From: a virus | DNA: 14,733 nt | Reading direction: 5' to 3' (one strand) | UHGV virus genome: UHGV-1964037 | Part shown: positions 1 through 14,733 of the stretch, in pieces | Position numbering within the stretch: position 1 is the stretch's first letter | Layout: the number at the start of each line of letters is the position of its first letter | The notes under the pieces: generated by a model | Database searches by the model: none | Told to the model about the DNA's origin: nothing | Seen by the model: the letters and a program-made list of their open reading frames with translations, nothing else | Program-made: the position numbers and the translations under genes

Positions 1-173
1 GGCGCACCTGCATATCAGTAATGGTGGCGTTTGCCAGCTCCAGCTCTCTGGCTTTTTTATCGCGCTGCGCTTTGTAGTTGATGGCGTTATCGCGGTAATG
101 GTCTGTTGCCAGCCACAGCGCACCACAGCCACCCGCCAGGACAATAATCACCACACACAGAACACGGCTCATC
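1..173 (-). CDS. Rz: i-spanin Rz, N-terminal part (gene continues past the window start)
   Basis: Minus-strand ATG at 171-173. Translation MSRVLCVVIIVLAGGCGALWLATDHYRDNAINYKAQRDKKARELELANATITDMQ closely resembles the lambda Rz N-terminus (signal anchor then [31 protein letters not shown], from memory). Lies at the distal end of the lysis cassette. Confidence 0.8.
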
Positions 174-179
174 TCTCTT

Positions 180-311
180 TCACCCCACCAGTCCCGATAA
201 CGTCAGGACTCGCCAGGCGGTGGAAAAGAAAATGGCAACCAGCATGAGTGAAAATGAAATGCCGACAATTACACAGAGGATCTTCGCCAGCGTTATGAGT
301 TTGTCTGACAT
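180..311 (-). CDS. small hydrophobic membrane protein, 43 aa, function unknown
   Basis: ATG at 309-311 preceded by GGGAGG about 7 nt upstream (minus sense). Product MSDKLITLAKILCVIVGISFSLMLVAIFFSTAWRVLTLSGLVG is essentially one transmembrane helix. Stop lies 6 nt before the Rz start. Confidence 0.45.
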   Translation of the reverse strand: MSDKLITLAKILCVIVGISFSLMLVAIFFSTAWRVLTLSGLVG

Positions 312-325
312 GCTTAATCCTCCCT

Positions 326-508
326 TCACGATTTCAACGCAATGACCAGTTTTGCCAGCCCATACAGCATCGGGGACACAGCAACACCGACCGCCACCCA
401 CTTAATGGCAAAAGCCAGTGCTCTGCTGATGTCATCAGTTACAGGCGCTTTCAGTTCAAGGCCGTTTTTCATAGTCAACCTCAACAGAATTCGTTTATAC
501 TTTTCCAT
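326..508 (-). CDS. hypothetical small protein, 60 aa, basic N-terminus and hydrophobic C-terminus
   Basis: ATG at 506-508 with AGGGAG 4-5 nt upstream (minus sense). Product MEKYKRILLRLTMKNGLELKAPVTDDISRALAFAIKWVAVGVAVSPMLYGLAKLVIALKS. The upstream GTG at 541 given by the ORF track falls inside a terminator hairpin, so it was not used. Confidence 0.4.
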   Translation of the reverse strand: MEKYKRILLRLTMKNGLELKAPVTDDISRALAFAIKWVAVGVAVSPMLYGLAKLVIALKS

Positions 509-545
509 GTTCTCCCTTGCCTTATCCAAGGTCAGAAACACAAAA

Positions 546-575
546 CCCCGCTTGCAGCCAACAAACGGGGTTTTT
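546..575. terminator. intrinsic-terminator-like hairpin, roughly bidirectional, just downstream of the endolysin gene
   Basis: Stem CCCCG / CGGGG with a 15-nt loop. Followed on the plus strand by TTTTTACTTTTATT and on the minus strand by TTTTGTGTTT. Confidence 0.45.
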
Positions 576-664
576 ACTTTTATTCACTTAGTTTTTGTCA
601 GTTCGCAGGATTTCGTGTTATCCGTCCGTGTGAGAAAACCGCATTTTTCAGCAAAATATTCTGC

Positions 665-1198
665 TTATCTGTCAATTCCCCAGCACGCCAGCGCACTCTC
701 CTGGTCGCGACGGGATACCTGACCGTAACAGTTGTTTGAGCGAATACGGCAGTCTCTGCCACCGTCCTTAATCCACCAGCGAATCGCCTCACACGCCCCC
801 CTGCGATCGCCTGCATTAATTCGTTTATAAAACGTCGACGGGAAACACTTACCGGGGCCAATGTTGTACGGACAGAATGACGCGATCCCCGCTTTCTGGG
901 GTTCGGTCAGTGGCACTCTGATGTTTTTCTCCACCCATGCCAGCGCCTTATCACGCTCAATGGCGTTAACCTGGTCGCATTTTTCCTTCGACAACTTCAT
1001 GCCCGGGACGACAGGTTTGCCATCCACCATGATGGCACCACGGCAGATGGTCCAGATCCCCGCACCATCACGGTATGCCGTGGTGTGGTTACCTTCTTTT
1101 TCGTCAAGAAACTGGTCGATGATTTCAGGCGCAGAAGCACCTGCCGCAATCAGCGCCAGAACGGCTACCGATAAACCATAGTGGAGTTTCTGAGTCAC
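665..1198 (-). CDS. R: SAR endolysin (phage lysozyme, T4-lysozyme/GH24-like fold)
   Basis: 177-aa product with a hydrophobic N-terminal segment LSVAVLALIAAGASA (signal-arrest-release type) followed by the E..D..T catalytic arrangement (EGNHTTAYRDGAGIWTICRG) typical of lambdoid lysozymes. GTG start 2 nt after the holin stop with GGGAGAG upstream. Position S-R-Rz. Confidence 0.85.
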   Translation of the reverse strand: MTQKLHYGLSVAVLALIAAGASAPEIIDQFLDEKEGNHTTAYRDGAGIWTICRGAIMVDGKPVVPGMKLSKEKCDQVNAIERDKALAWVEKNIRVPLTEPQKAGIASFCPYNIGPGKCFPSTFYKRINAGDRRGACEAIRWWIKDGGRDCRIRSNNCYGQVSRRDQESALACWGIDR

Positions 1199-1202
1199 CT
1201 AA

Positions 1203-1418
1203 TCACTCTCCCCGGGCAGCCTTGCGACGGTCCTCTTTAATTTTGAAATACAGATTCGTCAGGTATGTCAGGAACCCCAGACACAGGCTCCCCAAAACCC
1301 CGATAGCAGCCCACTGTGACGGAGTAACCTGATCCAACCACTGTAGAAACCAGTAACCCGCACTGCCCGCAGAAGTACCATAGGCTATGCCCGTTGATAT
1401 TTTTTCCATCTGATACAT
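1203..1418 (-). CDS. S: class II holin (phage 21 S-like pinholin) with a dual-start motif
   Basis: 71-aa product [71 protein letters not shown] is near-identical in pattern to the phage 21 S holin as I recall it. Two in-frame starts (M1 and M4) suggest an antiholin/holin pair. GGGGCGGGG RBS. Confidence 0.85.
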
Positions 1419-1451
1419 ATCCCCGCCCCGACAGACCTGTGCTACCGGAAA

Positions 1452-1483
1452 TAAAAAAGGCCATCAGTGTTTTACTGATGGCC
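1452..1483 (-). terminator. rho-independent terminator on the minus strand, upstream of the holin gene
   Basis: Plus-strand A-run 1452-1458, then stem GGCCATCAGT / ACTGATGGCC with loop GTTTT (1459-1483). On the minus strand this is a hairpin followed by a U-run. Confidence 0.55.
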
Positions 1484-1494
1484 CTGCCCCGCCG

Positions 1495-1785
1495 TTACAG
1501 CATTGTGCCCGGTTCGGGTTGTGTGTCTGTCATATCCGTCACCGGTGACTCCGGCTGAATATCACCATTTTCCGTGGTGACATCTTCCGCCTGTGGTTCC
1601 GGAAGCAGTTCCGGGGATGGTTCCGGCTGTGCACCAAGCAATTCATCCAGAATGGCATCCACTTCTGCATCAAGACGCGCCTCAAGGTTCTGCCGAAGTT
1701 GCTGTTTCAGTGCACTCCGGACTTCTTCAGAGCGCAGGACTTCCTTCACTGCCTCAGCAGTGACCAGCGATTTTATTTCTGACAT
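1495..1785 (-). CDS. hypothetical acidic protein, 96 aa
   Basis: ORF MSEIKSLVTAEAVKEVLRSEEVRSALKQQLRQNLEARLDAEVDAILDELLGAQPEPSPELLPEPQAED... Helical N-terminal half, Pro/Glu-rich tail. Weak RBS (GAGAAA). Sits between the esterase gene and the holin. Confidence 0.45.
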   Translation of the reverse strand: MSEIKSLVTAEAVKEVLRSEEVRSALKQQLRQNLEARLDAEVDAILDELLGAQPEPSPELLPEPQAEDVTTENGDIQPESPVTDMTDTQPEPGTML

Positions 1786-1810
1786 AGGATTTTCTCGTTG
1801 AAAGGGGTTA

Positions 1811-2005
1811 TTAAGAAGGTTGTTCCGGAATGAGTGGGGCTTCTGTTTTTGCTCCGGCTGACTGACTGGCGCTTATTTTCTCTGCGGCCCTTTTATCAAT
1901 CTGCCTGCGCCAGAAATCGCGCACTGCCCTGTACCCACCCGAAAGAAGATACAGCACACAGACCGCCGTACAGAAGTACAGCATCACCTGATGAACAAAT
2001 GTCAT
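1811..2005 (-). CDS. hypothetical small membrane protein, 64 aa
   Basis: ORF MTFVHQVMLYFCTAVCVLYLLSGGYRAVRDFWRRQIDKRAAEKISASQSAGAKTEAPLIPEQPS with one N-terminal transmembrane segment. Weak RBS. Confidence 0.35.
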   Translation of the reverse strand: MTFVHQVMLYFCTAVCVLYLLSGGYRAVRDFWRRQIDKRAAEKISASQSAGAKTEAPLIPEQPS

Positions 2006-2100
2006 AGTTTCTTACCGTTATGGTTGACAATGAGAACTGTTTTCATTTAAAAAACCATATACGAAAGCATCTTTTCTTTACATTCTCCATTGGGATTACC

Positions 2101-2138
2101 TCCGCCAGCTTCCGTTCCTGCCGCTGGCGGCTTTTTTT
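2101..2138 (+). terminator. terminator-like hairpin plus T7 run on the plus strand, antisense to local genes
   Basis: CCGCCAGC / GCTGGCGG stem with a 13-nt loop, followed by CTTTTTTTG on the plus strand. Sits 6 nt past the esterase stop. On the minus strand it is a hairpin without a U-run. Confidence 0.4.
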
Positions 2139-2143
2139 GCCGG

Positions 2144-4073
2144 TTATGATGATGCCCGGCTTTCGTTAACTTTGACTGTGACCGTATCAAGCAGTACCGG
2201 ATACGTCGCTTTTGCCCCCGTGATATCTGTCAGCGTCAGCGTATCTGCTGTAAAGCCATCATTTGTCCACATCACCAGGTCAAACGCAGACTGCTCTGCA
2301 TCATCAATCACCGGCACCACTTTTTCGCTGTTATTTCCCGCAAAGCGGAAAACAACTGTATGCCAGTTATGGTCAAATGCCCCAAATGTGCCCAGTTGCG
2401 CATTCGACTCCCCCTTGTGGTACATCAGATTCAGATTTGATGCATCCGTCTGAAGGAAGAAGGACGCCAGCATGCTGTTTGCTGTCGCGCCTGACGCCCA
2501 CTGCGACACCGGCCAGTACAGACCAAAGACAAACTGACCGTTAACCAGTTCGACACCCTCCGGGATCTTAAACCGCACGGCAATTTCACCTCCCTTACTG
2601 AGAAGATTTTTTGCCTCCTCCACCGCAACAGTACGGAACATCTTCCAGGAGGTCAGTTTACCCGGCTGTTTTTCCAGTCGCAGCGCCTTCCTGCCACTGT
2701 CATCCGTCACAGTGCCTTTACCACCGGACGCATTCCACTGCTGCTCTGTCCATACACCACTGCCACTGTTCGCATCATATCCGGCCACCATTCTTGTTAC
2801 GGCTTCAGTATGACCGCCTGCAGAAGTACCTGCACCCTGCTGTTGCGTCGGACCCGCAGAGCCAGACTGTGCATCCCCCGTGGAGGCTGGCGTGGTCGCC
2901 AGCGGTGCAGACTGCCCGCTCAGGAACGGCAGCAAACGCCCGGCTCGCACCAGTATCTCTCCTGCCAGCCGATCTGAAACAATGCCTCTTCGCGCCCAGG
3001 AGCTGAAGTGCGTTTTACGATCGGCTGTCGTCCAGTTACCATTACTGCGTGACGCGGCACCATAGTATCCCGCCGTGATAATGTCCGGATCTTCTGACGG
3101 CTCGTTTGTCGGCACATTCGCACCATGCTCATCCGTCATCAACGGCACAAAGTGAATATTCTGCGCCGCCTTGCCTTTATAGCCTCCGTAAACCGCCTCA
3201 TACTGCACTGCATACTTCGCCTTCCAGTCGTACGTGGTGTCACCGCAAATCCACGGGACGCCGGACGTTGTCCCGCCAATACACTGGTCTGCAATATCTG
3301 CCAGGTCTGCACGGTATTTATTTACCATGGCAAGAAAAAGTGCATTGTGCTCTGCATGTCTCCCCGAACTGACATCTTTTTCCCCCTGCATCCAGATCAC
3401 CGACAACAGCACGTTTTTCGGATTTTTCTTCAGGGCTGCACGCGTTCTGCTGACCAGGTCACGATACAACGGTTTATCCACCCCCCACAGGGAAGAGCCC
3501 GCTGTCGCACCCGACGCCTCATTAAACGCGCCCTCTGCTCCCGCAGTAAATCCCGAATCGCCACGTCCACACGGGACAAGAAGGATCCCCGCACGGGCAG
3601 GCATAAACGGCAGCAGTTTTTTGGCCACATGCAGGGCATGCCCCACACAGCCATACTGCCCTTTATTGAGGTCTGCTTTCGGGTGATTCAGATTACTCAC
3701 GTCCTGCACATCATGCAGACAATGGTCTGCAGGAATAATGTCGTTATATGCACAGGCCGCACCGCCCGGTGTCACCGTGCTGCGACGCGCCAGTTGCTTA
3801 ATACGCGGGTCAGGACGATCATACGTATCCGGCAGCGGCAGGCCCCCCCCCAAAAAAAACCAGGTGGGATGGCCCGCCACCATCACCCGACGGTTGCACC
3901 ACCACCGGTGTGGTGACATCACCTTCCGCCGCAATGGCCTGCATCAGGGTATAGGGCGTGATGGCCACCGGACTGCCAAATGGCTGCCACCCCTCCTTCA
4001 GTTTTTGAGTCAGTCGCTCCGCAAGGTCTGACGGCGACGCCGCCCTGACCACGTCATAGTGTTTAAATGCCAT
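2144..4073 (-). pseudogene. nanS-p-like prophage esterase (DUF1737-like N-terminus plus SGNH/SASA-type esterase domain), frameshifted at a homopolymer tract
   Basis: ATG at 4071-4073 with GGGAGG RBS opens an 84-codon frame (MAFKHYDVVRAASPSDLAERLTQKLKEGWQPFGSPV...) that stops at 3819. A second frame continues from the same tract for 596 codons to 2144 and contains GRGDSGF and other esterase-like blocks. The two frames overlap at the C9/A8 run 3843-3859; removing one base joins them into about 642 codons. Size and placement (between Q and S) match nanS-p genes of Stx and Stx-like phages. Family assignment is from memory, not a search. Confidence 0.55.
3843..3859. repeat. adjacent homopolymers C9 and A8 (coding strand T8 G9) at the frameshift site
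   Basis: Plus-strand cccccccccaaaaaaaa at 3843-3859, read directly from the sequence. Confidence 0.95.
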
Positions 4074-4267
4074 GAATCCTCCCGGTCGGGATAATGTTGT
4101 GAGTCAGATGAGGGAACGGGCTGAAGTCCGGAAGTTACAGGACAATGGCAGGAGGAAGACTACAGCCCGCAATACGAAAAAGGCCGCGCTATTGCGCAGA
4201 GTGATTACTGTCGGATATTATTCGCCAGCTGAAATATTACTTCACGTTTTGTTGTTTATTCCTTGCC

Positions 4268-4296
4268 GCCCGCGTCTCCCAGCGCGGGCTTTTTTT
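4268..4296 (+). terminator. terminator-like hairpin plus T7 run on the plus strand, followed by a second GC hairpin (4308-4327)
   Basis: Stem GCCCGCG / CGCGGGC with loop TCTCCCAG, then TTTTTTT. Downstream AGCCCCTC-CGGA-GAGGGGCT hairpin. No U-run follows either hairpin in minus sense. Confidence 0.45.
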
Positions 4297-4353
4297 GTCC
4301 ATAAGAAAGCCCCTCCGGAGAGGGGCTGGAGAGTGGCGCTATGTGCCATTGCA

Positions 4354-4375
4354 TGGTGCCGGGTGCCTCCCGGTG
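4354..4375. repeat. 22-bp element TGGTGCCGGGTGCCTCCCGGTG, with an exact reverse-complement copy at 14559-14580
   Basis: Exact 22/22 match in inverted orientation about 10.2 kb away. The minus-sense reading CACCGGGAGGCACCCGGCACCA holds three GGCACC hexamers and a CCGGG/CCCGG hairpin. Confidence 0.9.
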
Positions 4376-4644
4376 AGTTCAGTATCAGCACCTGAACCCG
4401 CACAGAAAGGATAAGGGTCGGTGACAAAACACCAGTTGCTGATTGCCCCTCCGCACAGGGGGATTCACCATGCCAGTTTCTTTTAACAAACTCCCCGCAA
4501 ACCAGACAACAGTCAACCGCCTGAATTGTGAGGTATTTAAAAATTTCAACGGGTAACTGATACCCTGCTAATCGCCTGATGCTTTCTTTTTCAGCAACGG
4601 GGAAGCAACAACCACCACACCCACCAGCCGCCCATTTACCACAA

Positions 4645-4670
4645 ATAAAAAAGCCTTCACTGCGGAAGGC
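4645..4670 (-). terminator. rho-independent terminator on the minus strand
   Basis: Plus-strand A-run 4645-4652, then GCCTTC-ACTGCG-GAAGGC hairpin (4653-4670). Overlaps the stop codon of the 65-aa ORF. Confidence 0.5.
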
Positions 4671-4853
4671 GTCTGTAACAACCGAACTGATAGTCTGCCA
4701 GACCCGCCATAACCAGCTGGGTCAGTATTAACTGGCAGCGTTCGCGTGAAAGGTAAGTATTCTGCGCTATCTCCCCGACTGTCGCCGGTTCGGTAACGCT
4801 TAATTCATTAAACACCACTCTGGCGGTTTCTGTCATATCCTGCTGTTTTAGCA
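4657..4853 (-). CDS. hypothetical small protein, 65 aa, possibly HTH-like
   Basis: ATG at 4851-4853 with AAGGGA RBS. Product MLKQQDMTETARVVFNELSVTEPATVGEIAQNTYLSRERCQLILTQLVMAGLADYQFGCYRRLPQ. Bracketed by minus-strand terminators on both sides, so it could instead be part of a late leader transcript. Confidence 0.4.
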
Positions 4854-4973
4854 TGTCTTTTTCCCTTTTCCGGTTAACGTGACATACCAATAACTCTTGT
4901 CTAAAAAGCCAGCAAGCTGAAAGACAGGTATTCACCACCAGCACGTTTACTGTACTGATGCGATTTCAGTCAT

Positions 4974-4995
4974 AAAAAACCCGCCAGGCGGCGGG
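4974..4995 (-). terminator. rho-independent terminator on the minus strand, about 60 nt downstream of Q (candidate tR'-like element)
   Basis: Plus-strand A-run 4974-4979, then CCCGCC-AGGC-GGCGGG hairpin (4980-4995). In minus sense the hairpin is followed by UUUUUUAU. Confidence 0.5.
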
Positions 4996-5055
4996 TTTAA
5001 GTTGTGTGGCGTAGTAACCACTCTTAACATACTGACATACTTTTTGCGGACCGCG

Positions 5056-5448
5056 CTAATCATTTTTTACTTTTTTGGGCAGCCAGTCGTCCATCTCCAG
5101 CCTTACACCCAGCATCGACAGACATCCGTCAATAAATCCTTCAGCAATCTGCATCTCAATTCGTATTGCCTTTTCGCTCTTCTTTCTTGTTCTGGCAATC
5201 TGCCTTTTTGATATGCGCAGCAGATAATGAGCTACCAGCAGCGAATACTCGTCCGGTTTTTTCTTCTTCAGGCGCGTAAGGCAGTTTTCGATGATAAGGC
5301 CGTCATCATCGCTGCAGGCCGGGCGAGGTTTAGCGGTGGATGGTAAAAGGCCTTTAAATCCAGCAGCTATCGGAGAATAGTCCACCCCGGTGTTACCACT
5401 TGCCGCCCATGCCCCCCAGCGTTCAAGAACCATCTGAATATCACGCAT
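5056..5448 (-). CDS. Q: late-gene antiterminator Q (Phage_antitermQ family, QuuD-like)
   Basis: ATG at 5446-5448 with GGAG RBS. Product MRDIQMVLERWGAWAASGNTGVDYSPIAAGFKGLLP...RLKKKKPDEYSLLVAHYLL...GVRLEMDDW matches the short E. coli prophage Q family (N-terminal MRDIQMVLERWGAWAA, C-terminal RLEMD, from memory). Positioned upstream of the late/lysis genes. Confidence 0.8.
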   Translation of the reverse strand: MRDIQMVLERWGAWAASGNTGVDYSPIAAGFKGLLPSTAKPRPACSDDDGLIIENCLTRLKKKKPDEYSLLVAHYLLRISKRQIARTRKKSEKAIRIEMQIAEGFIDGCLSMLGVRLEMDDWLPKKVKND

Positions 5449-5465
5449 CAACTTTCTCCACAAAA

Positions 5466-6461
5466 TCAGGACAGCACACCAATCGCCAGTGCGCGATCGA
5501 TAAAACGAAATATCAGCTCCAGTTGGGAACCATACTTCTCTTCAAATGCCACGGTATCCACATGCAGTTCGTCATGGTGTTTTCTGCACAAAGGCAACAC
5601 AAAGAGATCATGCGCTTTTGTCCCCATACCACCCTGGCCGTGACCAATCAGATGATGCGGATCATCAGCTGGCTTTCCACAACATGCACACGGCTGCGTC
5701 TTAACCCAGCGAGTGTACTTTTCATTAACCCAGCGACGACGTTTGGGGCGTAACATAAAAGACTCCGGCGACTCCGGATCCACTTTCAGCGCCAGCACCT
5801 TTTTCGCTTTATCCCGGATAATACTGGTGGCAGTAACCGAAGGTACAAGGTCACTCTCCCGGGTGACAGACGGCAAAACAGGCTTCGGTAATCTCAGGGC
5901 CTTACGGGCTGCACTTTCCGGTAAAGCATCCGCCAGGTCATTACGAACCAGCCACCAGCACAGTTCCGGCATTGTCACAACGTGACTGTCATCAAAACCA
6001 AGATCACGGCGCACAACAGACAACACCCAGCGGGCACAGTTATCCGTTGCCATTGCTTCCAGCCGTTCCGTGAACTGGTCACGGAGAAGATTGTCACAGT
6101 GCCAGCACAGACGGATTGCGCCTGGCGCGTGCCGCATTGTGGTCATGTTCTCGCTGTGCCAGTCGGAATGAGGCCACTGACAGCCCTTTTCACGAAGTAA
6201 CCAGCTCTCAAGGCATTCCACGCCACCAGCACGACGGATCACCGCCTCATGGCGGAACACGGCCCGAACGGCAGGATCATCCGCCAGCGGTTGTGATGAT
6301 GCCGGAACGGCACCACTGGCAAAAGATGAATAACGTTCCGGCTCAGGCTCCAGCAGGACACGCCCCTGCATAAACAGGGGCATCAGCTCTGAACCTGGCC
6401 TGAACAATACGATCCCCATACGCGGGGCGATTTCAGGGGTCAGTAGTGCTCTCACGGTCAC
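5466..6461 (-). CDS. DUF968-like prophage protein with a C-terminal HNH-like Cys/His motif
   Basis: 331-aa ORF, GTG start at 6459-6461, 1 nt after the KilA-N gene stop. C-terminal CACCGKPADDPHHLIGHGQGGMGTKAHDLFVLPLCRKHHDELH resembles an HNH/zinc-finger motif. The usual position for DUF968 (ydfU-like) genes is just upstream of Q. Confidence 0.5.
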   Translation of the reverse strand: MTVRALLTPEIAPRMGIVLFRPGSELMPLFMQGRVLLEPEPERYSSFASGAVPASSQPLADDPAVRAVFRHEAVIRRAGGVECLESWLLREKGCQWPHSDWHSENMTTMRHAPGAIRLCWHCDNLLRDQFTERLEAMATDNCARWVLSVVRRDLGFDDSHVVTMPELCWWLVRNDLADALPESAARKALRLPKPVLPSVTRESDLVPSVTATSIIRDKAKKVLALKVDPESPESFMLRPKRRRWVNEKYTRWVKTQPCACCGKPADDPHHLIGHGQGGMGTKAHDLFVLPLCRKHHDELHVDTVAFEEKYGSQLELIFRFIDRALAIGVLS

Positions 6462-6462
6462 C

Positions 6463-7278
6463 TCAATGAACGGTATCGAGCAGCTTTAACAGCTCAGGGA
6501 ATCGGGATTCGAAGAAATGCGGCTGCGTCTCGCGCGGATTTGCAGGACTGGTGATGTTCTTGCCGAACATGCAGCCTTTCGCTGTCAGCGACCAGAATTT
6601 TTTGATGTTGTTAATCGCGGTACGGCTGTATCGTTCGCGTTGTTCAACGATCCCCAGCTTCGCCATCTGGTGATATGCCTGATTAGCCGTCAGGCGGATA
6701 CCATACTGCTTCAGCAGTGCACTCAGCGACAGCGTAGGGCGGCTTGAACCATCTGGCGCATCAGCAGGTGCATCAATGGCATAGATCGGCATAAGTTCAG
6801 GAAGACCAGCTACCTTTGATAATTTCTGGTATGCACCAAGTTTCGAGGAGTTTGACAGATTTAGAGTCTTTGCTGCTGATTCAAGCAGAATGACCCCGGA
6901 TTTAATTTTGTCGGATGTGGTTTCTTCTGGTGATGAATTATGAAGCGCATCAAAAGTACGTATCACTTTTAAGCTGAATGCCGGGCTGATCCACATTGCA
7001 TATGCATAGACCAGCTCTTTACAGACATACGTCCCACCATTGCGCCCCTGAATGGTGATGACAGGAATACTACGGGAATCTCCCGTAGTTTCTTCTTCCA
7101 ATAATTCCACAAGAGCCTTCGTTTCAGGACGACGCATAAACTCGTGAACTTCCAGCGAACGGGAGGAGCGATTCTCACCAGCGGCAAGAAGAGCAGCTTT
7201 CTGAAGGTCGTTAAGACAGTAGTTAGATTCGAAGTACTGGCGCACAGAAACGCCATCAATTACAAGCAACTGATTCAT
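6463..7278 (-). CDS. KilA-N domain protein (putative antirepressor-like DNA-binding protein)
   Basis: ATG at 7276-7278 with GGAG 6 nt upstream. N-terminal region ...VRQYFESNYCLNDLQKAALL...ITIQGRNGGTYVCKELVYAYAMWISPAFSLKVIRTF fits the KilA-N/APSES pattern (G..GGTW/YV...L...A.W.SP.F). A 160-bp intergenic region upstream carries promoter-like hexamers. Confidence 0.7.
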   Translation of the reverse strand: MNQLLVIDGVSVRQYFESNYCLNDLQKAALLAAGENRSSRSLEVHEFMRRPETKALVELLEEETTGDSRSIPVITIQGRNGGTYVCKELVYAYAMWISPAFSLKVIRTFDALHNSSPEETTSDKIKSGVILLESAAKTLNLSNSSKLGAYQKLSKVAGLPELMPIYAIDAPADAPDGSSRPTLSLSALLKQYGIRLTANQAYHQMAKLGIVEQRERYSRTAINNIKKFWSLTAKGCMFGKNITSPANPRETQPHFFESRFPELLKLLDTVH

Positions 7279-7440
7279 TGGTTTCTCCACAAATTTTTAT
7301 CCACGAGCGGGACTGCACTCCCTTTTCGTTGATGCAGGATGAACTTACTGCGATTTTTAATAGTTATCAAGGATACACTCTTCATAAATACAGTATCTTT
7401 AACGAGGTAATACCCAAATTTAGGGTGTTGCTCAATTCCG

Positions 7441-7836
7441 TTACCGAGTTGCTAATTTGCAACTCGCTTTTTCGTACTTACTGATAGTGATCTCGACCTT
7501 CCCTTCCGGGATAACCGGTCCCCACTCCACCAGCATTCTTTTCACCTGGCTGTCGTCTTCCCACACACCCGCGTGGGTCAGGGCGTCAAACAGCGCCTTG
7601 TTATAGTTGTCCAGATCGCGGATCCGGTTATCCGGAGGAAACAACACGATCTCCACTGAAGCAGGTGCCGACGTTGGTTTCGGCAGACGACGTAACTGCT
7701 CAACTATTGCTGCACACGCCGCGCTCTGGAATTTTCGCCCCGCCGCGCTTATCAGGCTCTTACCAGCAAACGCCCCTTTATTGGGGTGTCGCCAGTACGT
7801 GTTCACGCTGGGCGGAAAAGGCAGTATTAGCTTCAT
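7441..7836 (-). CDS. rusA: Holliday-junction resolvase RusA
   Basis: 131-aa product MKLILPFPPSVNTYWRHPNKG...NRIRDLDNYNKALFDALTHAGVWEDDSQVKRMLVEW carries the RusA signature (PPS.N.YYR...D.DN..KA.FDALT...W.DD.QV). Starts 4 nt after the upstream gene stop. Confidence 0.8.
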   Translation of the reverse strand: MKLILPFPPSVNTYWRHPNKGAFAGKSLISAAGRKFQSAACAAIVEQLRRLPKPTSAPASVEIVLFPPDNRIRDLDNYNKALFDALTHAGVWEDDSQVKRMLVEWGPVIPEGKVEITISKYEKASCKLATR

Positions 7837-7840
7837 ACTT

Positions 7841-8158
7841 TCAGGCCCTCTCATGTAACCAGTGGGCTGCACGCAGCCTGGCGTTTGCCTCACCGGCAAG
7901 CAGGGCGCGGATAATCCCGACCGCCTCGCTGTCGTCGTCCTTCACCGCGGTATGAAGAGTGATACCCCGGGCCACGCCACGCTTTATCGTGATGACACCT
8001 TTTTTCTCCAGTGCGCGAAGATGCTCCACCGCTGCATTCACCGAACGGTATCCCAGCATGGTTGCCACCTCCTGATTGGTTGGCGGGAAGCCACGTTCTT
8101 TCTGATAAGAAATCAGCATATCCAGCACCTGCTGCTGGCATTGAGTTAATGTCGTCAT
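7841..8158 (-). CDS. LexA N-terminal DNA-binding-domain-like protein with no S24 peptidase domain
   Basis: 105-aa product. Residues 3-68 LTQCQQQVLDMLISYQKERGFPPTNQEVATMLGYRSVNAAVEHLRALEKKGVITIKRGVARGITL align closely with the E. coli LexA N-domain [65 protein letters not shown] (from memory). No Ala-Gly/Ser/Lys cleavage module. ATGA overlap with the upstream methyltransferase stop. Confidence 0.7.
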   Translation of the reverse strand: MTTLTQCQQQVLDMLISYQKERGFPPTNQEVATMLGYRSVNAAVEHLRALEKKGVITIKRGVARGITLHTAVKDDDSEAVGIIRALLAGEANARLRAAHWLHERA

Positions 8159-8808
8159 GCCGCCATCTCCCTGACCAGTTTTTCCGCCTGCTGGCGAACC
8201 TGCGCCAGAAATGCCTCACCACATGCCTCAAGTTCATCGCGCCCGATGTAGCTGATTGCCGCTCCCTTCCAGGTCTTGTCGAAAACAGCAATAGCACCAG
8301 CGAAGAAAGCACCTGTTGGCACCTGCTTTTCGTCTTTCGGGATAAACCAGGCTGGCAGTTCAAAACCAATACGCCCGCGAATAAAAGCAATATGATCTGC
8401 ATCTTCCGGCCACCACACTTCGCTGGTGGCCGCTTTGATCAGGAAAACATAGCGCCCGCCTTTATCACGCATGGCACTGGCATGCTTCATGATGTAACGC
8501 ATGCCGGTGATGTATTGTCCCTCATGCTGACTGGCGCGGCTGTACGGGGGATTACCAAAGGCAGCACCTTTAAGCTCCGCAAGACGTTCTGACCAGTCAT
8601 GTGCCAGCGCGTTGTCTTCCGCCGTGTAATACGCGGCACATTTGGCGTTATCACCGTCAGTAAACAGATCCAGAACAAACGGGCCAAACAGGGTGTTAAT
8701 TCCCCAGAAAATGTTGTCCGGCGTGCGCCACTGATCGCCCACTTCCTTCAGTTCATGGGCTGGTTTGTTCCGTAGTTCCACCAGCGCCTGGCAATATTTA
8801 TTACTCAT
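8155..8808 (-). CDS. phage Dam-type DNA N6-adenine methyltransferase
   Basis: 217-aa product with the catalytic NPPY motif (AAFGNPPYS) and a conserved N-terminal WRTPDNIF block typical of the phage Dam family. Start overlaps the upstream stop (TAATG). Confidence 0.7.
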   Translation of the reverse strand: MSNKYCQALVELRNKPAHELKEVGDQWRTPDNIFWGINTLFGPFVLDLFTDGDNAKCAAYYTAEDNALAHDWSERLAELKGAAFGNPPYSRASQHEGQYITGMRYIMKHASAMRDKGGRYVFLIKAATSEVWWPEDADHIAFIRGRIGFELPAWFIPKDEKQVPTGAFFAGAIAVFDKTWKGAAISYIGRDELEACGEAFLAQVRQQAEKLVREMAA

Positions 8809-9296
8809 TAAGCCCCCACGTAATTCCCTGACAGATACCACTCATCACCCGCTACAGCGCGCTTTCTGCTTTTCCGTAAGCACCGCTCACGACGCGCCAG
8901 AAAATTGTTTCGTTCTGGCTGGGAGTGGCTTTCACGGAATGCCGCCATCCACACGGTTGCAGCACGACGGTATAAGCCCCTGGACTCCAGTTCTTCCGCC
9001 TGGCGGGTCAGGCACAAAATCACCCGGGGATCGTTAGTGCCGACATAGAAATTGCGCACAGGTATGGTTTCAAGAACAGGTTGCAGTTTCTCCTCCTGCG
9101 ATATCTCAGCCTGGTGTGGGAAATGTCTGCGTGTTTTCCCTTCACAACAGTGAGCCACACGGCCACTCTGACGTAACTTGCTTGCTGACTGCAGAACGCA
9201 CTGTCGTGAGTAACCAGCAAAAGCATCCGCAATGTCACCTGAAGTACACCCCGGATGGGCTTCAATGAATTTCTGTACATCGTTCATCAGACTCAT
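8808..9296 (-). CDS. PerC-like putative transcriptional regulator, 162 aa, with an N-terminal extension
   Basis: C-terminal half AEELESRGLYRRAATVWMAAFRES...RRERCLRKSRK matches my recollection of the PerC/Pch motif (LE..GLWRRAA..W......R..CLRKSR). ATG at 9294-9296 with GGGGGTG RBS, 2 nt after the upstream stop. Confidence 0.45.
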   Translation of the reverse strand: MSLMNDVQKFIEAHPGCTSGDIADAFAGYSRQCVLQSASKLRQSGRVAHCCEGKTRRHFPHQAEISQEEKLQPVLETIPVRNFYVGTNDPRVILCLTRQAEELESRGLYRRAATVWMAAFRESHSQPERNNFLARRERCLRKSRKRAVAGDEWYLSGNYVGA

Positions 9297-9298
9297 GA

Positions 9299-10282
9299 TC
9301 ACCCCCTGAATCCTGTCGGGATCTGGCTGTAGTCCACGTTGTCGTAACTGGCTTTGAAGTACGGGTCCTCGCGTCTGGCTGCAGATACCGCAGGAACTTC
9401 CCAGGATTCTTCGAAATGACGATCCGGACCAAAGAACGTCGACGCCTGCTTCACGAACTGGGTACAGGTATTTCCAGAGACACGCACCCAGGCGGCATAG
9501 CGTTTCACACCGTCGAGCATGGTTTCAGGTGTCACACCTTCCCTGATTCGGGCTTTCCAGGCTTTAAAAGCGGCGGATTTTGAATTACCACCAGCACGTT
9601 TGGGATATTCCTGCCAGGCCTGTTCAAATTCCGGTGAATATTCCTGTCGGGCAGAACGCGCTGGTGCAGACGCGTCAGCGGATGCGCCAATAGTGTTTTT
9701 AGTCTCCGTTGTAATCTCTGTAGTAATCTCTGTATTTGTATCAACATTCGGCGTATCCCCTGTTCCGTTACGACGTCGGGGGGTGTTCCGTTTTAACGTA
9801 ATAGCTGTATCGCTGATTGCATTATTGCTGTTACTTTCTGGCGAAACAGAAGAAGGTGTGGTGATGGCCGCAATTGCCTGTGGGTTGATCCCGACAAACA
9901 AAATATTGCTACATTTCACCCCATCGAGCATTTCCACCGTGCGTAAATCCAGAGTAATAAACCCGGCATCACGGAGACGCTTCAGCGCATCTGCGGTTTC
10001 CCTTTTCCCGAAACCAAACTGCTCAGCAAACGCCTGGTAGCTTCTTTGCAGTTTGTCGCCCTGAAAACGCTTGCGATATCCCAGCAACGCTCCGGTGTGC
10101 TCATCCCTGACCTCTGTCGGGCGGTACCAGTAAACGATCTCTGAAAGCAGAGCGATAGCCGTCGCATCCGGACGCCCACTGGGTAGTCGAATATATTTCC
10201 ACCAGGTCGCAGGTGTAACATTGCCGGAAATATTAATTTGACCAATAGCCATAACTTCCGGTGTGGGGGCGTAACGGCTCAT
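9299..10282 (-). CDS. putative replication initiation protein (lambda O-like role) with an internal low-complexity linker
   Basis: 327-aa product. N-terminal helical domain (LSEIVYWYRP...LKRLRDAGFITLD), Thr/Ser/Asn-rich linker containing TEITTEITTE, C-terminal domain (EFEQAWQEYPKR...AFKAWKARIREGVTP...). It sits where O sits in lambdoid early operons. The coding sequence contains direct repeats like the O-embedded lambda ori. Family assignment is tentative. Confidence 0.5.
   Translation of the reverse strand: MSRYAPTPEVMAIGQINISGNVTPATWWKYIRLPSGRPDATAIALLSEIVYWYRPTEVRDEHTGALLGYRKRFQGDKLQRSYQAFAEQFGFGKRETADALKRLRDAGFITLDLRTVEMLDGVKCSNILFVGINPQAIAAITTPSSVSPESNSNNAISDTAITLKRNTPRRRNGTGDTPNVDTNTEITTEITTETKNTIGASADASAPARSARQEYSPEFEQAWQEYPKRAGGNSKSAAFKAWKARIREGVTPETMLDGVKRYAAWVRVSGNTCTQFVKQASTFFGPDRHFEESWEVPAVSAARREDPYFKASYDNVDYSQIPTGFRG
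9711..9734. repeat. perfect 12-bp tandem duplication GTAATCTCTGTA x2 inside the O-like gene, with flanking 9-bp direct repeats TGTTCCGTT (9761-9769 and 9784-9792)
   Basis: Read directly from the sequence. The repeats lie in the linker-encoding part of the gene and are followed by an AT-rich stretch (9793-9840). Confidence 0.85.
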
Positions 10283-10578
10283 ACAACCTCCTTCCGCGGC
10301 ATGAGAATTGTGTAGCCACGCGCAGGTTGTAGTCTGGCTTTTGCATCAATAGTAAGCGTTGCAATTTTTCGGATATGAAGATAACCAGCTCTTTCCAGTG
10401 CCAGGGTTTCCCTGAATATCGCTTGCTTAGAACAACAGCAGAAATCAGCAAGCACCTGATGATCAATAACTCTCTCGCCTTCACCGTCTGAAGAACCCGA
10501 CATCAAAACACGCAACATAATCAGGCGCTGAATCGGGTTATCGAAAGCACATCCGCACACAAACTGAAAACAGTTCAC
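10279..10578 (-). CDS. hypothetical protein, 99 aa, possible HTH
   Basis: ORF with GTG start overlapping the upstream stop (GTGA) and ATGA overlap with the O-like start. Segment VIDHQVLADFCCCSKQAIFRETLALERAGYLHIRK looks like a helix-turn-helix. Confidence 0.4.
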   Translation of the reverse strand: MNCFQFVCGCAFDNPIQRLIMLRVLMSGSSDGEGERVIDHQVLADFCCCSKQAIFRETLALERAGYLHIRKIATLTIDAKARLQPARGYTILMPRKEVV

Positions 10579-10799
10579 GCCACACCTCCCAGACGCTTAA
10601 ACATTTTTCCGGAGCAAAAGGCTATAAGCGGCATACTGACGCGGTAATTACGGCCCAGCGGTTCACAAATCACCTTCTGACATTCACGGTCAACCAGGCT
10701 AACACGTAGAACATGCCCTGCAGGCGTGGTGTACCACTGACCCGGACGAGGACAACGGAAAGTATGATTGGTAAACCGTTTGAAAATATTCCGGATCAT
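10575..10799 (-). CDS. hypothetical Cys-containing small protein, 74 aa
   Basis: ATG overlaps the Rha-domain gene stop (ATGA). Product MIRNIFKRFTNHTFRCPRPGQWYTTPAGHVLRVSLVDRECQKVICEPLGRNYRVSMPLIAFCSGKMFKRLGGVA has 4 Cys (possible metal-binding). Confidence 0.4.
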   Translation of the reverse strand: MIRNIFKRFTNHTFRCPRPGQWYTTPAGHVLRVSLVDRECQKVICEPLGRNYRVSMPLIAFCSGKMFKRLGGVA

Positions 10800-11944
10800 T
10801 TGCGCCCCCTTACCTCTGAAGGGTTCAGCGACAAATTTATGAGACTGGCCAGTAGCGCCGCGTCGTTGATGCGGTCATACAGACTTACAGCCAGCGGGGA
10901 TTCGGCTTTTGCCAACATGGGATAAAGCTGCTGCAGCCAGACCTTGTGGATTACCGACAGGTGGGAGTAAAGCACGCTGGCGTTATCTGCGGCATCGCTC
11001 AGCGTGGATGGCTTTGAAAGCAGTTTTTCCATCTGGTTAAAGGCATTGATGTATGCCTCTTTGAACTGGGCAGCACGTTTACCCGTGAAACCCATAGCAA
11101 GAAACGCAAAGCCGTCGCGGGTTATTTGATAGCAAGGTAGTTTGCGGCCTGTGCAATCGGTGTAATCACTCACCGAAAAATTGCGGGCAGTGAATGATGC
11201 GGAACATTCAAGCGTGCGGATCTTTTTCAGTACATCGTCATGACGTTTGGAGAAGAAGTTGGCAACAGCCAGGGATGAAGTAACAGCCTGACCATCAACG
11301 ATGGCAATTTCAGGTTGAGTGAGGGTTGGGATCGTAGCCATGATGGCAGCCTCCGTATGCAATGGATAACTTCCACCACCGGAAACGCCAATTTCGCTGG
11401 TGGTGAACTGAGCAGGGTTGGCGTAACCGGCGCATACGGAAACCGGCGCACCTTTCGGTGCCCCCACCCAGCCCACCATAATTTGGGTATAGCTGAGTTG
11501 TAGCAACAAAAAAGACGCTAACGCGCCAATTGTCGCCGTATGCAATTCCAGGACGCCAATCCCGACACCCGCTTTATAAGGTGCCTGAACAGTGTAACGT
11601 CCCGGAATGGCAGAATCAATGTGCTGGTGGTCCTTCACACTCAACAAAATCACGCCTGAATTTCCACAAAGGACTAAAGCACTCATGCTGGTAGTCTTTG
11701 CGAAGATAGATAACGCGCTGTGTTTCTGGCTCCCAACGAATAACATGAACATAAAGTCCTCTTCCGTCACGAAACCAGCGGTTAAGTTCCTGCACAACTC
11801 GCCCCCCACAGTCAGGTAAAGTTCTCTGTGGTTACTTACAGCCAGGTGATTTGGTAATCTGCATTCATGCCGTAACAACAGGTGTTCAGCGACGCTGACC
11901 ACCAGCTGTTGCGACAAACGGTTATTTGCCGTTAAACTATTCAT
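10796..11944 (-). CDS. Rha-domain phage regulatory protein with about 200-aa in-frame N-terminal extension of unknown function
   Basis: C-terminal 181 aa (from ATG 11339-11341, preceded by GGAGG) MATIPTLTQPEIAIVDGQAVTSSLAVANFFSKRHDDVLKKIRTLE...ITRDGFAFLAMGFTGKRAAQFKEAYINAFNQME is a clear Rha (Phage_pRha) domain. The frame stays open for a further 201 codons upstream to an ATG at 11942-11944 that overlaps the CII-like stop (ATGA). A 600-nt open frame by chance is unlikely, so the long form is annotated; the true start is uncertain. Confidence 0.5.
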   Translation of the reverse strand: MNSLTANNRLSQQLVVSVAEHLLLRHECRLPNHLAVSNHRELYLTVGGELCRNLTAGFVTEEDFMFMLFVGSQKHSALSIFAKTTSMSALVLCGNSGVILLSVKDHQHIDSAIPGRYTVQAPYKAGVGIGVLELHTATIGALASFLLLQLSYTQIMVGWVGAPKGAPVSVCAGYANPAQFTTSEIGVSGGGSYPLHTEAAIMATIPTLTQPEIAIVDGQAVTSSLAVANFFSKRHDDVLKKIRTLECSASFTARNFSVSDYTDCTGRKLPCYQITRDGFAFLAMGFTGKRAAQFKEAYINAFNQMEKLLSKPSTLSDAADNASVLYSHLSVIHKVWLQQLYPMLAKAESPLAVSLYDRINDAALLASLINLSLNPSEVRGRK

Positions 11945-12555
11945 GCGTTAGTTTCTCCACAACCAGAAGCAATCGACGCCACGACGCCCGGAGCTGCACA
12001 CTCGCGGGCGTTACTATTTTCTGGAGCGCAGAAGATTTTGTAGACCAGTGCTGCATGCTCCTGGAGCTTCGAAATTGAGAGGTACAGCTCGTCGTTAATT
12101 GCTGTCTTCTCATGCGGTTCCACTACACCGTCTTCGATTGCTGAACGAATCTGTCTGGAATAACTGCCGATCTGTTCAATGACTTCCAGCAGACGCTGGT
12201 TAATATCGGCGTTGTCCACATCCTCGACGTCAGGAAGAGACACAAAGACGCCATTTGCAGACTGCGCCACAGCGTCAGCAATGAAGTGAGTTCCACCAGC
12301 ACGTTGCAAAATCATTGCCCATCCCAGCGGGAAAATCTGATCGCCATCGGCACGAAGGCGGTTAAATAATGCGTTTTCTGTTACATCCAGCCAGTCAGCT
12401 GCTTCAGCGTAACCACCCGGCAACGCTGCGATAGTTTTTCTGACAGCTTTCACGTACCACTCAGGCTGTTTTTCTACTTTCCAGTGATGCTTACCCACGG
12501 TTAGCCTCATCGTTCTGTGGTTTCTGTTAATCGATTTATCCATTAGATTTTTCAT
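11941..12555 (-). CDS. CII-like early regulatory protein (position-based; possibly phage CP76-type CII family)
   Basis: ORF immediately downstream of cro, about 204 aa from ATG 12553-12555 (alternative ATG 12541-12543). Product ...WKVEKQPEWYVKAVRKTIAALPGGYAEAADWLDVTENALFNRLRADG... Function is inferred mainly from gene order. Confidence 0.35.
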   Translation of the reverse strand: MKNLMDKSINRNHRTMRLTVGKHHWKVEKQPEWYVKAVRKTIAALPGGYAEAADWLDVTENALFNRLRADGDQIFPLGWAMILQRAGGTHFIADAVAQSANGVFVSLPDVEDVDNADINQRLLEVIEQIGSYSRQIRSAIEDGVVEPHEKTAINDELYLSISKLQEHAALVYKIFCAPENSNARECAAPGVVASIASGCGETNA

Positions 12556-12736
12556 AAAGCTCAGGTTTAAATGGCAACCGTCCGCAAGTTCTATATGCAG
12601 CTTCTGCTGCACGTCCTTTTGGAATTAACTGGCCCGGACGGTTTCGCCACTGATAAACGGCTTCAGTTGTTATGCCGAAAAAAGCAGCAACTTTCTCAAT
12701 ACTGCCGAAGTAGCTTTCGATATCGTCAGTTGTCAT
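12536..12736 (-). CDS. cro: Cro-like HTH repressor
   Basis: 66-aa product MTTDDIESYFGSIEKVAAFFGITTEAVYQWRNRPGQLIPKGRAAEAAYRTCGRLPFKPELYEKSNG with the Cro/YdaS-type HTH signature (FFGIT..AVYQW....IP). GGAGGG RBS. Divergent from the repressor gene. Confidence 0.7.
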   Translation of the reverse strand: MTTDDIESYFGSIEKVAAFFGITTEAVYQWRNRPGQLIPKGRAAEAAYRTCGRLPFKPELYEKSNG

Positions 12737-12833
12737 ACGCCCTCCAAACTAAGTTTTATTAGATGCTAATTACAAATCTATCTTTGGTCAATAAAAACTA
12801 AGATTACTTAGCAATTCAAGAAATGGTGCTCCT
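12737..12833. promoter_or_regulatory. divergent cI/cro control region with two 14-bp operator-like palindromes and a candidate PR promoter
   Basis: CTAAGTTTTATTAG at 12749-12762 and CTAAGATTACTTAG at 12798-12811 (inverted CTAAG/CTTAG half-sites). Minus-strand promoter candidate TTGACC (12786-12791), 17 nt, TAGCAT (12763-12768) directed into cro. Confidence 0.55.
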
Positions 12834-13460
12834 ATGGAAACGGTTGGTCAGCGTATAAAAGCTCTGAGAAGAGTTACCGGAACGTCCCAGAAAGAATTGG
12901 GTAAATTTTGTGGAGTAAGCGACGTTGCTGTGGGGTACTGGGAGAAAGACATCAATACCCCTGGTGGGGAGGCACTTTCGAAATTAGCGAAGTTCTTCAA
13001 TACGTCAATAGATTACATTCTTTATGGTGCTGAGTTTGAAGGCAAACTCGTCACAAACATGCGCAGAGTTCCTGTAATATCGTGGGTTCAGGCTGGGCAG
13101 TTTACTGAGTGCAGGGCAGCAGAAGTGTTTAGTGAAGTGGACAAGTGGGTAGATACATCATTAAAGATTGGTGATAACTCATTTGCATTAGAGGTTAAAG
13201 GTGACTCCATGACTAACCCTAATGGCCTCCCAACAATACCAGAAGGCGCAACAGTGATTGTAGATCCAGATGCAGAACCTCGTCATGGAAAAATAGTCAT
13301 CGCTCGACTTGATGGAACAAACGAAGCTACAGTAAAAAAATTAGTCATCGATGGCCCTCAAAAGTTTTTAGTGCCATTAAATCCTCGGTATCCCAACATC
13401 CCTATCAATGGTAATTGCCTTATCATTGGTGTAGTCAAAGGAGTTCAATACGAACTCTAA
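12834..13460 (+). CDS. cI: CI-type prophage repressor (N-terminal HTH plus C-terminal S24 LexA-like autopeptidase domain)
   Basis: 208-aa product. N-terminal HTH (QKELGKFCGVSDVAVGYWEKDINTP), Ala-Gly cleavage site (WVQAGQF), catalytic Ser in GDSM and a Lys-Lys pair (TVKKLV), as in lambda CI/LexA. Confidence 0.85.
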   Translation: METVGQRIKALRRVTGTSQKELGKFCGVSDVAVGYWEKDINTPGGEALSKLAKFFNTSIDYILYGAEFEGKLVTNMRRVPVISWVQAGQFTECRAAEVFSEVDKWVDTSLKIGDNSFALEVKGDSMTNPNGLPTIPEGATVIVDPDAEPRHGKIVIARLDGTNEATVKKLVIDGPQKFLVPLNPRYPNIPINGNCLIIGVVKGVQYEL

Positions 13461-13514
13461 GACCTCTCTTCTCTAACTAAGGCACCGAACTAAGAAAAGT
13501 TTGGTGTTTTCTCT

Positions 13515-13543
13515 TGCCATAATAACTAAGTTAAGTTAGATTT
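13515..13543 (+). promoter_or_regulatory. candidate PL-like promoter overlapping a third operator-like site
   Basis: TTGCCA (13515-13520), 17 nt, TAGATT (13538-13543). The spacer and -10 overlap CTAAGTTAAGTTAG (13526-13539), which matches the OR palindrome CTAAGTTTTATTAG at 11 of 14 positions. Confidence 0.4.
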
Positions 13544-13650
13544 TATATCAAAGATAACGAACAGGCAGGACGCCCACGAAGTAGCCGCCTGGGGCATATA
13601 AAGTCTAGGGTGATTCGTTAGCAACAAAAAAGCGCCCTACAGGACGCTTA

Positions 13651-13662
13651 GCTCTTTAACAA
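13651..13662 (+). promoter_or_regulatory. boxA-like element GCTCTTTAACAA in the leader upstream of the 68-aa ORF
   Basis: Matches the E. coli rrn boxA core (GCTCTTTAACAA, from memory). Preceded by a small hairpin AAGCG..CGCTT (13630-13650) and followed by CAAGT..ACTTG (13677-13694). Confidence 0.4.
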
Positions 13663-13707
13663 TCTGGTCCCCATCAACAAGTAACTGATAACTTGAGGAG
13701 GTGTGAA

Positions 13708-13914
13708 ATGCACAAAACAGAACCCAAAATCGTCGCGCCCGGATACACAAATGAGGAAATTTACGAGTGGATGGCAAAGAAGCTGGCAGCTATAAACCAG
13801 CTTCGTGAAGTGCTGTCTTATCGACAGGAAACAATAGACTCCTTAAAAAAACTGGATCAGGAAATCACGGTTTTATCACAGGATGTTACTTTAGATATTG
13901 TGCAGACAAATTAG
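13708..13914 (+). CDS. hypothetical small protein, 68 aa, predicted helical/coiled-coil
   Basis: ATG at 13708 with strong GAGGAGG RBS 6 nt upstream. Product MHKTEPKIVAPGYTNEEIYEWMAKKLAAINQLREVLSYRQETIDSLKKLDQEITVLSQDVTLDIVQTN. No arginine-rich motif, so not an obvious N homolog. Confidence 0.55.
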   Translation: MHKTEPKIVAPGYTNEEIYEWMAKKLAAINQLREVLSYRQETIDSLKKLDQEITVLSQDVTLDIVQTN

Positions 13915-14320
13915 GATCCCATTCATTTTCGTCAAAATCATCAAAGTGATGAATTTGTGATCTCCAGTCTCGATAATCTAAAAATTTCTGGGCGGTTACG
14001 CTTATTTTATCAAGTGTGAGTTCATCCTGAATTGAAAGAAGAAGTTCATCAAATTTCATCTCATTAATCTGTTTTGGCATCCAGTGATGCTTCATCAGAA
14101 TAAGGTGAACCAGAGCCTTTTTCCCATTCAACTGATTATAGGGAGTGCCGAATTTCTTCCGGTGCTCATGTAAGACAAGGTCCAGAAGAGTAAGTAATGT
14201 TGCCCTTGATTCCACTTTGCTTATTTCGACTGATGACACTACCCCACTGATTTCAATGCCCCGATACTTTCCAACATTTTCACAGTGGGATTTGTACAGC
14301 GTGTAGATATTACCGGACAT
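13886..14320 (-). CDS. hypothetical protein, 144 aa, in AT-rich moron-like DNA next to cI
   Basis: ATG at 14318-14320 with AAGGAAAAG upstream. Product MSGNIYTLYKSHCENVGKYRGIEISGVVSSVEISKV...KFLDYRDWRSQIHHFDDFDENEWDPNLSAQYLK. Region looks about 40% GC against about 52% around it (by-eye estimate). The 3' end overlaps the convergent 68-aa ORF by 29 bp. Confidence 0.55.
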   Translation of the reverse strand: MSGNIYTLYKSHCENVGKYRGIEISGVVSSVEISKVESRATLLTLLDLVLHEHRKKFGTPYNQLNGKKALVHLILMKHHWMPKQINEMKFDELLLSIQDELTLDKISVTAQKFLDYRDWRSQIHHFDDFDENEWDPNLSAQYLK

Positions 14321-14335
14321 TTCTTTTCCTTTTGC

Positions 14336-14387
14336 GTTGTTGGGGATAACCAGATTAACCGAATCCTTGTTGTTGGGGAATAACCAG
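14336..14387. repeat. two direct repeats GTTGTTGGGGA(A)TAACCAG immediately upstream of the 144-aa gene
   Basis: 14336-14353 and 14369-14387, 18 and 19 bp, differing by a single A insertion, start-to-start 33 bp. In minus sense each contains TTATCCCCA or TTATTCCCCA, loosely DnaA-box-like. Confidence 0.85.
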
Positions 14388-14604
14388 GTCCACCTCGCCT
14401 GATGTGGCTAAAAGCAGGCACATAACAGCTAAGTATTTTTAACCAGAGAGAATCCTTAGCGTTGTGGTGAATGCGGCTCAGCGCACGCGGGTTAAGGTTG
14501 AGGCTGACAGTCGACCTTCTGTGGATACCCACCCGTCTGGTGTGCAACCTTCGCCAGGCACCGGGAGGCACCCGGCACCACAACTTTATGCTGTGTGTAG
14601 TCCT

Positions 14605-14651
14605 GGAGGTACCAGTTTGTACCCTTGCTTCCGGCTGGTACCGTCCTTTTT
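14605..14651 (+). terminator. terminator-like hairpin with T5 run on the plus strand
   Basis: GGAGGTACCAG / CTGGTACC(G)TCC stem with a 19-nt loop, followed by TTTTT (14647-14651). Lies about 25 nt downstream of the 22-bp element copy. Confidence 0.4.
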
Positions 14652-14733
14652 ACAAAACAGAGAAGAGCATCACCGGACGACGGGCTCATAACCCAATCCA
14701 TCCGGGCGGCTGCCACCGCAGGTGTTCTTCTCT

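Follow-up and report, generated by a model that had tools for sequence, protein, structure and literature searches.

A terminator-like hairpin and two small membrane-protein genes between the endolysin and Rz genes of lambdoid prophages: possible modulators of lysis

In phage P2, a non-essential membrane protein, LysA, is encoded between the endolysin K and the spanins LysB/LysC and is thought to tune the timing of lysis. Dual-start holin/antiholin pairs are known from lambda (S107/S105) and from phage 21 (S71/S68). For the spanin step, a long periplasmic coiled-coil domain is essential to an i-spanin. The R and Rz genes of lambda share a 4-nucleotide (nt) overlap. Lambdoid prophages also encode exclusion morons of the HK97 gp15 type, which are small inner-membrane proteins expressed from the prophage. 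Juhala et al. (2000) reportedly defined a moron as a gene that brings its own promoter and terminator with it into the late operon.

We analyzed a locus that places two small genes, ORF-A and ORF-B, between the endolysin gene R and the spanin gene Rz. The window (the whole stretch of DNA analyzed, 14,733 nt of UHGV virus genome UHGV-1964037) is otherwise a lambdoid prophage of E. coli, encoding a CI-like repressor, a Q antiterminator (5056-5463), a NanS-p-type sialate esterase (2144-3934) and a DUF826 gene; stx genes and tRNA genes were absent from the window. The features of the lysis region are as follows.

1-172, minus strand: 5' part of Rz (i-spanin), matching phrog_13 (Rz-like spanin, E 3.7e-20)
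180-311, minus strand: ORF-B, 43 aa, phrog_4906, identified from PHROG, selection, AF2 and hydropathy
326-508, minus strand: ORF-A, 60 aa, phrog_1115, identified from PHROG, selection, AF2 and hydropathy
470-482, minus strand: internal start of ORF-A at Met13 (48-aa form), a conserved ATG with GAGG
472-501, plus strand: candidate antisense sigma-70-like site, TAGTCA-18 nt-TATACT, from a promoter scan of 1-2200
542-574, no strand assigned: stable hairpin, from a terminator scan
665-1198, minus strand: R, lysozyme-type endolysin, 177 aa, matching PF00959 (E 3.1e-24) and phrog_7 (endolysin)
1203-1418, minus strand: S21-type class II holin (pinholin family), 71 aa, matching PF04971 (E 5.3e-35)

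The lysis genes and both small ORFs all lie on the minus strand, in the transcription order holin, R, hairpin, ORF-A, ORF-B and Rz. The holin also matched phrog_9876 and phrog_20, both of them holin families, and the hydrophobic, SAR-like N terminus of R suggests, together with the work of Pinto et al. (PMC8136144), that it is a SAR-type endolysin. Rz begins with an ATG at 172-170, and the rest of the gene lies beyond the window edge; its counterpart in PhiR12_3 is annotated as Rz. The spacing is 90 nt from the R stop codon to the hairpin, 33 nt from the hairpin to the ORF-A start codon, 14 nt between ORF-A and ORF-B and 7 nt from the ORF-B stop codon to the Rz ATG. A first-pass annotation of this DNA had described a terminator-like hairpin after R, followed by two small membrane-protein genes with strong ribosome-binding sites, encoding a 60-aa protein and a 43-aa single-helix peptide. 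This outline was borne out by the Shine-Dalgarno (SD) sequences, the PHROG matches, the hydropathy profiles, the AF2 models, the ATG and stop coordinates and the hairpin energy. Some details changed: ORF-B had been placed 6 nt rather than 7 nt before Rz; position 541, which had been used as the edge of the region, is an upstream GTG chosen by some gene callers, the ORF-A ATG being at 508; and, whereas the annotation could name no match for the 43-aa peptide, matches were found for both ORFs (phrog_1115 for ORF-A, phrog_4906 for ORF-B), with ORF-B being equal to the published ORF XECs191.

ORF-A extends from an ATG at 508-506 to a stop at 328-326, is preceded by the SD sequence AAGGGAGA at 518-511, and matches phrog_1115, a PHROG family without an assigned function, over residues 1-60 (E 1.4e-42). 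The protein begins with a basic amphipathic helix and ends with a long hydrophobic one, and it carries a conserved MKNG..AP.T.D motif. Its AF2 model (pLDDT 76.5) has a helix at residues 2-14, a loop and a 37-residue helix at residues 23-59; the best 19-residue hydropathy window, at residues 38-56, scores 1.88, and about 2 to 4 residues follow the hydrophobic helix. A second start at Met13 (ATG 472-470, SD GAGG at 482-479) would produce a 48-aa form that lacks the basic N terminus, the 12 extra residues of the 60-aa form having a net charge of +3. Met13 and its upstream GAGG are kept in all ORF-A lineages while the surrounding codons vary (LRL versus VEA), which points to Met13 as a real internal start, and many database entries for ORF-A begin there. 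The upstream start is variable. The window and Citrobacter have a direct ATG there. In Salmonella and phage GER2 the ORF-A-type start is a GTG that overlaps the stop of an 8-codon leader ORF; relative to this long leader-ORF form, 27 nt are deleted in the window.

With its two in-frame starts and an N-terminal charge on the long form that could fix topology, ORF-A is reminiscent of the dual-start holins. However, its starts are 12 codons apart rather than 2 to 3, it has one hydrophobic helix and no holin-family match, and the upstream start in some lineages belongs to a separate 8-codon leader ORF. ORF-A is a membrane protein encoded in a lysis cassette that matched no holin family in Pfam, NCBIfam or PADLOC, and we treat the likeness to holin/antiholin dual starts as only a lead. 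The ORF-A family is tiny: a profile search of 1.84 billion representatives recovered 17 clusters, all of 20 to 87 aa, and a scan of species-representative genomes found no relatives. A2-type ORFs (phrog_4493) form a divergent branch of the same family.

ORF-B (ATG 311-309, stop 182-180, SD GGGAGG at 324-319) matches phrog_4906, likewise a PHROG family without an assigned function, over residues 1-43 (E 2.5e-27). Its AF2 model is a single continuous helix from residue 2 to residue 39 (pLDDT 88.8), with a hydrophobic core at residues 11-29 and a best 19-residue hydropathy window of 2.87, and about 10 to 14 residues lie beyond the membrane helix. Each of the two peptides is therefore predicted to form a single long hydrophobic helix. 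ORF-B resembles i-spanins in having an N-terminal membrane anchor and in lying just upstream of a 60-aa lipoprotein gene in cassettes that lack Rz; however, what extends beyond the membrane in ORF-B, as in ORF-A, provides no coiled-coil domain of the i-spanin type. Searches of Pfam, NCBIfam and PADLOC found no family for either peptide, including the holin, antiholin and spanin families.

ORF-B has been published before, as a small ORF with evidence of translation. Huecker et al. (2017; PMC5597208) listed XECs191 among 465 translated intergenic ORFs detected by RIBOseq in E. coli O157:H7 Sakai, with both RNAseq and RIBOseq signals and a predicted inner-membrane location with one transmembrane helix. 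XECs191 is the 933W/Sp10-type allele of ORF-B. Its longer form (49 aa, compared with 43 aa here) simply reflects use of the farthest-upstream start, and that study did not remark on where it lies relative to Rz, how widely Stx phages carry it or what it does. Elsewhere, the peptide strings, locus tags and protein accessions were absent from the main texts searched, and a survey of Stx-phage lysis cassettes does not mention ORF-A or ORF-B.

Both reading frames show the signature of coding sequence. In the called frames, dN/dS was 0.32 for ORF-A (26 distinct alleles) and 0.42 for ORF-B (25 distinct alleles), against 0.87 to 2.3 in the two other frames of the same strand, and the variable sites of both genes concentrate at third codon positions. 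Pairs drawn from different genera (E. coli, Citrobacter, Cronobacter and Salmonella) gave dN/dS values of 0.13 to 0.35 at a pS of 0.37 to 0.64. Among 51 distinct R-Rz intervals of the window's type, ORF-A was intact in all 51 and ORF-B in 45, with five frameshifted copies and one that lacked the usual stop codon. ORF-A and ORF-B, which PGAP labels "hypothetical protein" in E. coli genomes, are genuine genes under purifying selection. The first-pass annotation had named homologs without coding conservation as a possible refutation, and the cross-genus values show instead that coding is conserved.

The same data weigh on two other explanations. That the ORFs are decaying remnants without a present function is very improbable. 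Such decay would account for the fragments that occur in some loci (A' of 38 aa and A2' of 28 aa), for the ORF-B frameshifts of some prophages and for the fusion "proteins" in databases, which are artefacts of frame, but it does not agree with dN/dS values well below 1 across four genera, with an ORF-A that is intact in every interval or with the presence of the genes in the genomes of inducible, plaque-forming phages. It is also improbable that the ORFs serve mainly to set, by coupling, how much Rz is translated, as leaders whose own peptides would be unimportant. The Rz ribosome-binding site sits at the end of ORF-B, and the 7-nt spacing suggests that ORF-B is probably translationally coupled to Rz; phage GER2 has just 1 nt between an A2-type stop and the Rz ATG (TGATATG), the annotated A2-type ORF of Sakai Sp4 runs up to the Rz start, and the R/Rz overlap of lambda implies that any insertion at this point would need a new coupling partner. 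However, a pure leader would not be expected to show purifying selection on amino acids at high synonymous divergence or conserved residues that form coherent helices and motifs, and ORF-A in the window is not adjacent to Rz. The selection data disfavor both the leader and the decay explanations. The B-A fusion entries (P0090, P0098 and similar) were also considered as Rosetta-stone evidence and were rejected, since they are shifted-frame products of a locus type in which an intact ORF-B is followed by a truncated A'.

The hairpin at 542-574 has 14 pairs and a folding energy of −21.6 kcal/mol; an A-run and a T-run flank it on opposite sides. Across nine lineages the energy ranges from −13 to −28 kcal/mol on either strand, the stem and loop sequences differ while the pairing is kept, and A-runs and U-runs flank the hairpin on both sides. 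It was present upstream of ORF-A relatives in every context seen, including two loci outside lysis cassettes (L163 and L168), where the upstream gene has its own terminator ahead of the hairpin, so that two terminators and no space for a promoter precede the ORF-A relative. We regard the hairpin as a bidirectional element, resembling an intrinsic terminator, that travels with ORF-A. A further strong terminator lies just before S at 1457-1485. No sense-strand sigma-70-like promoter was found in 1-2200, a range that includes the R-Rz interval. The combination of upstream terminators and no sense promoter suggests that ORF-A and ORF-B probably depend on Q antitermination and are expressed late, which argues against a role in lysogenic conversion; the first-pass suggestion of a lysogenic-conversion moron is weakened accordingly. 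It also sets the two genes apart from the HK97 gp15-type morons, which they resemble as mosaic genes for small membrane proteins in the late region but which the prophage itself expresses.

Within 1-2200, a single promoter-like match turned up, at 472-501 on the plus strand, antisense to the 5' end of ORF-A. Transcription from this candidate site to the hairpin would yield an RNA of about 75 nt covering the ORF-A start, and it is conceivable, but improbable, that ORF-A is a type I toxin-like peptide and that a cis-antisense RNA of about 75 to 100 nt lies over its translation start in the manner of hok/sok. ORF-A is indeed a small hydrophobic membrane peptide by hydropathy and AF2, and like hok/sok it has a possible leader ORF, in the long-form loci with the 8-codon ORF, and a possible antisense RNA that would end at a terminator. 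Across lineages, the 5' region of ORF-A keeps a single 7-mer invariant, AAGTATA, complementary to TATACTT at the -10 element, with the rare AAG codon and TAT kept at synonymous positions. On the antisense side, every lineage has a good U-run at the hairpin, which at L163 and L168 is present in addition to the terminator of the upstream gene. However, the antisense site matches only 9 of 12 consensus positions with an 18-nt spacer, and its -35 element is unconserved. Unlike hok/sok, the locus lies inside a phage late operon and gave neither a sequence nor an Rfam match; 1-2200 yielded no sense promoter for a toxin mRNA, a permissive Rfam scan of the same range gave nothing significant in 180-600, and no conserved mRNA structure was found in the ORF-A 5' region. 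The conservation of AAGTATA is itself ambiguous, since K-Y is also conserved as amino acids. None of the 63 published Hfq cross-linking peaks of Sakai falls in the R-Rz gaps examined. Sakai coordinates shift by about 140 nt between genome versions. The type I toxin suggestion of the first-pass annotation is thus possible but weak.

Of the Sakai Hfq cross-linking peaks, EcOnc11, EcOnc33, EcOnc24 and EcOnc35 do not lie within an R-Rz gap. Known prophage sRNAs were also compared with the locus: AgvB and AsxR are sited at the PR'/stx moron site and share a conserved motif that the window lacks, and PasA and PasC lie between the esterase and holin genes.

The arrangement, which the first-pass annotation had regarded as an unusual insertion, is one state of a common mosaic slot. 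Window positions 150-700 match 2,135 of 5,426 complete E. coli genomes, at up to 12 places per genome, and at least 80% of this segment is covered in 990 of the 5,426. ORF-B matched 276 phage records, which come almost entirely from Stx phages, the 933W type among them, and which mostly leave the gene unannotated. Most sequenced Stx phages, those of the 933W and Sakai types included, have it directly before Rz. ORF-A matched only 14 phage records. In the 933W/Sakai-type phages the antirepressor gene ant replaces ORF-A, and ORF-B still adjoins Rz. The slot holds ORF-A, A2-type ORFs, ORF-B and, in one phage, an added 31-aa hydrophobic peptide (phrog_6632) in varied combinations, and among the sampled loci the R-Rz gap ranges from 438 to 1,426 nt. 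The contents by gap length were as follows.

438 nt: ORF-A and an A2 remnant
478-516 nt: ORF-A and ORF-B
703 nt: ORF-A, ORF-B, A' and A2'
about 1,000 nt: ant and ORF-B
about 1,425 nt: ORF-A, ORF-B and extra DNA

The mosaic pattern is what would be expected if the peptides were moron-type accessory membrane proteins unrelated to lysis, with roles such as superinfection exclusion or phage-phage and phage-host conflict, that merely fill a recombination-tolerant gap of the late operon. We consider this explanation rather unlikely. Otherwise similar phages differ in the presence of the genes, ant and ORF-A are exchanged in the same gap, close ORF-B alleles differ by 6 nonsynonymous versus 1 synonymous change, and the small size of the ORF-A family would fit an accessory gene. 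Distant ORF-A relatives also occur away from lysis cassettes, behind tail-fibre genes in L163 and close to a prophage end in L168 and L169, once as a tandem pair of paralogs; these are classic sites for morons and keep such a role, or one in exclusion, in play. On the other side, the one or two terminators directly upstream and the missing sense promoter are the opposite of the promoter-gene-terminator layout, the scan of 1-2200 found for neither ORF the sigma-70 promoter of its own that defines a moron, PADLOC gave no match, and adjacency to Rz or to a lipoprotein gene is strictly kept in unrelated cassettes.

This adjacency emerged when R-Rz content was compared across related prophages, as the first-pass annotation had proposed. 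Prophages of E. coli, Salmonella, Citrobacter and Cronobacter repeat the combination of the hairpin with ORF-A and/or ORF-B after four holin/endolysin sets that are unrelated to one another, and within lysis cassettes the last small ORF always ends 1 to 11 nt before Rz or before the gene for a 60-aa lipoprotein. In Salmonella, the hairpin and ORF-A stand directly before Rz, with no ORF-B, and are preceded by an S21-type holin, a lysozyme and an antirepressor gene in one set, by a lambda-S-type holin and a GH19 endolysin in a second and by holin_2_3 and a lysozyme in a third. In Citrobacter portucalensis, the order is holin_8, holin_3_7 and a GH108 endolysin, then the hairpin, an ORF-A identical to that of the window at 55 of 60 residues, and ORF-B; the 60-aa lipoprotein phrog_7528 follows in place of Rz, and no larger ORF embeds it in the way that Rz embeds Rz1. 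The same lipoprotein follows ORF-B in Cronobacter, and an Stx2k phage has an M15 endolysin, an A2-type ORF and then phrog_7528. The elements thus move as modules whose position is kept, so that the slot between the endolysin gene and the gene for outer-membrane disruption repeatedly holds one-helix peptides, whatever the holin and endolysin.

Of the three suggestions made by the first-pass annotation (lysis-timing modulators, a toxin-type module and lysogenic-conversion morons), the first fits the comparative data best, since the place before Rz or a small lipoprotein gene is kept across unrelated cassettes. We tentatively propose, short of considering it established, that ORF-A and ORF-B encode inner-membrane proteins that are made late, are non-essential and modulate lysis or the spanin step. 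In this proposal, both genes would be silent in the lysogen behind the terminators and would be made only when Q-modified polymerase reads through; ORF-B translation would be coupled to that of Rz; and at lysis the peptides would make helix-helix contacts within the inner membrane, with the holin or the Rz anchor, tuning the timing of lysis or the spanin step. The 60-aa form of ORF-A with its +3 N terminus and the 48-aa form without it may differ in topology. Since the homologous Rz of lambda functions with no peptides of this kind, spanin function cannot depend on them. P2 LysA offers a parallel, as its gene also places a membrane protein between the endolysin and spanin genes; it is, however, much larger and multi-spanning and has no sequence similarity to ORF-A or ORF-B, for which an effect on timing is proposed here. 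Lysis of Stx-phage lysogens releases both phage and toxin, and if ORF-A or ORF-B tunes lysis or the spanin step, it would offer a new handle on toxin release and represent a new class of lysis regulator. The hairpin and the micro-peptides also make up a small and easily tested module that moves between unrelated lysis cassettes.

Some observations go against the modulator proposal. The distant ORF-A relatives at L163, L168 and L169 lie outside lysis cassettes, the genes are often missing or replaced (as the 14 phage records with ORF-A illustrate), and neither peptide has homology to holin, antiholin or spanin families in Pfam, NCBIfam or PADLOC.

The data also point to cassettes without any known spanin. 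No Rz-like protein was recognised in the Citrobacter, Cronobacter and Stx2k cassettes, in which the small ORFs are followed by phrog_7528. It is an unlikely reading of these sequences that ORF-A or A2 and/or ORF-B together with phrog_7528 might form a new minimal envelope-disruption system, and that in phages with Rz the same peptides might gate or assist the spanin through its membrane anchor.

In three of the comparison loci, the Rz position, which follows either ORF-B (the 43-aa single-helix membrane peptide) or an A2-type ORF (a divergent branch of the ORF-A family, phrog_4493), is occupied by a 60-aa lipoprotein of unknown function belonging to phrog_7528, with the lipobox LLVGC or LPVGC:

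L179 2640-2822, phrog_7528 lipoprotein
L177 2640-2822, phrog_7528 lipoprotein
L171 2649-2831, phrog_7528 lipoprotein

These cassettes pair a GH108 or M15 endolysin with two holins. No i-spanin was recognisable in the three lysis cassettes, and no larger ORF overlaps the lipoprotein gene in any of them. The phrog_7528 lipoprotein may be a sign of an undescribed outer-membrane-disruption system.

In phage vB_EcoS-783R2 (L170 1935-2382), the hairpin is followed by four consecutive tiny hydrophobic ORFs and then Rz:

31-aa peptide (phrog_6632)
ORF-B
38-aa C-terminal fragment of ORF-A, the 60-aa one-helix membrane protein
28-aa A2-type fragment

The database "proteins" of 71-90 aa from vB_EcoS-783R2-like loci are frame artefacts. 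Between the window ORF-B (180-311) and the allele of the 933W/Sakai type (L002 3191-3322) there are six nonsynonymous changes and one synonymous change, counts too small to claim positive selection; the changes cluster in the membrane helix. One Salmonella prophage carries a tandem pair of ORF-A-family paralogs (L168 2856-3168; L169 165-528), of 64 or 47 aa and of 55 aa, which lie close to the prophage end, preceded by a sialate-esterase-like tail gene and followed by a DUF1353 gene, and are not in any lysis cassette.

EcOnc10, EcOnc11, and EcOnc12 are abundant Hfq-bound RNAs (Tree et al. 2014). All three are encoded on the other strand from the lysis genes and lie immediately downstream of Rz, at about 1946959-1947007 of NC_002695.2 in prophage Sp10 and at the equivalent positions in Sp9 and Sp12, and are therefore near the ORF-A/ORF-B module rather than within it. 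The PasA and PasC sRNAs have been reported from the region bounded by the sialate esterase and holin genes (bioRxiv 10.64898/2026.05.13.724894). In the window this region spans 1420-2143 and contains the following:

1457-1485, minus strand, strong terminator
1811-2005, minus strand, third small ORF (64 aa, beginning MTFVHQVMLYFCTAVCVLYLLSGG), hydrophobic at its N terminus and flanked by the esterase and DUF826 genes
2064-2138, plus strand, weak Esr41-like Rfam match (score 20.5 bits, threshold 102)
2118-2130, plus strand, terminator

In Cronobacter prophages (L176-L178 1-859), the holin genes are directly preceded by a pair of AB5-type enterotoxin genes (PF01375 Enterotoxin_a/Scabin-like and PF06453 LT-IIB), placed where Stx phages have stx. 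A Salmonella prophage (L167 773-1338) encodes a pair consisting of a HigB-like toxin and an HTH antitoxin, flanked by the Q antiterminator and holin genes, and at this locus the region after ORF-A is interrupted by Mu-like genes (Mor, GemA).

Follow-up and report, generated by a model that had tools for sequence, protein, structure and literature searches.

Does a double homopolymer near the 5′ end of a prophage esterase gene mark a molecular switch, a dead gene or a fault in the deposited sequence? The question arises in the viral genome UHGV-1964037, of which we analysed a stretch of 14,733 nt (referred to in its entirety as the window). On the minus strand, which is coding here, eight T are followed directly by nine G, corresponding on the plus strand to C9 (3843-3851) and then A8 (3852-3859). 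The initial annotation had described a nanS-p-like esterase gene interrupted at this point by a +1 frameshift, and had listed a sequencing error, a true pseudogene, phase variation and transcriptional slippage as possible causes. The observations on which it was built stand: the T8-G9 tract can be read directly from the sequence, the 84-codon and 596-codon open reading frames (ORFs) overlap at 3819-3934 with the tract inside the overlap, and the second frame is displaced by +1 nt from the first (Table 1). The 84-codon ORF has a good Shine-Dalgarno sequence, GGAGG, 5 nt ahead of its ATG. The tract is not a chance occurrence, because by our own estimate random sequence as long as the window would contain adjacent runs of eight and nine about 1e-5 times; the longest other homopolymer in the 14.7-kb window is at most 7 nt.

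Table 1 Features of the split esterase gene and of its late-operon surroundings
Feature	Position	Strand	Basis and remarks
T8-G9 double homopolymer (C9-A8 on +)	3843..3859	-	Read directly; homologs have ATGTCTTTTGGCGAGGGG instead
84-codon ORF	3819..4073	-	DUF1737 complete at residues 3-50 (PF08410, E = 4e-17), then linker and out-of-frame tail from about residue 66
596-codon ORF	2144..3934	-	Remainder of SASA (PF03629) and C-terminal lectin-like DUF6645 (PF20350); lacks Block I
Garbled patch, 13 substitutions in 34 nt	3842..3875	-	Each substitution copies a neighbouring base; homologs encode Block I AGQSNSMSFGEG here
53-nt deletion junction (54 nt in an alternative register)	3875..3876	-	Alignments; lost codons AVISTTSEPEYYFVIALA; 4-nt TGGC microhomology at both ends
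Two GGC triplets	3831-3833, 3837-3839	+	Immediately upstream of the first changed base, 3842
Q-family antiterminator gene	5095..5448	-	Upstream; mapped from L006 and L007 annotation
DUF1378	1811-2005	-	ORF and homolog annotation; downstream late gene
DUF826	1495-1785	-	ORF and homolog annotation; downstream late gene
Class II holin	1203-1418	-	ORF and homolog annotation; downstream late gene
Lysozyme	665-1198	-	ORF and homolog annotation; downstream late gene

Judged from its sequence, the split gene is nanS-p, a well-described prophage sialate O-acetylesterase (PMC10462455, PMC8319020), carried by a lambdoid prophage, in agreement with the esterase assignment of the initial annotation. This identification follows from its domains, its structural matches and its place in the genome. 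The order DUF1737 - SASA - DUF6645 is present, but divided between two frames; the esterase domain of an intact relative matches E. coli NanS (3PT5) with E = 1e-111, the C-terminal domain matches NanS-p (PDB 6YP6), and the gene lies between Q and a DUF1378/DUF826/holin/lysozyme cassette. A late-operon location between Q and the lysis genes is that of NanS-p, and no large gene precedes nanS-p in the late operon here.

The surroundings of the gene show some variation among relatives. The spacer between Q and nanS-p (4074-5095) is short and free of tRNA genes, none being found by ARAGORN anywhere in the window, while the same spacer in close relatives carries tRNA-Ile/Arg/Arg and a DNA methyltransferase or its remnant, and in some of them OmpC, TerB or a nuclease with a cytosine methyltransferase. 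Back-to-back terminator-like hairpins (4268-4289 on the plus strand and 4327-4308 on the minus strand) lie between nanS-p and the upstream small ORFs, and may represent the tR′ region of the late operon. Holin is followed directly by lysozyme, as it is, with 100% identity, in strains G1/2, EC2 and others, while in several relatives the two are separated by a truncated YdfR/DUF1327 pseudogene.

Comparison with homologs redefines the lesion. The closest alleles are those of E. coli STEC17-183 (NZ_CP075652) and of phage PhiR12_1, each encoding one 660-aa protein. In an alignment to STEC17-183 spanning the whole gene and its flanks (about 2.3 kb, the gene itself being 1.9 kb), the gene differed only by a gap of 53 nt at 3875/3876, by 12-13 substitutions clustered in 3842-3875 and by a single base at 2299. 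Between GGTGATGGTGGCG and CTGCCGCTGCC homologs carry 85 nt, CTGTTATCAGCACCACCAGCGAACCGGAATATTACTTTGTCATTGCGCTGGCCGGGCAGTCCAACTCGATGTCTTTTGGCGAGGGG, whereas the window has only 32 nt, GGCCATCCCACCTGGTTTTTTTTGGGGGGGGGC. None of the homologs has the tract and there is no homopolymer longer than 4 nt at this place in the nearest relatives; T8 arose from ATGTCTTTT and G9 from GGCGAGGGG, in both cases by substitution. The change of frame is thus due to a net loss of 53 nt and not to one base added to an older homopolymer. The +1 slip within an existing homopolymer, as first proposed, does not survive this comparison, since relatives carry neither T7G9 nor T8G8 and the change amounts to minus 53 nt with 13 clustered substitutions. 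A comparison of tract length with intact homologs, which had been suggested as a check, found a single 660-codon gene and no tract whose length could be compared. A chimera between paralogs was also considered and rejected, both flanks being 100% identical to the same allele and the patch being unlike the alleles of 77% identity.

These alignments bear directly on the simplest technical explanation, a miscall of homopolymer length, under which the organism would have T7G9 or T8G8 and an intact gene of 642 codons. Some sequencing technologies do often miscount homopolymers; however no relative combines a 642-codon gene with the tract, the nearest having 660 codons, and correction by one base leaves a 54-nt loss and 11 substitutions unexplained. 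We therefore consider a simple miscount to be scarcely credible.

The stretch that is lost or altered encodes AVISTTSEPEYYFVIALAGQSNSMSFGEG, which comprises the first β-strand of the SGNH/SASA fold and, after it, Block I GQSN. With the Block I motif defined as in PMC10792757 and PMC9487903, homologs read YYFVIALAGQSNSM at this position while the window is without the strand and reads GPSH in the upstream frame or GHPT in the downstream frame. Blocks II, III and V are present as RGDSGF, WMQGEKD and THFSS in an alignment to 3PT5 (RGxS, MQGE and HFS, the last with the catalytic His). Removal of a single T or G does produce one 642-codon ORF, as had been anticipated, but the gene is not restored with it: the joined product reads GDGGGPSHLVF(F/L)GGGLPLP, is 18 residues shorter than the 660-codon homologs and has GPSH in place of GQSN, and an intact catalytic block is absent from every frame. 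In SASA enzymes the Gln beside the catalytic Ser forms the unusual oxyanion hole, and activity is lost when these residues are changed (PMC9487903). The window gene, its Block I being destroyed, would not be expected to act on 9-O-acetylated sialic acid.

The state of Block I in both frames weighs heavily against the reading of T8-G9 as a contingency tract, or as a site of transcriptional or translational slippage, by which full-length NanS-p would be turned on and off. In principle, long homopolymers lying side by side at the 5′ end of a coding sequence are mutable, and the two ORFs do join on the loss of one base. The tract is however unique to the window sequence and found in no homolog, the intact ones encoding SASA Block I in its place; the joined ORF is without the 18 residues preceding Block I; and no variants of tract length were seen in any collection searched. 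As no frame yields an intact catalytic block an ON/OFF switch loses its rationale, and we regard both phase variation and slippage, two of the causes first listed, as highly improbable here.

What distinguishes the patch is the identity of its substituted bases. When the sequences were aligned without gaps from an anchor on the downstream side, all 13 of the 13 changed bases equalled the preceding base of the plus strand, i.e. the 3′ neighbour on the coding strand, while among natural substitutions between the window and its relatives outside the patch 193 of 856 (22.5%) do so (P ~ 4e-9). Every base of the patch corresponds to the homolog base in register 0 or +1 and never to a third base, which is a mixed-phase signal. 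The run is 34 nt long and begins on the plus strand at 3842, 3 nt past two GGC triplets. Nakamura et al. 2011 (PMC3141275) described sequence-specific lagging dephasing in Illumina sequencing, set off by inverted repeats or by a GGC no more than about 10 nt upstream, and the patch shares with such errors an upstream GGC within 10 nt, a miscall equal to the preceding base, a stretch of less than 40 nt and a strand-directional character. Folding of the intact 141-nt region gave no significantly stable hairpin (z = -1.44), and a hairpin-driven deletion was rejected on this basis. Mutagenesis of the type produced by diversity-generating retroelements (DGR) was discarded as the substitutions are not adenine-specific, and the vicinity of the patch, searched for quasi-palindromes and for donors of a template switch, contained just trivial repeats of 10-13 nt.

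The patch appears to be confined to this one sequence. Of 5,426 complete E. coli genomes 1,296 gave matches, all without the patch, the best places all spanning 484 nt against 431 nt in the window, and the 314 matching phage records were without it too. Pattern scans of viral, genome and metagenome contigs returned no exact match to the junction GATGGTGGCGGGCCATCCCACCTGG, and the patch core CCATCCCACCTGGTTTTTTT was not found in viral contigs. The core did match two genome contigs, one a Chitinophagales MAG and the other a Pseudomonadota MAG, neither of which was retained as a donor, about one chance match being expected for a 20-mer in 596 Gb. Exact-sequence look-up found no record of the 84-aa product, and a comparison with 5.8 billion proteins gave none sharing its out-of-frame tail.

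Known prophage modules make up the remainder of the window as a mosaic, in which most 200-nt tiles show no or few differences to one or another of nine relatives. Stretches that are diverged from or uncovered by these nine have 100% matches in other complete genomes with the exception of 9280-9720, which lies within an intact 327-aa hypothetical or replication-like gene and for which the best match in complete E. coli genomes is 98.2% (8 differences). All other genes in the window are intact and of the lengths seen in annotated homologs, and a generally poor assembly was rejected, the remaining sequence being base-perfect or nearly so against references. A 382-aa Rha-family ORF at 10796-11944 on the minus strand occurs likewise in EC2 and SW071611, the annotation of other relatives placing here a Rha protein of 296 aa and, overlapping with it, a DUF4222 ORF; 10780-11650 matches a second prophage of strain DETEC-S792 at 100%, indicating mosaic exchange.

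nanS-p is a multi-copy gene, the median being 3 places per genome. Among the 120 relatives listed for the 84-aa ORF, the majority carry the label partial and measure 47-147 aa, from which it follows that draft E. coli and Shigella contigs often end within the first ~150 codons of nanS-p. Contig ends inside the gene represent a repeat boundary, which fits a gene present in several copies.

Taken together we favour, with somewhat better than even confidence, a local base-calling or assembly artefact of the deposited sequence, restricted to 3842-3876 in an otherwise normal nanS-p, as the source of both the T8-G9 tract and the patch around it. We infer that plus-strand reads would lose phase just past the GGCAGCGGCAG motif, so that over the next 34 cycles the base-caller would report either the true base or the preceding one, a smearing that would turn CCCCTCGCC-AAAAGACAT into C9-A8. 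The dephased, low-quality end of such a read may then have been incorporated at a contig end and joined through the TGGC microhomology to sequence 53 nt further on. The join would fall at the place where short-read E. coli assemblies habitually break, as they do because nanS-p is multi-copy, and the net loss of 53 nt would split the gene into two ORFs. An artefact of this kind would account for the neighbour-copy pattern, the position of the patch after GGC, its shortness, the adjacent gap, its uniqueness and the habitual contig break, and the underlying gene would then probably be an intact 660-codon esterase like those of its near-identical relatives. Observed directly are the deletion, neighbour copying at 13 of 13 sites, a patch seen nowhere else and clean sequence around it, whereas both the join and the sequencing platform are inferred. 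Of the causes listed by the initial annotation sequencing error is thus preferred to true pseudogene, though not in the form of a one-base homopolymer miscount, as homologs differ by 53 nt and 13 substitutions.

Several considerations count against such an artefact. The consensus normally outvotes strand-specific dephasing errors, so that very low local coverage or a join at a contig end would be needed, and Illumina sequence-specific errors are known from individual reads and not from finished consensus. Nor could they alone give the 53-nt gap: dephasing leaves a clean gap unexplained, which is why a second step, the putative mis-join, has to be invoked. The base-perfect remainder of the window is likewise unlike what a generally poor assembly would give.

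The principal alternative is a genuine complex mutation, which we hold to be possible but distinctly less likely. A real 53-nt deletion at the TGGC microhomology would have been accompanied by a burst of dislocation-type substitutions during error-prone repair synthesis, the polymerase copying the next template base and then realigning, and would have left a nanS-p pseudogene, i.e. one inactivated copy among several redundant prophage esterase genes. The microhomology at the deletion ends and the high quality of the remaining window are in keeping with this, and with a median of 3 places per genome one copy is cheap to lose. Comparable lesions are found elsewhere. N-terminal fragments of nanS-p from other public assemblies (P0001, P0004, P0011 and P0022) are frameshifted in the same Block I region, and assemblies with such copies include complete genomes; P0022 comes from a 5.06-Mb contig, the tail of P0001 fits a change of T4 to T3 in the same TCTTTTGG and P0004 fits a deletion of ~10 nt after EPE. 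Phage records H51 and H54 carry nanS-p pseudogene annotations. A real lesion would thus not be exotic, since genuine frameshifted copies of nanS-p exist elsewhere, some in the same block, and the Block I region seems prone to either error or mutation.

A genuine mutation has however to accommodate 13 neighbour-copy substitutions in 34 nt, or ~38% of sites, a density which to our knowledge is orders of magnitude over any polymerase error rate, with only one further difference across the 1.9-kb gene. Neither an ectopic nor a quasi-palindromic template was found for the patch, and the patch occurs in no other genome among the 5,426 complete E. coli genomes and the contig collections searched. Under this alternative the 84-aa DUF1737 product could still be made, its domain being complete and preceded by a good Shine-Dalgarno sequence, while the esterase part would be untranslated or dead. 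In phi24B the DUF1737 domain decorates the capsid once cleaved from the esterase, and DUF1737 proteins are mostly single-domain (bioRxiv 10.64898/2026.04.10.717836). In its most far-reaching form, a single in-vivo event would have combined the 53-nt deletion with 13 copy-next-base misincorporations and created T8-G9 de novo as a hypermutable tract, which we think very unlikely. Were it true, a virion-associated esterase of three domains would have been reduced to a DUF1737 protein that decorates the capsid on its own, slippage of the tract might also yield a switchable lectin fusion with a dead esterase, and the locus would represent a striking footprint of clustered dislocation mutagenesis and a contingency tract in the course of being born.

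The T8-G9 feature is most likely not real and, if real, would be an unremarkable pseudogene, derived from a prophage gene that is both known and redundant, adding one more inactivated copy of a multi-copy family. The analysis is therefore of value mainly as quality control. A reader who accepted the tract as given would be tempted to see in it phase variation or programmed slippage of a gene linked to the ability of pathogenic E. coli to grow on mucin sialic acids, while comparison with relatives reveals no such switch. Asking whether each changed base equals its neighbour in the reference provides a cheap flag for artefacts, and could be applied to other matches from such scans for which reads are not available.

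Poly-G and poly-C tracts underlie phase-variable genes in Neisseria, Haemophilus and Campylobacter, and transcriptional slippage occurs at A or T runs of 9 or more. The window has in common with such contingency loci and slippage genes an extended run of one nucleotide close to the 5′ end of an ORF and two frames that are joined by a 1-nt change, but differs from them in that its tract is not conserved, shows no polymorphism among relatives and leaves the catalytic block broken even in the ON frame. With NanS-p of 933W and gp84/vb_24B_21 of phi24B (annotated as a SASA family carbohydrate esterase) the window gene shares the three-domain layout and the position between Q and holin/lysozyme, and outside the patch it differs from alleles of the WP_198800526 type at one base (2299); it departs from prophage NanS-p in being divided into two ORFs, in lacking the 18 codons before Block I and in the garbling of Block I itself. 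The chromosomal NanS (YjhS) of E. coli (3PT5), in which Block I is 17-GQSNA-21 with Ser19 as the nucleophile (PMC10792757), has neither DUF1737 nor DUF6645, whereas the window reads GPSH or GHPT at Block I depending on the frame; the two nonetheless share a homologous esterase core, of which Blocks II, III and V are kept in the 596-aa ORF of the window.

Follow-up and report, generated by a model that had tools for sequence, protein, structure and literature searches.

The genome of the virus UHGV-1964037 (14,733 nucleotides, referred to here in its full length as the window) contains an exact 22-nt inverted repeat whose arms lie in two noncoding regions, and this raises the question of what the two sites are. 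The 22-mer, TGGTGCCGGGTGCCTCCCGGTG, occurs on the plus strand at 4354-4375 (copy 1), and its exact reverse complement is found at 14559-14580 (copy 2). The earlier note on this DNA had reported the repeat at these positions, downstream of Q and left of the immunity region, and both statements were borne out when the pair and the stop codons of Q and cI were located. The pair ranks top among the inverted repeats of the window, and no further match to the 22-mer was found there at three or fewer mismatches. A chance origin was ruled out by dinucleotide shuffles of the window, none of which (0/200) gave any 22-mer match; a simple estimate, 4^-22 multiplied by ~N^2/2 pairs of positions, comes to ~6e-6, in agreement with the order of 1e-5 claimed previously. 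It is also correct that the same RNA sequence appears in sense on the minus-strand late transcript and on the plus-strand leftward transcript. The three GGCACC hexamers that had been described are present in copy 2 (14557, 14567 and 14574), the first beginning 2 nt outside the 22-mer, and copy 1 has only two.

Our analysis revealed that the inverted repeat results from two paralogous prophage structured RNAs of the STnc100/PasD family, each oriented with its own operon, and that the 22-mer is the most constrained segment of this family, the P5 hairpin with the adjoining 3' strand of P1. The site is a discrete element, as had been proposed, and a functional one. It is not a unit of 22 nt, the true length of the element being ~120-220 nt. 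Nor are the flanks unrelated: both copies share (U)GGUGAAU as another conserved block, which lies 93-94 nt upstream, as well as the same helices with compensatory changes and a terminator after each. Among the possibilities raised beforehand, a cis-acting RNA or protein-binding site comes nearest to this result, the repeat lying within a structured RNA that covaries strongly.

Structure and covariation of the two copies

Copy 1 corresponds to a full STnc100-family unit with leader, core, linker and terminator at 4297-4502 on the minus strand, and matches the full length of the Rfam model RF02076 (STnc100) at 143.2 bits, with the gathering score at 47. Its core domain (4348-4476, minus strand; 96.1 bits with our model R1) was supported by its own fold and by the Rfam structure line. 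Reading from the sequence, we assigned P1 (4473-4466 with 4358-4351), the J1/2 segment AAU (4465-4463), P2 (4462-4446), P4 (4398-4392 with 4382-4376) and P5 (4373-4359), and the pseudoknot test gave a pairing of 4443-4438 (AUCAGC) with 4389-4384 (GCUGAU), all on the minus strand. In the minus-strand 22-mer (4354-4375), the last base of P4 and one unpaired A are joined by the hairpin of P5 (CCGGG-AGGCA-CCCGG) and by the first 5 nt on the 3' side of P1. An intrinsic terminator at 4300-4327 on the minus strand, AGCCCCUCUCCGGAGGGGCU followed by UUCUUAU, was identified by a terminator scan and coincides with the Rfam 3' hairpin.

Copy 2 is a full-length paralogue on the plus strand (14431-14653), with leader, core, linker and terminator aligned to positions 1-206 of the Rfam STnc100 model. 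Its score of 38.4 bits (E = 3e-6 in a local search) is below the 47-bit gathering score, and copy 2 is treated here as a divergent relative of STnc100, not as a curated Rfam member. The core (14459-14586; 82.5 bits with R1, supported by its own fold) consists of P1 (14461-14469, GUUGUGGUG, with 14576-14584, CACCACAAC), AAU (14470-14472), P2 (~14473-14488), P4 (14535-14542 with 14552-14559) and P5 (14561-14575), read from the sequence, together with the pseudoknot 14494-14500 (AAGGUUG) with 14545-14551 (CAACCUU), taken from the pseudoknot pair list. The 22-mer (14559-14580) has the same structural role as in copy 1. A terminator follows at 14605-14651, read from the sequence as GGAGGUACCAG, a 19-nt loop, CUGGUACCGUCC and UUUUU, and aligned to the STnc100 terminator hairpin. 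A simple detector missed it owing to the long loop; the same hairpin in mEp460 has a cleaner stem of 10-11 bp.

The two RNAs thus align over model positions 1-206 with their helices kept, and independent folds concur. Both display the RF02076 consensus of closing helix, CCCC/GGGG hairpin, covarying hairpin, CCGGG-AGGCA-CCCGG hairpin and terminator. The common architecture is a core of ~120 nt with five helices and a pseudoknot joining the strand after P2 to the P4 loop, and compensatory changes distinguish copies 1 and 2 in P1, P2, P4 and the pseudoknot. The pairing was then examined in two sets of family sequences. In 99 distinct sequences from phage contigs, 95.8% of the cells were paired, compared with 40-45% in slid controls; double changes occurred in 17 of 26 pairs, and 0/500 shuffles reached the observed values. 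An independent genome set of 121 distinct sequences gave 94.9% paired and double changes in 21 of 26 pairs. The pseudoknot, which was spotted by eye and tested separately afterwards, is represented by more than 35 compensating sequence pairs, with a mean complementarity of 6.6, compared with 4.9 when partners were mismatched. When additional tertiary pairs were sought by mutual information, the scan returned nested helices only, the variable region being poorly aligned. While all helices covary, AAU, P2 and P5 are near-invariant across Enterobacterales, an invariance that for P5 is partly an effect of ascertainment because both sequence sets were gathered by an exact 21-mer. Diverged P5 variants are found in mEp460, Stx2a_WGPS2, e14 and one Pantoea unit.

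These results bear on the possibility that the 22-mers act as DNA, either as recombinase or regulator sites that invert or bracket the 10-kb early region or as linkers for module exchange between lambdoid phages. The 22 bp are exactly identical and inverted, conserved ends surround a highly variable middle, and similarity breakpoints adjoin the element: similarity to mEp460 and the Stx2c phages starts at window position 14604, just after the element, and similarity to others at 14390. Nevertheless, the compensatory changes keep RNA pairing and not DNA sequence, and it is the pairing of the RNA that selection acts on. Moreover, most loci harbour one copy or same-strand tandem copies, orientation follows transcription, no invertase gene is present in the window, and the four relatives examined, few as they are, are collinear with the same gene order and orientation. 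We rejected recombinase sites and an invertible 10-kb segment on the covariation, the copy arrangement and the collinear relatives, and consider a DNA-level role of any of these kinds hardly credible; the mosaic joint that had been suggested is a side effect at most. The 22-mer is not a common host repeat either, as every neighbourhood examined (~a dozen loci) was prophage or phage, with the positions of the 22-mer conserved among them.

Genomic context and predicted transcription

With the identity, fold and position of both copies established, the promoters and transcripts that would produce them were inferred from their surroundings. Copy 1 lies between Q and a nanS-like esterase gene, ~680 nt downstream of the stop codon of Q (PF06530), a distance that includes two terminators and one small ORF. 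PR'/tR' appear to lie directly after Q, upstream of the cassette, so that copy 1 would not be the PR' leader itself. Instead, it appears to have its own promoter, judging from a putative sigma-70 promoter at 4488-4516 on the minus strand (TTGACT at 4516-4511, a 17-nt spacer and GAGTTT at 4493-4488). The -10 is weak and was missed by a consensus promoter scan; the equivalent cassettes of other phages have strong TTGACx-17-TAAATT promoters in the same place. A function as leader RNA in Q loading was considered and rejected, as the element is found alongside all three Q families, PR'/tR' are upstream of the cassette, and the in vitro loading of Q21 made use of -40..-1 of PR'21 together with an artificial leader. 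The idea that GGTGAAT is a sigma-dependent pause element was also discarded, since inspection revealed no hexamer within it with A at position 2 and T at position 6.

Copy 2 is situated ~1.1 kb past the cI stop codon and ~900 nt downstream of PL. OL/PL was located on the plus strand at 13488-13545, with operator repeats AACTAAG…(C/G)TTAG, which are shared with OR at 12747-12812, and a promoter TTGCCA-17-TAGATT (13514-13542) found by promoter scan. No convincing promoter was found for copy 2 itself, and PL is the likely source of the transcript that contains it. The ~900 nt of PL leader ahead of copy 2 are mostly untranslated, and the terminator of copy 2 precedes the early-left genes, which in relatives are yfdP…xis-int. 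Elements of this kind keep their place downstream of cI/PL in unrelated immunity regions as well as in SfV, 689R6, mEp460, Stx2a_WGPS2 and K-12 e14. The svsR/co293 sRNAs of NC-SV/e14 proved to be different elements, svsR lying at the cI 3' end.

Several relatives of copy 1 have been studied. PasD1/2 of EPEC are ~172-nt RNAs that were detected by Northern analysis and RIL-seq, depend on Hfq for stability and are abundant in lysogens (base mean ~9,000-11,000, table S2); the proposed PasD seed and the RIL-seq chimeras lie within the variable 3' linker/terminator (PMC8550237). PasD and STnc100 have been reported to be homologues (bioRxiv 10.64898/2026.05.13.724894), and EcOnc27, an Hfq-bound sRNA downstream of stx2B, overlaps STnc100 (PMC12711010). 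Copy 1 resembles STnc100, PasD1, PasD2 and the EHEC RNAs EcOnc13 and EcOnc27, all prophage-encoded, as a full-length, high-scoring member at the typical site between Q and the esterase/lysis genes, with hairpin and U tail. Copy 2 aligns end to end with STnc100 and has all helices in common, but it is sub-threshold, lies in the early-left leader and not in the late region, lacks a convincing promoter and has a different P2 sequence. The location downstream of Q that is characteristic of STnc100 is accordingly found for copy 1, and copy 2 is instead downstream of cI/PL.

The explanation that we favour, and hold to be fairly probable, is that the window encodes two paralogous STnc100/PasD structured RNAs, copy 1 as a self-contained sRNA cassette and copy 2 as part of the PL transcript. 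Copy 1 would be a promoter-core-linker-terminator cassette set into the late operon, with Q on one side and the esterase gene on the other. Going by its validated homologues, it would be transcribed in the lysogen, end at its own terminator and accumulate as an Hfq-associated small RNA, whereas a polymerase modified by Q and arriving from PR' would pass through it. Copy 2 would be transcribed within the early-left transcript from PL after induction, and its RNA would end at the intrinsic terminator before yfdP…xis-int, much as lambda LPR1/PreS ends at tL2a. The variable 3' linker is the part reported to base-pair with targets, and the invariant core is most likely a stabilising or factor-binding domain.

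Phage lambda provides a precedent for both niches, as Hfq-bound RNAs end at tR' and tL2a (bioRxiv 10.1101/2024.10.31.621285). These RNAs, 6S (the PR'-tR' leader) and LPR1/PreS (tL2a), lie at intrinsic terminators of the late and early-left operons, matching copies 1 and 2; 6S is present in lysogens, whereas LPR1 is found only in the lytic cycle. On the other hand, 6S and LPR1 are mutually unrelated, while copies 1 and 2 are paralogues with one conserved fold, and neither lambda RNA has sequence or structure similarity to copies 1/2. Model R1 gave no match in the lambda 6S region or PL leader.

Distribution of the family

The family spans Enterobacterales. Among 5,426 complete E. coli genomes, 2,905 contain the copy-1 type (type 1) and 2,105, including K-12 with its e14 prophage, the copy-2 type (type 2), and a single genome can have as many as 10 such places. 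A copy is found beside the Shiga toxin and lysis genes in Stx phages. In 85% of cases the element points the same way as the gene that follows it, and tandem arrays of 3-6 cores occur, including several head-to-tail cores per transcript. A terminator was found within ~60 nt in 81 of 100 type-1 members and a sigma-70 promoter in 52 of 100, its -10 mostly ending 0-2 nt before the element. A promoter was undetectable in 13 of 16 type-2 members, and the other three (3/16) passed the promoter threshold. No protein gene was consistently linked to the element in the contexts examined.

Within the window no third copy was found in the PR operon, and there was no other R1 match above 14 bits. A weak model match in the yfdQ-yfdR gap of L124 (8645-8754, 18.6 bits) was set aside, as it looks like an ordinary terminator hairpin. 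ARAGORN detected no tRNA overlapping the elements in the window and six array loci, and no tRNA match was obtained with Rfam at E values up to 1-10. To our knowledge, there is nothing convincingly alike among CRISPR repeats, tmRNA, RNase P RNA, 4.5S RNA and 6S RNA. The searchable literature yielded no account of the early-left class or the pseudoknot, nor of multi-core arrays or of the copy that e14 has as ymfH.

Possible functions of the conserved core

STnc100 and PasD are currently treated as ordinary Hfq-dependent sRNAs, yet their conserved part is a complex pseudoknotted domain apart from the proposed seed. The published role of base-pairing through a 3' seed leaves out the conserved core with its 22-mer. 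As the PasD seed and chimeras lie in the 3' linker/terminator, the sRNA model leaves unexplained the near-invariance of the 5' core across Enterobacterales, its pseudoknot and its head-to-tail multiplication within single transcripts. The existence of a paralogous class in the early-left leader before xis-int and the amplification of cores in arrays likewise point to an unrecognised function of the core.

One candidate function is that of a cis-acting leader element governing read-through of the following terminator or Rho-dependent termination. It might alter RNA polymerase in the manner of put, offer a nut-like dock to an unrecognised phage factor produced on induction, or sense a ligand as an aptamer. 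Copy 2 would then take N-less SfV/e14-type phages from PL to xis-int, and the small RNAs of lysogens would be a by-product of the uninduced state. Both operons whose leaders house the elements require processive transcription, the elements lie ahead of intrinsic terminators and point in the direction of the next gene, and copy 2 follows a long leader with little translation. Near PL, neither the window nor relatives yielded an N-like ORF: for the PL-adjacent ORFs (68 aa and 144 aa), as for the ORFs in relatives, the only matches were to families of unknown function, and mEp460 has zero plus-strand ORFs between cI and the element. With five helices, a pseudoknot, invariant junction nucleotides and covariation that conserves the fold, the core has the conserved fold required of the aptamer of a transcriptional riboswitch, and its complexity is of the grade of aptamers and RNP RNAs; the published seed is outside it.

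A possible functional analogy is with putL and putR of HK022, which are likewise paired, related structured RNAs in long-operon leaders, upstream of terminators, in a phage without N function. putL begins at ~+1 of its transcript and putR is internal (PMC9378689); type-1 cores would similarly start at ~+1 and type-2 cores are internal. The put RNAs, however, are ~70-nt two-stem structures of unrelated sequence located after PL and PR and not in the late operon, and transcription does not stop at the next terminator. Read-through at put is protein-independent and is blocked by mutations of the beta' zinc-binding domain. The copies of the window are instead downstream of PL and in the late operon, and the PR operon has none. 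The Rfam STnc100 model and R1 gave no match in the HK022 early region, and reading of the putL/putR sequences against the core revealed no motif in common; homology to put was rejected.

Copy 2 also resembles lambda nut in its nutL-like position and in P5, a 5-bp stem with a pentaloop and thus of boxB dimensions. It differs in that the AGGCA loop is not GNRA-like, no boxA was seen, no N-like protein was detected and the fold is a 120-nt multi-helix structure, where boxB is a single hairpin, bound by the Arg-rich N protein that is encoded next to PL.

The cis-acting function faces further objections. Type-1 cassettes, which sit immediately before lysis genes, have apparent promoters of their own, and in healthy lysogens terminated RNAs of their homologues build up, from which it follows that the core alone could not confer efficient read-through; by analogy, this argues against efficient autonomous read-through of the put kind. 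Different members have unrelated terminators and linkers, and inspection gave no conserved alternative pairing with the core and no obvious complement to the invariant P1/P5 strand. Head-to-tail multi-core arrays are not expected of a cis-acting antiterminator. Taken with the differences from put, these points make a cis-acting core rather unlikely in our judgement.

Another possibility is that the core serves as a decoy or sponge. As an RNA module in high copy number, it would bind and titrate some conserved factor of the host or the phage, which could be a protein or perhaps a small molecule. P5 and the invariant junction would form the binding site, and tandem arrays, including those with several cores per transcript, may raise the dose. 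The near-invariance of AAU, P2 and P5 amid covarying helices, the abundance of PasD in lysogens and the separation of the core from the reported seed are consistent with titration. On the other hand, no protein gene is consistently linked, CsrA-type GGA loop motifs are not conserved on inspection, and a decoy overlaps the explanation that we favour rather than competing with it. We consider a decoy function quite improbable.

A bolder and, in our estimate, doubtful proposal combines these elements. The core would be more than a scaffold for a base-pairing sRNA: it would be a functional RNA domain of a new class, whose partner is either a conserved component of the host or a phage factor made on induction; the copy 2 form would control passage from PL through the terminator before xis-int in the large group of N-less SfV/e14-type lambdoid prophages, and the late cassettes and arrays would be trans-acting or decoy versions. 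If true, this would be a third solution to early antitermination beside N/nut and put. The copy 2 element is a concrete and testable candidate for control of early-left transcription in N-less lambdoid prophages.

The two paralogous RNAs of the window also matter for annotation, as they account for an inverted repeat that might otherwise pass for a site of recombination. Copy 1 has similar sequences in P2 and in its terminator (CCCCU…GGAGGGG), which would permit cross-pairing; this is not general in the family. Finally, the type-2 element of K-12 e14 is annotated as the ORF ymfH. The ymfH protein gene is probably a mis-annotation, and ORFs flagged in this way are probably spurious.

Two paralogous copies of an STnc100-type RNA

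The window comprises the regulatory region, early and late, of a lambdoid prophage; the direction that is rightward in lambda is on the minus strand here. The S24 repressor gene cI (12834-13460, +) lies opposite a putative cro-like ORF (12536-12736, -), and operator repeats mark OR (12747-12812) and OL/PL (13488-13545, +), with PL reading TTGCCA-17-TAGATT. Genes for CII-like, Ash/Rha regulator, DUF968 and KilA-N proteins follow beyond the cro-like ORF on the minus strand. Q (5056-5463, -) belongs to PF06530, the Q21/933W family of Q (Yin et al., bioRxiv 10.1101/651190). An SASA/DUF6645 esterase gene occupies 2144-3934 (-), and lysis genes are expected beyond it by analogy with an annotated relative. 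Inside the 382-aa Ash/Rha ORF (10796-11944, -), whose start is probably over-called, Rfam matches to C4 antisense RNA (11396-11483, -, 80.7 bits) and isrK (11508-11584, -, 58.9 bits) suggest a P1/P7-type c4-antirepressor immunity module.

A window search located the 22-mer TGGTGCCGGGTGCCTCCCGGTG at 4354-4375 (+) and its exact reverse complement at 14559-14580, with no further match in the window when up to three mismatches were allowed. The pair was the top-ranked inverted repeat of the window, and none of 200 dinucleotide-preserving shuffles contained any 22-mer match, confirming the exact repeat described in the earlier note.

The minus-strand copy (copy 1, core 4348-4476) is contained in 4297-4502 (-), where Rfam RF02076 (STnc100) matched over the full length of the model with 143 bits against a gathering score of 47 bits. 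In this model the 22-mer comprises the hairpin CCGGG-AGGCA-CCCGG (P5) and the beginning of the P1 3' strand, CACCAUGC. P1 is a long-range closing helix; in copy 1 its 5' strand, GCAUGGUG, is found 94 nt upstream, with an invariant AAU after it. A terminator scan placed an intrinsic terminator at 4327-4300 (-). On the plus strand, the surroundings of copy 2 (core 14459-14586) matched the STnc100 model end to end (14431-14653; 38.4 bits and E = 3e-6 in a local search, under the gathering score). Here P1 is formed by GUUGUGGUG-AAU upstream and CACCACAAC at the copy, which differ by compensatory changes, so that the helix is kept. A terminator, GGAGGUACCAG…CUGGUACCGUCC then UUUUU, follows at 14605-14651 (+). 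Independent minimum-free-energy folds gave the same architecture for both copies. The common model and folds make the flanks structurally homologous, where the earlier note had taken them to be unrelated, and the unit is not a discrete 22-mer but a core of ~120 nt, or ~200-220 nt with leader and terminator. Of the three GGCACC hexamers it had listed, all are found in copy 2, the first beginning 2 nt outside the 22-mer, and only two in copy 1.

The inverted repeat is thus two paralogues of one structured RNA, each oriented with its own operon. No part of the fold is more constrained than the 22-mer, which accounts for its identity in the two copies. The previous interpretation is partly supported, in that the element is an RNA present in sense on both transcripts. 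Copy 1 is a member of a known family, and copy 2 a variant class of the STnc100 family in a distinct genomic niche; we found no published description of this early-left class, of the pseudoknot or of the arrays described below in the literature searched.

Conservation of the fold

A 21-mer scan of viral contigs gave at least 120 loci with 110 sequence variants and identical ends in all. RNAalifold, applied to an alignment of 37 diverse representatives and both window copies, returned P1, P2 (a CCCC/GGGG hairpin), P3 (GCG/CGC around a variable insert), P4 and P5. The covariance model built from this alignment (R1) detected exactly two copies in the window (96.1 and 82.5 bits), none in its PR operon, and had no match in HK022 or lambda. 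Among 99 distinct phage-contig sequences, 95.8% of cells paired, compared with 40-45% with slid partners, and 17 of the 26 pairs showed changes on both sides; none of 500 shuffles attained the observed values. The respective figures were 94.9% and 21 of 26 in a second, independent set, of 121 distinct sequences taken from Enterobacterales species-representative genomes. Both alignments were fitted to the model and so are biased toward its structure, but the margin over controls is large.

The strand just 3' of P2 forms a pseudoknot with the P4 loop (AUCAGC/GCUGAU in copy 1, AAGGUUG/CAACCUU in copy 2). More than 35 different compensating pairs occur at this fixed position, with a mean complementarity of 6.6 for true and 4.9 for mismatched partners. 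Other complementary sequences take the place of the inner P1 pairs GGUG/CACC in Pantoea arrays, which retain AAU, P2 and CA-CCGGG-AGGCA-CCCGG-C. P5 is not absolutely invariant, as mEp460 and Stx2a_WGPS2 carry CCGG-AGAUCAGCA-CCGG and the P5 of Escherichia coli K-12 e14 is decayed; its invariance in sets collected by the 21-mer therefore reflects ascertainment in part.

Covariation, the way copies are arranged and the collinearity of the four relatives examined contradict the recombinase site pair that had been considered, and a DNA-level role, whether as an invertible segment or a binding-site pair, is effectively excluded. The idea of a mosaic module joint holds at most as a side effect, in that mosaicism may owe something to recombination at the conserved ends.

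Late-operon and early-left classes

Elements of the copy 1 type are situated between Q and the esterase or lysis genes of the late operon, and accompany all three Q families: PF06530 in the window, PF06323 in contig L012 and PF03589 in contig L071. Intrinsic terminators followed within ~60 nt in 81 of 100 non-redundant members. Recognizable sigma-70 promoters were present in 52 of the 100, the -10 mostly ending 0-2 nt ahead of the element, so that transcription is predicted to start at about P1. We rejected the possibility that this class is the PR' leader. In L071, the canonical PR' (TTGCAA-17-TAATCT, then AACGAT, which we take to be the lambda pause-inducing sequence) and tR' directly follow the lambda-type Q, and the cassette lies ~1 kb on, before the holins. 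In the window, a direct repeat GTATGTCAGTATGTT directly past the Q stop codon and a strong terminator AAACCCGCCGCCUGGCGGGUUUUUU (~5045-4970, -) are, judging from sequence, the probable PR'/Q-binding region proper and tR', the leader being very short. An orphan GGTGGTGAATACC at 4939-4927 (-) resembles the family 5' box (P1 5' strand and AAU); no matching 3' half was found, and it is possibly what remains of a further cassette. Convergent with copy 1, a plus-strand terminator (GCCCGCGTCTCCCAGCGCGGGC then T7, 4244-4296) closely resembles in sequence the EPEC RIL-seq sRNA candidate 'E2348C_1409.E2348C_1408.IGR' (Fig. S5, PMC8550237), and because of this match a second, antisense-oriented small RNA may end there.

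Tandem arrays of 3-6 units occur in this class. On Pantoea sp. App145 plasmid pAPP145_2 (L162, 947-1991), and also in contigs L200, L185, L194 and L152, head-to-tail arrays lie downstream of a DUF1133 gene. Three cores at ~120-130 nt spacing share each terminator, the second core in each array having a different, compensating P1 helix. In L012, where Q is of the Q82 type, the late-operon leader downstream of Q carries tRNA-Lys and tRNA-Met genes (4006-4160, -) and, immediately after them, an array of four cassettes; these elements and phage tRNA genes have this niche in common.

Elements of the copy 2 type lie 0.4-1.7 kb downstream of S24-type cI and co-oriented with it, also with unrelated immunity specificities (loci L086, L118 and L040), and occupy the same place in SfV, 689R6, mEp460, Stx2a_WGPS2 and E. 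coli K-12 e14. No promoter was detectable in 13 of 16 members. In the SfV/689R6/mEp460 group the element is followed by an intrinsic terminator and early-left genes; in e14 it directly precedes xisE-intE, and the annotation has it as a CDS, ymfH. The e14 element (L125, 3529-3655, 67 bits) underlies ymfH (3534-3845), which probably encodes no protein. The e14/NC-SV sRNAs co293 and svsR were rejected as the same element, being different ones.

By megablast, the copy 1 type was present in 2,905 and the copy 2 type in 2,105 of 5,426 complete E. coli genomes, and the core is near-invariant from Escherichia to Pantoea and Rahnella. Across all model matches, element and next downstream gene shared a strand in 166 of 195 cases. 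A genome-contig scan also found the exact 21-mer in assemblies labelled Prolixibacteraceae, Streptomyces, Mucilaginibacter and Vagococcus (L140, L170, L177 and L196); two of these contigs are very short (L140, 388 bp; L177, 1,625 bp) and two long (L170 and L196), and the matches may represent enterobacterial contamination rather than true hosts.

Proposed roles of the two copies

STnc100 is reported to be structurally homologous to PasD, which occurs near Q (PF03589), esterase, holin and lysozyme genes, and both are treated as base-pairing sRNAs (2026 preprint, 10.64898/2026.05.13.724894). PasD1/2, RNAs of ~172 nt confirmed on Northern blots, need Hfq for stability. The linker that precedes their terminator, at the 3' end, contains both the seed proposed for them (UGUGAG, with weak MEME support) and the coordinates of the RIL-seq chimeras (PMC8550237). 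The Hfq-bound sRNA EcOnc27 overlaps an STnc100 copy located 75 nt beyond stx2B (PMC12370729, PMC12711010), an arrangement also seen in Stx2a_WGPS2. Lambda offers a precedent in 6S and LPR1/PreS, Hfq-bound RNAs that end at tR' and at the early-left terminator tL2a, respectively (bioRxiv 10.1101/2024.10.31.621285).

The present analysis establishes identity, fold and positions, with promoters, transcripts and activity inferred from such homologues. On the best-supported reading, copy 1 would be a self-contained sRNA cassette, expressed in the lysogen and ending at its own terminator, through which Q-modified polymerase would pass. For copy 2, transcription would start at PL once the prophage is induced and stop at the terminator ahead of yfdP…xis-int. 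This leaves unexplained an aptamer-grade pseudoknotted domain apart from the proposed seed, its multiplication within single transcripts, and its presence in the leaders of two operons needing processive transcription. The main rival is a cis-regulatory core, put-like, nut-like or ligand-sensing. Against it, terminated homologues build up in healthy lysogens although the cassettes directly precede lysis genes, similarity to put or nut is absent, no conserved expression platform was seen, and multi-core arrays are unexpected of a cis antiterminator; a factor-dependent version survives these objections. The data also fit a sponge or decoy role of the core. The repeat itself is explained, and the function of the core and the passage of the PL-leader terminator in N-less prophages are now directly testable; no N-like protein was detected near PL.

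The first ORF past PL (13708-13914, +) would encode an acidic 68-aa product (phrog_1744, function-unknown family). A convergent 144-aa ORF (13886-14320, -; phrog_5286, function-unknown family) has its own terminator at 13649-13630, and transcription from PL to copy 2 must cross this gene in antisense. Two ORFs over copy 2 (14464-14691, + and 14239-14583, -) are non-conserved. Between the copy 2 terminator and yfdP, a 15-18 bp inverted repeat ACAAAACAGAGAAGA … TCTTCTCTGTTTTGT (14652-14676 with 14716-14733, running past the window end; complete in comparison locus L126, 3548-3640) forms a further large stem-loop of the early-left leader.

What the first reader, a model, noticed from the sequence alone, without database searches (positions are those of the whole stretch)
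7841..8158. Prophage-encoded LexA DNA-binding domain without the autocleavage domain
The 105-aa product aligns along its length with the LexA N-terminal winged-HTH domain, including the recognition helix region (SVNAAVEHLRAL against LexA [12 protein letters not shown]), but lacks the S24 peptidase module. A non-cleavable LexA-like binder could occupy SOS boxes or phage operators and act as an uninducible repressor or a LexA competitor. It sits in the early operon between the methyltransferase and RusA.
Basis: partly seen in the sequence, partly recalled or inferred. Interest (0 to 1): 0.6.

Follow-up and report, generated by a model that had tools for sequence, protein, structure and literature searches.

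The report
Phage LexA-like DNA-binding protein, no protease
This is a real, very common prophage gene, already annotated in about 40% of complete E. coli genomes, that encodes only the DNA-binding half of the SOS repressor LexA plus a short helical tail, and whose function has never been tested.

Summary

Residues 71-105 are not LexA-like. They form a family-specific two-helix hairpin.

The gene sits in the delayed-early nin region of a lambdoid prophage. Its start overlaps the dam stop codon, and rusA begins 4 nt after its own stop.

It is not new. PGAP names it "LexA family transcriptional regulator", it occurs in 2233 of 5426 complete E. coli genomes, and it is PHROG 362 (SfV orf42, mEp460, Stx2 phages). 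I found no functional study.

Four of five LexA base-contact residues are kept. Glu44 is never kept in 102 unique family sequences.

Relatives in Klebsiella, Enterobacter and Cedecea prophages lie in operons headed by a canonical SOS box. The window has no strong SOS box.

Best guess, at 0.4 confidence: a RecA-insensitive stand-in for LexA, made once host LexA is being destroyed. The main rivals are a phage-specific regulator like GIL01 gp6, or an accessory to RusA. Interest is modest.

The parts
7841..8158 (-). Whole ORF, 105 aa plus stop: LexA-NTD-only protein (PHROG 362; PGAP name 'LexA family transcriptional regulator')
7949..8158 (-). Residues 1-70: LexA-type winged helix-turn-helix (helices 6-22, 28-35, 40-52; strands 56-59 and 65-68)
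8003..8044 (-). Recognition-helix region S39-V-N41-A42-A-V44-E45-H-L-R-A-L-E-K. Four of the five LexA base-contact residues are kept; Glu44 is Val
7844..7948 (-). Residues 71-105: low-confidence linker (71-75) plus a two-helix hairpin (75-88, 93-104). It is family-specific, absent from LexA, and a probable dimerisation element (inferred)
   Evidence: pLDDT about 90 in the helices; conserved hydrophobic pattern in relatives of 40-52% identity; no Pfam match
7846..7848 (-). G run (GGG on the coding strand) where all compared phages have GGGG. The 1-nt deletion changes the C-terminus from ERGLKV* to ERA* and removes the ATGA overlap with rusA
   Evidence: the allele recurs in public assemblies
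8155..8158 (-). ATGA: the stop codon of dam overlaps the start codon of the LexA-like gene, suggesting translational coupling
   Evidence: read directly from the sequence; same layout in SfV, mEp460 and Stx2a_1447
8155..8808 (-). Upstream gene: phage Dam-type N6-adenine methyltransferase, probable 217-aa form
   Evidence: PF05869, E=6.4e-45; gene calls
7441..7836 (-). Downstream gene: RusA Holliday-junction resolvase, the near-constant downstream neighbour of the family
   Evidence: PF05866; synteny count

Best explanation
The ORF is a functional, conserved nin-region gene of lambdoid prophages. It encodes a stand-alone LexA-type winged-HTH joined by a flexible linker to a short two-helix hairpin.

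Shown:
- The fold, the absence of the S24 protease, and the conservation of the family.
- The operon position.

Inferred:
- The helical hairpin replaces the LexA C-terminal domain as the dimerisation element.
- The protein binds palindromes built from CTGT-like half-sites.
- Because it has no catalytic domain, it is insensitive to RecA*.
- In this phage it is made only from the delayed-early pR transcript, coupled to dam upstream and followed by rusA. That is after induction or infection, when host LexA is being cleaved.
- Its most likely job is to act as a non-cleavable LexA surrogate. It would re-occupy LexA-type operators on the host chromosome, on co-resident prophages or on the phage itself, and so damp or time SOS-controlled genes during lytic growth.
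For: - Domain and fold are LexA N-terminal domain.
- The signature S-x-N-A-A-x-E-H-L of beta/gamma-proteobacterial LexA is kept. S39 and N41 are invariant and A42 is 95% conserved in 102 unique family sequences. Those are the DNA-contacting residues named in PMC3091678 and PMC13416735.
- No S24 domain.
- The tail is predicted as two amphipathic helices with pLDDT about 90, and its pattern is conserved down to 40% identity.
- No promoter-like site lies near the gene, and its start overlaps the dam stop. Expression therefore follows the early lytic transcript.
- In 29 of 35 loci of the Enterobacter, Cedecea and Klebsiella clades, the family gene lies 440-1000 nt downstream of a terminator, a promoter and a canonical SOS box on the same strand (PWM 17.6-30.2, up to the perfect TACTGTATATATATACAGTA), together with a DinI homologue. 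The family is therefore repeatedly wired into the SOS circuit.
- Phages that carry the gene also carry strong SOS boxes: mEp460 dinI, and the late-region methylase of SfV and mEp460.
- Precedent for phages manipulating LexA operators: GIL01 gp7 and gp6 (PMC6182141, PMC9700832).
Against: - There are no binding data.
- Glu44 is never kept (A, V, F or T in 102 of 102). Glu45 is replaced in 32% of family members, including clades whose own operon carries canonical SOS boxes (E45L, E45I). Those boxes are therefore probably for host LexA, and family specificity has drifted.
- The window has no strong SOS box. The best is a half-site-quality match scoring 15.3 at 7376-7395. CTGT-N8-ACAG matches with up to one mismatch are only marginally enriched: 11 against 5.75 expected, with 6 of 200 shuffles reaching 11.
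- Dimerisation through the tail is untested.
- The SOS-box PWM was built from 21 E. coli boxes recalled from memory.
- The 80 loci of the mEp390-type clade carry no SOS box within 2.5 kb.
Confidence: 0.4

Rival explanations
1. A phage-specific transcription factor, either activator or repressor. It would have its own operator, derived from but no longer equal to the SOS box, and would control a phage promoter. This is how the truncated LexA homologue gp6 of GIL01 activates the late promoter P3.
For: - gp6 is a characterised LexA-NTD-only phage protein that binds GaCACAnnTGTGaC and activates transcription.
- Base-contact positions 44 and 45 vary between otherwise close family members (AE, VE, VA, AL). 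This is the pattern expected for diversifying operator specificity.
- Glu44 is lost throughout the family, whereas most LexA-length relatives keep E-[E/D] at 44-45.
Against: - No candidate operator was found. The inverted-repeat scan of the window's intergenic regions was unremarkable. Palindromes associated with the VA versus xE helix variants are explained by linked downstream modules.
- Late transcription in lambdoid phages is already handled by Q, which is present at 5056..5463.
- gp6 shows no BLASTP similarity to this protein, so any likeness is convergent.
Confidence: 0.3
2. A DNA-binding accessory of the recombination and nuclease genes that follow it (RusA, DUF968/HNH). It would target or shape DNA for them rather than regulate transcription. 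The nearest analogy is lambda NinH, a Fis mimic encoded in the nin region.
For: - RusA starts within 25 nt downstream in 104 of 137 family loci and within 1 kb in 8 more.
- The stop/start overlap with rusA is kept even in mEp390, at 46% identity.
- The pairing spans two divergent RusA types, while the flanking genes vary.
- NinH shows that nin regions encode copies of host DNA-binding domains that bind and bend DNA (PMC7166090).
Against: - A whole Klebsiella-type clade (23 loci) lacks RusA and keeps the gene next to a 67-aa ORF and DUF968.
- The window allele has lost the overlap with rusA yet persists in many samples.
- Gene order in nin regions is generally conserved without functional coupling.
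- There is no evidence of a protein-protein contact.
Confidence: 0.15
3. An uninducible maintenance repressor, or an immunity factor expressed in the lysogen.
For: Database names such as 'transcriptional repressor' (PHROG 362). The SfV depositors predicted a promoter upstream of dam.
Against: - The phage has its own cI with an S24 domain, and cro.
- No promoter-like site lies within 6400-9400 on the coding strand near the gene.
- The gene is embedded between early lytic genes with overlapping stops and starts.
Confidence: 0.05
4. A decaying remnant of a captured host lexA gene with no present function.
For: The region aligned with the LexA hinge still reads LLAGE against LexA VAAGE. This is consistent with an origin from a lexA 5' half.
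Against: - Intact ORFs occur in 2233 E. coli genomes and 61 phage records, including plaque-forming phages.
- Family members at 40-50% identity keep length, tail pattern and position.
- DNA-contact residues S39 and N41 are invariant.
Confidence: 0.03

Closest known systems
E. coli LexA repressor, N-terminal domain (PDB 1lea/1leb, 3jso)
   Same: Same fold, with 49-51% identity over about 68 residues. Same recognition-helix signature S-x-N-A-A-x-E-H-L. The wing motif R-G-I is conserved.
   Different: - No S24 protease/dimerisation domain and no Ser119/Lys156.
- Glu44 is Val.
- The hinge and cleavage loop are replaced by a two-helix hairpin.
- It is encoded in a phage early operon, not in an autoregulated host gene.
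- It scores below the TIGR00498 cutoff.
PHROG 362 / PGAP 'LexA family transcriptional regulator' (SfV Orf42, mEp460 gp46, SfII, SfIV, cdtI and Stx2a/Stx2c phage homologues)
   Same: This is the family the ORF belongs to. It shares 94-100% identity with these genes, has the same neighbours (PerC-like, Dam, RusA, KilA-N, DUF968, Q), and matches PHROG 362 over its full length at E=1.7e-57.
   Different: Only the last residues differ (ERA* against ERGLKV*), because of a 1-nt deletion. No member has been studied functionally in the literature I could search.
GIL01 gp6 (Bacillus thuringiensis tectivirus), a truncated LexA homologue that activates the late promoter P3
   Same: It is phage-encoded and consists only of a LexA N-terminal domain. 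It is an early gene and acts on DNA beside host-LexA-controlled promoters (PMC6182141).
   Different: - 66 aa with no helical tail.
- No BLASTP similarity to the window protein, so it is an independent truncation of a Firmicute LexA.
- Different recognition residues (Lys38).
- Shown to be an activator with its own palindrome.
Lambda NinH (a Fis mimic in the nin region)
   Same: A small nin-region protein that copies the DNA-binding part of a host global regulator and works as a homodimer (PMC7166090).
   Different: A different fold (Fis-type HTH), a different host protein mimicked, and no link to the SOS system.
Gifsy-type LexA-controlled dinI-antirepressor-irsA operon (Lemire et al. 2011)
   Same: In Klebsiella, Enterobacter and Cedecea relatives the family gene sits in the same layout: terminator, promoter, SOS box, (dinI), a small protein, and then the gene in the third place, ahead of nin-type nucleases and Q.
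   Different: - The Gifsy-2 gene in that place (STM1020, the irsA homologue) is DUF1367, not LexA-like.
- The small protein (phrog_1813) is not similar to GftA by BLASTP.
- The window's own copy is not in such an operon.

Membership tests
Bona fide LexA repressor (TIGR00498 equivalog) | N-terminal LexA_DNA_bind winged HTH | tested here: met
Bona fide LexA repressor (TIGR00498 equivalog) | C-terminal Peptidase_S24 domain with the Ser/Lys dyad, used for autocleavage and dimerisation | tested here: not met
   The protein ends at residue 105. There is no PF00717 hit. TIGR00498 scores 70.8 bits against a 110.95 cutoff, and only profile positions 1-91 of 203 are matched.
Bona fide LexA repressor (TIGR00498 equivalog) | Ala-Gly cleavage site in an extended loop | tested here: not met
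   A88-G89 aligns with LexA A84-G85 in this subfamily. However, the pair is not conserved in the family: position 88 is S, A, D or T and position 89 is G, D, C or N. It also lies at the turn of a predicted helical hairpin.
Bona fide LexA repressor (TIGR00498 equivalog) | Binds CTGT-N8-ACAG SOS boxes | not testable with these tools
   Four of five contact residues are kept and E44 is V. Needs EMSA or ChIP.
PHROG 362 / phage stand-alone LexA-NTD proteins (SfV Orf42 family) | Full-length match to the family profile, about 105-110 aa | tested here: met
   phrog_362 E=1.7e-57, residues 1-104 on profile positions 1-102 of 106; 94-100% identity to SfV, mEp460 and Stx2 phage genes
PHROG 362 / phage stand-alone LexA-NTD proteins (SfV Orf42 family) | C-terminal helical extension with the conserved pattern E-A-x-x-h-h-R-x-L-h ... 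A-R-x-R-A-x-x-x-L | tested here: met
   Alignments with relatives of 40-52% identity; AlphaFold2 helices 75-88 and 93-104
PHROG 362 / phage stand-alone LexA-NTD proteins (SfV Orf42 family) | nin-region position immediately upstream of rusA, ahead of DUF968 and Q | tested here: met
   Window gene order. RusA lies within 25 nt in 104 of 137 loci. In the window the gap is 4 nt instead of the usual overlap.
GIL01 gp6-type LexA-derived activators | Sequence relationship to gp6 and its Lys38 recognition residue | tested here: not met
   BLASTP finds no alignment. The gp6 sequence has a different recognition helix and no tail.
GIL01 gp6-type LexA-derived activators | Activates a late promoter from a site overlapping the -35 element | not testable with these tools
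   No candidate site was found in the window.
SOS-box-controlled prophage operon (Gifsy dinI-antirepressor type) | Canonical LexA box at a promoter upstream of the gene, on the same strand | tested here: not met
   Not met for the window copy: there is no box scoring 16 or more anywhere in the window. It is met in 29 of 35 loci of the Enterobacter, Cedecea and Klebsiella clades.

The most novel reading that the evidence does not exclude
The protein is a phage-made, RecA-proof replacement for LexA. It would switch the SOS regulon back off after induction. It would silence host SOS functions, and also the LexA-controlled antirepressors, bacteriocins and morons of rival prophages in the same cell, giving its own phage priority. 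If so, about 40% of complete E. coli genomes would carry an unrecognised modulator of the SOS response, and hence of mutagenesis, persistence and Stx-phage induction.
Probability: 0.25. Interest if true: 0.65.

Novelty: already known. Interest (0 to 1): 0.3.

Why it matters
The gene family is extremely common. It is found in 2233 of 5426 complete E. coli genomes, with up to 4 copies per genome. It is also present in Stx2a and Stx2c phages and in the Shigella serotype-converting phages.

Its product looks built to sit on LexA-type operators without responding to RecA. If it does rebind SOS boxes, it would change several things:
- how long and how strongly the SOS response runs in lysogens treated with DNA-damaging antibiotics;
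- which prophage wins in polylysogens;
- possibly how much Shiga toxin phage is released.

If it instead has its own operator, or serves RusA, it is an ordinary uncharacterised nin gene. Either way the question can be answered with a few standard experiments.

Tried and rejected
1. **Retained LexA cleavage site, with the protein cleaved in trans or exposing a ClpX degron.** Rejected. A88-G89 is not conserved across the family, and it lies at a helix-turn in both models.

2. **Orthology with GIL01 gp6.** Rejected. There is no BLASTP alignment.

3. **The SOS-like site 7376-7395 between rusA and the KilA-N gene as a conserved target.** Rejected. It is half-site quality (CTCT...ACAG, PWM 15.3). 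The 150-nt spacer exists only in the SfIV/PhiR49-type module; other carriers have about 20 nt there.

4. **My guess that Salmonella irsA is this family.** Rejected. The Gifsy-2 gene in that position is DUF1367.

5. **Linking recognition-helix variants (VA versus xE at positions 44-45) to co-varying palindromes in 79 loci.** The associated palindromes cluster about 1 kb downstream in a linked module, so the test is confounded by linkage.

6. **Searching collections with a family alignment.** The single-protein scan of species genomes gave only 8 loci.

7. **Pfam search of the tail alone and PADLOC on the protein.** Nothing meaningful.

8. **Literature.** Six searches found only annotation-level mentions, such as pham 237 in Stx phages (PMC8136144). 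The LexA-DNA structure paper was not held.

9. **Co-occurrence with the SOS-boxed late methylase.** 28 of 32 phage records agree. This is not treated as functional evidence, because the two genes lie about 4 kb apart in related phages and the window lacks the methylase.

Full report
**Observation**

The minus-strand ORF 7841..8158 (ATG start, 105 aa) exists as described.
- Its product matches Pfam LexA_DNA_bind over the whole 65-position profile (E=2.7e-19, 69.1 bits, cutoff 23.7).
- It matches the solved E. coli LexA DNA-binding domain (1lea, E=5.7e-16).
- There is no Peptidase_S24 match. The lexA equivalog model TIGR00498 scores 70.8 bits against a cutoff of 110.95, and only profile positions 1-91 of 203 are matched.
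- Two AlphaFold2 runs, one on a close alignment and one on a diverse alignment, agree (pLDDT 78.6 and 82.9). They give helices 6-22, 28-35 and 40-52 and a two-strand wing at 56-68, then a low-confidence linker at 71-75, then two helices at 75-88 and 93-104 with pLDDT about 90.

So the protein is a LexA N-terminal domain plus a 35-residue tail that LexA does not have. It does not align with LexA along its whole length.

**Residue-level anatomy**

The literature held here names Ser39, Asn41, Ala42, Glu44 and Glu45 as the DNA-contacting residues of E. coli LexA (PMC3091678 and PMC13416735).
- The window protein keeps S39, N41, A42 and E45, and has Val at position 44.
- In 102 unique family sequences from 137 loci, S39 and N41 are invariant and A42 is 95% conserved. 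Position 44 is A, V, F or T and never E. Position 45 is E in 68% and A, L, D, S, I or T in the rest.
- Most LexA-length relatives from the same search keep E-[E/D] at 44-45.
- HMMER extends the alignment to LexA residue 86, so that LLAGE pairs with the LexA cleavage region VAAGE. This Ala-Gly is not conserved in relatives of 40-52% identity, and it falls at the turn between the two predicted tail helices. I therefore reject the idea of a retained cleavage site.
- The tail matches no Pfam family. It keeps a hydrophobic pattern across the family (I82/I83, L86, L87, A97, L101). That fits an amphipathic hairpin that could pair into a four-helix bundle. Dimerisation is inferred, not shown.

**Context in the window**

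The window is the immunity, replication, nin and lysis part of a lambdoid prophage, read on the minus strand.
- The minus-strand order is: cro (PF14549), a cII-like gene, an sRNA/antirepressor module, an unassigned 327-aa ORF at the position where related phages annotate a replication protein (no Pfam match; SfV orf39), a PerC-like gene, Dam (PF05869), the LexA-like gene, RusA (PF05866), a KilA-N protein, DUF968/HNH, Q (PF06530), DUF1737, a sialate-esterase-like protein, holin and lysozyme.
- A cI with HTH_3 plus Peptidase_S24 lies on the plus strand at 12834..13460.
- The LexA-like start codon overlaps the dam stop codon (ATGA at 8155-8158).
- No promoter-like site lies near the gene.
- In SfV, mEp460, Stx2a_1447 and even mEp390 (46% identity), the stop codon overlaps the rusA start. 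The window copy has GGG where the others have GGGG. It therefore ends ERA* rather than ERGLKV*, and rusA starts 4 nt later.
- That exact 105-aa allele, with the same neighbours, is found in many independent assemblies (49 index blocks).

**Distribution**
- The DNA is present at 90% identity or more in 2233 of 5426 complete E. coli genomes, with up to 4 copies each. PGAP annotates it as "LexA family transcriptional regulator".
- It is in 61 phage records: SfV orf42, SfII, SfIV, mEp460, cdtI, Ayreon, Stx2a, Stx2c and Stx2k phages at 94-100% identity, and mEp390 and Klebsiella phages at 40-66%.
- It is PHROG 362, "transcriptional repressor" (E=1.7e-57).
- A comparative paper on Stx phages lists a pfam01726 "LexA family transcriptional regulator" pham without any functional work (PMC8136144).
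- Six literature searches found no experimental study of this family. The library does not hold most subscription journals.

**Synteny of relatives**
- Family members of 40-52% identity from Enterobacter, Cedecea, Klebsiella and metagenomes occupy the same place. They sit just upstream of rusA and ahead of DUF968 and Q.
- Over 137 family loci, RusA starts within 25 nt downstream in 104, within 26-1000 nt in 8, and is absent in 23. Two further loci had no room to tell.
- The RusA-less loci are one Klebsiella-type clade in which the gene is followed by a 67-aa ORF (phrog_1212) and DUF968.
- Two divergent RusA types are involved.
- The upstream neighbour varies: Dam, C5-methylases, a replication protein, or a small ORF.

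**Link to the SOS circuit**

I built a position weight matrix from 21 E. coli SOS boxes recalled from memory. This rests on my own knowledge, and the scores are indicative only.
- The window has no strong box. The best match is 7376-7395, CACTCTTCATAAATACAGTA, score 15.3. One half is good and the other is CTCT. It lies in a 150-nt rusA/KilA-N spacer that only SfIV/PhiR49-type phages have.
- The plain pattern CTGT-N8-ACAG, allowing one mismatch, gives 11 matches against 5.75 expected.
- In 29 of 35 loci of the Enterobacter, Cedecea and Klebsiella clades, a canonical box (17.6-30.2, including the perfect TACTGTATATATATACAGTA) lies 440-1000 nt upstream on the same strand. It follows a terminator-like hairpin and -35/-10 elements (L002: TTGCAA-17-AATAAT ending at the box). 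It heads the series [DinI homologue, phrog_189], phrog_1813, LexA-like gene.
- The sequence around the boxes differs between loci while the boxes stay canonical.
- This is the layout Lemire et al. described for the LexA-controlled dinI-antirepressor-irsA operon of the Gifsy prophages (PMC3121763). I checked and rejected the guess that irsA is this family, because the Gifsy-2 gene in that place is DUF1367.
- None of the 80 mEp390-type loci carries such a box.
- Some of the box-bearing clades have Leu or Ile at position 45. Those boxes are therefore most simply read as host-LexA operators, not proof that the LexA-like protein binds them.

**Mechanism**

What is shown:
- a conserved, intact, RecA-insensitive LexA-type DNA-binding domain with a private helical tail;
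- a gene placed for co-transcription, and probably translational coupling, with early lytic genes;
- relatives placed directly under SOS boxes.

In both arrangements the protein appears only when host LexA is being removed.

My best reading, at 0.4 confidence, is a non-cleavable LexA surrogate. It would dimerise through its tail and re-occupy CTGT-type operators on the host, on co-resident prophages or on phage morons. Carriers do hold strong boxes, for example at mEp460 dinI and at the late methylase of SfV and mEp460.

Precedents are GIL01 gp7, which strengthens LexA binding and holds back a co-resident prophage (PMC9700832), and gp6, a truncated LexA homologue acting at a LexA-controlled promoter (PMC6182141).

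Rivals:
- A private-operator regulator of the gp6 type (0.3). It is favoured by the systematic loss of Glu44 and the variability of position 45.
- An accessory to RusA/DUF968 in the manner of lambda NinH, a Fis mimic encoded in the nin region (PMC7166090) (0.15). It is favoured by the tight rusA adjacency and weakened by the RusA-less clade.
- A lysogenic maintenance repressor (0.05).
- A dead remnant (0.03).

**Comparison and novelty**

The ORF fails membership of bona fide LexA, having no S24 domain and no conserved cleavage site. It is a full member of the already catalogued phage family PHROG 362 (SfV Orf42). It resembles gp6 in concept only, since there is no detectable pairwise similarity, which points to an independent truncation.

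The object is already known at the annotation level. What remains open is its function.

Interest is modest, at 0.3. A specialist would not be surprised by the gene. Its frequency in E. coli and Stx phages, together with the repeated wiring of the family into SOS-controlled operons, make a cheap experimental test worthwhile.

Noticed in passing
window 11396-11483 (-) and 11508-11584 (-): Rfam finds a C4 antisense RNA (80.7 bits) and an isrK Hfq-binding sRNA (58.9 bits) just upstream of the Rha-family antirepressor coding region. The 382-aa ORF 10796..11944 is therefore largely spurious in its N-terminal part. Its Pfam Phage_ASH hit (residues 117-212) lies over these RNA genes.
   Followed up: partly
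window 4297-4502 (-): A full-length match to the sRNA family STnc100 (143 bits) lies downstream of Q, in the region before the DUF1737 and esterase genes.
   Followed up: no
window 7376-7395: The best SOS-box-like site of the window (CACTCTTCATAAATACAGTA, PWM 15.3) has one consensus half and one CTCT half. It lies in the 150-nt spacer between rusA and the KilA-N gene. The spacer is specific to SfIV/PhiR49-type phages.
   Followed up: yes
L015 (SfV) 34170-34189; L016 (mEp460) 41021-41040; L018, L019, L020: A strong SOS box (TACTGTAAAAATAAACAGTG, PWM 22.3) overlaps codons 3-9 of the late-region DNA adenine methylase. CTGT-N8-[A/C]CAG is kept in Klebsiella, Citrobacter and Providencia phage homologues despite 72-86% DNA identity. 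Of the 32 phage records with this methylase, 28 also carry the LexA-like gene. The window lacks the methylase.
   Followed up: partly
L016 (mEp460) 31970-31989; L004 (Shigella flexneri prophage) 4103-4122: Near-consensus SOS boxes (PWM 25.8 and 27.0) lie inside the coding sequence of the cI-like S24 repressor gene. mEp460 also has tandem boxes upstream of its dinI homologue, at 23255 and 23283.
   Followed up: no
L002 5531-5579; L024 3476-3580; L105-L131: Prophages of Enterobacter, Cedecea and Klebsiella carry the series terminator, promoter, canonical SOS box, [DinI], phrog_1813 (75-100 aa, unknown function), LexA-like, phrog_1212 (67 aa), then RusA and/or DUF968 and Q. This parallels the Gifsy dinI-antirepressor operon. 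phrog_1813 sits where the antirepressor would be, but shows no BLASTP similarity to GftA.
   Followed up: partly
proteins P0130, P0131, P0149, P0151, P0152, P0186, P0212: Several representative-library proteins of 140-350 aa match the query in two separate stretches. These appear to be tandem LexA_DNA_bind domains in one chain. Their recognition helix reads S-P-N-G-V-M/N-C-H-L.
   Followed up: no
L002 6608-6979; L024 4360-4737: The RusA genes paired with the LexA-like gene fall into two very different sequence types: MKLxLPFPPSVNTYWR... and ...ITPxGKPRMTRADxWKKRP....
   Followed up: no
window 11616-11795 (-): A 59-aa ORF lies in another frame inside the spurious 382-aa ORF. It looks like the DUF4222 gene found after cII in related loci. 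An exact CTGT-N8-ACAG (11826-11841) lies about 30 nt upstream of it but scores only 7.6 on the PWM.
   Followed up: partly

Follow-up and report, generated by a model that had tools for sequence, protein, structure and literature searches.

The window, i.e. the whole stretch of 14,733 nucleotides that was analysed, corresponds to the early-right and lysis region of a lambdoid prophage and is read along the minus strand (Table 1). It carries a gene that essentially certainly encodes a two-domain PerC-family protein of the lambdoid-phage YfdN type. The gene is already known, as an ordinary, previously annotated lambdoid-prophage early gene: its DNA is 100% identical in 11 complete E. coli genomes, with the RefSeq label "PerC family transcriptional regulator", and the encoded protein shares 88% identity over 162 aa with K-12 YfdN. 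PHROG 1324 (phrog_1324) matches the protein at full length (aa 1-161, E=8.4e-75). Among complete E. coli genomes the best match spans 92% of the window (96% identity). Of the phage records none reaches 80% coverage, and the highest value among the matches listed is 58%.

Table 1. Features of the early-right region around the YfdN-type gene (coordinates of the window).
Feature	Position	Strand	Basis or remark
cI-like S24 repressor	12834-13460	plus	
pR-like sigma-70 promoter, TTGACC-17-TAGCAT	12763..12791	minus	consensus scan; consensus match only
cro-like ORF	12736-12536	minus	
CII/CP76-like gene, then Rha/Ash protein, then two small ORFs	between cro and the replication gene		
Replication protein gene (5' neighbour)	9299..10282	minus	RefSeq 'replication protein' at the identical locus
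Coupling junction with the replication gene	9294..9310	minus	sequence ...TTCAGGGGGTGATCATGAGTCTG..., ORF coordinates
YfdN-type PerC-family CDS	8808..9296	minus	ORF list, sequence, Pfam, PHROG, RefSeq
N-terminal winged-helix domain, aa 1-60	9117..9296	minus	helix-helix-helix-strand-strand, pLDDT 92-97
Variable, predicted-disordered linker, aa 61-89	9030..9116	minus	
PerC/ANR-like three-helix core, aa 90-145	8862..9029	minus	helices aa 90-143, pLDDT 96-98
Conserved C-terminal tail ...EWYLSGNYVGA, aa 146-162	8811..8861	minus	
TAATG stop/start overlap with the Dam gene	8806..8810	minus	sequence ...GGGGCTTAATGAGTAAT...
Dam methyltransferase gene (3' neighbour)	8155-8808	minus	Pfam Dam E=5e-45
LexA-DNA-binding-domain-only protein, then RusA, KilA-N, DUF968	downstream of Dam		
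Antiterminator Q	5463-5056	minus	
SASA esterase, holin, lysozyme	after antiterminator Q		

Gene start and PerC family membership

The ORF of 162 aa begins with ATG at 9296 and ends with the TAA stop at 8810-8808 on the minus strand, while RefSeq annotates a 164-aa form that starts from an alternative GTG in the same frame, at 9302. We favour ATG 9296 as the probable start, because distant relatives of the protein have the N-terminus MS[LI] and the Shine-Dalgarno-like AGGGGGTGA is located just upstream, 5-13 nt before this ATG.

A preliminary description of this DNA, made from the letters and the open reading frames, had placed a PerC motif in the C-terminal half of the protein. We detected the motif at aa 103-144 (LESRGLYRRAATVW...RRERCLRKSR), and the match is far above chance. 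The Pfam PerC search proposed in that description gave 36.9 bits (PF06069, E=4.4e-9, aa 98-151) vs the gathering cut-off of 22.6 bits, making the protein a member of the PerC family. The profile search of the PDB with the family alignment returned a chance match only (SIL1, E=0.52) and no solved relative, and PADLOC gave no defence-system match for the protein.

Operon context

The YfdN-type gene lies on the same strand as the genes from cro to Q, and its placement in the early operon, as previously described, was confirmed. The pR-like promoter, found upstream of cro between the cI-like gene and the cro-like ORF, is likely to drive the operon that holds the YfdN-type gene, judging by the consensus and the gene order. 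The junction with the upstream replication gene contains the replication stop TGA (9301-9299), the GTG (9302-9300), AGGGGGTGA and the ATG (9296-9294), and the start of the YfdN-type gene overlaps the replication-gene stop (GTGA / 4 nt before ATG). The upstream replication protein has no Pfam match. At the other end the stop codon shares nucleotides with the Dam start codon, and the Dam start at 8808 agrees with the RefSeq start. Promoter- or terminator-like sites were looked for in the flanks of the YfdN-type gene and none were seen, and its GC content (0.53) is like that of the neighbours (0.52 and 0.53). The absence of an own promoter and terminator, the neighbour-like GC content and the overlap of both start and stop codons with adjacent genes led us to reject the moron reading; the gene is therefore an integral gene of the operon.

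Domain architecture

The AlphaFold2 model built with the alignment of 38 sequences comprises two independent, confidently folded domains (pTM 0.47). They are joined by a linker with pLDDT <50 over aa 64-74 (aa 64-85 in the first model), which differs in length and sequence among relatives. The structure of the C-terminal tail was predicted with low confidence and the tail is outside the PerC profile match; throughout the two-domain family it keeps the motif W-[YC]-L-[AS]-G-x-[YF]-x-G, which some short relatives have as well. The comparison with K-12 yfdN gave dN/dS of 0.12 for the winged helix and 0.08 for the core, vs 1.25 for the linker, the latter value coming from few sites. The winged helix and the core are under purifying selection and the linker is not.

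The predicted N-terminal fold (H-H-H-beta-beta) is MarR-like. Pfam gave no match for the N-domain of the window protein itself, and among the 38 two-domain relatives MarR_2 matches 5/38 and Penicillinase_R 4/38. A Foldseek search against viral structures gave generic winged-helix matches only. The recognition helix is poorly conserved among the two-domain relatives, so the winged helix could make protein contacts and not bind DNA; alternatively, it might recognise different sites in different phages.

The two-domain subfamily and its conserved position

The relatives were collected by searching 1.84 billion cluster representatives exhaustively with HMMER, which gave two-domain proteins with as little as ~25% identity. 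In the alignment made from 38 of these relatives, identity to the query reaches down to ~23%, and the PerC model matches all of them (38/38). They have in common the N-terminal pattern MS..V..FI..NPG and the core pattern A..LE..GL.RRAA.VWL.AF......R.....RR..CL. The common architecture and motifs show that the N-terminal region defines a well-populated subfamily and is not an oddity. YfdN-type genes were found in 2614 of the 5426 complete E. coli genomes (2547 at coverage of at least 80%) and in 56 phage records, including SfV (orf40), SfII, SfIV, mEp460 and ST64B (sb43); Stx2c and Stx2a phages are also among the carriers. The N-terminal extension of about 90 aa noted in the preliminary description is thus a real region with a folded domain, but it had been called unusual for the family, which does not hold: it is the standard YfdN architecture, covered by PHROG 1324 at full length, present in about half of the E. 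coli genomes and shared by the most distant relatives.

Five divergent relatives (25-39% identical) were studied in their genomic context, and 5/5 are located directly 3' of a phage replication gene, usually with overlapping codons. The replication neighbour is of the Phage_lambda_P (lambda-P) type or of the Phg_2220_C type. Downstream of the gene, on contigs that are long enough, a methyltransferase (D12 or MT-A70; missing in one locus) is followed by LexA_DNA_bind and/or RusA. In three loci the available sequence goes further and shows DUF968 and an antiterminator next; of the other two contigs, one stops behind RusA and one shortly downstream of the gene itself. The position is kept despite changes in both flanking gene families, which argues for a phage-centred role of the YfdN-type protein.

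The closest known relatives are K-12 YfdN (b2357, CPS-53/KpLE1 cryptic prophage) and its phage orthologues, which have the same length, two-domain architecture and tail as the window protein. K-12 yfdN is flanked by the replication-gene remnant yfdO upstream and the methylase remnant yfdM downstream. The differences between YfdN and the window protein cluster in the linker (aa 50-80). The K-12 gene is found in a decayed prophage, whereas the window copy resides in an apparently intact early operon. A search of the literature turned up no experiment on a YfdN-type protein, and YfdN comes up there in passing: in a glycogen over-expression screen, in a region from a filamentation library and in a DFI fragment induced by urine.

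Comparison with PerC and Pch proteins

The YfdN-type proteins have in common with PerC/Pch the core motif LE.(R/K)GL(Y/W)RRAA..W ... R..CLRK. PerC and PchA-C on one side and the YfdN-type proteins on the other are alike in being basic and phage- or plasmid-borne. The tblastn search of plasmids with the C-terminal 80 aa found YfdN-type genes only, and perC of the EPEC pEAF plasmid was not found at E<=0.01; therefore PchA and PchE of the Sakai strain served as the comparison. The similarity of the YfdN-type proteins to PchA and PchE amounts to 40% identity over ~50 aa and ends there. Sakai PchA (104 aa) covers positions 1-89 of the 90 positions in the PerC profile with 149 bits, and Sakai PchE (90 aa) likewise positions 1-89 of 90 with 153 bits, whereas the window protein and K-12 YfdN match positions 5-58 of 90 only, with ~37 bits.

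The canonical PerC/Pch proteins continue after the core with P..P.N...(R/K)(K/Q)A(V/I)(D/N)...MG, which YfdN-type proteins do not have; the WYLSGNYVGA tail of the latter stands where the canonical proteins have their C-terminal third. A typical PerC protein is a single domain of ~90-105 aa, whereas the YfdN-type protein is 162 aa long with the folded winged helix added, and PchE and the PerC homologues of PICIs and P4-like satellites have neither the winged helix nor a WYLSGxYxG tail. With the C-terminal third of canonical PerC missing, Pch-like activity may not carry over to the YfdN-type protein.

Proposed function of the YfdN-type protein

We suggest that the YfdN-type protein is a DNA-tethered PerC/ANR module that may modulate H-NS-type silencing or regulator proteins for the phage, not a dedicated ler/LEE activator. 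This reading is tentative, and we would give it a probability of roughly 0.3-0.45. The gene belongs to the pR delayed-early operon and is translationally coupled to the upstream replication gene and the downstream Dam gene. The winged helix would tether the protein to DNA, and the basic PerC/ANR core could contact or displace complexes of the H-NS/StpA/Hha type, possibly also AraC-type regulators. DNA tethering combined with the contacts of the core would modulate silencing or transcription in the service of the phage programme, and any effect on host genes would be a by-product.

Pch lifts the H-NS/StpA/Hha silencing at LEE1 and lowers H-NS occupancy (PMC4764244). In the same work Fukui et al. 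could not detect an interaction between Pch and H-NS (PMC4764244), which leaves the mode of action of the PerC core unsettled. The very common and conserved YfdN-type subfamily stands at the junction of PerC/Pch, ANR and lambda Ren, three poorly understood groups, and its study could clarify the role of the shared three-helix module.

Comparison with the ANR family

The ANR proteins are three-helix, direct binders of AraC-family regulators and H-NS (PMC4983702, PMC5570504). The ANR family (Aar, Rnr) and the YfdN-type core are alike in their three-helix module, which is ~54 residues long and has a conserved A/E/A/W/A/R/C pattern; in the window protein the ANR signature residues (PMC4983702) were found by inspection at A100, E104, A112, W116, A119, R135 and C139. 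The ANR model NF033650 matches the window protein over nearly the full length of the model (positions 5-52 of 54, E=4.4e-5), with a score of 23.2 bits that is below the NCBIfam cut-off of 32 bits, and it matches 24/38 relatives at E<=0.01 with the best E=4e-9.

The protein could accordingly be read as an ANR-like anti-activator or repressor that acts by protein contacts on AraC/XylS regulators and H-NS and dampens virulence or stress regulons of the host. A precedent is the PICI protein EcCIMP1_025, which silences LEE1 (PMC11773190). The ANRs, however, are stand-alone proteins of ~60-70 aa that are partnered with AraC/XylS, bind other proteins and have no DNA-binding domain, whereas the YfdN-type protein has 162 aa and two domains, and no AraC-family gene was found among the ORFs of the window. 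The ANR-like reading also leaves the conserved winged helix and the tail unexplained, and we consider it unlikely.

A bolder variant of the proposed function, in which YfdN-type proteins would be phage anti-silencers whose Ren-like winged helix holds the ANR/PerC module on phage DNA and so keeps H-NS-family proteins off the induced prophage, and in which the stand-alone PerC/Pch activators and ANR anti-activators of pathogens would be domesticated, truncated derivatives of this ancestral early gene, is speculative and appears equally unlikely. Under this variant, about half of the E. coli strains would carry a prophage-encoded, SOS-switched modulator of nucleoid silencing.

Comparison with lambda Ren

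Lambda Ren protects the phage against Rex exclusion. In lambda, ren (40280-40570) directly follows P (39582-40283) with an overlapping start, and the YfdN-type gene occupies the same slot after the replication gene. Ren and the YfdN-type protein each have a predicted N-terminal MarR-like winged helix, in register from residue 1, and Ren (96 aa) is without the PerC/ANR core. The hhalign comparison of the family with the Ren alignment aligned aa 1-61 to Ren 1-60 with probability 71% and E=3.6e-5. The Ren PHROG 142 (phrog_142) matches the window protein with E=0.0047, weaker than the MarR PHROG, and 8/38 family members with the best E=2.4e-5, vs 22/38 members matched by the MarR-type PHROG with better E-values. 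The pairwise BLASTP comparison of the YfdN-type protein with Ren was not significant (E=0.54). Common ancestry with Ren is possible, and we keep it at that strength because the MarR-type models fit the N-domain at least as well. The slot, the overlapping start and the profile matches would all be in agreement with a Ren-like role, i.e. protection from exclusion by a resident prophage, mainly by means of the winged helix; on balance this role appears quite unlikely.

Relation to replication and methylation

The gene always adjoins the genes of replication proteins, which belong to two unrelated types, with translational coupling, and a DNA methyltransferase gene (Dam, D12 or MT-A70) is next in most loci. 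This could indicate an accessory role in origin binding or replisome organisation together with the replication protein, or in the control of the methyltransferase. Foldseek gave weak matches to phage 'replisome organizer' proteins, but these are the generic winged-helix matches mentioned above, with poor TM-scores. The methyltransferase is missing at one locus, the PerC/ANR literature gives no pointer to replication, and the ren/nin region of lambda is dispensable for replication. We regard the accessory role as strongly doubtful.

YfdN-type genes and the LEE

The preliminary description raised a possible link between prophage carriage and host virulence regulation. The corresponding reading is a Pch-like activator of ler/LEE1, through which carriage or induction of the prophage would promote attaching-effacing virulence. 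The shared PerC core with its 40% identity to PchA and PchE, the Pfam PerC score above the threshold and the presence of STEC strains and Stx2/Stx2c phages among the carriers are in line with this proposal. In addition, Uhlich et al. judged it prudent to delete yfdN from the K-12 ler::lacZ reporter strain as a precaution (PMC5931665). The distribution of the gene is at variance with it. The LEE (marker escN-escV) was detected in 697 of the 5426 complete E. coli genomes, and the pchA-type genes (at least 99% identity, median three copies) in 673 of them, a number similar to that for the LEE, vs the 2614 genomes with the YfdN-type gene, which is ~4 times commoner than the LEE. By these total counts at least 1850 carriers are without the LEE, K-12 being a concrete example.

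The truncated match to the PerC profile (positions 5-58) likewise argues against Pch-like activation, as does the genomic position. Sakai pchA is an isolated, moron-like gene on the opposite strand that adjoins IS elements and is AT-rich on one side (0.34 GC), whereas the YfdN-type gene is embedded in its operon. The PchE-type homologues (e.g. Sakai ECs_1588) resemble the YfdN-type gene in that they belong to the replication modules of mobile elements; in Sp7 the gene comes behind those for primase and ssb. Only the group 1 Pch proteins (A-C) activate ler; the full-length PchE gives <2-fold activation and PchD none (PMC5931665). The PerC homologues of PICIs are inactive or, in the case of EcCIMP1_025, repress LEE1 (PMC11773190).

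A link of the YfdN-type gene to ler and the LEE is not supported, and the Pch-like activator is the least probable of the readings and highly improbable. For a gene of a lambdoid early operon, the PerC Pfam match is no ground for assuming a LEE or virulence link, because the YfdN type has in common with Pch a core of ~55 residues only, the C-terminal third is missing and the gene has ~4 times the frequency of the LEE.

Comparison with pchA and apparent fusion entries

The pchA-type genes, typified by pchA of strain Sakai, are strikingly uniform, with at least 99% identity in 687 of the 688 matching records, whereas the yfdN-type gene spreads over 90-95%. The search of the 5426 complete E. coli genomes detected pchA-type genes in 673 genomes, with a median of three copies each.

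In some database entries (P0121, P0027/P0028, and P0040/P0041) a single ORF apparently joins the YfdN-type protein with either RusA or the Dam encoded downstream; P0121 (382 aa), for example, comprises YfdN plus Dam. These entries are consistent with the 1-nt TAATG overlap being readily bridged by frameshift or sequencing error.

Early-operon proteins and the replication gene

Features of the window and of the Sakai comparison locus
Feature	Position	Strand	Details
Q to SASA esterase gene interval	3935-5055		only ~1.1 kb
KilA-N domain protein	6463-7290	-	PADLOC match to PDC-S22, E=7.6e-10, aa 67-122
LexA DNA-binding-domain-only protein	7841-8158	-	105 aa; Pfam LexA_DNA_bind, E=2.7e-19
Tandem repeat	9703-9734		within replication gene 9299-10282 (-); 12-nt unit, 2.7 copies, 90% match
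Ash and Rha domain protein	10796-11944	-	382 aa; Ash aa 117-212, Rha aa 222-307
Sakai pchA	L012 33366-33680		

The LexA_DNA_bind domain stands alone in its protein, lacking the S24 peptidase domain, and a small LexA_DNA_bind gene was detected again between the methylase and RusA genes in three of the divergent loci examined (L005, L008/L009, and L010). The product might act as an uncleavable LexA mimic at SOS boxes. PDC-S22, matched by the KilA-N protein, is a candidate defence model in PADLOC. The gene for the Ash/Rha protein precedes the replication gene in the early operon.

The replication protein had no match in Pfam, and its tandem repeat is translated as TEITTEITTE in the middle of the protein. 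In phage lambda, iteron-like origin DNA is located inside the initiator gene O; the repeat could be origin DNA of this style or a mere low-complexity linker.

Base composition and relation to Stx-converting phages

The GC content is 0.41-0.43 over 12500-14733, a stretch made up of the immunity region and the sequence on its right-hand side, versus 0.49-0.60 in the rest of the window. The ORFs 13886-14320 and 14239-14583 had no match in Pfam.

The nearest phage records to the window are Stx2a/Stx2c-converting phages, in which the corresponding interval holds tRNAs and stx. In the window the stretch from Q to the SASA esterase gene is too short for stxAB, and no tRNA was detected in it by ARAGORN; the window appears to be a relative that lacks stx.

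Follow-up and report, generated by a model that had tools for sequence, protein, structure and literature searches.

Introduction

In phage P4, translation of eta, which is coupled to the alpA homologue, prevents termination (PMC10111431, summarising Forti et al. 1999). A second described system is the isrK-orf45(STnc1160)-anrP region of the Salmonella prophage Gifsy-1. The orf45 frame is translated and is not conserved in amino acids, and it is needed for the translation of anrP (PMC4825925, Hershko-Shalev et al. 2016). A third is the immI region of phages P1 and P7, with the order a1 b1–c4–a2 b2–icd–ant1/ant2; P1 has long and short in-frame products, Ant1 and Ant2.

Here, we analysed a locus in virus genome UHGV-1964037, within a window of 14 733 nt (the whole stretch of DNA that was analysed). 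The overall arrangement of this locus is already known from P4 eta/kil. We conclude that the first 201 codons of a 382-codon open frame very probably make up the regulatory leader for an immunity module of the C4/CI antisense-RNA type, rather than an N-terminal protein domain.

Results

A conserved 382-codon open frame with a nested rha gene

The frame, the parts that delimit it and its neighbours are as follows.

10796..11944, minus strand: 382-codon 'eta-like' open frame from the ORF call, comprising leader, embedded elements and Rha
11941..12519, minus strand: ymfL/CII-like regulator gene (Pfam Phage_CP76, E 1e-13; NCBIfam YmfL equivalog, 167 bits)
11796..11944, minus strand: 5′ leader, codons 1–49, beginning MNSLT like e14 ymfM, with GGAG 10 nt before the ATG
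10796..11341, minus strand: Rha-family regulator gene, the nested short gene, 181 aa (Pfam Phage_pRha, E 1.7e-30; TIGR02681, 103 bits)
10575..10799, minus strand: downstream 74-aa gene, phrog_1153, a distant DUF4222-like paralogue whose ATG overlaps the Rha stop codon (ATGA)

An earlier, sequence-only reading had described a frame open for 201 codons between an ATG overlapping the stop codon of a CII-like gene and an internal Met with its own GGAGG ribosome-binding site (RBS), and both observations were borne out. The start codon of the long frame (11944..11942) overlaps the TGA of the ymfL/CII-like gene as ATGA (gcATGAat, 11944..11941), an overlap that is kept in all relatives and tandem copies. 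PGAP calls ymfL as a 579-nt CDS in a 99.7 % identical locus, and the mechanical ORF reaches 12612. The internal Met is codon 202 (ATG, 11341..11339), one base from the position 11342 given previously, and is preceded by GGAGG (11354..11350) with an 8-nt spacer. Matches to the Rha family are confined to residues 202–382, with the Pfam Rha DNA-binding domain (PF09669) spanning residues 222–307 and the TIGR02681 score well above its cut-off of 46. A PDB sequence search with Rha gave no match. By analogy only, Rha would most likely act as an antirepressor-type lytic regulator.

The absence of stop codons from the extension was compared with shuffled sequence and with relatives. Only 7 of 20 000 dinucleotide-preserving shuffles of nt 4–603 lacked a stop in frame (mean, 7.6 stops), so the 200-codon open stretch exceeds chance; the other two frames of the real extension contain 11 and 7 stops. 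A scan of species genomes with the extension as protein query gave 5 loci only, and the alignment for the 201-residue extension was shallow (96–98 % identity); diversity was taken from viral contigs and phage records. The long frame was open from MNSLT in 88 of 88 related loci (58 distinct proteins). Across 57 distinct relatives, frame 1 had no stop positions, whilst the other frames had 29 and 22 (20 and 17 of them polymorphic), and the exclusion of frame-1 stops extends into the RNA genes described below. Eight sequences picked by DNA similarity alone, down to 62 % identity, gave the same picture, with 0 frame-1 stops vs 26 and 21. Upstream of codon 156 (nt 1–468), the corresponding numbers of distinct positions were 0 vs 21 and 15 (12 and 10 polymorphic). 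All five indels in the long frame were multiples of three, and in tandem second modules the ATG again overlaps the upstream stop codon and the frame is again open into Rha.

The frame is broken in a few database variants (P0126 and P0137). It should be noted that distant C4 modules (Brenneria, Dickeya, Buttiauxella, L009 and the second copy in L080) carry early stops in the frame through C4, and the open in-frame leader is thus a trait of the present clade and P4, not of all C4 systems. In four of these five modules the frame through C4 is also out of register with the downstream gene.

isrK-type and C4-type RNA elements within the open frame

The distal part of the extension contains a series of predicted RNA and promoter elements, all of which precede the nested gene.

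11591..11619, minus strand: promoter-like element TTGATT-17-TACACT, found by aligning upstream regions, ending 6 nt before the isrK +1
11508..11584, minus strand: isrK/seqA-type sRNA, codons 121–146 (Rfam RF01394, 58.9 bits, gathering score 50, E 1e-10)
11553..11559 and 11536..11544, minus strand: isrK target copies a1 and b1, complementary to C4 a′ and b′, respectively
11514..11527 and 11508..11513, minus strand: stem-loop and T6 of the isrK intrinsic terminator, from a terminator scan
11396..11483, minus strand: C4/CI-type antisense RNA, codons 154–183 (Rfam RF01695, 80.7 bits, gathering score 45, E 7e-15)
11431..11442 and 11418..11424, minus strand: C4 pairing segments, loop b′ and joint a′, respectively
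11477..11479, minus strand: codon 156 of the long frame, an AUG in the 5′ end of C4, at a position homologous to the first AUG of Gifsy-1 orf45
11385..11391, minus strand: target a2, TTGGCGT, complementary to C4 a′ (4 of 5 pairs compensatory)
11350..11361, minus strand: target b2, TGCATACGGAGG, complementary to C4 loop b′ (7 of 12 pairs compensatory)

The C4 element has the architecture that is the hallmark of its class, with a long closing helix, two internal hairpins, and single-stranded segments a′ and b′ that pair with targets on both sides (a1/b1 and a2/b2). Its minimum free energy fold has −45 kcal/mol (z −3.9), and its helices were 100 % paired in 13 diverse sequences, with nine compensatory pairs. 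The target b2 contains the Rha Shine–Dalgarno sequence GGAGG (11350..11354), and its complementarity to C4 runs to 15 nt when G-U pairs are included. On the other side, a1 and a′ were paired in every cell (100 %), and compensatory change was seen at 5 of 7 pairs between these two and at 7 of 9 pairs between b1 and b′. In the pairing analyses of the 13 diverse sequences, 92.6 and 95.1 % of cells were paired, and 24 and 12 pairs, respectively, had changed on both sides. The covariation score was reached by none of 500 shuffles, and slid controls were paired at 28–48 %. The C4–b2 pairing and three other pairings co-vary across at least eight specificity types.

The isrK-type element, whose class is defined by two 5′ hairpins and a Rho-independent terminator, lies upstream of the C4-like RNA, scores above the Rfam gathering threshold and has a predicted terminator of this kind; the same pair of isrK and C4 Rfam matches was found in five relatives and in P4. 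The promoter-like element overlaps the stop codon of a nested DUF4222 gene (see below) and is the positional counterpart of P4 PLE (TTGCCT-17-TATAGT) and Gifsy-1 PisrK. All modules have the pattern TTGNNN-17-TANNNT in this position, P4 and those with unrelated upstream DNA (TTGACC in L027b) among them. A consensus promoter scan listed nothing upstream of isrK, because the candidate element matches 8 of 12 consensus positions. We infer an internal promoter at this site from the sequence alone.

Codon 156 (AUG) and the Rha ATG share one frame; the former precedes the latter by 138 nt (46 codons) with no stop between. The spacing of these two codons is always 138 or 141 nt.

Codon-position variation and the Pfam Ash family

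Selection at the amino acid level is absent from the extension, in which variation is flat across codon positions. In the leader (nt 1–147), variable sites at codon positions 1, 2 and 3 number 15, 19 and 22, and codons 1–49 are thus without a coding signature. The next segment (nt 150–329; 6, 23 and 10 sites at the positions of the long frame) favours the frame of DUF4222, in which the second of these positions is the third. From nt 330 to 603, the counts are 46, 56 and 53. A coding-type pattern begins at codon 202, with 37/36/86 and 20/17/49 variable sites in Rha. The sequence-only reading had offered a two-domain protein as one explanation of the locus, to which these counts lend no support, and had found that the N-terminal region matched nothing recognizable. 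The region does in fact match Pfam Phage_ASH, the Rfam isrK and C4 families, an out-of-frame DUF4222 and the start of e14 YmfM.

The Phage_ASH match (PF10554) covers residues 117–212, with 63.3 bits vs a cut-off of 26, and coincides with the isrK and C4 RNA genes, where codon-position variation is not protein-like. The historic P4 'cI' ORF, which spans the C4/CI Rfam match, gives the same Pfam Ash match, whilst the true P4 epsilon protein matches a family other than Ash. Pfam 'Ash' is a translation of the isrK/C4 RNA genes. Thousands of 'Ash family' and 'Ash-Rha' proteins of E. coli, Salmonella and Stx phages are a translated immunity-RNA cassette, and the annotation can be corrected. In recent papers Ash is still taken as a protein domain of unknown function, or its profile is used as a protein marker.

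A nested DUF4222 gene and its counterpart in E. coli K-12

The middle of the extension encodes a further small protein.

11616..11795, minus strand: 59-aa DUF4222 gene with a GTG start, in a frame other than that of the long ORF (Pfam PF13973, E 1e-13; phrog_1343, E 4e-36)

This gene overlaps codons 50–110 of the long frame, and it is on the DUF4222 frame that selection acts. The protein is annotated by PGAP and is almost invariant among relatives. An AF2 model (pLDDT 85) predicts a small SH3/Tudor-like barrel, and a PDB sequence search with DUF4222 returned no match. Because a run of six G precedes the GTG, a programmed frameshift from the leader into DUF4222 was considered. It was rejected, since every relative has a separate start codon for DUF4222 (in K-12, a TTG that follows GAAGGAG); the two frames are fused in one database variant only (P0137). 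DUF4222 was also considered as an analogue of P1 icd, but P1 Icd and DUF4222 show no similarity (E 3.3), which leaves that idea positional only.

The e14 ymfL–ymfM (SfiC) region of E. coli K-12 resembles the present locus in the end of ymfL, the ATGA start, the MNSLT sequence and the nested DUF4222 frame. K-12 ymfM shares with the long ORF only its start and the DUF4222 stretch: e14 is without isrK–C4–Rha, and a rearrangement junction cuts its frame short at 112 codons. Annotation also differs, in that the leader frame (ymfM) is called in K-12 and not DUF4222. The YmfM division inhibitor of E. coli K-12 may in reality be the nested DUF4222 protein.

Discussion

The sequence-only reading had left three explanations side by side: a two-domain protein with internal initiation, a recent fusion through stop-codon loss, and an unusual coding arrangement. 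The last describes the locus best, as a conserved long frame within which a short gene, in the same frame, starts from an RBS of its own. Recent loss of a stop codon does not fit an open frame that is common to lineages down to 62 % nucleotide identity and to P4. Relatives were checked for a stop near 11342 and none has one near the junction; they do not, therefore, contain the separate, stop-terminated upstream gene that had been named as the contrary outcome. The same nested arrangement without a junction stop makes long and short products plausible, as in P4 eta/kil and P1 Ant1/Ant2, and this part of the isoform proposal stands without the two-domain protein to which it had been attached. 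Not noticed previously were the nested DUF4222 gene, the internal promoter-like element, the isrK-type sRNA with its terminator, and a C4-type RNA directed against the GGAGG.

By homology with P1/P7 c4, P4 CI and Gifsy-1 IsrK, transcripts from the internal promoter would mostly stop at the isrK terminator or be processed to a stable C4 RNA. The C4 loops would then pair with a2 and b2, blocking initiation at the Rha RBS, whilst IsrK may carry decoy or competitor copies of the C4 targets. The existence of at least eight co-varying sequence types suggests that such immunity would be phage-specific. P4 eta, together with the open frame kept in relatives, suggests how repression might be relieved. 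On derepression of the early-right operon (cro–ymfL), ribosomes ending ymfL would re-initiate at the ATGA and go on translating as far as Rha, across the terminator, C4 and b2. Such translation would prevent both termination and the antisense blockade, and would produce an N-terminally extended Rha. On the same two grounds we infer that the long frame would matter by being translated, not by the peptide that it encodes.

We put forward two proposals jointly and tentatively, judging the pair somewhat more likely to fail than to hold. The first is that, across a widespread lambdoid group (e14, ST64B, mEp460, cdtI and many Stx prophages), induction is followed by translation of the whole 382-codon frame, which would serve as a 'translate-through' switch. 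The isrK terminator would be melted, and C4 displaced from the Rha RBS, by ribosomes whose entry is coupled to the CII-like gene; this would tie antirepressor output to translation of the early operon and give long and short Rha isoforms. The second is that SfiC is the K-12 DUF4222 protein and not YmfM. SfiC, which is SOS-inducible and at present attributed to the 112-aa YmfM, would be the 59-aa DUF4222 protein, encoded without annotation in another frame inside ymfM, with YmfM a mere remnant of the leader frame.

Other explanations of the long frame were weighed. A genuine two-domain protein, in which an N-terminal 'Ash' domain with a functional peptide is fused to Rha, has in its favour a Pfam match above cut-off at residues 117–212 (63 bits vs 26), the thousands of database proteins named 'ash family protein' or Rha including the Ash stretch, and a frame conserved as open. 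However, the matched stretch is isrK plus C4, in which variation is flat (46/56/53) whilst RNA helices and targets co-vary; codons 50–110 are selected in a different frame; and Ash is matched by the historic P4 'cI' ORF whilst P4 epsilon falls in another family. This explanation, already disfavoured, is very improbable. It is also improbable that the long frame is an accidental by-product, with only the 181-aa Rha, DUF4222 and the RNAs being made. Stop positions in frame 1 are 0 vs 29 and 22 (20 and 17 polymorphic), RNA genes included, all five indels preserve the frame, the in-frame spacing to the Rha ATG is kept, only 7 of 20 000 shuffles are stop-free, and the layout recurs in tandem copies and in P4. 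Against these counts stand the shorter genes called by PGAP and by one phage annotation, the lack of amino acid conservation in the extension, and the scarcity of stop triplets in GC-rich structured RNA.

A third explanation gives weight to a Gifsy-1-type short ORF alone: translation would start at the codon-156 AUG after IsrK acts in trans, giving a Rha form extended by 46 aa, and the frame upstream of codon 156 would have no role of its own. We consider this unlikely. The position of the orf45 AUG is indeed conserved, and Gifsy-1 orf45 is translated and required for anrP expression, but stops are also absent before codon 156 (nt 1–468, 0 vs 21 and 15), and no arrangement, tandem copies and P4 included, lacks the ATGA coupling to the upstream gene. 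We count against the model of a translated long frame the difficulty that frame-1 ribosomes and DUF4222 translation would share one stretch.

With this analysis, the early-right operon of a large group of lambdoid prophages gains an RNA immunity layer of the C4/CI type, in which at least eight specificities co-vary. The group includes Shiga-toxin phages, in which the control of induction has clinical weight. The long frame would be a clear example, in nature, of a frame kept open for the sake of being translated and not for the peptide that results. For K-12 ymfM, which of its products inhibits cell division is now open to directly testable doubt.

Comparison with known systems

The P4 ORF at 8168..8767 begins gcATGA(tg) over the orf88 stop codon, like the ATGA overlap here, and contains the internal, constitutive-type promoter PLE, isrK (8692–8615) and C4 (8507–8420), in the order of the promoter-like element, isrK and C4 here. 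The two loci share seqA/isrK and CI/C4 elements with mutual complementarity inside a long ORF. The last part of P4 eta is kil, an in-frame nested gene for a 65-aa protein that has an RBS of its own (EAAI-MATTLTPSHPE), and Rha is likewise nested, at the position of P4 kil and with an N-terminus (MATIPTLTQPE) that resembles Kil MATTLTPSHPE. As in the P4 eta/kil type, the RBS of the nested gene lies inside the downstream RNA target (GGAGG in b2). In place of the 65-aa Kil of P4, the nested gene of the present locus encodes a Rha-family regulator of 181 aa, and the leader is longer, with an additional out-of-frame DUF4222 gene. The locus also lies in a lambdoid early-right operon after a CII-like gene, unlike that of the P4 satellite, and its function here is predicted by comparison.

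The immI region of P1 and P7 follows the same logic of a1, b1, C4 (a′, b′), a2 and b2, with b2 over an RBS and an output gene of the antirepressor class (for Rha, by analogy). In P1, b2 masks the RBS of icd, to which ant is coupled, whereas here b2 would directly mask the Rha RBS, with no icd-type gene between; the small gene of the present locus (DUF4222) lies upstream of the RNAs, unlike P1 icd. P1 Ant has an ANT/KilAC domain (Ant1 matches Pfam ANT) and not Rha.

Gifsy-1 shares with the present locus the succession of isrK, an ORF across a C4-like RNA and an antirepressor-like gene. Its isrK terminator is leaky, and its orf45 has conserved nucleotides and a variable peptide. The Gifsy-1 module follows antQ, whereas the module here follows a CII-like gene. 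Gifsy-1 orf45 ends at the anrP AUG (AUGA), from which it follows that coupling does not depend on an in-frame fusion. In the present locus, the frame continues into Rha and also reaches a further 155 codons upstream.

An open frame that starts on the stop of a CII-like gene

The long ORF begins at an ATG that shares bases with the TGA of the upstream gene (ATGA at 11944..11941), a YmfL/CII-like regulator (Pfam Phage_CP76, NCBIfam YmfL). Codon 202 is a further ATG, separated by 8 nt from a GGAGG at 11354..11350, and the Pfam Rha domain occupies residues 222-307. The sequence-only reading had described a long frame, a start overlapping the CII-like stop and an internal Met with GGAGG, all of which were confirmed in the sequence; the internal ATG is present, but at 11341..11339, one base from the reported position (11342). 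A stop-free frame of 200 codons is beyond chance, because only 7 of 20,000 dinucleotide-preserving shuffles had one; the remaining two sense frames of the extension carry 11 and 7 stops.

The window corresponds to a lambdoid prophage's early region, with a cI-like S24 repressor gene, a diverging cro-like gene followed by ymfL, and PerC, Dam, RusA, KilA-N and DUF968 genes farther along. A full-length match to the STnc100 sRNA family lies elsewhere in the prophage (4297..4502, minus strand; 143 bits, gathering 47). The records of phages mEp460, ST64B (Sb41) and cdtI annotate all 383-385 codons, and PGAP, on a 99.7% identical E. coli locus, called a DUF4222 gene and began 'Rha' at Met87.

RNA genes and a second ORF within the extension

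The N-terminal region had been said to match nothing recognizable. Pfam Phage_ASH (residues 117-212), isrK and C4 from Rfam, and DUF4222 in another frame were found there, and the 'unrecognized' N-terminus is, on these matches, mostly RNA genes and a gene in another frame. The features are as follows.

10796..11944, minus strand: long ORF, 382 codons
11616..11795, in a frame different from that of the long ORF: DUF4222 ORF, 59 aa, GTG start, Pfam match
11619..11591: promoter-like TTGATT-17-TACACT, overlapping the DUF4222 stop
11584..11508, ORF strand: isrK sRNA (Rfam, 58.9 bits, gathering 50)
11483..11396, ORF strand: C4 antisense RNA (Rfam, 80.7 bits, gathering 45)
10575..10799, minus strand: 74-aa gene after Rha, phrog_1153, its start overlapping the stop of Rha (ATGA)

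The 3′ end of isrK is a hairpin, GGCGC-GTTA-GCGTC, followed by T6. The predicted C4 fold (-45 kcal/mol, z -3.9) has the structure of its family. All modules compared have a promoter-like element, TTGNNN-17-TANNNT, at the position equivalent to PLE, the internal promoter of P4.

Both isrK and C4 lie within the Ash match (11309..11596 in the window), and what the Phage_ASH family (PF10554) describes appears to be the isrK/seqA and C4/CI RNA genes in translation. In P4, the ORF of the historic 'cI gene product' matches Phage_ASH (E 4e-16) over the stretch holding the Rfam C4/CI match, the Ash-related region of P4 (L095) being 8168..8584; the real P4 epsilon protein matches PF25738, not Phage_ASH. 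PHROGs 821, 995, 3960 and 6928 also take in the isrK and C4 stretch. PF10554 thus looks like a translated-RNA artefact, save for the non-conserved peptide that arises when the frame is translated; recent literature has taken Ash as a protein domain or used it as a marker.

The frame is kept and its peptide is not

Variable sites were counted by long-frame codon position in the first 640 nt of 57 distinct sequences.

Number of variable sites per long-frame codon position (1/2/3)
nt 1-147: 15/19/22
nt 150-329: 6/23/10
nt 330-603: 46/56/53

Within nt 150-329 the third codon position of DUF4222 is long-frame position 2, and the DUF4222 protein is nearly invariant among relatives. From codon 202 onwards variation is coding-like (37/36/86 in the Rha domain, 20/17/49 in the C-terminal part). 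Rha evolves as a protein and the extension does not, which argues against the two-domain protein previously proposed, and codon 202 is in all probability the start of the conserved protein. The alternative of a recent gene fusion through stop-codon loss was not borne out either. The nested long/short arrangement that prompted both proposals is real and conserved: a stop near the junction was sought in orthologues and none has one, and in 88 of 88 related loci, with 58 distinct proteins among them, the frame stays open all the way from MNSLT to the gene's end.

The first 640 nt contain five indels, each a multiple of three in length. No sequence has a stop in frame 1 over nt 1-603, against 29 and 22 distinct positions in frames 2 and 3 (20 and 17 of them polymorphic), present in all sub-segments except the short nt 330-360 stretch. 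To guard against the bias of protein-based retrieval, the count was repeated on eight sequences picked by DNA similarity alone, whose pairwise identity in the RNA region is as low as 62%; stops numbered 0 versus 26 and 21. The distance from the AUG in the C4 5′ end (codon 156) to the Rha ATG is 138 or 141 nt in every case. The open C4 frame is not general: five more distant C4 modules have early stops, and four of these are also out of frame. Within the related loci, the long frame has been kept although its peptide is not conserved.

The ymfM gene of K-12 prophage e14

In K-12, e14 ymfM is annotated as a 112 aa 'cell division inhibitor' (SfiC), and represents the 5′ remnant of the leader frame. 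An un-annotated 59-aa DUF4222 ORF lies out of frame within it (NC_000913.3 1204001..1204180; 5002..5181 of the e14 locus L003), with GAAGGAG and then a TTG start; its Pfam match has E 9e-19, and it is homologous to window 11616..11795. Differences between K-12 and the window fall 19/15/38 by DUF4222 codon position, and amino-acid identity is 63% in the DUF4222 frame versus 32% in the ymfM frame. The conserved product at e14 ymfM is that of the DUF4222 ORF. The study assigning filamentation to ymfM cloned a DNA fragment into pBAD24, and the sections consulted mention no frame-specific controls. Because conservation follows the DUF4222 frame, the filamentation may stem from DUF4222; a clone ending at the ymfM stop would keep DUF4222 codons 1-53.

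C4 is predicted to pair with the Rha ribosome-binding site

In the second hairpin of C4, the 12-nt loop (b′, UUUCCGUAUGCG) has its complement in b2 (UGCAUACGGAGG), which takes in the GGAGG of Rha. The complement of the single-stranded C4 joint (a′, ACGCCAA) is a2 (UUGGCGU), 5-11 nt downstream of C4, and isrK holds copies of both targets (a1, b1). Covariation was assessed in 13 diverse module versions, drawn from prophages of E. coli, Salmonella and Citrobacter, from tandem second copies, and from Brenneria, Buttiauxella and a soil MAG. Pairing in the C4 helices is complete (100%) and includes nine compensatory pairs, and two-sided changes occur in 7/12 pairs of b′ with b2, 4/5 of a′ with a2, 7/9 of b′ with b1 and 5/7 of a′ with a1. 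None of 500 shuffles reached the observed covariation scores, and pairing is 93-95% in register versus 28-48% with the partners slid. At least eight co-varying 'specificity types' were judged by eye, a pattern that is the hallmark of C4/CI immunity RNAs such as those of P1/P7 and P4.

Tandem modules and exchanged effectors

Some relatives carry two tandem isrK-C4-effector modules with differing target specificities (L010 2646..3527; L027 2330..3274; L080 1501..3297; proteins P0125, P0132 and P0145), some of them as single ORFs of 344-821 codons. The ORF of the second module has an ATG start that again overlaps the stop before it, and is open via isrK and C4 into Rha; the two module ORFs are sometimes joined (598-821 codons). 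The arrangement suggests stacked immunity cassettes.

Most common among the relatives is a 278-aa 'ash family protein' (P0003, P0064, P0090; loci L022-L069), 96-98% identical to the window until codon ~205 and then continuing into an unrelated 77-aa nested product (MATVPALSRLNDEDL...). This mosaic junction falls directly behind the RBS and the first few codons, which are shared, and therefore the cassette of RNAs recombines with various effector genes. The 74-aa phrog_1153 gene looks like a distant DUF4222 paralogue (DUF4222 matches phrog_1153 at E 2e-3; BLASTP E 0.04; common pattern W[FY]..G..V.V...E.Q[KR]VI); in certain relatives a second isrK-C4-Rha module is joined in frame to its 5′ part.

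A regulatory leader and its known counterparts

We conclude that the extension is best explained as a regulatory leader that comprises one nested gene and two genes for RNAs, together with the targets of these RNAs over the Rha RBS, and our confidence in the RNA-module reading is very high. By homology, the internal promoter would fire constitutively, and most transcripts would end at the isrK terminator or give processed C4, which would block Rha initiation; IsrK would modulate this block. The open frame and the precedent of P4 suggest that, upon derepression, ribosomes coupled to ymfL could translate the terminator, C4 and b2 and continue into Rha, which would override immunity and yield extended Rha. 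We regard this translate-through function of the long frame as having about an even chance of being correct.

The module is of the P4 eta/kil and C4/CI-isrK/seqA kind. In the P4 sequence the ORF begins gcATGA over the stop of orf88 (alpA homologue), with the layout of the window: it holds PLE, isrK/seqA (8692-8615) and C4/CI (8507-8420), and ends in a 65-aa nested product whose start reads ...EAAI-MATTLTPSHPE (window, ...EAAI-MATIPTLTQPE). PMC10111431, summarizing Forti et al. 1999, describes P4 Kil as a truncated in-frame product, and states that translation of full-length eta occurs only from the upstream late promoter, is coupled to the alpA homologue and prevents termination. The equivalent Gifsy-1 region is isrK-orf45(STnc1160)-anrP, where orf45 is translated, its peptide is unconserved and its translation is required for the antirepressor-like AnrP (PMC4825925). 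The P1 record has a1, b1, c4, a2 and b2 in the same order as the window module, and P1 offers a precedent for long/short antirepressor isoforms (Ant1/Ant2) and for a small division-inhibitor gene in the operon (icd), although Icd and DUF4222 are unrelated and the domain of P1 Ant is ANT, not Rha. Within its kind, the module of the window is a variant with a nested gene of the Rha family, an extra out-of-frame DUF4222 gene, a lambdoid early-operon context and an orf45-like segment that is fused in frame, whereas Gifsy-1 orf45 stops at the anrP AUG.

Follow-up and report, generated by a model that had tools for sequence, protein, structure and literature searches.

Probable early-left control region of a lambdoid prophage without N protein: a conserved structured leader RNA and a terminator-boxA module

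Described systems and the present locus

In bacteriophage lambda, the gene of the repressor, an HTH protein with an autocleaving S24 domain, is followed by the leftward sigma-70 promoter PL, which is governed by an operator of the OR family. In the PL leaders of lambda and P22, nutL carries a boxA about 100 nt after the transcription start. The lambda boxA (CGCUCUUA) is weaker than the rrn consensus, and complexes of the rrn type are weak on intrinsic terminators. A perfect GYTCTTTAANA, which is the consensus obtained from sites that function in rrn and suhB (Baniulyte et al.), precedes a long stretch that is untranslated in sense in the rrn operons, in the CRISPR leaders of Salmonella and other bacteria and in the 5′ UTR of suhB. 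There is published precedent for boxA alone guarding long untranslated CRISPR transcripts against Rho. Many lambdoid phages have no N, among them SfII, SfIV and SfV, which also lack cII and cIII according to the paper describing SfIV. The early passage of transcription through terminators and untranslated stretches in such phages has been explained only for the put RNAs of the HK022 type, which are multi-helical RNAs; in HK639 a put-like RNA is annotated in the left operon only. Finally, the STnc100/PasD RNAs of Rfam, found beside Q genes, combine a closing helix, a CCGGG-AGGCA-CCCGG hairpin and a terminal terminator.

The DNA studied here (14,733 nucleotides of the virus genome UHGV-1964037, hereafter the window) is the early region of a lambdoid prophage of the SfV/SfIV/e14/CPS-53 type. 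It contains a cI-type repressor gene (12834–13460, plus strand; Pfam HTH_3 and Peptidase_S24, E = 9e-28; phrog_4, transcriptional repressor) and, on the minus strand, a cro gene of the P22_Cro family (12536–12736), a CII-like gene (Phage_CP76, about 11941–12510) and the gene of a Q antiterminator (5059–5463). The nearest records are those of Escherichia phages vB_EcoM-689R6 and vB_EcoS-569R4, with 99% identity across 12500–14733. Since the plus-strand genes that follow the window end in vB_EcoM-689R6 are yfdP, yfdQ, an HD hydrolase gene, xis and int, the plus strand after cI was taken as the early-left operon. Taken as a whole, the region is best explained as the early-left control region of a lambdoid prophage of the SfV/SfIV/e14 type devoid of N protein, a reading to which we give a probability of about 0.55. 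It is best described as a variant of lambdoid early-left control in which a conserved leader RNA stands in place of N and nut and in which, in a subset of the phages, an rrn-type boxA is fused to a terminator of the opposite strand. The comparisons that follow cover more than 200 related prophage loci.

The predicted leftward promoter and its operators

The repressor gene is followed by an intrinsic terminator (13479–13515, plus strand; stem 13479–13491/13498–13510 with a U-rich tail), at which the cI transcripts would end. Its hairpin (13479–13510) lies upstream of the −35 box of PL and has a folding energy of −15.1 kcal/mol (z = −3.7 with respect to shuffled sequences). A terminator is present at this position also in SfV, e14, ST64B, LLS and Kp4882-1. 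It had been overlooked in the first-pass annotation, which was made from the sequence alone.

The predicted PL (13514–13542, plus strand) consists of a −35 box TTGCCA (13514–13519), a 17-nt spacer and a −10 box TAGATT (13537–13542), with a predicted start at about 13549–13550. Its hexamers match the consensus at 9 of 12 positions; judged by consensus match alone the site is at chance level, with 4 promoter-like sites in the region against 3.5 ± 1.9 expected. The operator motif ACTAAGnnnnCTTAGT, searched with at most two mismatches, occurs exactly three times in the window (12748–12763, 12797–12812 and 13525–13540), while 0.34 matches were expected and three or more were obtained in none of 200 shuffles. 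Two of these copies lie between cI and cro and constitute the OR region (12748–12812), where they flank PR (TTGACC-17-TAGCAT, 12791–12763, minus strand). The third one, OL1 (ACTAAGTTAAGTTAGA, 13525–13540), covers the spacer and the first four bases of the −10 box of PL. The sequence facts of the first-pass annotation, which had reported a third operator copy overlapping a TTGCCA-17-TAGATT promoter after cI, are thus correct. A possible and weak second operator (ACTAAGAAAAGTTTGG, 13489–13504, three mismatches to the motif) was read from the sequence within the cI terminator, and the cI terminator of LLS carries a similar half-site. The arrangement shares with lambda the order of the repressor gene and a leftward promoter under an operator of the OR family, as well as the HTH and S24 domains of the repressor. 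It differs in having one strong operator copy and one weak candidate, where lambda has three operators, in the absence of rex and of an N gene, and in the operators themselves, which are 16-bp sequences of the ACTAAG-N4-CTTAGT type.

The assignment of PL and of its overlapping operator is well supported by the comparison among phages. In megablast and blastn searches, homology to phages of other immunity begins abruptly at 13556–13558, a few bases past the predicted start. The phages joined at this point are SfIV, SfV, SfII, PhiR29/49, ST64B, mEp237 and SPN3UB, together with phages of Klebsiella, Citrobacter, Pantoea, Yersinia and Pectobacterium. When viral contigs were scanned with a conserved 19-mer of the leader, more than 120 loci were recovered, and in these the best sigma-70-like promoter ended most often 24–27 nt 5′ of the leader core (104 distinct upstream sequences), whatever the immunity type. 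The hexamers and the operator-like repeats are wholly different between immunity types (TTGACA-16-CATAAT in SfV and e14, TTGACC-18-TATATT, TTGACT-17-AATAAT and others). The repressor region of phage LLS is only 77% identical, yet the operator ACTAAGTTAAGTTAGA and the −10 box TAGATT are exact, and the operator is likewise unchanged in same-immunity loci whose −35 hexamers differ. In addition, ymfJ and intE of the e14 element of Escherichia coli K-12, which is under a CI-like repressor, are induced late in the SOS response (PMC11002266), and ymfJ is the first gene after the conserved leader in e14. The proposal of a repressor-controlled leftward promoter directly after cI has therefore gained strong comparative backing. 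From the position of OL1 over PL we infer that leftward transcription would start near 13550 and only when the repressor is inactivated.

A structured leader RNA

Immediately after the predicted start lies a conserved structured RNA of 66 nt, which we call R1 (13556–13621, plus strand; 83.7 bits with its covariance model). A closing helix P1 (13556–13561/13614–13619) encloses two hairpins, formed by P3 (13564–13566/13584–13586) and P2 (13588–13592/13605–13609). In a nearly gap-free alignment of 54 distinct variants, 95.4% of the alignment cells are paired and 10 pairs are changed on both sides (148 cells). None of 500 shuffles reached a covariation as good, and in controls with the structure slid along the alignment the paired fraction dropped to 20–45%. 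P1 alternates between ACGAA/UUCGU, CCACC/GGUGG and UCAUC/GAUGG, and P2 between CCUGG, CCGGU, CCGAC, CCCGA, UCCGG and CCACC, with matching partners in each case. About 25 bases of the loops and junctions (AGGCAGGACGCCCACGAAGUAGCC, GGCAUAYGAA and GGAUGA) are near-invariant across genera and immunity types; given this invariance, it is the helices outside the core on whose pairing the alignment can decide. Such conservation of the loops suggests recognition by a conserved component of the host.

According to the covariance model, R1 is present in a single copy per phage and in the left operon every time, and there is no second copy in the rightward operon of the window. It was not found in HK022, HK639, Rac, CPS-53, LLS or Kp4882-1. 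Full-length R1 occurs in many genera of the Enterobacterales, among them Xenorhabdus, Photorhabdus, Serratia, Yersinia, Erwinia, Pantoea and Pectobacterium. In E. coli, 1837 of the 5426 complete genomes (34%) carry it. Exact matches to the 19-mer core were also obtained in Planctomycetota, Actinomycetota and other phyla. They were discarded, as they lie in apparent coding sequence (reverse-strand motif GYFVGVP, apparently of a malate/lactate dehydrogenase) and score only 18–31 bits with the R1 model. No Rfam family matched 13550–13700 at either the gathering or the E-value thresholds, and full-text searches for the core sequence gave no paper among those searched. R1 is a widespread and apparently undescribed RNA. 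It must be noted that R1, the dominant conserved feature of the leader, had escaped the first-pass annotation. Its presence in E. coli K-12, between ymfK and ymfJ of e14 and 5′ of the latter, makes it accessible with standard strains and existing transcriptomes.

With regard to described RNAs, R1 is a positional analogue of HK022 putL and not a homologue. Like the put RNAs of HK022 and HK639, it directly follows PL in a lambdoid phage without N, is of comparable length (about 66–74 nt) and is multi-helical, but its helix topology is different, with P1 closing around two hairpins. We looked for homology using a put set made up of HK022 putL, putR and 41 put variants, and this candidate relationship was rejected: HK022 and HK639 give no match to the R1 covariance model, the put HMM (41 variants) matches R1 only with E ≥ 0.3, and the reverse search gave none. 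Two short motifs are common to both, CGAAC(A)GGC near the 5′ end and AGGAUGA, and are kept as a lead only. The single left copy of R1 is no argument against a put-like role, since HK639 likewise has a put-like RNA only on the left.

The transcript from PL would therefore open, if the predicted start is correct, with R1, and this leader may act in cis by conditioning the elongation complex or the transcript itself. An action of R1 on elongation or termination is a tentative proposal. In its broadest form, which we also advance tentatively, R1 would represent a new class of leader RNA, acting in cis and taking the place of N-nut in a large group of lambdoid prophages without N, among them SfV, SfIV, ST64B, mEp237 and e14. 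It would act directly on RNA polymerase or on Rho/Nus for the processivity of PL transcription, and the terminator-boxA element described below would serve as a portable insulator that lets the early operon accommodate reverse morons without polarity. It is also possible, and here too we stop short of calling it probable, that R1 is an element of stability, processing or binding. R1 would then have no part in the control of elongation; it would stabilise the 5′ end, signal processing or be bound by a small RNA or protein, setting the half-life or the translation of the PL message. Like protective 5′ stem-loops, R1 lies close to the predicted 5′ end, at about 7 nt or less, which agrees with a stabiliser, and LLS does without R1 altogether. 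However, some 25 near-invariant bases exceed the needs of a stabiliser, the variety of the genes found downstream of R1 speaks against gene-specific translational control, and RNA-RNA searches of the window for a partner complementary to the R1 core gave nothing above the shuffled background.

Terminator, boxA and the left operon

About 100 nt past the predicted PL start, the leader contains an rrn-type boxA (13651–13662, plus strand) that is an exact GCTCTTTAACAA, a 12-mer expected about 0.002 times in 2 × 14.7 kb. The earlier claim of a consensus boxA in the leader, identical to the rrn core, is confirmed by this exact match and by its conservation in relatives. The site also fits GYTCTTTAANA exactly, including the C at position 4. 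No further boxA within two mismatches of GCTCTTTAACAA was found in the window, its rightward operon included. Sense coding 3′ of boxA is limited, in about 1.1 kb, to an ORF of 68 aa (13708–13914, plus strand) with a strong Shine-Dalgarno sequence (GAGGAGG). Its acidic, helical product matches phrog_1744 (function unknown) over its full length and is not N-like. It is followed by a reverse moron gene of 144 aa (phrog_5286, 13886–14320, minus strand), which is antisense to PL transcription.

In the first-pass annotation boxA was said to be flanked by small hairpins. The upstream one (13630–13649) is real, but it is the hairpin of an intrinsic terminator for minus-strand transcription (13620–13649, minus strand), made of an 8-bp stem and a loop of 4 nt and followed by a U-run encoded by 13624–13629; the downstream fold (13668–13706, tested as 13660–13710) is no better than shuffled sequences (z = 0.23). 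The upstream hairpin has a folding energy of −11.5 kcal/mol in the minus-strand RNA and −7.5 kcal/mol in that of the plus strand. In all 16 variants of the module formed by this terminator and boxA, the hairpin is steadier as minus-strand RNA (mostly −11 to −13 against −6 to −7 kcal/mol), because the G·U wobbles of the minus strand become C·A mismatches in the plus strand. In the minus sense, the hairpin is downstream of reverse-oriented ORFs, at 30–40 nt from their stop codon in some relatives. A hairpin before boxA is also the order of the rrn operons (boxB-boxA).

In the first set of R1 loci, a boxA-like 8-mer was present within the first 400 nt in 16 of 87, and in 15 of these the distance from R1 was about 30 nt. 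The terminator-boxA module served as the key of a second scan, which provided 94 new loci. R1 was present in 78 of them, and boxA followed R1 on the same strand in all 78, at 27–675 nt. The remaining module loci include other types of PL leader, such as that of the Klebsiella phage Kp4882-1, in which the repressor gene and its terminator are followed by a TTGACT…TATTTA promoter and then by the module. The 16 module variants differ in the hairpin loop, in the linker base and on either flank, but share a constant GCTCTTTAA(C/A)AATC. Of 20 boxA-positive architectures, 19 have a reverse ORF of 144–205 aa between R1 and the STnc100-like element described below, whereas in the boxA-negative ones the reverse ORF is mostly shorter than 90 aa (Mann-Whitney p = 2.7e-7, a value not corrected for shared ancestry). 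The reverse genes beside the modules belong to at least five unrelated families. Since the module follows several leader types, has varied flanks and accompanies reverse genes of at least five families, it was considered a portable unit that joins the terminator of a reverse gene to a boxA for the forward transcript.

As judged from this pattern, boxA does look to be under selection, and its likeliest role is an N-independent protection by Nus factors against Rho, like that of the rrn operons and CRISPR leaders. In this proposal the PL transcript, after R1, passes a hairpin built for the opposite strand, where transcription of the reverse-oriented moron would be stopped before reaching PL and cI. 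The boxA after the hairpin would then, with no need of N, bring in NusB/NusE and the host Nus complex, in the manner of rrn and CRISPR transcripts, and we infer that this complex would shield the transcript from Rho over the roughly 900 nt, antisense or untranslated, that precede the STnc100-like RNA, its terminator and the genes from yfdP to xis-int. What distinguishes the present site from those of rrn, CRISPR and suhB, with which it shares the perfect consensus ahead of a long stretch untranslated in sense, is that it belongs to a phage early operon, is fused to an opposite-strand terminator and travels with reverse morons; it is known from sequence. If the proposal is true, Nus antitermination of the host type would reach from rrn and CRISPR to the early operons of prophages, and the module suggests how morons can insert against the direction of an operon while the genes downstream are not silenced.

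We consider it unlikely, although it deserves serious attention, that the boxA match is devoid of function on the plus strand and represents either a conserved flank of the minus-strand terminator of the reverse moron or part of a small RNA derived from the minus-strand 3′ UTR. The boxA directly adjoins the minus-strand terminator always, and through this constant pairing it could be hitch-hiking; it is missing from most R1 leaders, and its absence from the viable relatives LLS, SfV and ST64B means that the left operon can do without it. Recent horizontal spread could moreover account for the conservation of the module. On the other hand, terminators need no specific upstream sequence, and the module hairpin is found elsewhere without boxA. 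The 11-mer is an exact fit to an experimentally derived consensus and is kept while the hairpin loop, the linker base and both flanks change. It is always on the PL-sense strand and 3′ of a PL-type promoter, and no minus-strand ORF covers it. A search with the hairpin alone, tried as an independent test of boxA, was uninformative, as this generic terminator shape occurs in many unrelated contexts, about half of them with boxA.

It is improbable that the Nus complex at boxA acts negatively as at suhB, repressing translation of the 68-aa ORF and so promoting Rho termination, which would damp the left operon. According to Baniulyte et al., suhB is repressed by a boxA within about 50 nt of the start codon, and in the window 46 nt separate the end of boxA from the ATG at 13708, but in most other modules boxA is followed by a reverse gene and not by a forward ORF, so a role tied to the 68-aa ORF cannot explain the conservation of the module.

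Least probable, and largely refuted, is a classical N/nut system of the lambda type, in which boxA and the adjacent hairpin would be a nutL used by an N-like protein encoded nearby: boxA has the position of lambda nutL, about 100 nt past PL, and has a hairpin beside it, but this hairpin lies on the 5′ side of boxA, is a tetraloop closed by an 8-bp stem and is steadier on the other strand. No significant hairpin follows boxA on its 3′ side, the boxA search of the window gave no second site in the PR operon, neither the window nor the left operon of vB_EcoM-689R6 yielded a basic protein with an arginine-rich motif (ARM), and the published analysis reports no N in SfII, SfIV and SfV. The fold 3′ of boxA being insignificant and the upstream hairpin favouring the minus strand, there is no boxB. 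No N family of Pfam or PHROGs was found, neither the ORFs of the window nor YfdP have an arginine-rich motif, and the annotation of the complete left operon of vB_EcoM-689R6 contains no N. The 68-aa ORF does lack such a motif, as had been pointed out in the first-pass annotation, and the N-like ARM protein that it had suggested seeking beyond the window end was not found in the left operon of vB_EcoM-689R6. It had also excluded a nutR on the grounds that cro and the CII-like gene overlap. This overlap exists only with the longest ORF, and with the ATG at 12510 a gap of about 25 nt appears, which still leaves no room for nutR. The present boxA thus differs from that of the lambda and P22 nutL in having the full rrn consensus and in the absence of boxB, N and nutR, and, if it works, it works without N, as those of the rrn operons and CRISPR leaders do.

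Regarding the Nus-protected leader proposed above, the left operon needs to get past an intrinsic terminator somehow. This terminator belongs to an STnc100-like structured RNA (14431–14653, plus strand) located 5′ of the yfdP-like genes, with a hairpin at 14605–14646 followed by a U-run and a terminator fold of −26.4 kcal/mol (z = −2.75). The element is kept ahead of yfdP-like genes in SfV, e14, ST64B and LLS. In LLS, PL runs directly into it with neither R1 nor boxA between; as LLS has the same terminator, read-through cannot be explained by R1 or by boxA alone. Moreover, given the weakness of rrn-type complexes on intrinsic terminators, boxA would not explain the read-through of this one. 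By its sequence, the left operon of the window looks like one of the LLS type with an inserted cassette composed of R1, the terminator and boxA, the 68-aa ORF and the reverse 144-aa ORF. The same cassette is present in SfIV behind a different immunity region.

The STnc100-like RNA had not been noticed in the first-pass annotation. It aligns over its full length with the Rfam family STnc100 (RF02076), from the closing helix through the CCGGG-AGGCA-CCCGG hairpin to the terminal terminator, with 38.4 bits and E = 1.7e-6 against a gathering score of 47. Unlike the STnc100/PasD RNAs found beside Q genes, it is in the early-left operon and not after Q. The window also contains a bona fide STnc100 downstream of Q (4297–4502, minus strand), of which the element at 14431–14653 is a paralogue, with an identical 22-mer and a compensated closing helix.

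Two paralogous STnc100-type RNAs

The window carries two structured STnc100-type RNAs, which are paralogues. The late copy (4297-4502, minus strand), located downstream of the antiterminator gene Q, is a full Rfam match with an intrinsic terminator at its end, and the left copy (14431-14653, plus strand), a sub-threshold Rfam match, also ends in an intrinsic terminator and heads the left-operon genes yfdP...int. The identical 22-mer CACCGGGAGGCACCCGGCACCA was found in both, together with a common closing helix that shows compensatory changes. In the related phage LLS, the left copy is directly entered from the early-left promoter PL. It must be noted that the late copy does not directly adjoin Q, since the minus-strand stretch between them (window 4657-5000) holds a small ORF at about 4657-4853 and, at about 4975-5000, a terminator-like hairpin.

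The 11-mer GCGGGUUCAGG is common to putL of phage HK022 (L003) and the late copy (window 4380-4395), and 10 of its 11 bases are present in the left copy (14485-14495). The put sequence was not matched by the Rfam STnc100 model, and this likeness of short sequences may be a coincidence.

KilS is an annotated small RNA upstream of kilR in the E. coli K-12 prophage Rac (L128 8411-8466, minus strand). It is similar to the terminator portion at the 3' end of the STnc100-like element of the window, and scored 39 bits, below threshold, against the Rfam DicF model. Additionally, an STnc100-like core (GCGGUGAAU...ACACCGC) lies right after KilS, directly before kilR.

IsrK and C4 antisense RNA

Adjoining IsrK (58.9 bits) and C4 antisense RNA (80.7 bits) matches were identified at 11396-11584 on the minus strand, just downstream of the CII-like gene and within a 382-aa ORF that is probably spurious. 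The same pair was present in ST64B (L005 242-430), while in HK639 an 'M3-like RNA' is annotated at the equivalent place.

Matches to the R1 core in other phyla

Exact matches to the 19-nt core of R1, the structured leader RNA that follows PL, were found in Planctomycetota, Actinomycetota, Acidobacteriota and other phyla (L301, L305, L308 and other genome_contigs loci). Their context is apparently protein-coding, with the reverse-strand motif GYFVGVP, which apparently belongs to a malate/lactate dehydrogenase. These matches, with only 18-31 bits against the R1 model and reading as protein-coding, were rejected as unrelated to R1.

Operator-like and repeat motifs

An AACTAAG operator half-site lies inside the cI terminator hairpin (window 13479-13510), as it does in LLS (L292, about 3900-3925), and may form a second, weak OL operator that overlaps this terminator. 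Further downstream, two copies of the direct repeat TTGTTGGGGA(A)TAACCAG (14337-14353 and 14370-14387), 33 nt apart, closely precede the reverse 144-aa moron ORF when read on the minus strand. Klebsiella phage Kp4882-1 has a similar repeat pair (L004, about 3090-3140). The repeat in the window may serve as a site through which the moron promoter is regulated.

Follow-up and report, generated by a model that had tools for sequence, protein, structure and literature searches.

The window analysed here is the whole 14,733-nucleotide (nt) stretch of the virus genome UHGV-1964037. On its plus strand, between a cI-type immunity region and the genes yfdP...xis-int, lies an RNA unit that ends in a terminator; the same order of cI side, element and early-left genes is found in SfIV, ST64B, sal3, phiES15 and e14. 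An ECs1072-family gene on the minus strand (13886–14320) is located between the putative PL promoter and the element. The relevant features are as follows.

4297–4502, minus strand: canonical STnc100, a paralogue of the element, holding the first copy of a 22-mer (Rfam RF02076, 143.2 bits)
13514–13542, plus strand: candidate PL-type promoter TTGCCA-17-TAGATT, overlapping an operator-like CTAAG..TTAG motif
14390–14427, plus strand: conserved upstream leader block CCACCUCGCCUGAUGUGGCUAAAAGCAGGCACAUAACA
14428–14460, plus strand: P0 hairpin, GCUAAG (14428–14433)/CUUAGC (14455–14460), abutting P1 and falling inside the Rfam STnc100 match at 14431–14653
14461–14469, plus strand: P1 5′ strand GUUGUGGUG, the stem noticed in the first-pass annotation
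14473–14488, plus strand: P2 hairpin GCGGC/GC(A)CGC with a UCAGC pentaloop and a bulged A, supported by covariation
14494–14500, plus strand: pseudoknot 5′ strand AAGGUUG, whose partner is the P4 loop (14545–14551)
14535–14559, plus strand: P4 hairpin GUCUGGUG/CGCCAGGC, with a 9-nt loop UGCAACCUU that provides the pseudoknot 3′ strand
14561–14575, plus strand: P5 hairpin CCGGG-AGGCA-CCCGG, the core of the 22-mer at 14559–14580
14576–14584, plus strand: P1 3′ strand CACCACAAC, supported by complementarity and covariation
14589–14602, plus strand: KilS-type 'seed' UGCUGUGUGUAGUC, single-stranded and conserved, a motif present in the validated K-12 KilS
14605–14651, plus strand: intrinsic terminator GGAGGUACCAG ... 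CUGGUACCGUCC followed by U5, supported by folding and by covariation with KilS

The first-pass annotation had proposed a structured RNA at this site, closed by a 9-bp long-range stem around the second copy of the 22-mer, with a terminator behind it, and our scan of the window locates all three elements where it had placed them. Between the strands GTTGTGGTG (14461–14469) and CACCACAAC (14576–14584), whose complementarity is perfect, lie 106 nt. The window contains exactly two copies of the 22-mer CACCGGGAGGCACCCGGCACCA (14559–14580 on the plus strand and 4354–4375 on the minus strand), against a chance expectation of 0. A hairpin (14605–14646; −21.6 kcal/mol, z = −2.7) starts 20 nt past the stem and leads into T5 (14647–14651). 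It had been conceded that the stem could be fortuitous. By itself the stem is within chance, as a 2.2-kb scan contains six perfect 9-nt inverted repeats, and it is the comparative evidence that establishes it: the pairs covary among homologues, and the doubt falls away. Single-sequence folding was left out of the evidence because of its weak significance (z = −1.6 for 14431–14653 and −1.9 for 14461–14584); the reverse strand folds more poorly than the plus strand.

Comparison of 139 distinct related sequences revealed a domain of ~124 nt comprising five helices with a pseudoknot and closed by P1, which is the flagged stem. Covariation across homologues, suggested earlier as a check on the stem, uncovered compensatory changes in P1 and in the rest of the domain, and the pairing potential is conserved. 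Paired cells account for 93.6% in the 139 sequences, as compared with 41–45% when the partners are slid, and 639 double-sided changes were observed versus 186 ± 14 after shuffling, with none of 500 shuffles as high. Compensatory changes affect 21 of 25 pairs, where GGTGAAT and most of P5 (CNGGAGGCACCNGGC) were preset in the search patterns used for the collection and are uninformative in these counts. With our own covariance model, the window element reaches 84.3 bits and the canonical copy (4348–4476) 89.4 bits.

The individual helices behave consistently. P1 (helix 1) has both sides changed in eight of its nine pairs in the model-based alignment, with U-A replaced by C-G at the fifth pair, G-C by A-U at the outermost pair, and the whole stem replaced in distant copies. 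P2 (helix 2) is 98.7% paired, with four of five pairs compensatory; it covaries completely with the canonical STnc100 version CCCCC/GG(A)GGG and also occurs as CCUUUC/GAAAGG, CCUACC/GGUAGG and other versions. All six pairs of P4 (helix 3; 93.9% paired) show compensatory changes, and its two U-G pairs identify the plus strand as the RNA strand. P5 is almost invariant, the Qin/Rac type having the compensatory CCUGG/CCAGG, and in a 91-sequence alignment its loop and G8–T14 (GGUGAAU) are invariant. In the MAFFT alignment the subfamilies were misaligned with one another at P4 and the pseudoknot, so we judged P4 on the model-based alignment and the pseudoknot by comparing cognate with non-cognate pairs; a per-sequence loop-shuffle test of the pseudoknot was powerless, owing to its too large search space. 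Among 58 distinct loops, complementarity of at least 6 nt was found in 75% of cognate and 21% of non-cognate pairs (permutation test). The two partners change together, from AAGGCUG/CAGCCUU in phiES15 to CAGUUAA/UUAACUG in Qin and Rac, UGGUUAU/AUAACCA in P1-like phages and AUCAGC/GCUGAU in the canonical copy.

Structure extends upstream of P1. The stem homologous to P0 covaries in phiES15 (UGAAGCGCAUU/GAAUGCGCUUCA), ST64B (GAUAAGAGUU/AACUCUUAUC), sal3 and JL22. The block at 14390–14427 may form an H-type pseudoknot (S1 CCAC/GUGG, S2 GCCUG/CAGGC and an A-rich loop); by eye, it is kept with compensatory differences in phiES15, mEp460_ev081, K-12 Rac (CCACC..GCCCGG..GGUGG..CCGGGC) and K-12 e14.

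The overlapping open reading frames (ORFs) do not behave as coding sequences, as the first-pass annotation had suspected. Variable sites are distributed over codon positions 1, 2 and 3 as 27/25/31, single-nucleotide indels interrupt the frames, the stop position and ORF length vary, and a Pfam search of the ORFs returned no match. We therefore rejected a protein-coding (ymfH-like) gene for its absent codon-position bias, its indels and the lack of a Pfam match. Public records nonetheless annotate genes here: the K-12 e14 copy is the coding sequence ymfH (b1142), although its substitution pattern is non-coding, SfIV has a 'hypothetical protein' on both strands, and PGAP records give a frameshifted pseudogene. 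These annotations, together with the unimpressive single-sequence z-scores, are what speaks for a locus with no RNA function, in which the inverted repeat arose by chance within a protein-coding gene (either ymfH-like or the SfIV antisense ORF). We consider this reading extremely improbable and, within the reach of sequence analysis, refuted: the covariation far exceeds both the shuffled and the slid controls, third positions show no excess of changes and indels shift the frame. Moreover, variability is 14.5% in the domain versus 36% downstream, and the element is kept from Escherichia to Cronobacter while its flanks diverge, with the domain present in many further Enterobacterales genera. On this comparative evidence, a conserved non-coding RNA occupies the flagged stretch, within a prophage early-operon leader.

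The 22-mer connects the element to STnc100 (RF02076), a prophage sRNA of Gammaproteobacteria (Rfam). At gathering thresholds Rfam has no match at the site, and the relation appears in a permissive scan, in which 14431–14653 aligns with the full model (1–206) at 38.4 bits (E = 1.5e-6), below the cut-off of 47; other early-left copies score 34–43 bits over RF02076 positions 31–147. In a joint alignment of the canonical and early-left types, 90–94% of positions pair, with compensatory changes in P1, P2, P4 and P5. Both RNAs open with a 5′ hairpin, continue with a multi-helix domain closed by P1 and end, after a linker, in an intrinsic terminator, which for the element (14605–14651) predicts a discrete RNA of ~200 nt. 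Both are prophage-borne on the operon strand and share the 22-mer (P5 and the 3′ strand of P1) without a single difference, and covariation shows P2, P4 and the pseudoknot to be conserved as well. They differ in the sequence of the pseudoknot and of P2 (GCGGC/GCACGC in the element versus CCCCC/GGAGGG), in the 3′ module, which is KilS-like in the element in place of the STnc100 tail, and in location: the element sits without an adjacent promoter-like site in an early-left leader, whereas STnc100 occupies the late Q–holin/esterase region, the canonical copy in the window lying upstream of a SASA esterase. By sequence and covariation the domain is thus a member of an STnc100/PasD superfamily, PasD being included through its published relation to STnc100 (10.64898/2026.05.13.724894) rather than by direct sequence comparison. 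STnc100 copies are expressed in EHEC, where they accumulate to high levels with a full-length species of ~200 nt on northern blots (PMC5331693), and the sRNA EcOnc27, which overlaps STnc100, is Hfq-bound (PMC5331693, PMC12711010).

Many canonical STnc100-type copies have a consensus promoter set for a start at P1, its −10 element ending ~8 nt before P1, and a terminator behind. Situated between Q and the lysis genes and often carrying promoter and terminator, they resemble lambda 6S (the PR′–tR′ leader) and StxS and mirror that constitutive, terminated late-leader transcript; the window element, by contrast, is early-left and has no promoter-like site of its own, and no sequence relationship links it to these RNAs.

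The terminator behind the stem belongs to a KilS-like sRNA module. Positions 14589–14651 are homologous to the Hfq sRNA KilS of the K-12 Rac prophage (b4833): the seed UGCUGUGUGUAGUC is identical, and the terminator stem covaries with that of KilS (GGCGGCAUCAG/CUGAUGUCCGCC). The motif UG[C/U]UGUGUG[U/A]AG[U/A]C persists in 28 distinct contexts, in front of five different terminator stems, and the terminators that ST64B and phiES15 carry at the equivalent place are unrelated. As in KilS, the segment UGCUGUGUGUAGUC(C/U)UGG precedes a long terminator hairpin with a covarying stem, in an early-left leader and adjoining the same structured domain. Operon type and leader agree with the KilS locus, but the modules come in swapped order. 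In Rac the module lies 76–83 nt upstream of the domain, which directly precedes kilR, and the 98-nt KilS has its 5′ end in the 3′ strand of P0. The window has the module 13 nt behind the domain, with yfdP in place of kilR as the following gene. KilS has been validated by northern blotting, is Hfq-associated and Hfq-dependent in its accumulation, has RIL-seq partners and is considered capable of initiating at a promoter of its own (PMC8175672). By analogy, the 3′ end of the element would be a KilS-type sRNA that binds Hfq. Two other prophage sRNAs considered here proved distinct from the element, svsR being located within the 3′ end of cI (PMC12803456) and HnrS being a 66-nt late-region sRNA (PMC13502914).

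Where transcription starts was addressed by consensus scans, which point to 13514–13542 as a candidate promoter of the RNA. The candidate PL shares its operator-like motif with the cI/cro intergenic region, and the equivalent site in strain Res13-Lact-EB12-05 (TTGACA-16-CATAAT, 11 of 12 matches) lies just past a cI-operon terminator. Apart from two upstream sites, no promoter-like site with at least 9 of 12 matches exists in 13500–14733; likewise, none of 74 early-left-type copies has such a site within 110 nt, and the stretch from the terminator to yfdP is free of promoter-like sites. The RNA lies on the plus strand of the window, and its earlier description as a leftward transcript is correct only by the convention of the lambda map, as a PL-side operon. 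Since the ECs1072-family gene intervenes, a weak dedicated promoter in 14321–14460 is conceivable. The element could then be a free-standing sRNA gene, transcribed from the 140-bp gap after that divergent gene and expressed in lysogens independently of the early-left operon, much as the canonical copies start at P1 and KilS may start on its own; a weak −10-like TATTTT (14433–14438) is present in the P0 loop. We regard this as unlikely, given the scan results above and the finding that almost no Reg-Seq condition shows promoter activity upstream of K-12 ymfH (PMC12133099). The same study places the e14 copy ('ymfH') in one iModulon with xisE and intE (PMC12133099).

We favour, with a probability of roughly 55%, a model in which 14428–14651 of the plus strand is a composite RNA unit of ~220 nt, a terminated leader that acts as a gate to the early-left operon and gives rise to a KilS-type sRNA. 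The unit has four parts: P0, the 124-nt domain, the single-stranded UGCUGUGUGUAGUC and the intrinsic terminator. Transcription would begin at a repressor-controlled promoter downstream of cI, proposed because a promoter-like site is missing from the element itself. The terminator (14651) would stop most polymerases, keeping yfdP–xis-int off save for read-through and releasing an RNA of at least ~200 nt, perhaps trimmed at P0, that would carry a 3′ KilS-type Hfq-binding sRNA on a very stable 5′ domain. Whereas a leader element or a small RNA had been proposed, the two probably need not be alternatives. The domain itself may serve as a scaffold, for stabilisation or for protein binding, or as a platform for regulation.

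The wider distribution of the domain bears on these roles. The same domain occurs directly upstream of dicB, kilR/kil and P1 tciA with no terminator behind it, at fixed, short distances of 15–38 nt before kil, kilR, dicB and tciA. The K-12 regions concerned are e14 1201150–1201420 (minus strand), Rac 1418230–1418520 (minus strand) and Qin 1649380–1649610 (plus strand). The dicF–dicB region of Qin and the tciA leaders of P1, P7, D6 and SJ46 carry it on the operon strand, as in the window, after the sRNA DicF and after tRNA genes, respectively; our model scores 78.9 bits in K-12 Qin dicF–dicB and 87.8 bits in the tciA leader. These loci differ from the element in lacking a following terminator, in having the start codon 15–35 nt past P1 and, in the dicB type, in a P1 of 21 bp, which reaches 21–22 bp with full covariation in many copies. 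Late copies lie between Q and the holin, and in Pantoea prophages tandem arrays of up to six copies precede holins. The literature on the dicF–dicB spacer and the tciA leader yielded no described function or structure, papers on RNase III targets contained nothing on the dicF–dicB spacer, the OxyS/kilR paper contained nothing on the kilR leader, and a search for the element's own sequence gave nothing relevant. The pseudoknot, the link of the 22-mer to the canonical STnc100 copy, the KilS homology and the spread of the module to dicB, kilR and tciA are additions to the first-pass annotation.

A plain stabilising role poorly explains the terminator-less copies before dicB, kilR and tciA, the tandem arrays, and passage past a strong terminator without an N-like gene. 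With neither an N-like gene evident in the early-left operon nor a downstream promoter, the early-left genes must be reached through the terminator, a point that fits a cis-acting regulatory RNA. In such an RNA, ligand or protein sensing, or polymerase modification in the style of HK022 put or Bacillus EAR, would set terminator read-through, and the sRNA-like product would be a by-product. The multi-helix junction, the pseudoknot and the terminator 20 nt on are compatible with this possibility, as are the invariant unpaired junction and loop nucleotides, a generic riboswitch trait here qualified by the presetting of GGTGAAT and most of P5 in the search. Furthermore, the domain stands at the start of both antitermination-dependent operon types (early-left and late Q–holin), and AAGGUUGA can pair in the window with either the P4 loop or a local partner (AAGGUUG at 14494–14500 with 14511–14518), a possible switch. 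Like putL and putR, which are RNA elements upstream of a terminator in the early operon of a lambdoid phage without an N-type antiterminator, the domain is found both at the very start of transcripts and inside operons. It is not a put element, however: the HK022 immunity/early region gave no covariance-model hit and no blastn similarity, and put is a V-shaped RNA of two stems and ~73 nt (PMC9378689), as opposed to five helices with a pseudoknot in 124 nt; antitermination is known for put and hypothetical for the domain. Several observations make the cis-regulatory reading doubtful. The strong sRNA terminator of Rac and Qin precedes the domain, out of its reach, a P1 of 21–22 bp is too stable for a P1 switch, the three terminator types have, by eye, no common antiterminator pairing, six tandem copies are unusual for riboswitches, and terminated STnc100 RNAs reach high levels (PMC5331693).

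The long P1 of the dicB-type copies would instead suit a processing or stability module that parts the sRNA from the mRNA and sets the mRNA 5′ end, as a substrate of RNase III (extended P1 or P0) or of RNase P (with P1 stacked on P5 in the manner of a tRNA acceptor/T arm), or as a self-cleaving ribozyme. Several bacterial self-cleaving ribozymes form tandem arrays in phage late leaders, where the domain is also arrayed. In addition, the domain always stands where an sRNA module meets an ORF, it occurs among tRNA genes in P1-like phages, and by our own reading the Qin stem corresponding to P0 contains a mapped RNase III site (10.1101/2023.04.14.536235). We nevertheless judge this role quite improbable. 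In the window P1 (9 bp) and P0 (6 bp) are too short for RNase III, ARAGORN finds nothing tRNA-like, on which ground a tRNA-like identity was rejected, and the Rfam ribozyme families have no match; full-length STnc100 of ~200 nt on northern blots argues against efficient self-cleavage (PMC5331693), and recognition by an RNase alone would not need so elaborate a conserved core.

Beyond the window, we suggest with considerable reserve that the pseudoknotted domain represents a new class of cis-acting RNA that gates toxic or delayed prophage genes (kil, kilR, dicB, tciA, xis-int and holin operons) across Enterobacterales, three cryptic prophages of K-12 included. Under this proposal, the 'sRNAs' STnc100 and PasD would be terminated forms of the domain. 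If the favoured reading of the element is right, these two prophage sRNAs have a folded core in common with the leaders of the cell-division inhibitors dicB and kilR/kil and of P1 tciA, and a gene call in thousands of Escherichia coli genomes, including ymfH (b1142) of e14, is really a structured RNA. The early-left operons of the SfV, ST64B, Rac and Qin type have strong leader terminators and no visible N-type antiterminator, and these conserved RNAs would be the obvious candidates for silencing and then opening them. The common core would join two literatures, on prophage sRNAs and on the control of toxic cryptic-prophage genes, and would offer three natural test loci in K-12, namely e14, Rac and Qin.

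The 9-bp long-range stem described in the first-pass annotation is present and perfectly paired: GTTGTGGTG (14461–14469) is complementary to CACCACAAC (14576–14584), with 106 nt enclosed. As also described there, the stem encloses the second copy of a 22-mer, CACCGGGAGGCACCCGGCACCA, which occurs exactly twice in the window (14559–14580, plus strand, and 4354–4375, minus strand; zero expected by chance), and a hairpin (14605–14646; −21.6 kcal/mol, z = −2.7) starts 20 nt past the stem and ends in a T5 tract (14647–14651). The accompanying caution that the stem alone could be chance was justified, as the same 2.2-kb scan holds six perfect 9-nt inverted repeats and the folding z-scores are weak (−1.6 and −1.9). 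Because the stem is unremarkable on its own, the case for a real structure rests on cross-sequence comparison.

At curated thresholds, Rfam reports three RNAs in the window, all outside the element:

4297–4502, minus strand: STnc100 (143 bits)
11396–11483, minus strand: C4 antisense RNA (80.7 bits)
11508–11584, minus strand: isrK (58.9 bits)

A permissive scan of the window end aligned the whole STnc100 model (1–206) with 14431–14653 (plus strand) at 38.4 bits (E = 1.5e-6), a score that fails the STnc100 membership cut-off of 47 bits. The second 22-mer therefore belongs to a paralogue that has diverged from the STnc100 copy bearing the first (hereafter the canonical copy). The element is a relative of STnc100 and PasD and resembles them in how it works; the relation between those two was recognized by Zhu, Shabalina and Storz (bioRxiv 2026). 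It differs from STnc100 in its P2, pseudoknot sequence, location and 3′ module. In EHEC, STnc100 copies accumulate as discrete RNAs, and the overlapping sRNA EcOnc27 is Hfq-bound (PMC5331693, PMC12711010). The canonical copy lies directly upstream of a 596-codon ORF (2144–3934, minus strand), and the aligned 14.7-kb region of matching E. coli records contains a SASA-family esterase, the layout described for PasD and STnc100 in EPEC/EHEC; no convincing promoter was seen beside this copy. The C4 antisense RNA and isrK adjoin each other, as in ST64B (record L003, 409–597), and together make up an antirepressor control region of the immI type, like that of P1/P7.

BLAST searches against phages matched the element in SfIV, SfV and SfII (98–100% identity), ST64B and 118970_sal3 (88–90%), Cronobacter phiES15 (77%), and the P1-like SJ46 and JL22 (71–72%). 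Two pattern scans of public collections added copies from Escherichia, Salmonella, Klebsiella, Enterobacter, Citrobacter, Kosakonia, Raoultella, Pantoea, Erwinia, Rahnella and others, leaving 122 representatives after removal of near-duplicates. The shared structure, a domain closed by P1 (14461–14584 in the window), comprises P1, with covarying outer and nearly fixed inner GGUG/CACC pairs; J1/2 (AAU); P2, with five base pairs, one bulge and the pentaloop UNNGC; a variable insert between the P2 region and P4; P4, with 6–10 base pairs and a loop of about 9 nt; and P5 (CCNGG-AGGCA-CCNGG), which directly abuts the P1 3′ strand; the invariance of GGTGAAT and most of P5 is partly by construction, as the search patterns fixed them. 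The P2 of the window, GCGGC/GC(A)CGC, is a pair-for-pair replacement of the canonical CCCCC/GG(A)GGG. The strand after P2 forms a pseudoknot with the P4 loop, pairing AAGGUUG (14494–14500) with CAACCUU (14545–14551) in the window, AAGGCUG with CAGCCUU in phiES15, CAGUUAA with UUAACUG in Qin and Rac, UGGUUAU with AUAACCA in the P1-like phages and AUCAGC with GCUGAU in the canonical copy, with dozens more versions. In the minimum-free-energy fold, the AAGGUUG-containing segment AAGGUUGA (14494–14501) pairs instead with a local partner, UCGACCUU (14511–14518), and this local pairing is weaker in ST64B; the alternative partner, the P4 loop, is the one supported by covariation. Frequent G–U to A–U exchanges, together with two U–G pairs in the P4 of the window, indicate that the plus strand is the RNA strand.

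Pairing holds in 90.0% of the cells of a MAFFT alignment of 91 representatives, compared with 38–47% when partners are slid, and 329 double-sided changes occur against 120 ± 9.5 in shuffled alignments (0 of 500 as high). With the covariance model built from this alignment, the window element scores 84.3 bits (E = 2e-17) and the canonical copy 89.4 bits. A model-based alignment of 139 distinct hits, biased towards the structure on which the model was built, has 93.6% of cells paired (41–45% slid), 639 double-sided changes (186 ± 14 shuffled; 0 of 500) and compensatory changes in 21 of 25 pairs, including all six P4 pairs. For the pseudoknot, complementarity of at least 6 nt was found in 75% of cognate and 21% of non-cognate strand–loop pairs among 58 distinct loops. 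The model found nothing in HK022, and identity of the element as a put RNA was rejected.

A protein-coding identity was likewise rejected. Public annotations over the element include ymfH (b1142) in K-12 e14, a 92.5% identical copy immediately upstream of xisE–intE, hypothetical proteins on both strands in the SfIV record, and a frameshifted pseudogene in PGAP records. The overlapping ORFs nevertheless look non-coding, as first surmised: among 25 close variants, variable sites fall at codon positions 1/2/3 in numbers of 27/25/31 and single-nucleotide indels occur; ORF lengths over the domain differ between copies, and a Pfam search of these ORFs gave no match. The domain is the most conserved part among these variants (14.5% variable, against 36% downstream). 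The b1142 annotation probably describes this RNA rather than a protein.

The 3′ module is a homologue of KilS (b4833), a northern-validated, Hfq-associated sRNA from the kilR 5′ UTR of the K-12 Rac prophage (PMC8175672), in a swapped arrangement. Upstream of kilR, Rac carries, in order, a conserved block, the P0 stem, KilS, the domain (75.3 bits) and the kilR start codon. The KilS core AUUGCUGUGUGUAGUCCUGG-CGGCAUCAG...CUGAUGUCCGCCCUUUUU matches window positions 14586–14651, UAUGCUGUGUGUAGUCCUGG-AGGUACCAG...CUGGUACCGUCCUUUUU, with an identical seed and a covarying terminator stem. Across the collected loci, the motif UG[C/U]UGUGUG[U/A]AG[U/A]C is kept and followed by five different terminators. 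The module lies 13–15 nt downstream of the domain in the window, ST64B and phiES15, or 76–83 nt upstream in the Rac type. The first reading of this region as a structured leader element or small RNA was therefore right in outline, given the covariation, the STnc100 relation and the KilS-like module: the operon strand encodes a non-coding RNA whose conserved domain contains a pseudoknot and is linked to a KilS-type seed with a strong intrinsic terminator.

The same domain occupies the dicF–dicB spacer of K-12 Qin (78.9 bits), and also lies just 5′ of tciA/terB within the C1-controlled ban operon of P7, D6, SJ46 and JL22. K-12 has three copies:

L131 2953–3084, NC_000913 about 1649452–1649583, plus strand: dicF–dicB spacer (Qin)
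L252 4261–4393, NC_000913 about 1418260–1418392, minus strand: kilS–kilR spacer (Rac)
L254 5760–5886, NC_000913 about 1201259–1201385, minus strand: 'ymfH' (e14)

The P5 hairpin of the e14 copy is damaged (GGGGGCA loop, CCCGA strand). Among complete E. coli genomes, 4633 of 5426 carry the Qin type and 2105 of 5426 the window type. The searchable literature yielded no description of this domain ahead of dicB, kilR or tciA, nor of its pseudoknot.

A census of 192 distinct instances distinguishes two types, early-left (with the GCGGC P2) and canonical. Of the early-left type, 86 lack a terminator and are followed within 15–38 nt by DicB, KilR/Kil, TciA or a few other ORFs, and 23 more, of the window type, carry a KilS-like terminator behind the domain. 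Canonical copies, about half with a terminator within 130 nt, precede holins, LpxR-like genes, the esterase and similar genes. In many of them, a near-consensus sigma-70 promoter precedes the domain (for example, TTGACA-17-TAAATT; other genera are represented by records L142, L145, L151, L155, L198, L233, L235, L237 and L238), its −10 element stopping about 8 nt short of GGUG; an RNA from it would begin at P1. Such a start would put GGUGAAU at about +8 to +14 of a late-type transcript, the region occupied by the sigma-dependent pause elements of Q-controlled promoters. Of 74 early-left copies, none has a promoter of this kind. The position of the domain directly before toxic genes without any terminator, its presence where both kinds of antitermination-dependent operon begin, and our failure to see an N-like gene keep alive a cis-regulatory role for it, riboswitch-like or of put/EAR-like antitermination. 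Against such a role, the Rac and Qin domains lie downstream of the sRNA terminator, P1 reaches 21–22 bp in many copies, and the domain is found in tandem arrays. In Pantoea prophages, the stretch from a Q-like gene to the holin holds as many as six copies, and three of these are separated by only 7–15 nt (arrays of five or six: L218 4135–5929, minus strand; also L204 6398–7836 and L212 2062–3603); some copies depart even from GGUG/CACC, with CUAU/AUAG as one substitute, and one has a different P5. A third possibility is a role in RNA processing, by RNase III, RNase P or self-cleavage; the conservative reading is a stabilizing or protein-binding scaffold.

The window represents a lambdoid E. 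coli prophage of the SfIV/SfV/SfII/e14 kind, in which the element is embedded as follows, in plus-strand order:

12834–13460: cI-type repressor, ymfK-like (Peptidase_S24 and HTH)
13514–13542: promoter-like site with operator-like motif
past that site: 68-codon ORF
minus strand: convergent ECs1072-family gene
between this gene and yfdP: the element
after the element: yfdP, yfdQ, yfdR ... xis, int

In a strain with an identical element, the counterpart of 13514–13542 reads TTGACA-16-CATAAT, right after a terminator. Operator-like motifs (CTAAG-N4-CTTAG and variants) lie at 12746–12811, between cI and cro, and at 13524–13541, overlapping the promoter-like site past cI, an arrangement resembling OR/OL of lambda. 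In the e14-site lambdoid prophage NC-SV, the 3′ end of cI contains an sRNA, svsR (C0293-like) (PMC12803456), a possible feature of the cI-type gene here as well. A motif of about 20 nt, TTGTTGGGGA(A)TAACCAG(A/G)T, flanks the small ORF and the ECs1072-family gene in three copies, two as direct repeats just 5′ of the leader block (14336–14360 and 14369–14394) and one inverted (13661–13680), right after a bidirectional-looking terminator (13630–13649); an operator, a recombination scar and a moron boundary are possible readings. The leader block (14390–14427) could fold into an H-type pseudoknot (CCAC/GUGG and GCCUG/CAGGC plus an A-rich third strand), with counterparts in Rac (CCACC/GGUGG and GCCCGG/CCGGGC) and versions in e14, mEp460 and phiES15. 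No other conserved RNA element precedes the sRNA terminator in every early-left leader looked at, which makes the block a candidate signal for antitermination or processing. In 118970_sal3 (L007, about 2900–2990), the loop of the P0-equivalent stem holds a tRNA T-arm-like fragment, GGTTCGATTCC, which suggests that an old attachment-site or tRNA remnant was inserted in the leader.

Consensus scans found no promoter-like site beside the element or from its terminator to yfdP, so the element, which lacks a promoter-like site of its own, would most simply be read as part of the early-left operon leader. We propose that transcription from the repressor-controlled promoter downstream of cI would run into the terminator at 14651, blocking yfdP–xis–int unless read-through occurs, and that termination would also release an RNA with a KilS-like 3′ end, a putative Hfq-dependent base-pairing sRNA. 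Data from K-12 are compatible with this proposal: 'ymfH' shares an iModulon with xisE and intE, and the region upstream of it shows no promoter activity under nearly all Reg-Seq conditions (PMC12133099). Collectively, the element is a real finding and a variant of a known RNA type, and its conserved, unexplained core lends it an interest beyond that of the usual prophage sRNA.
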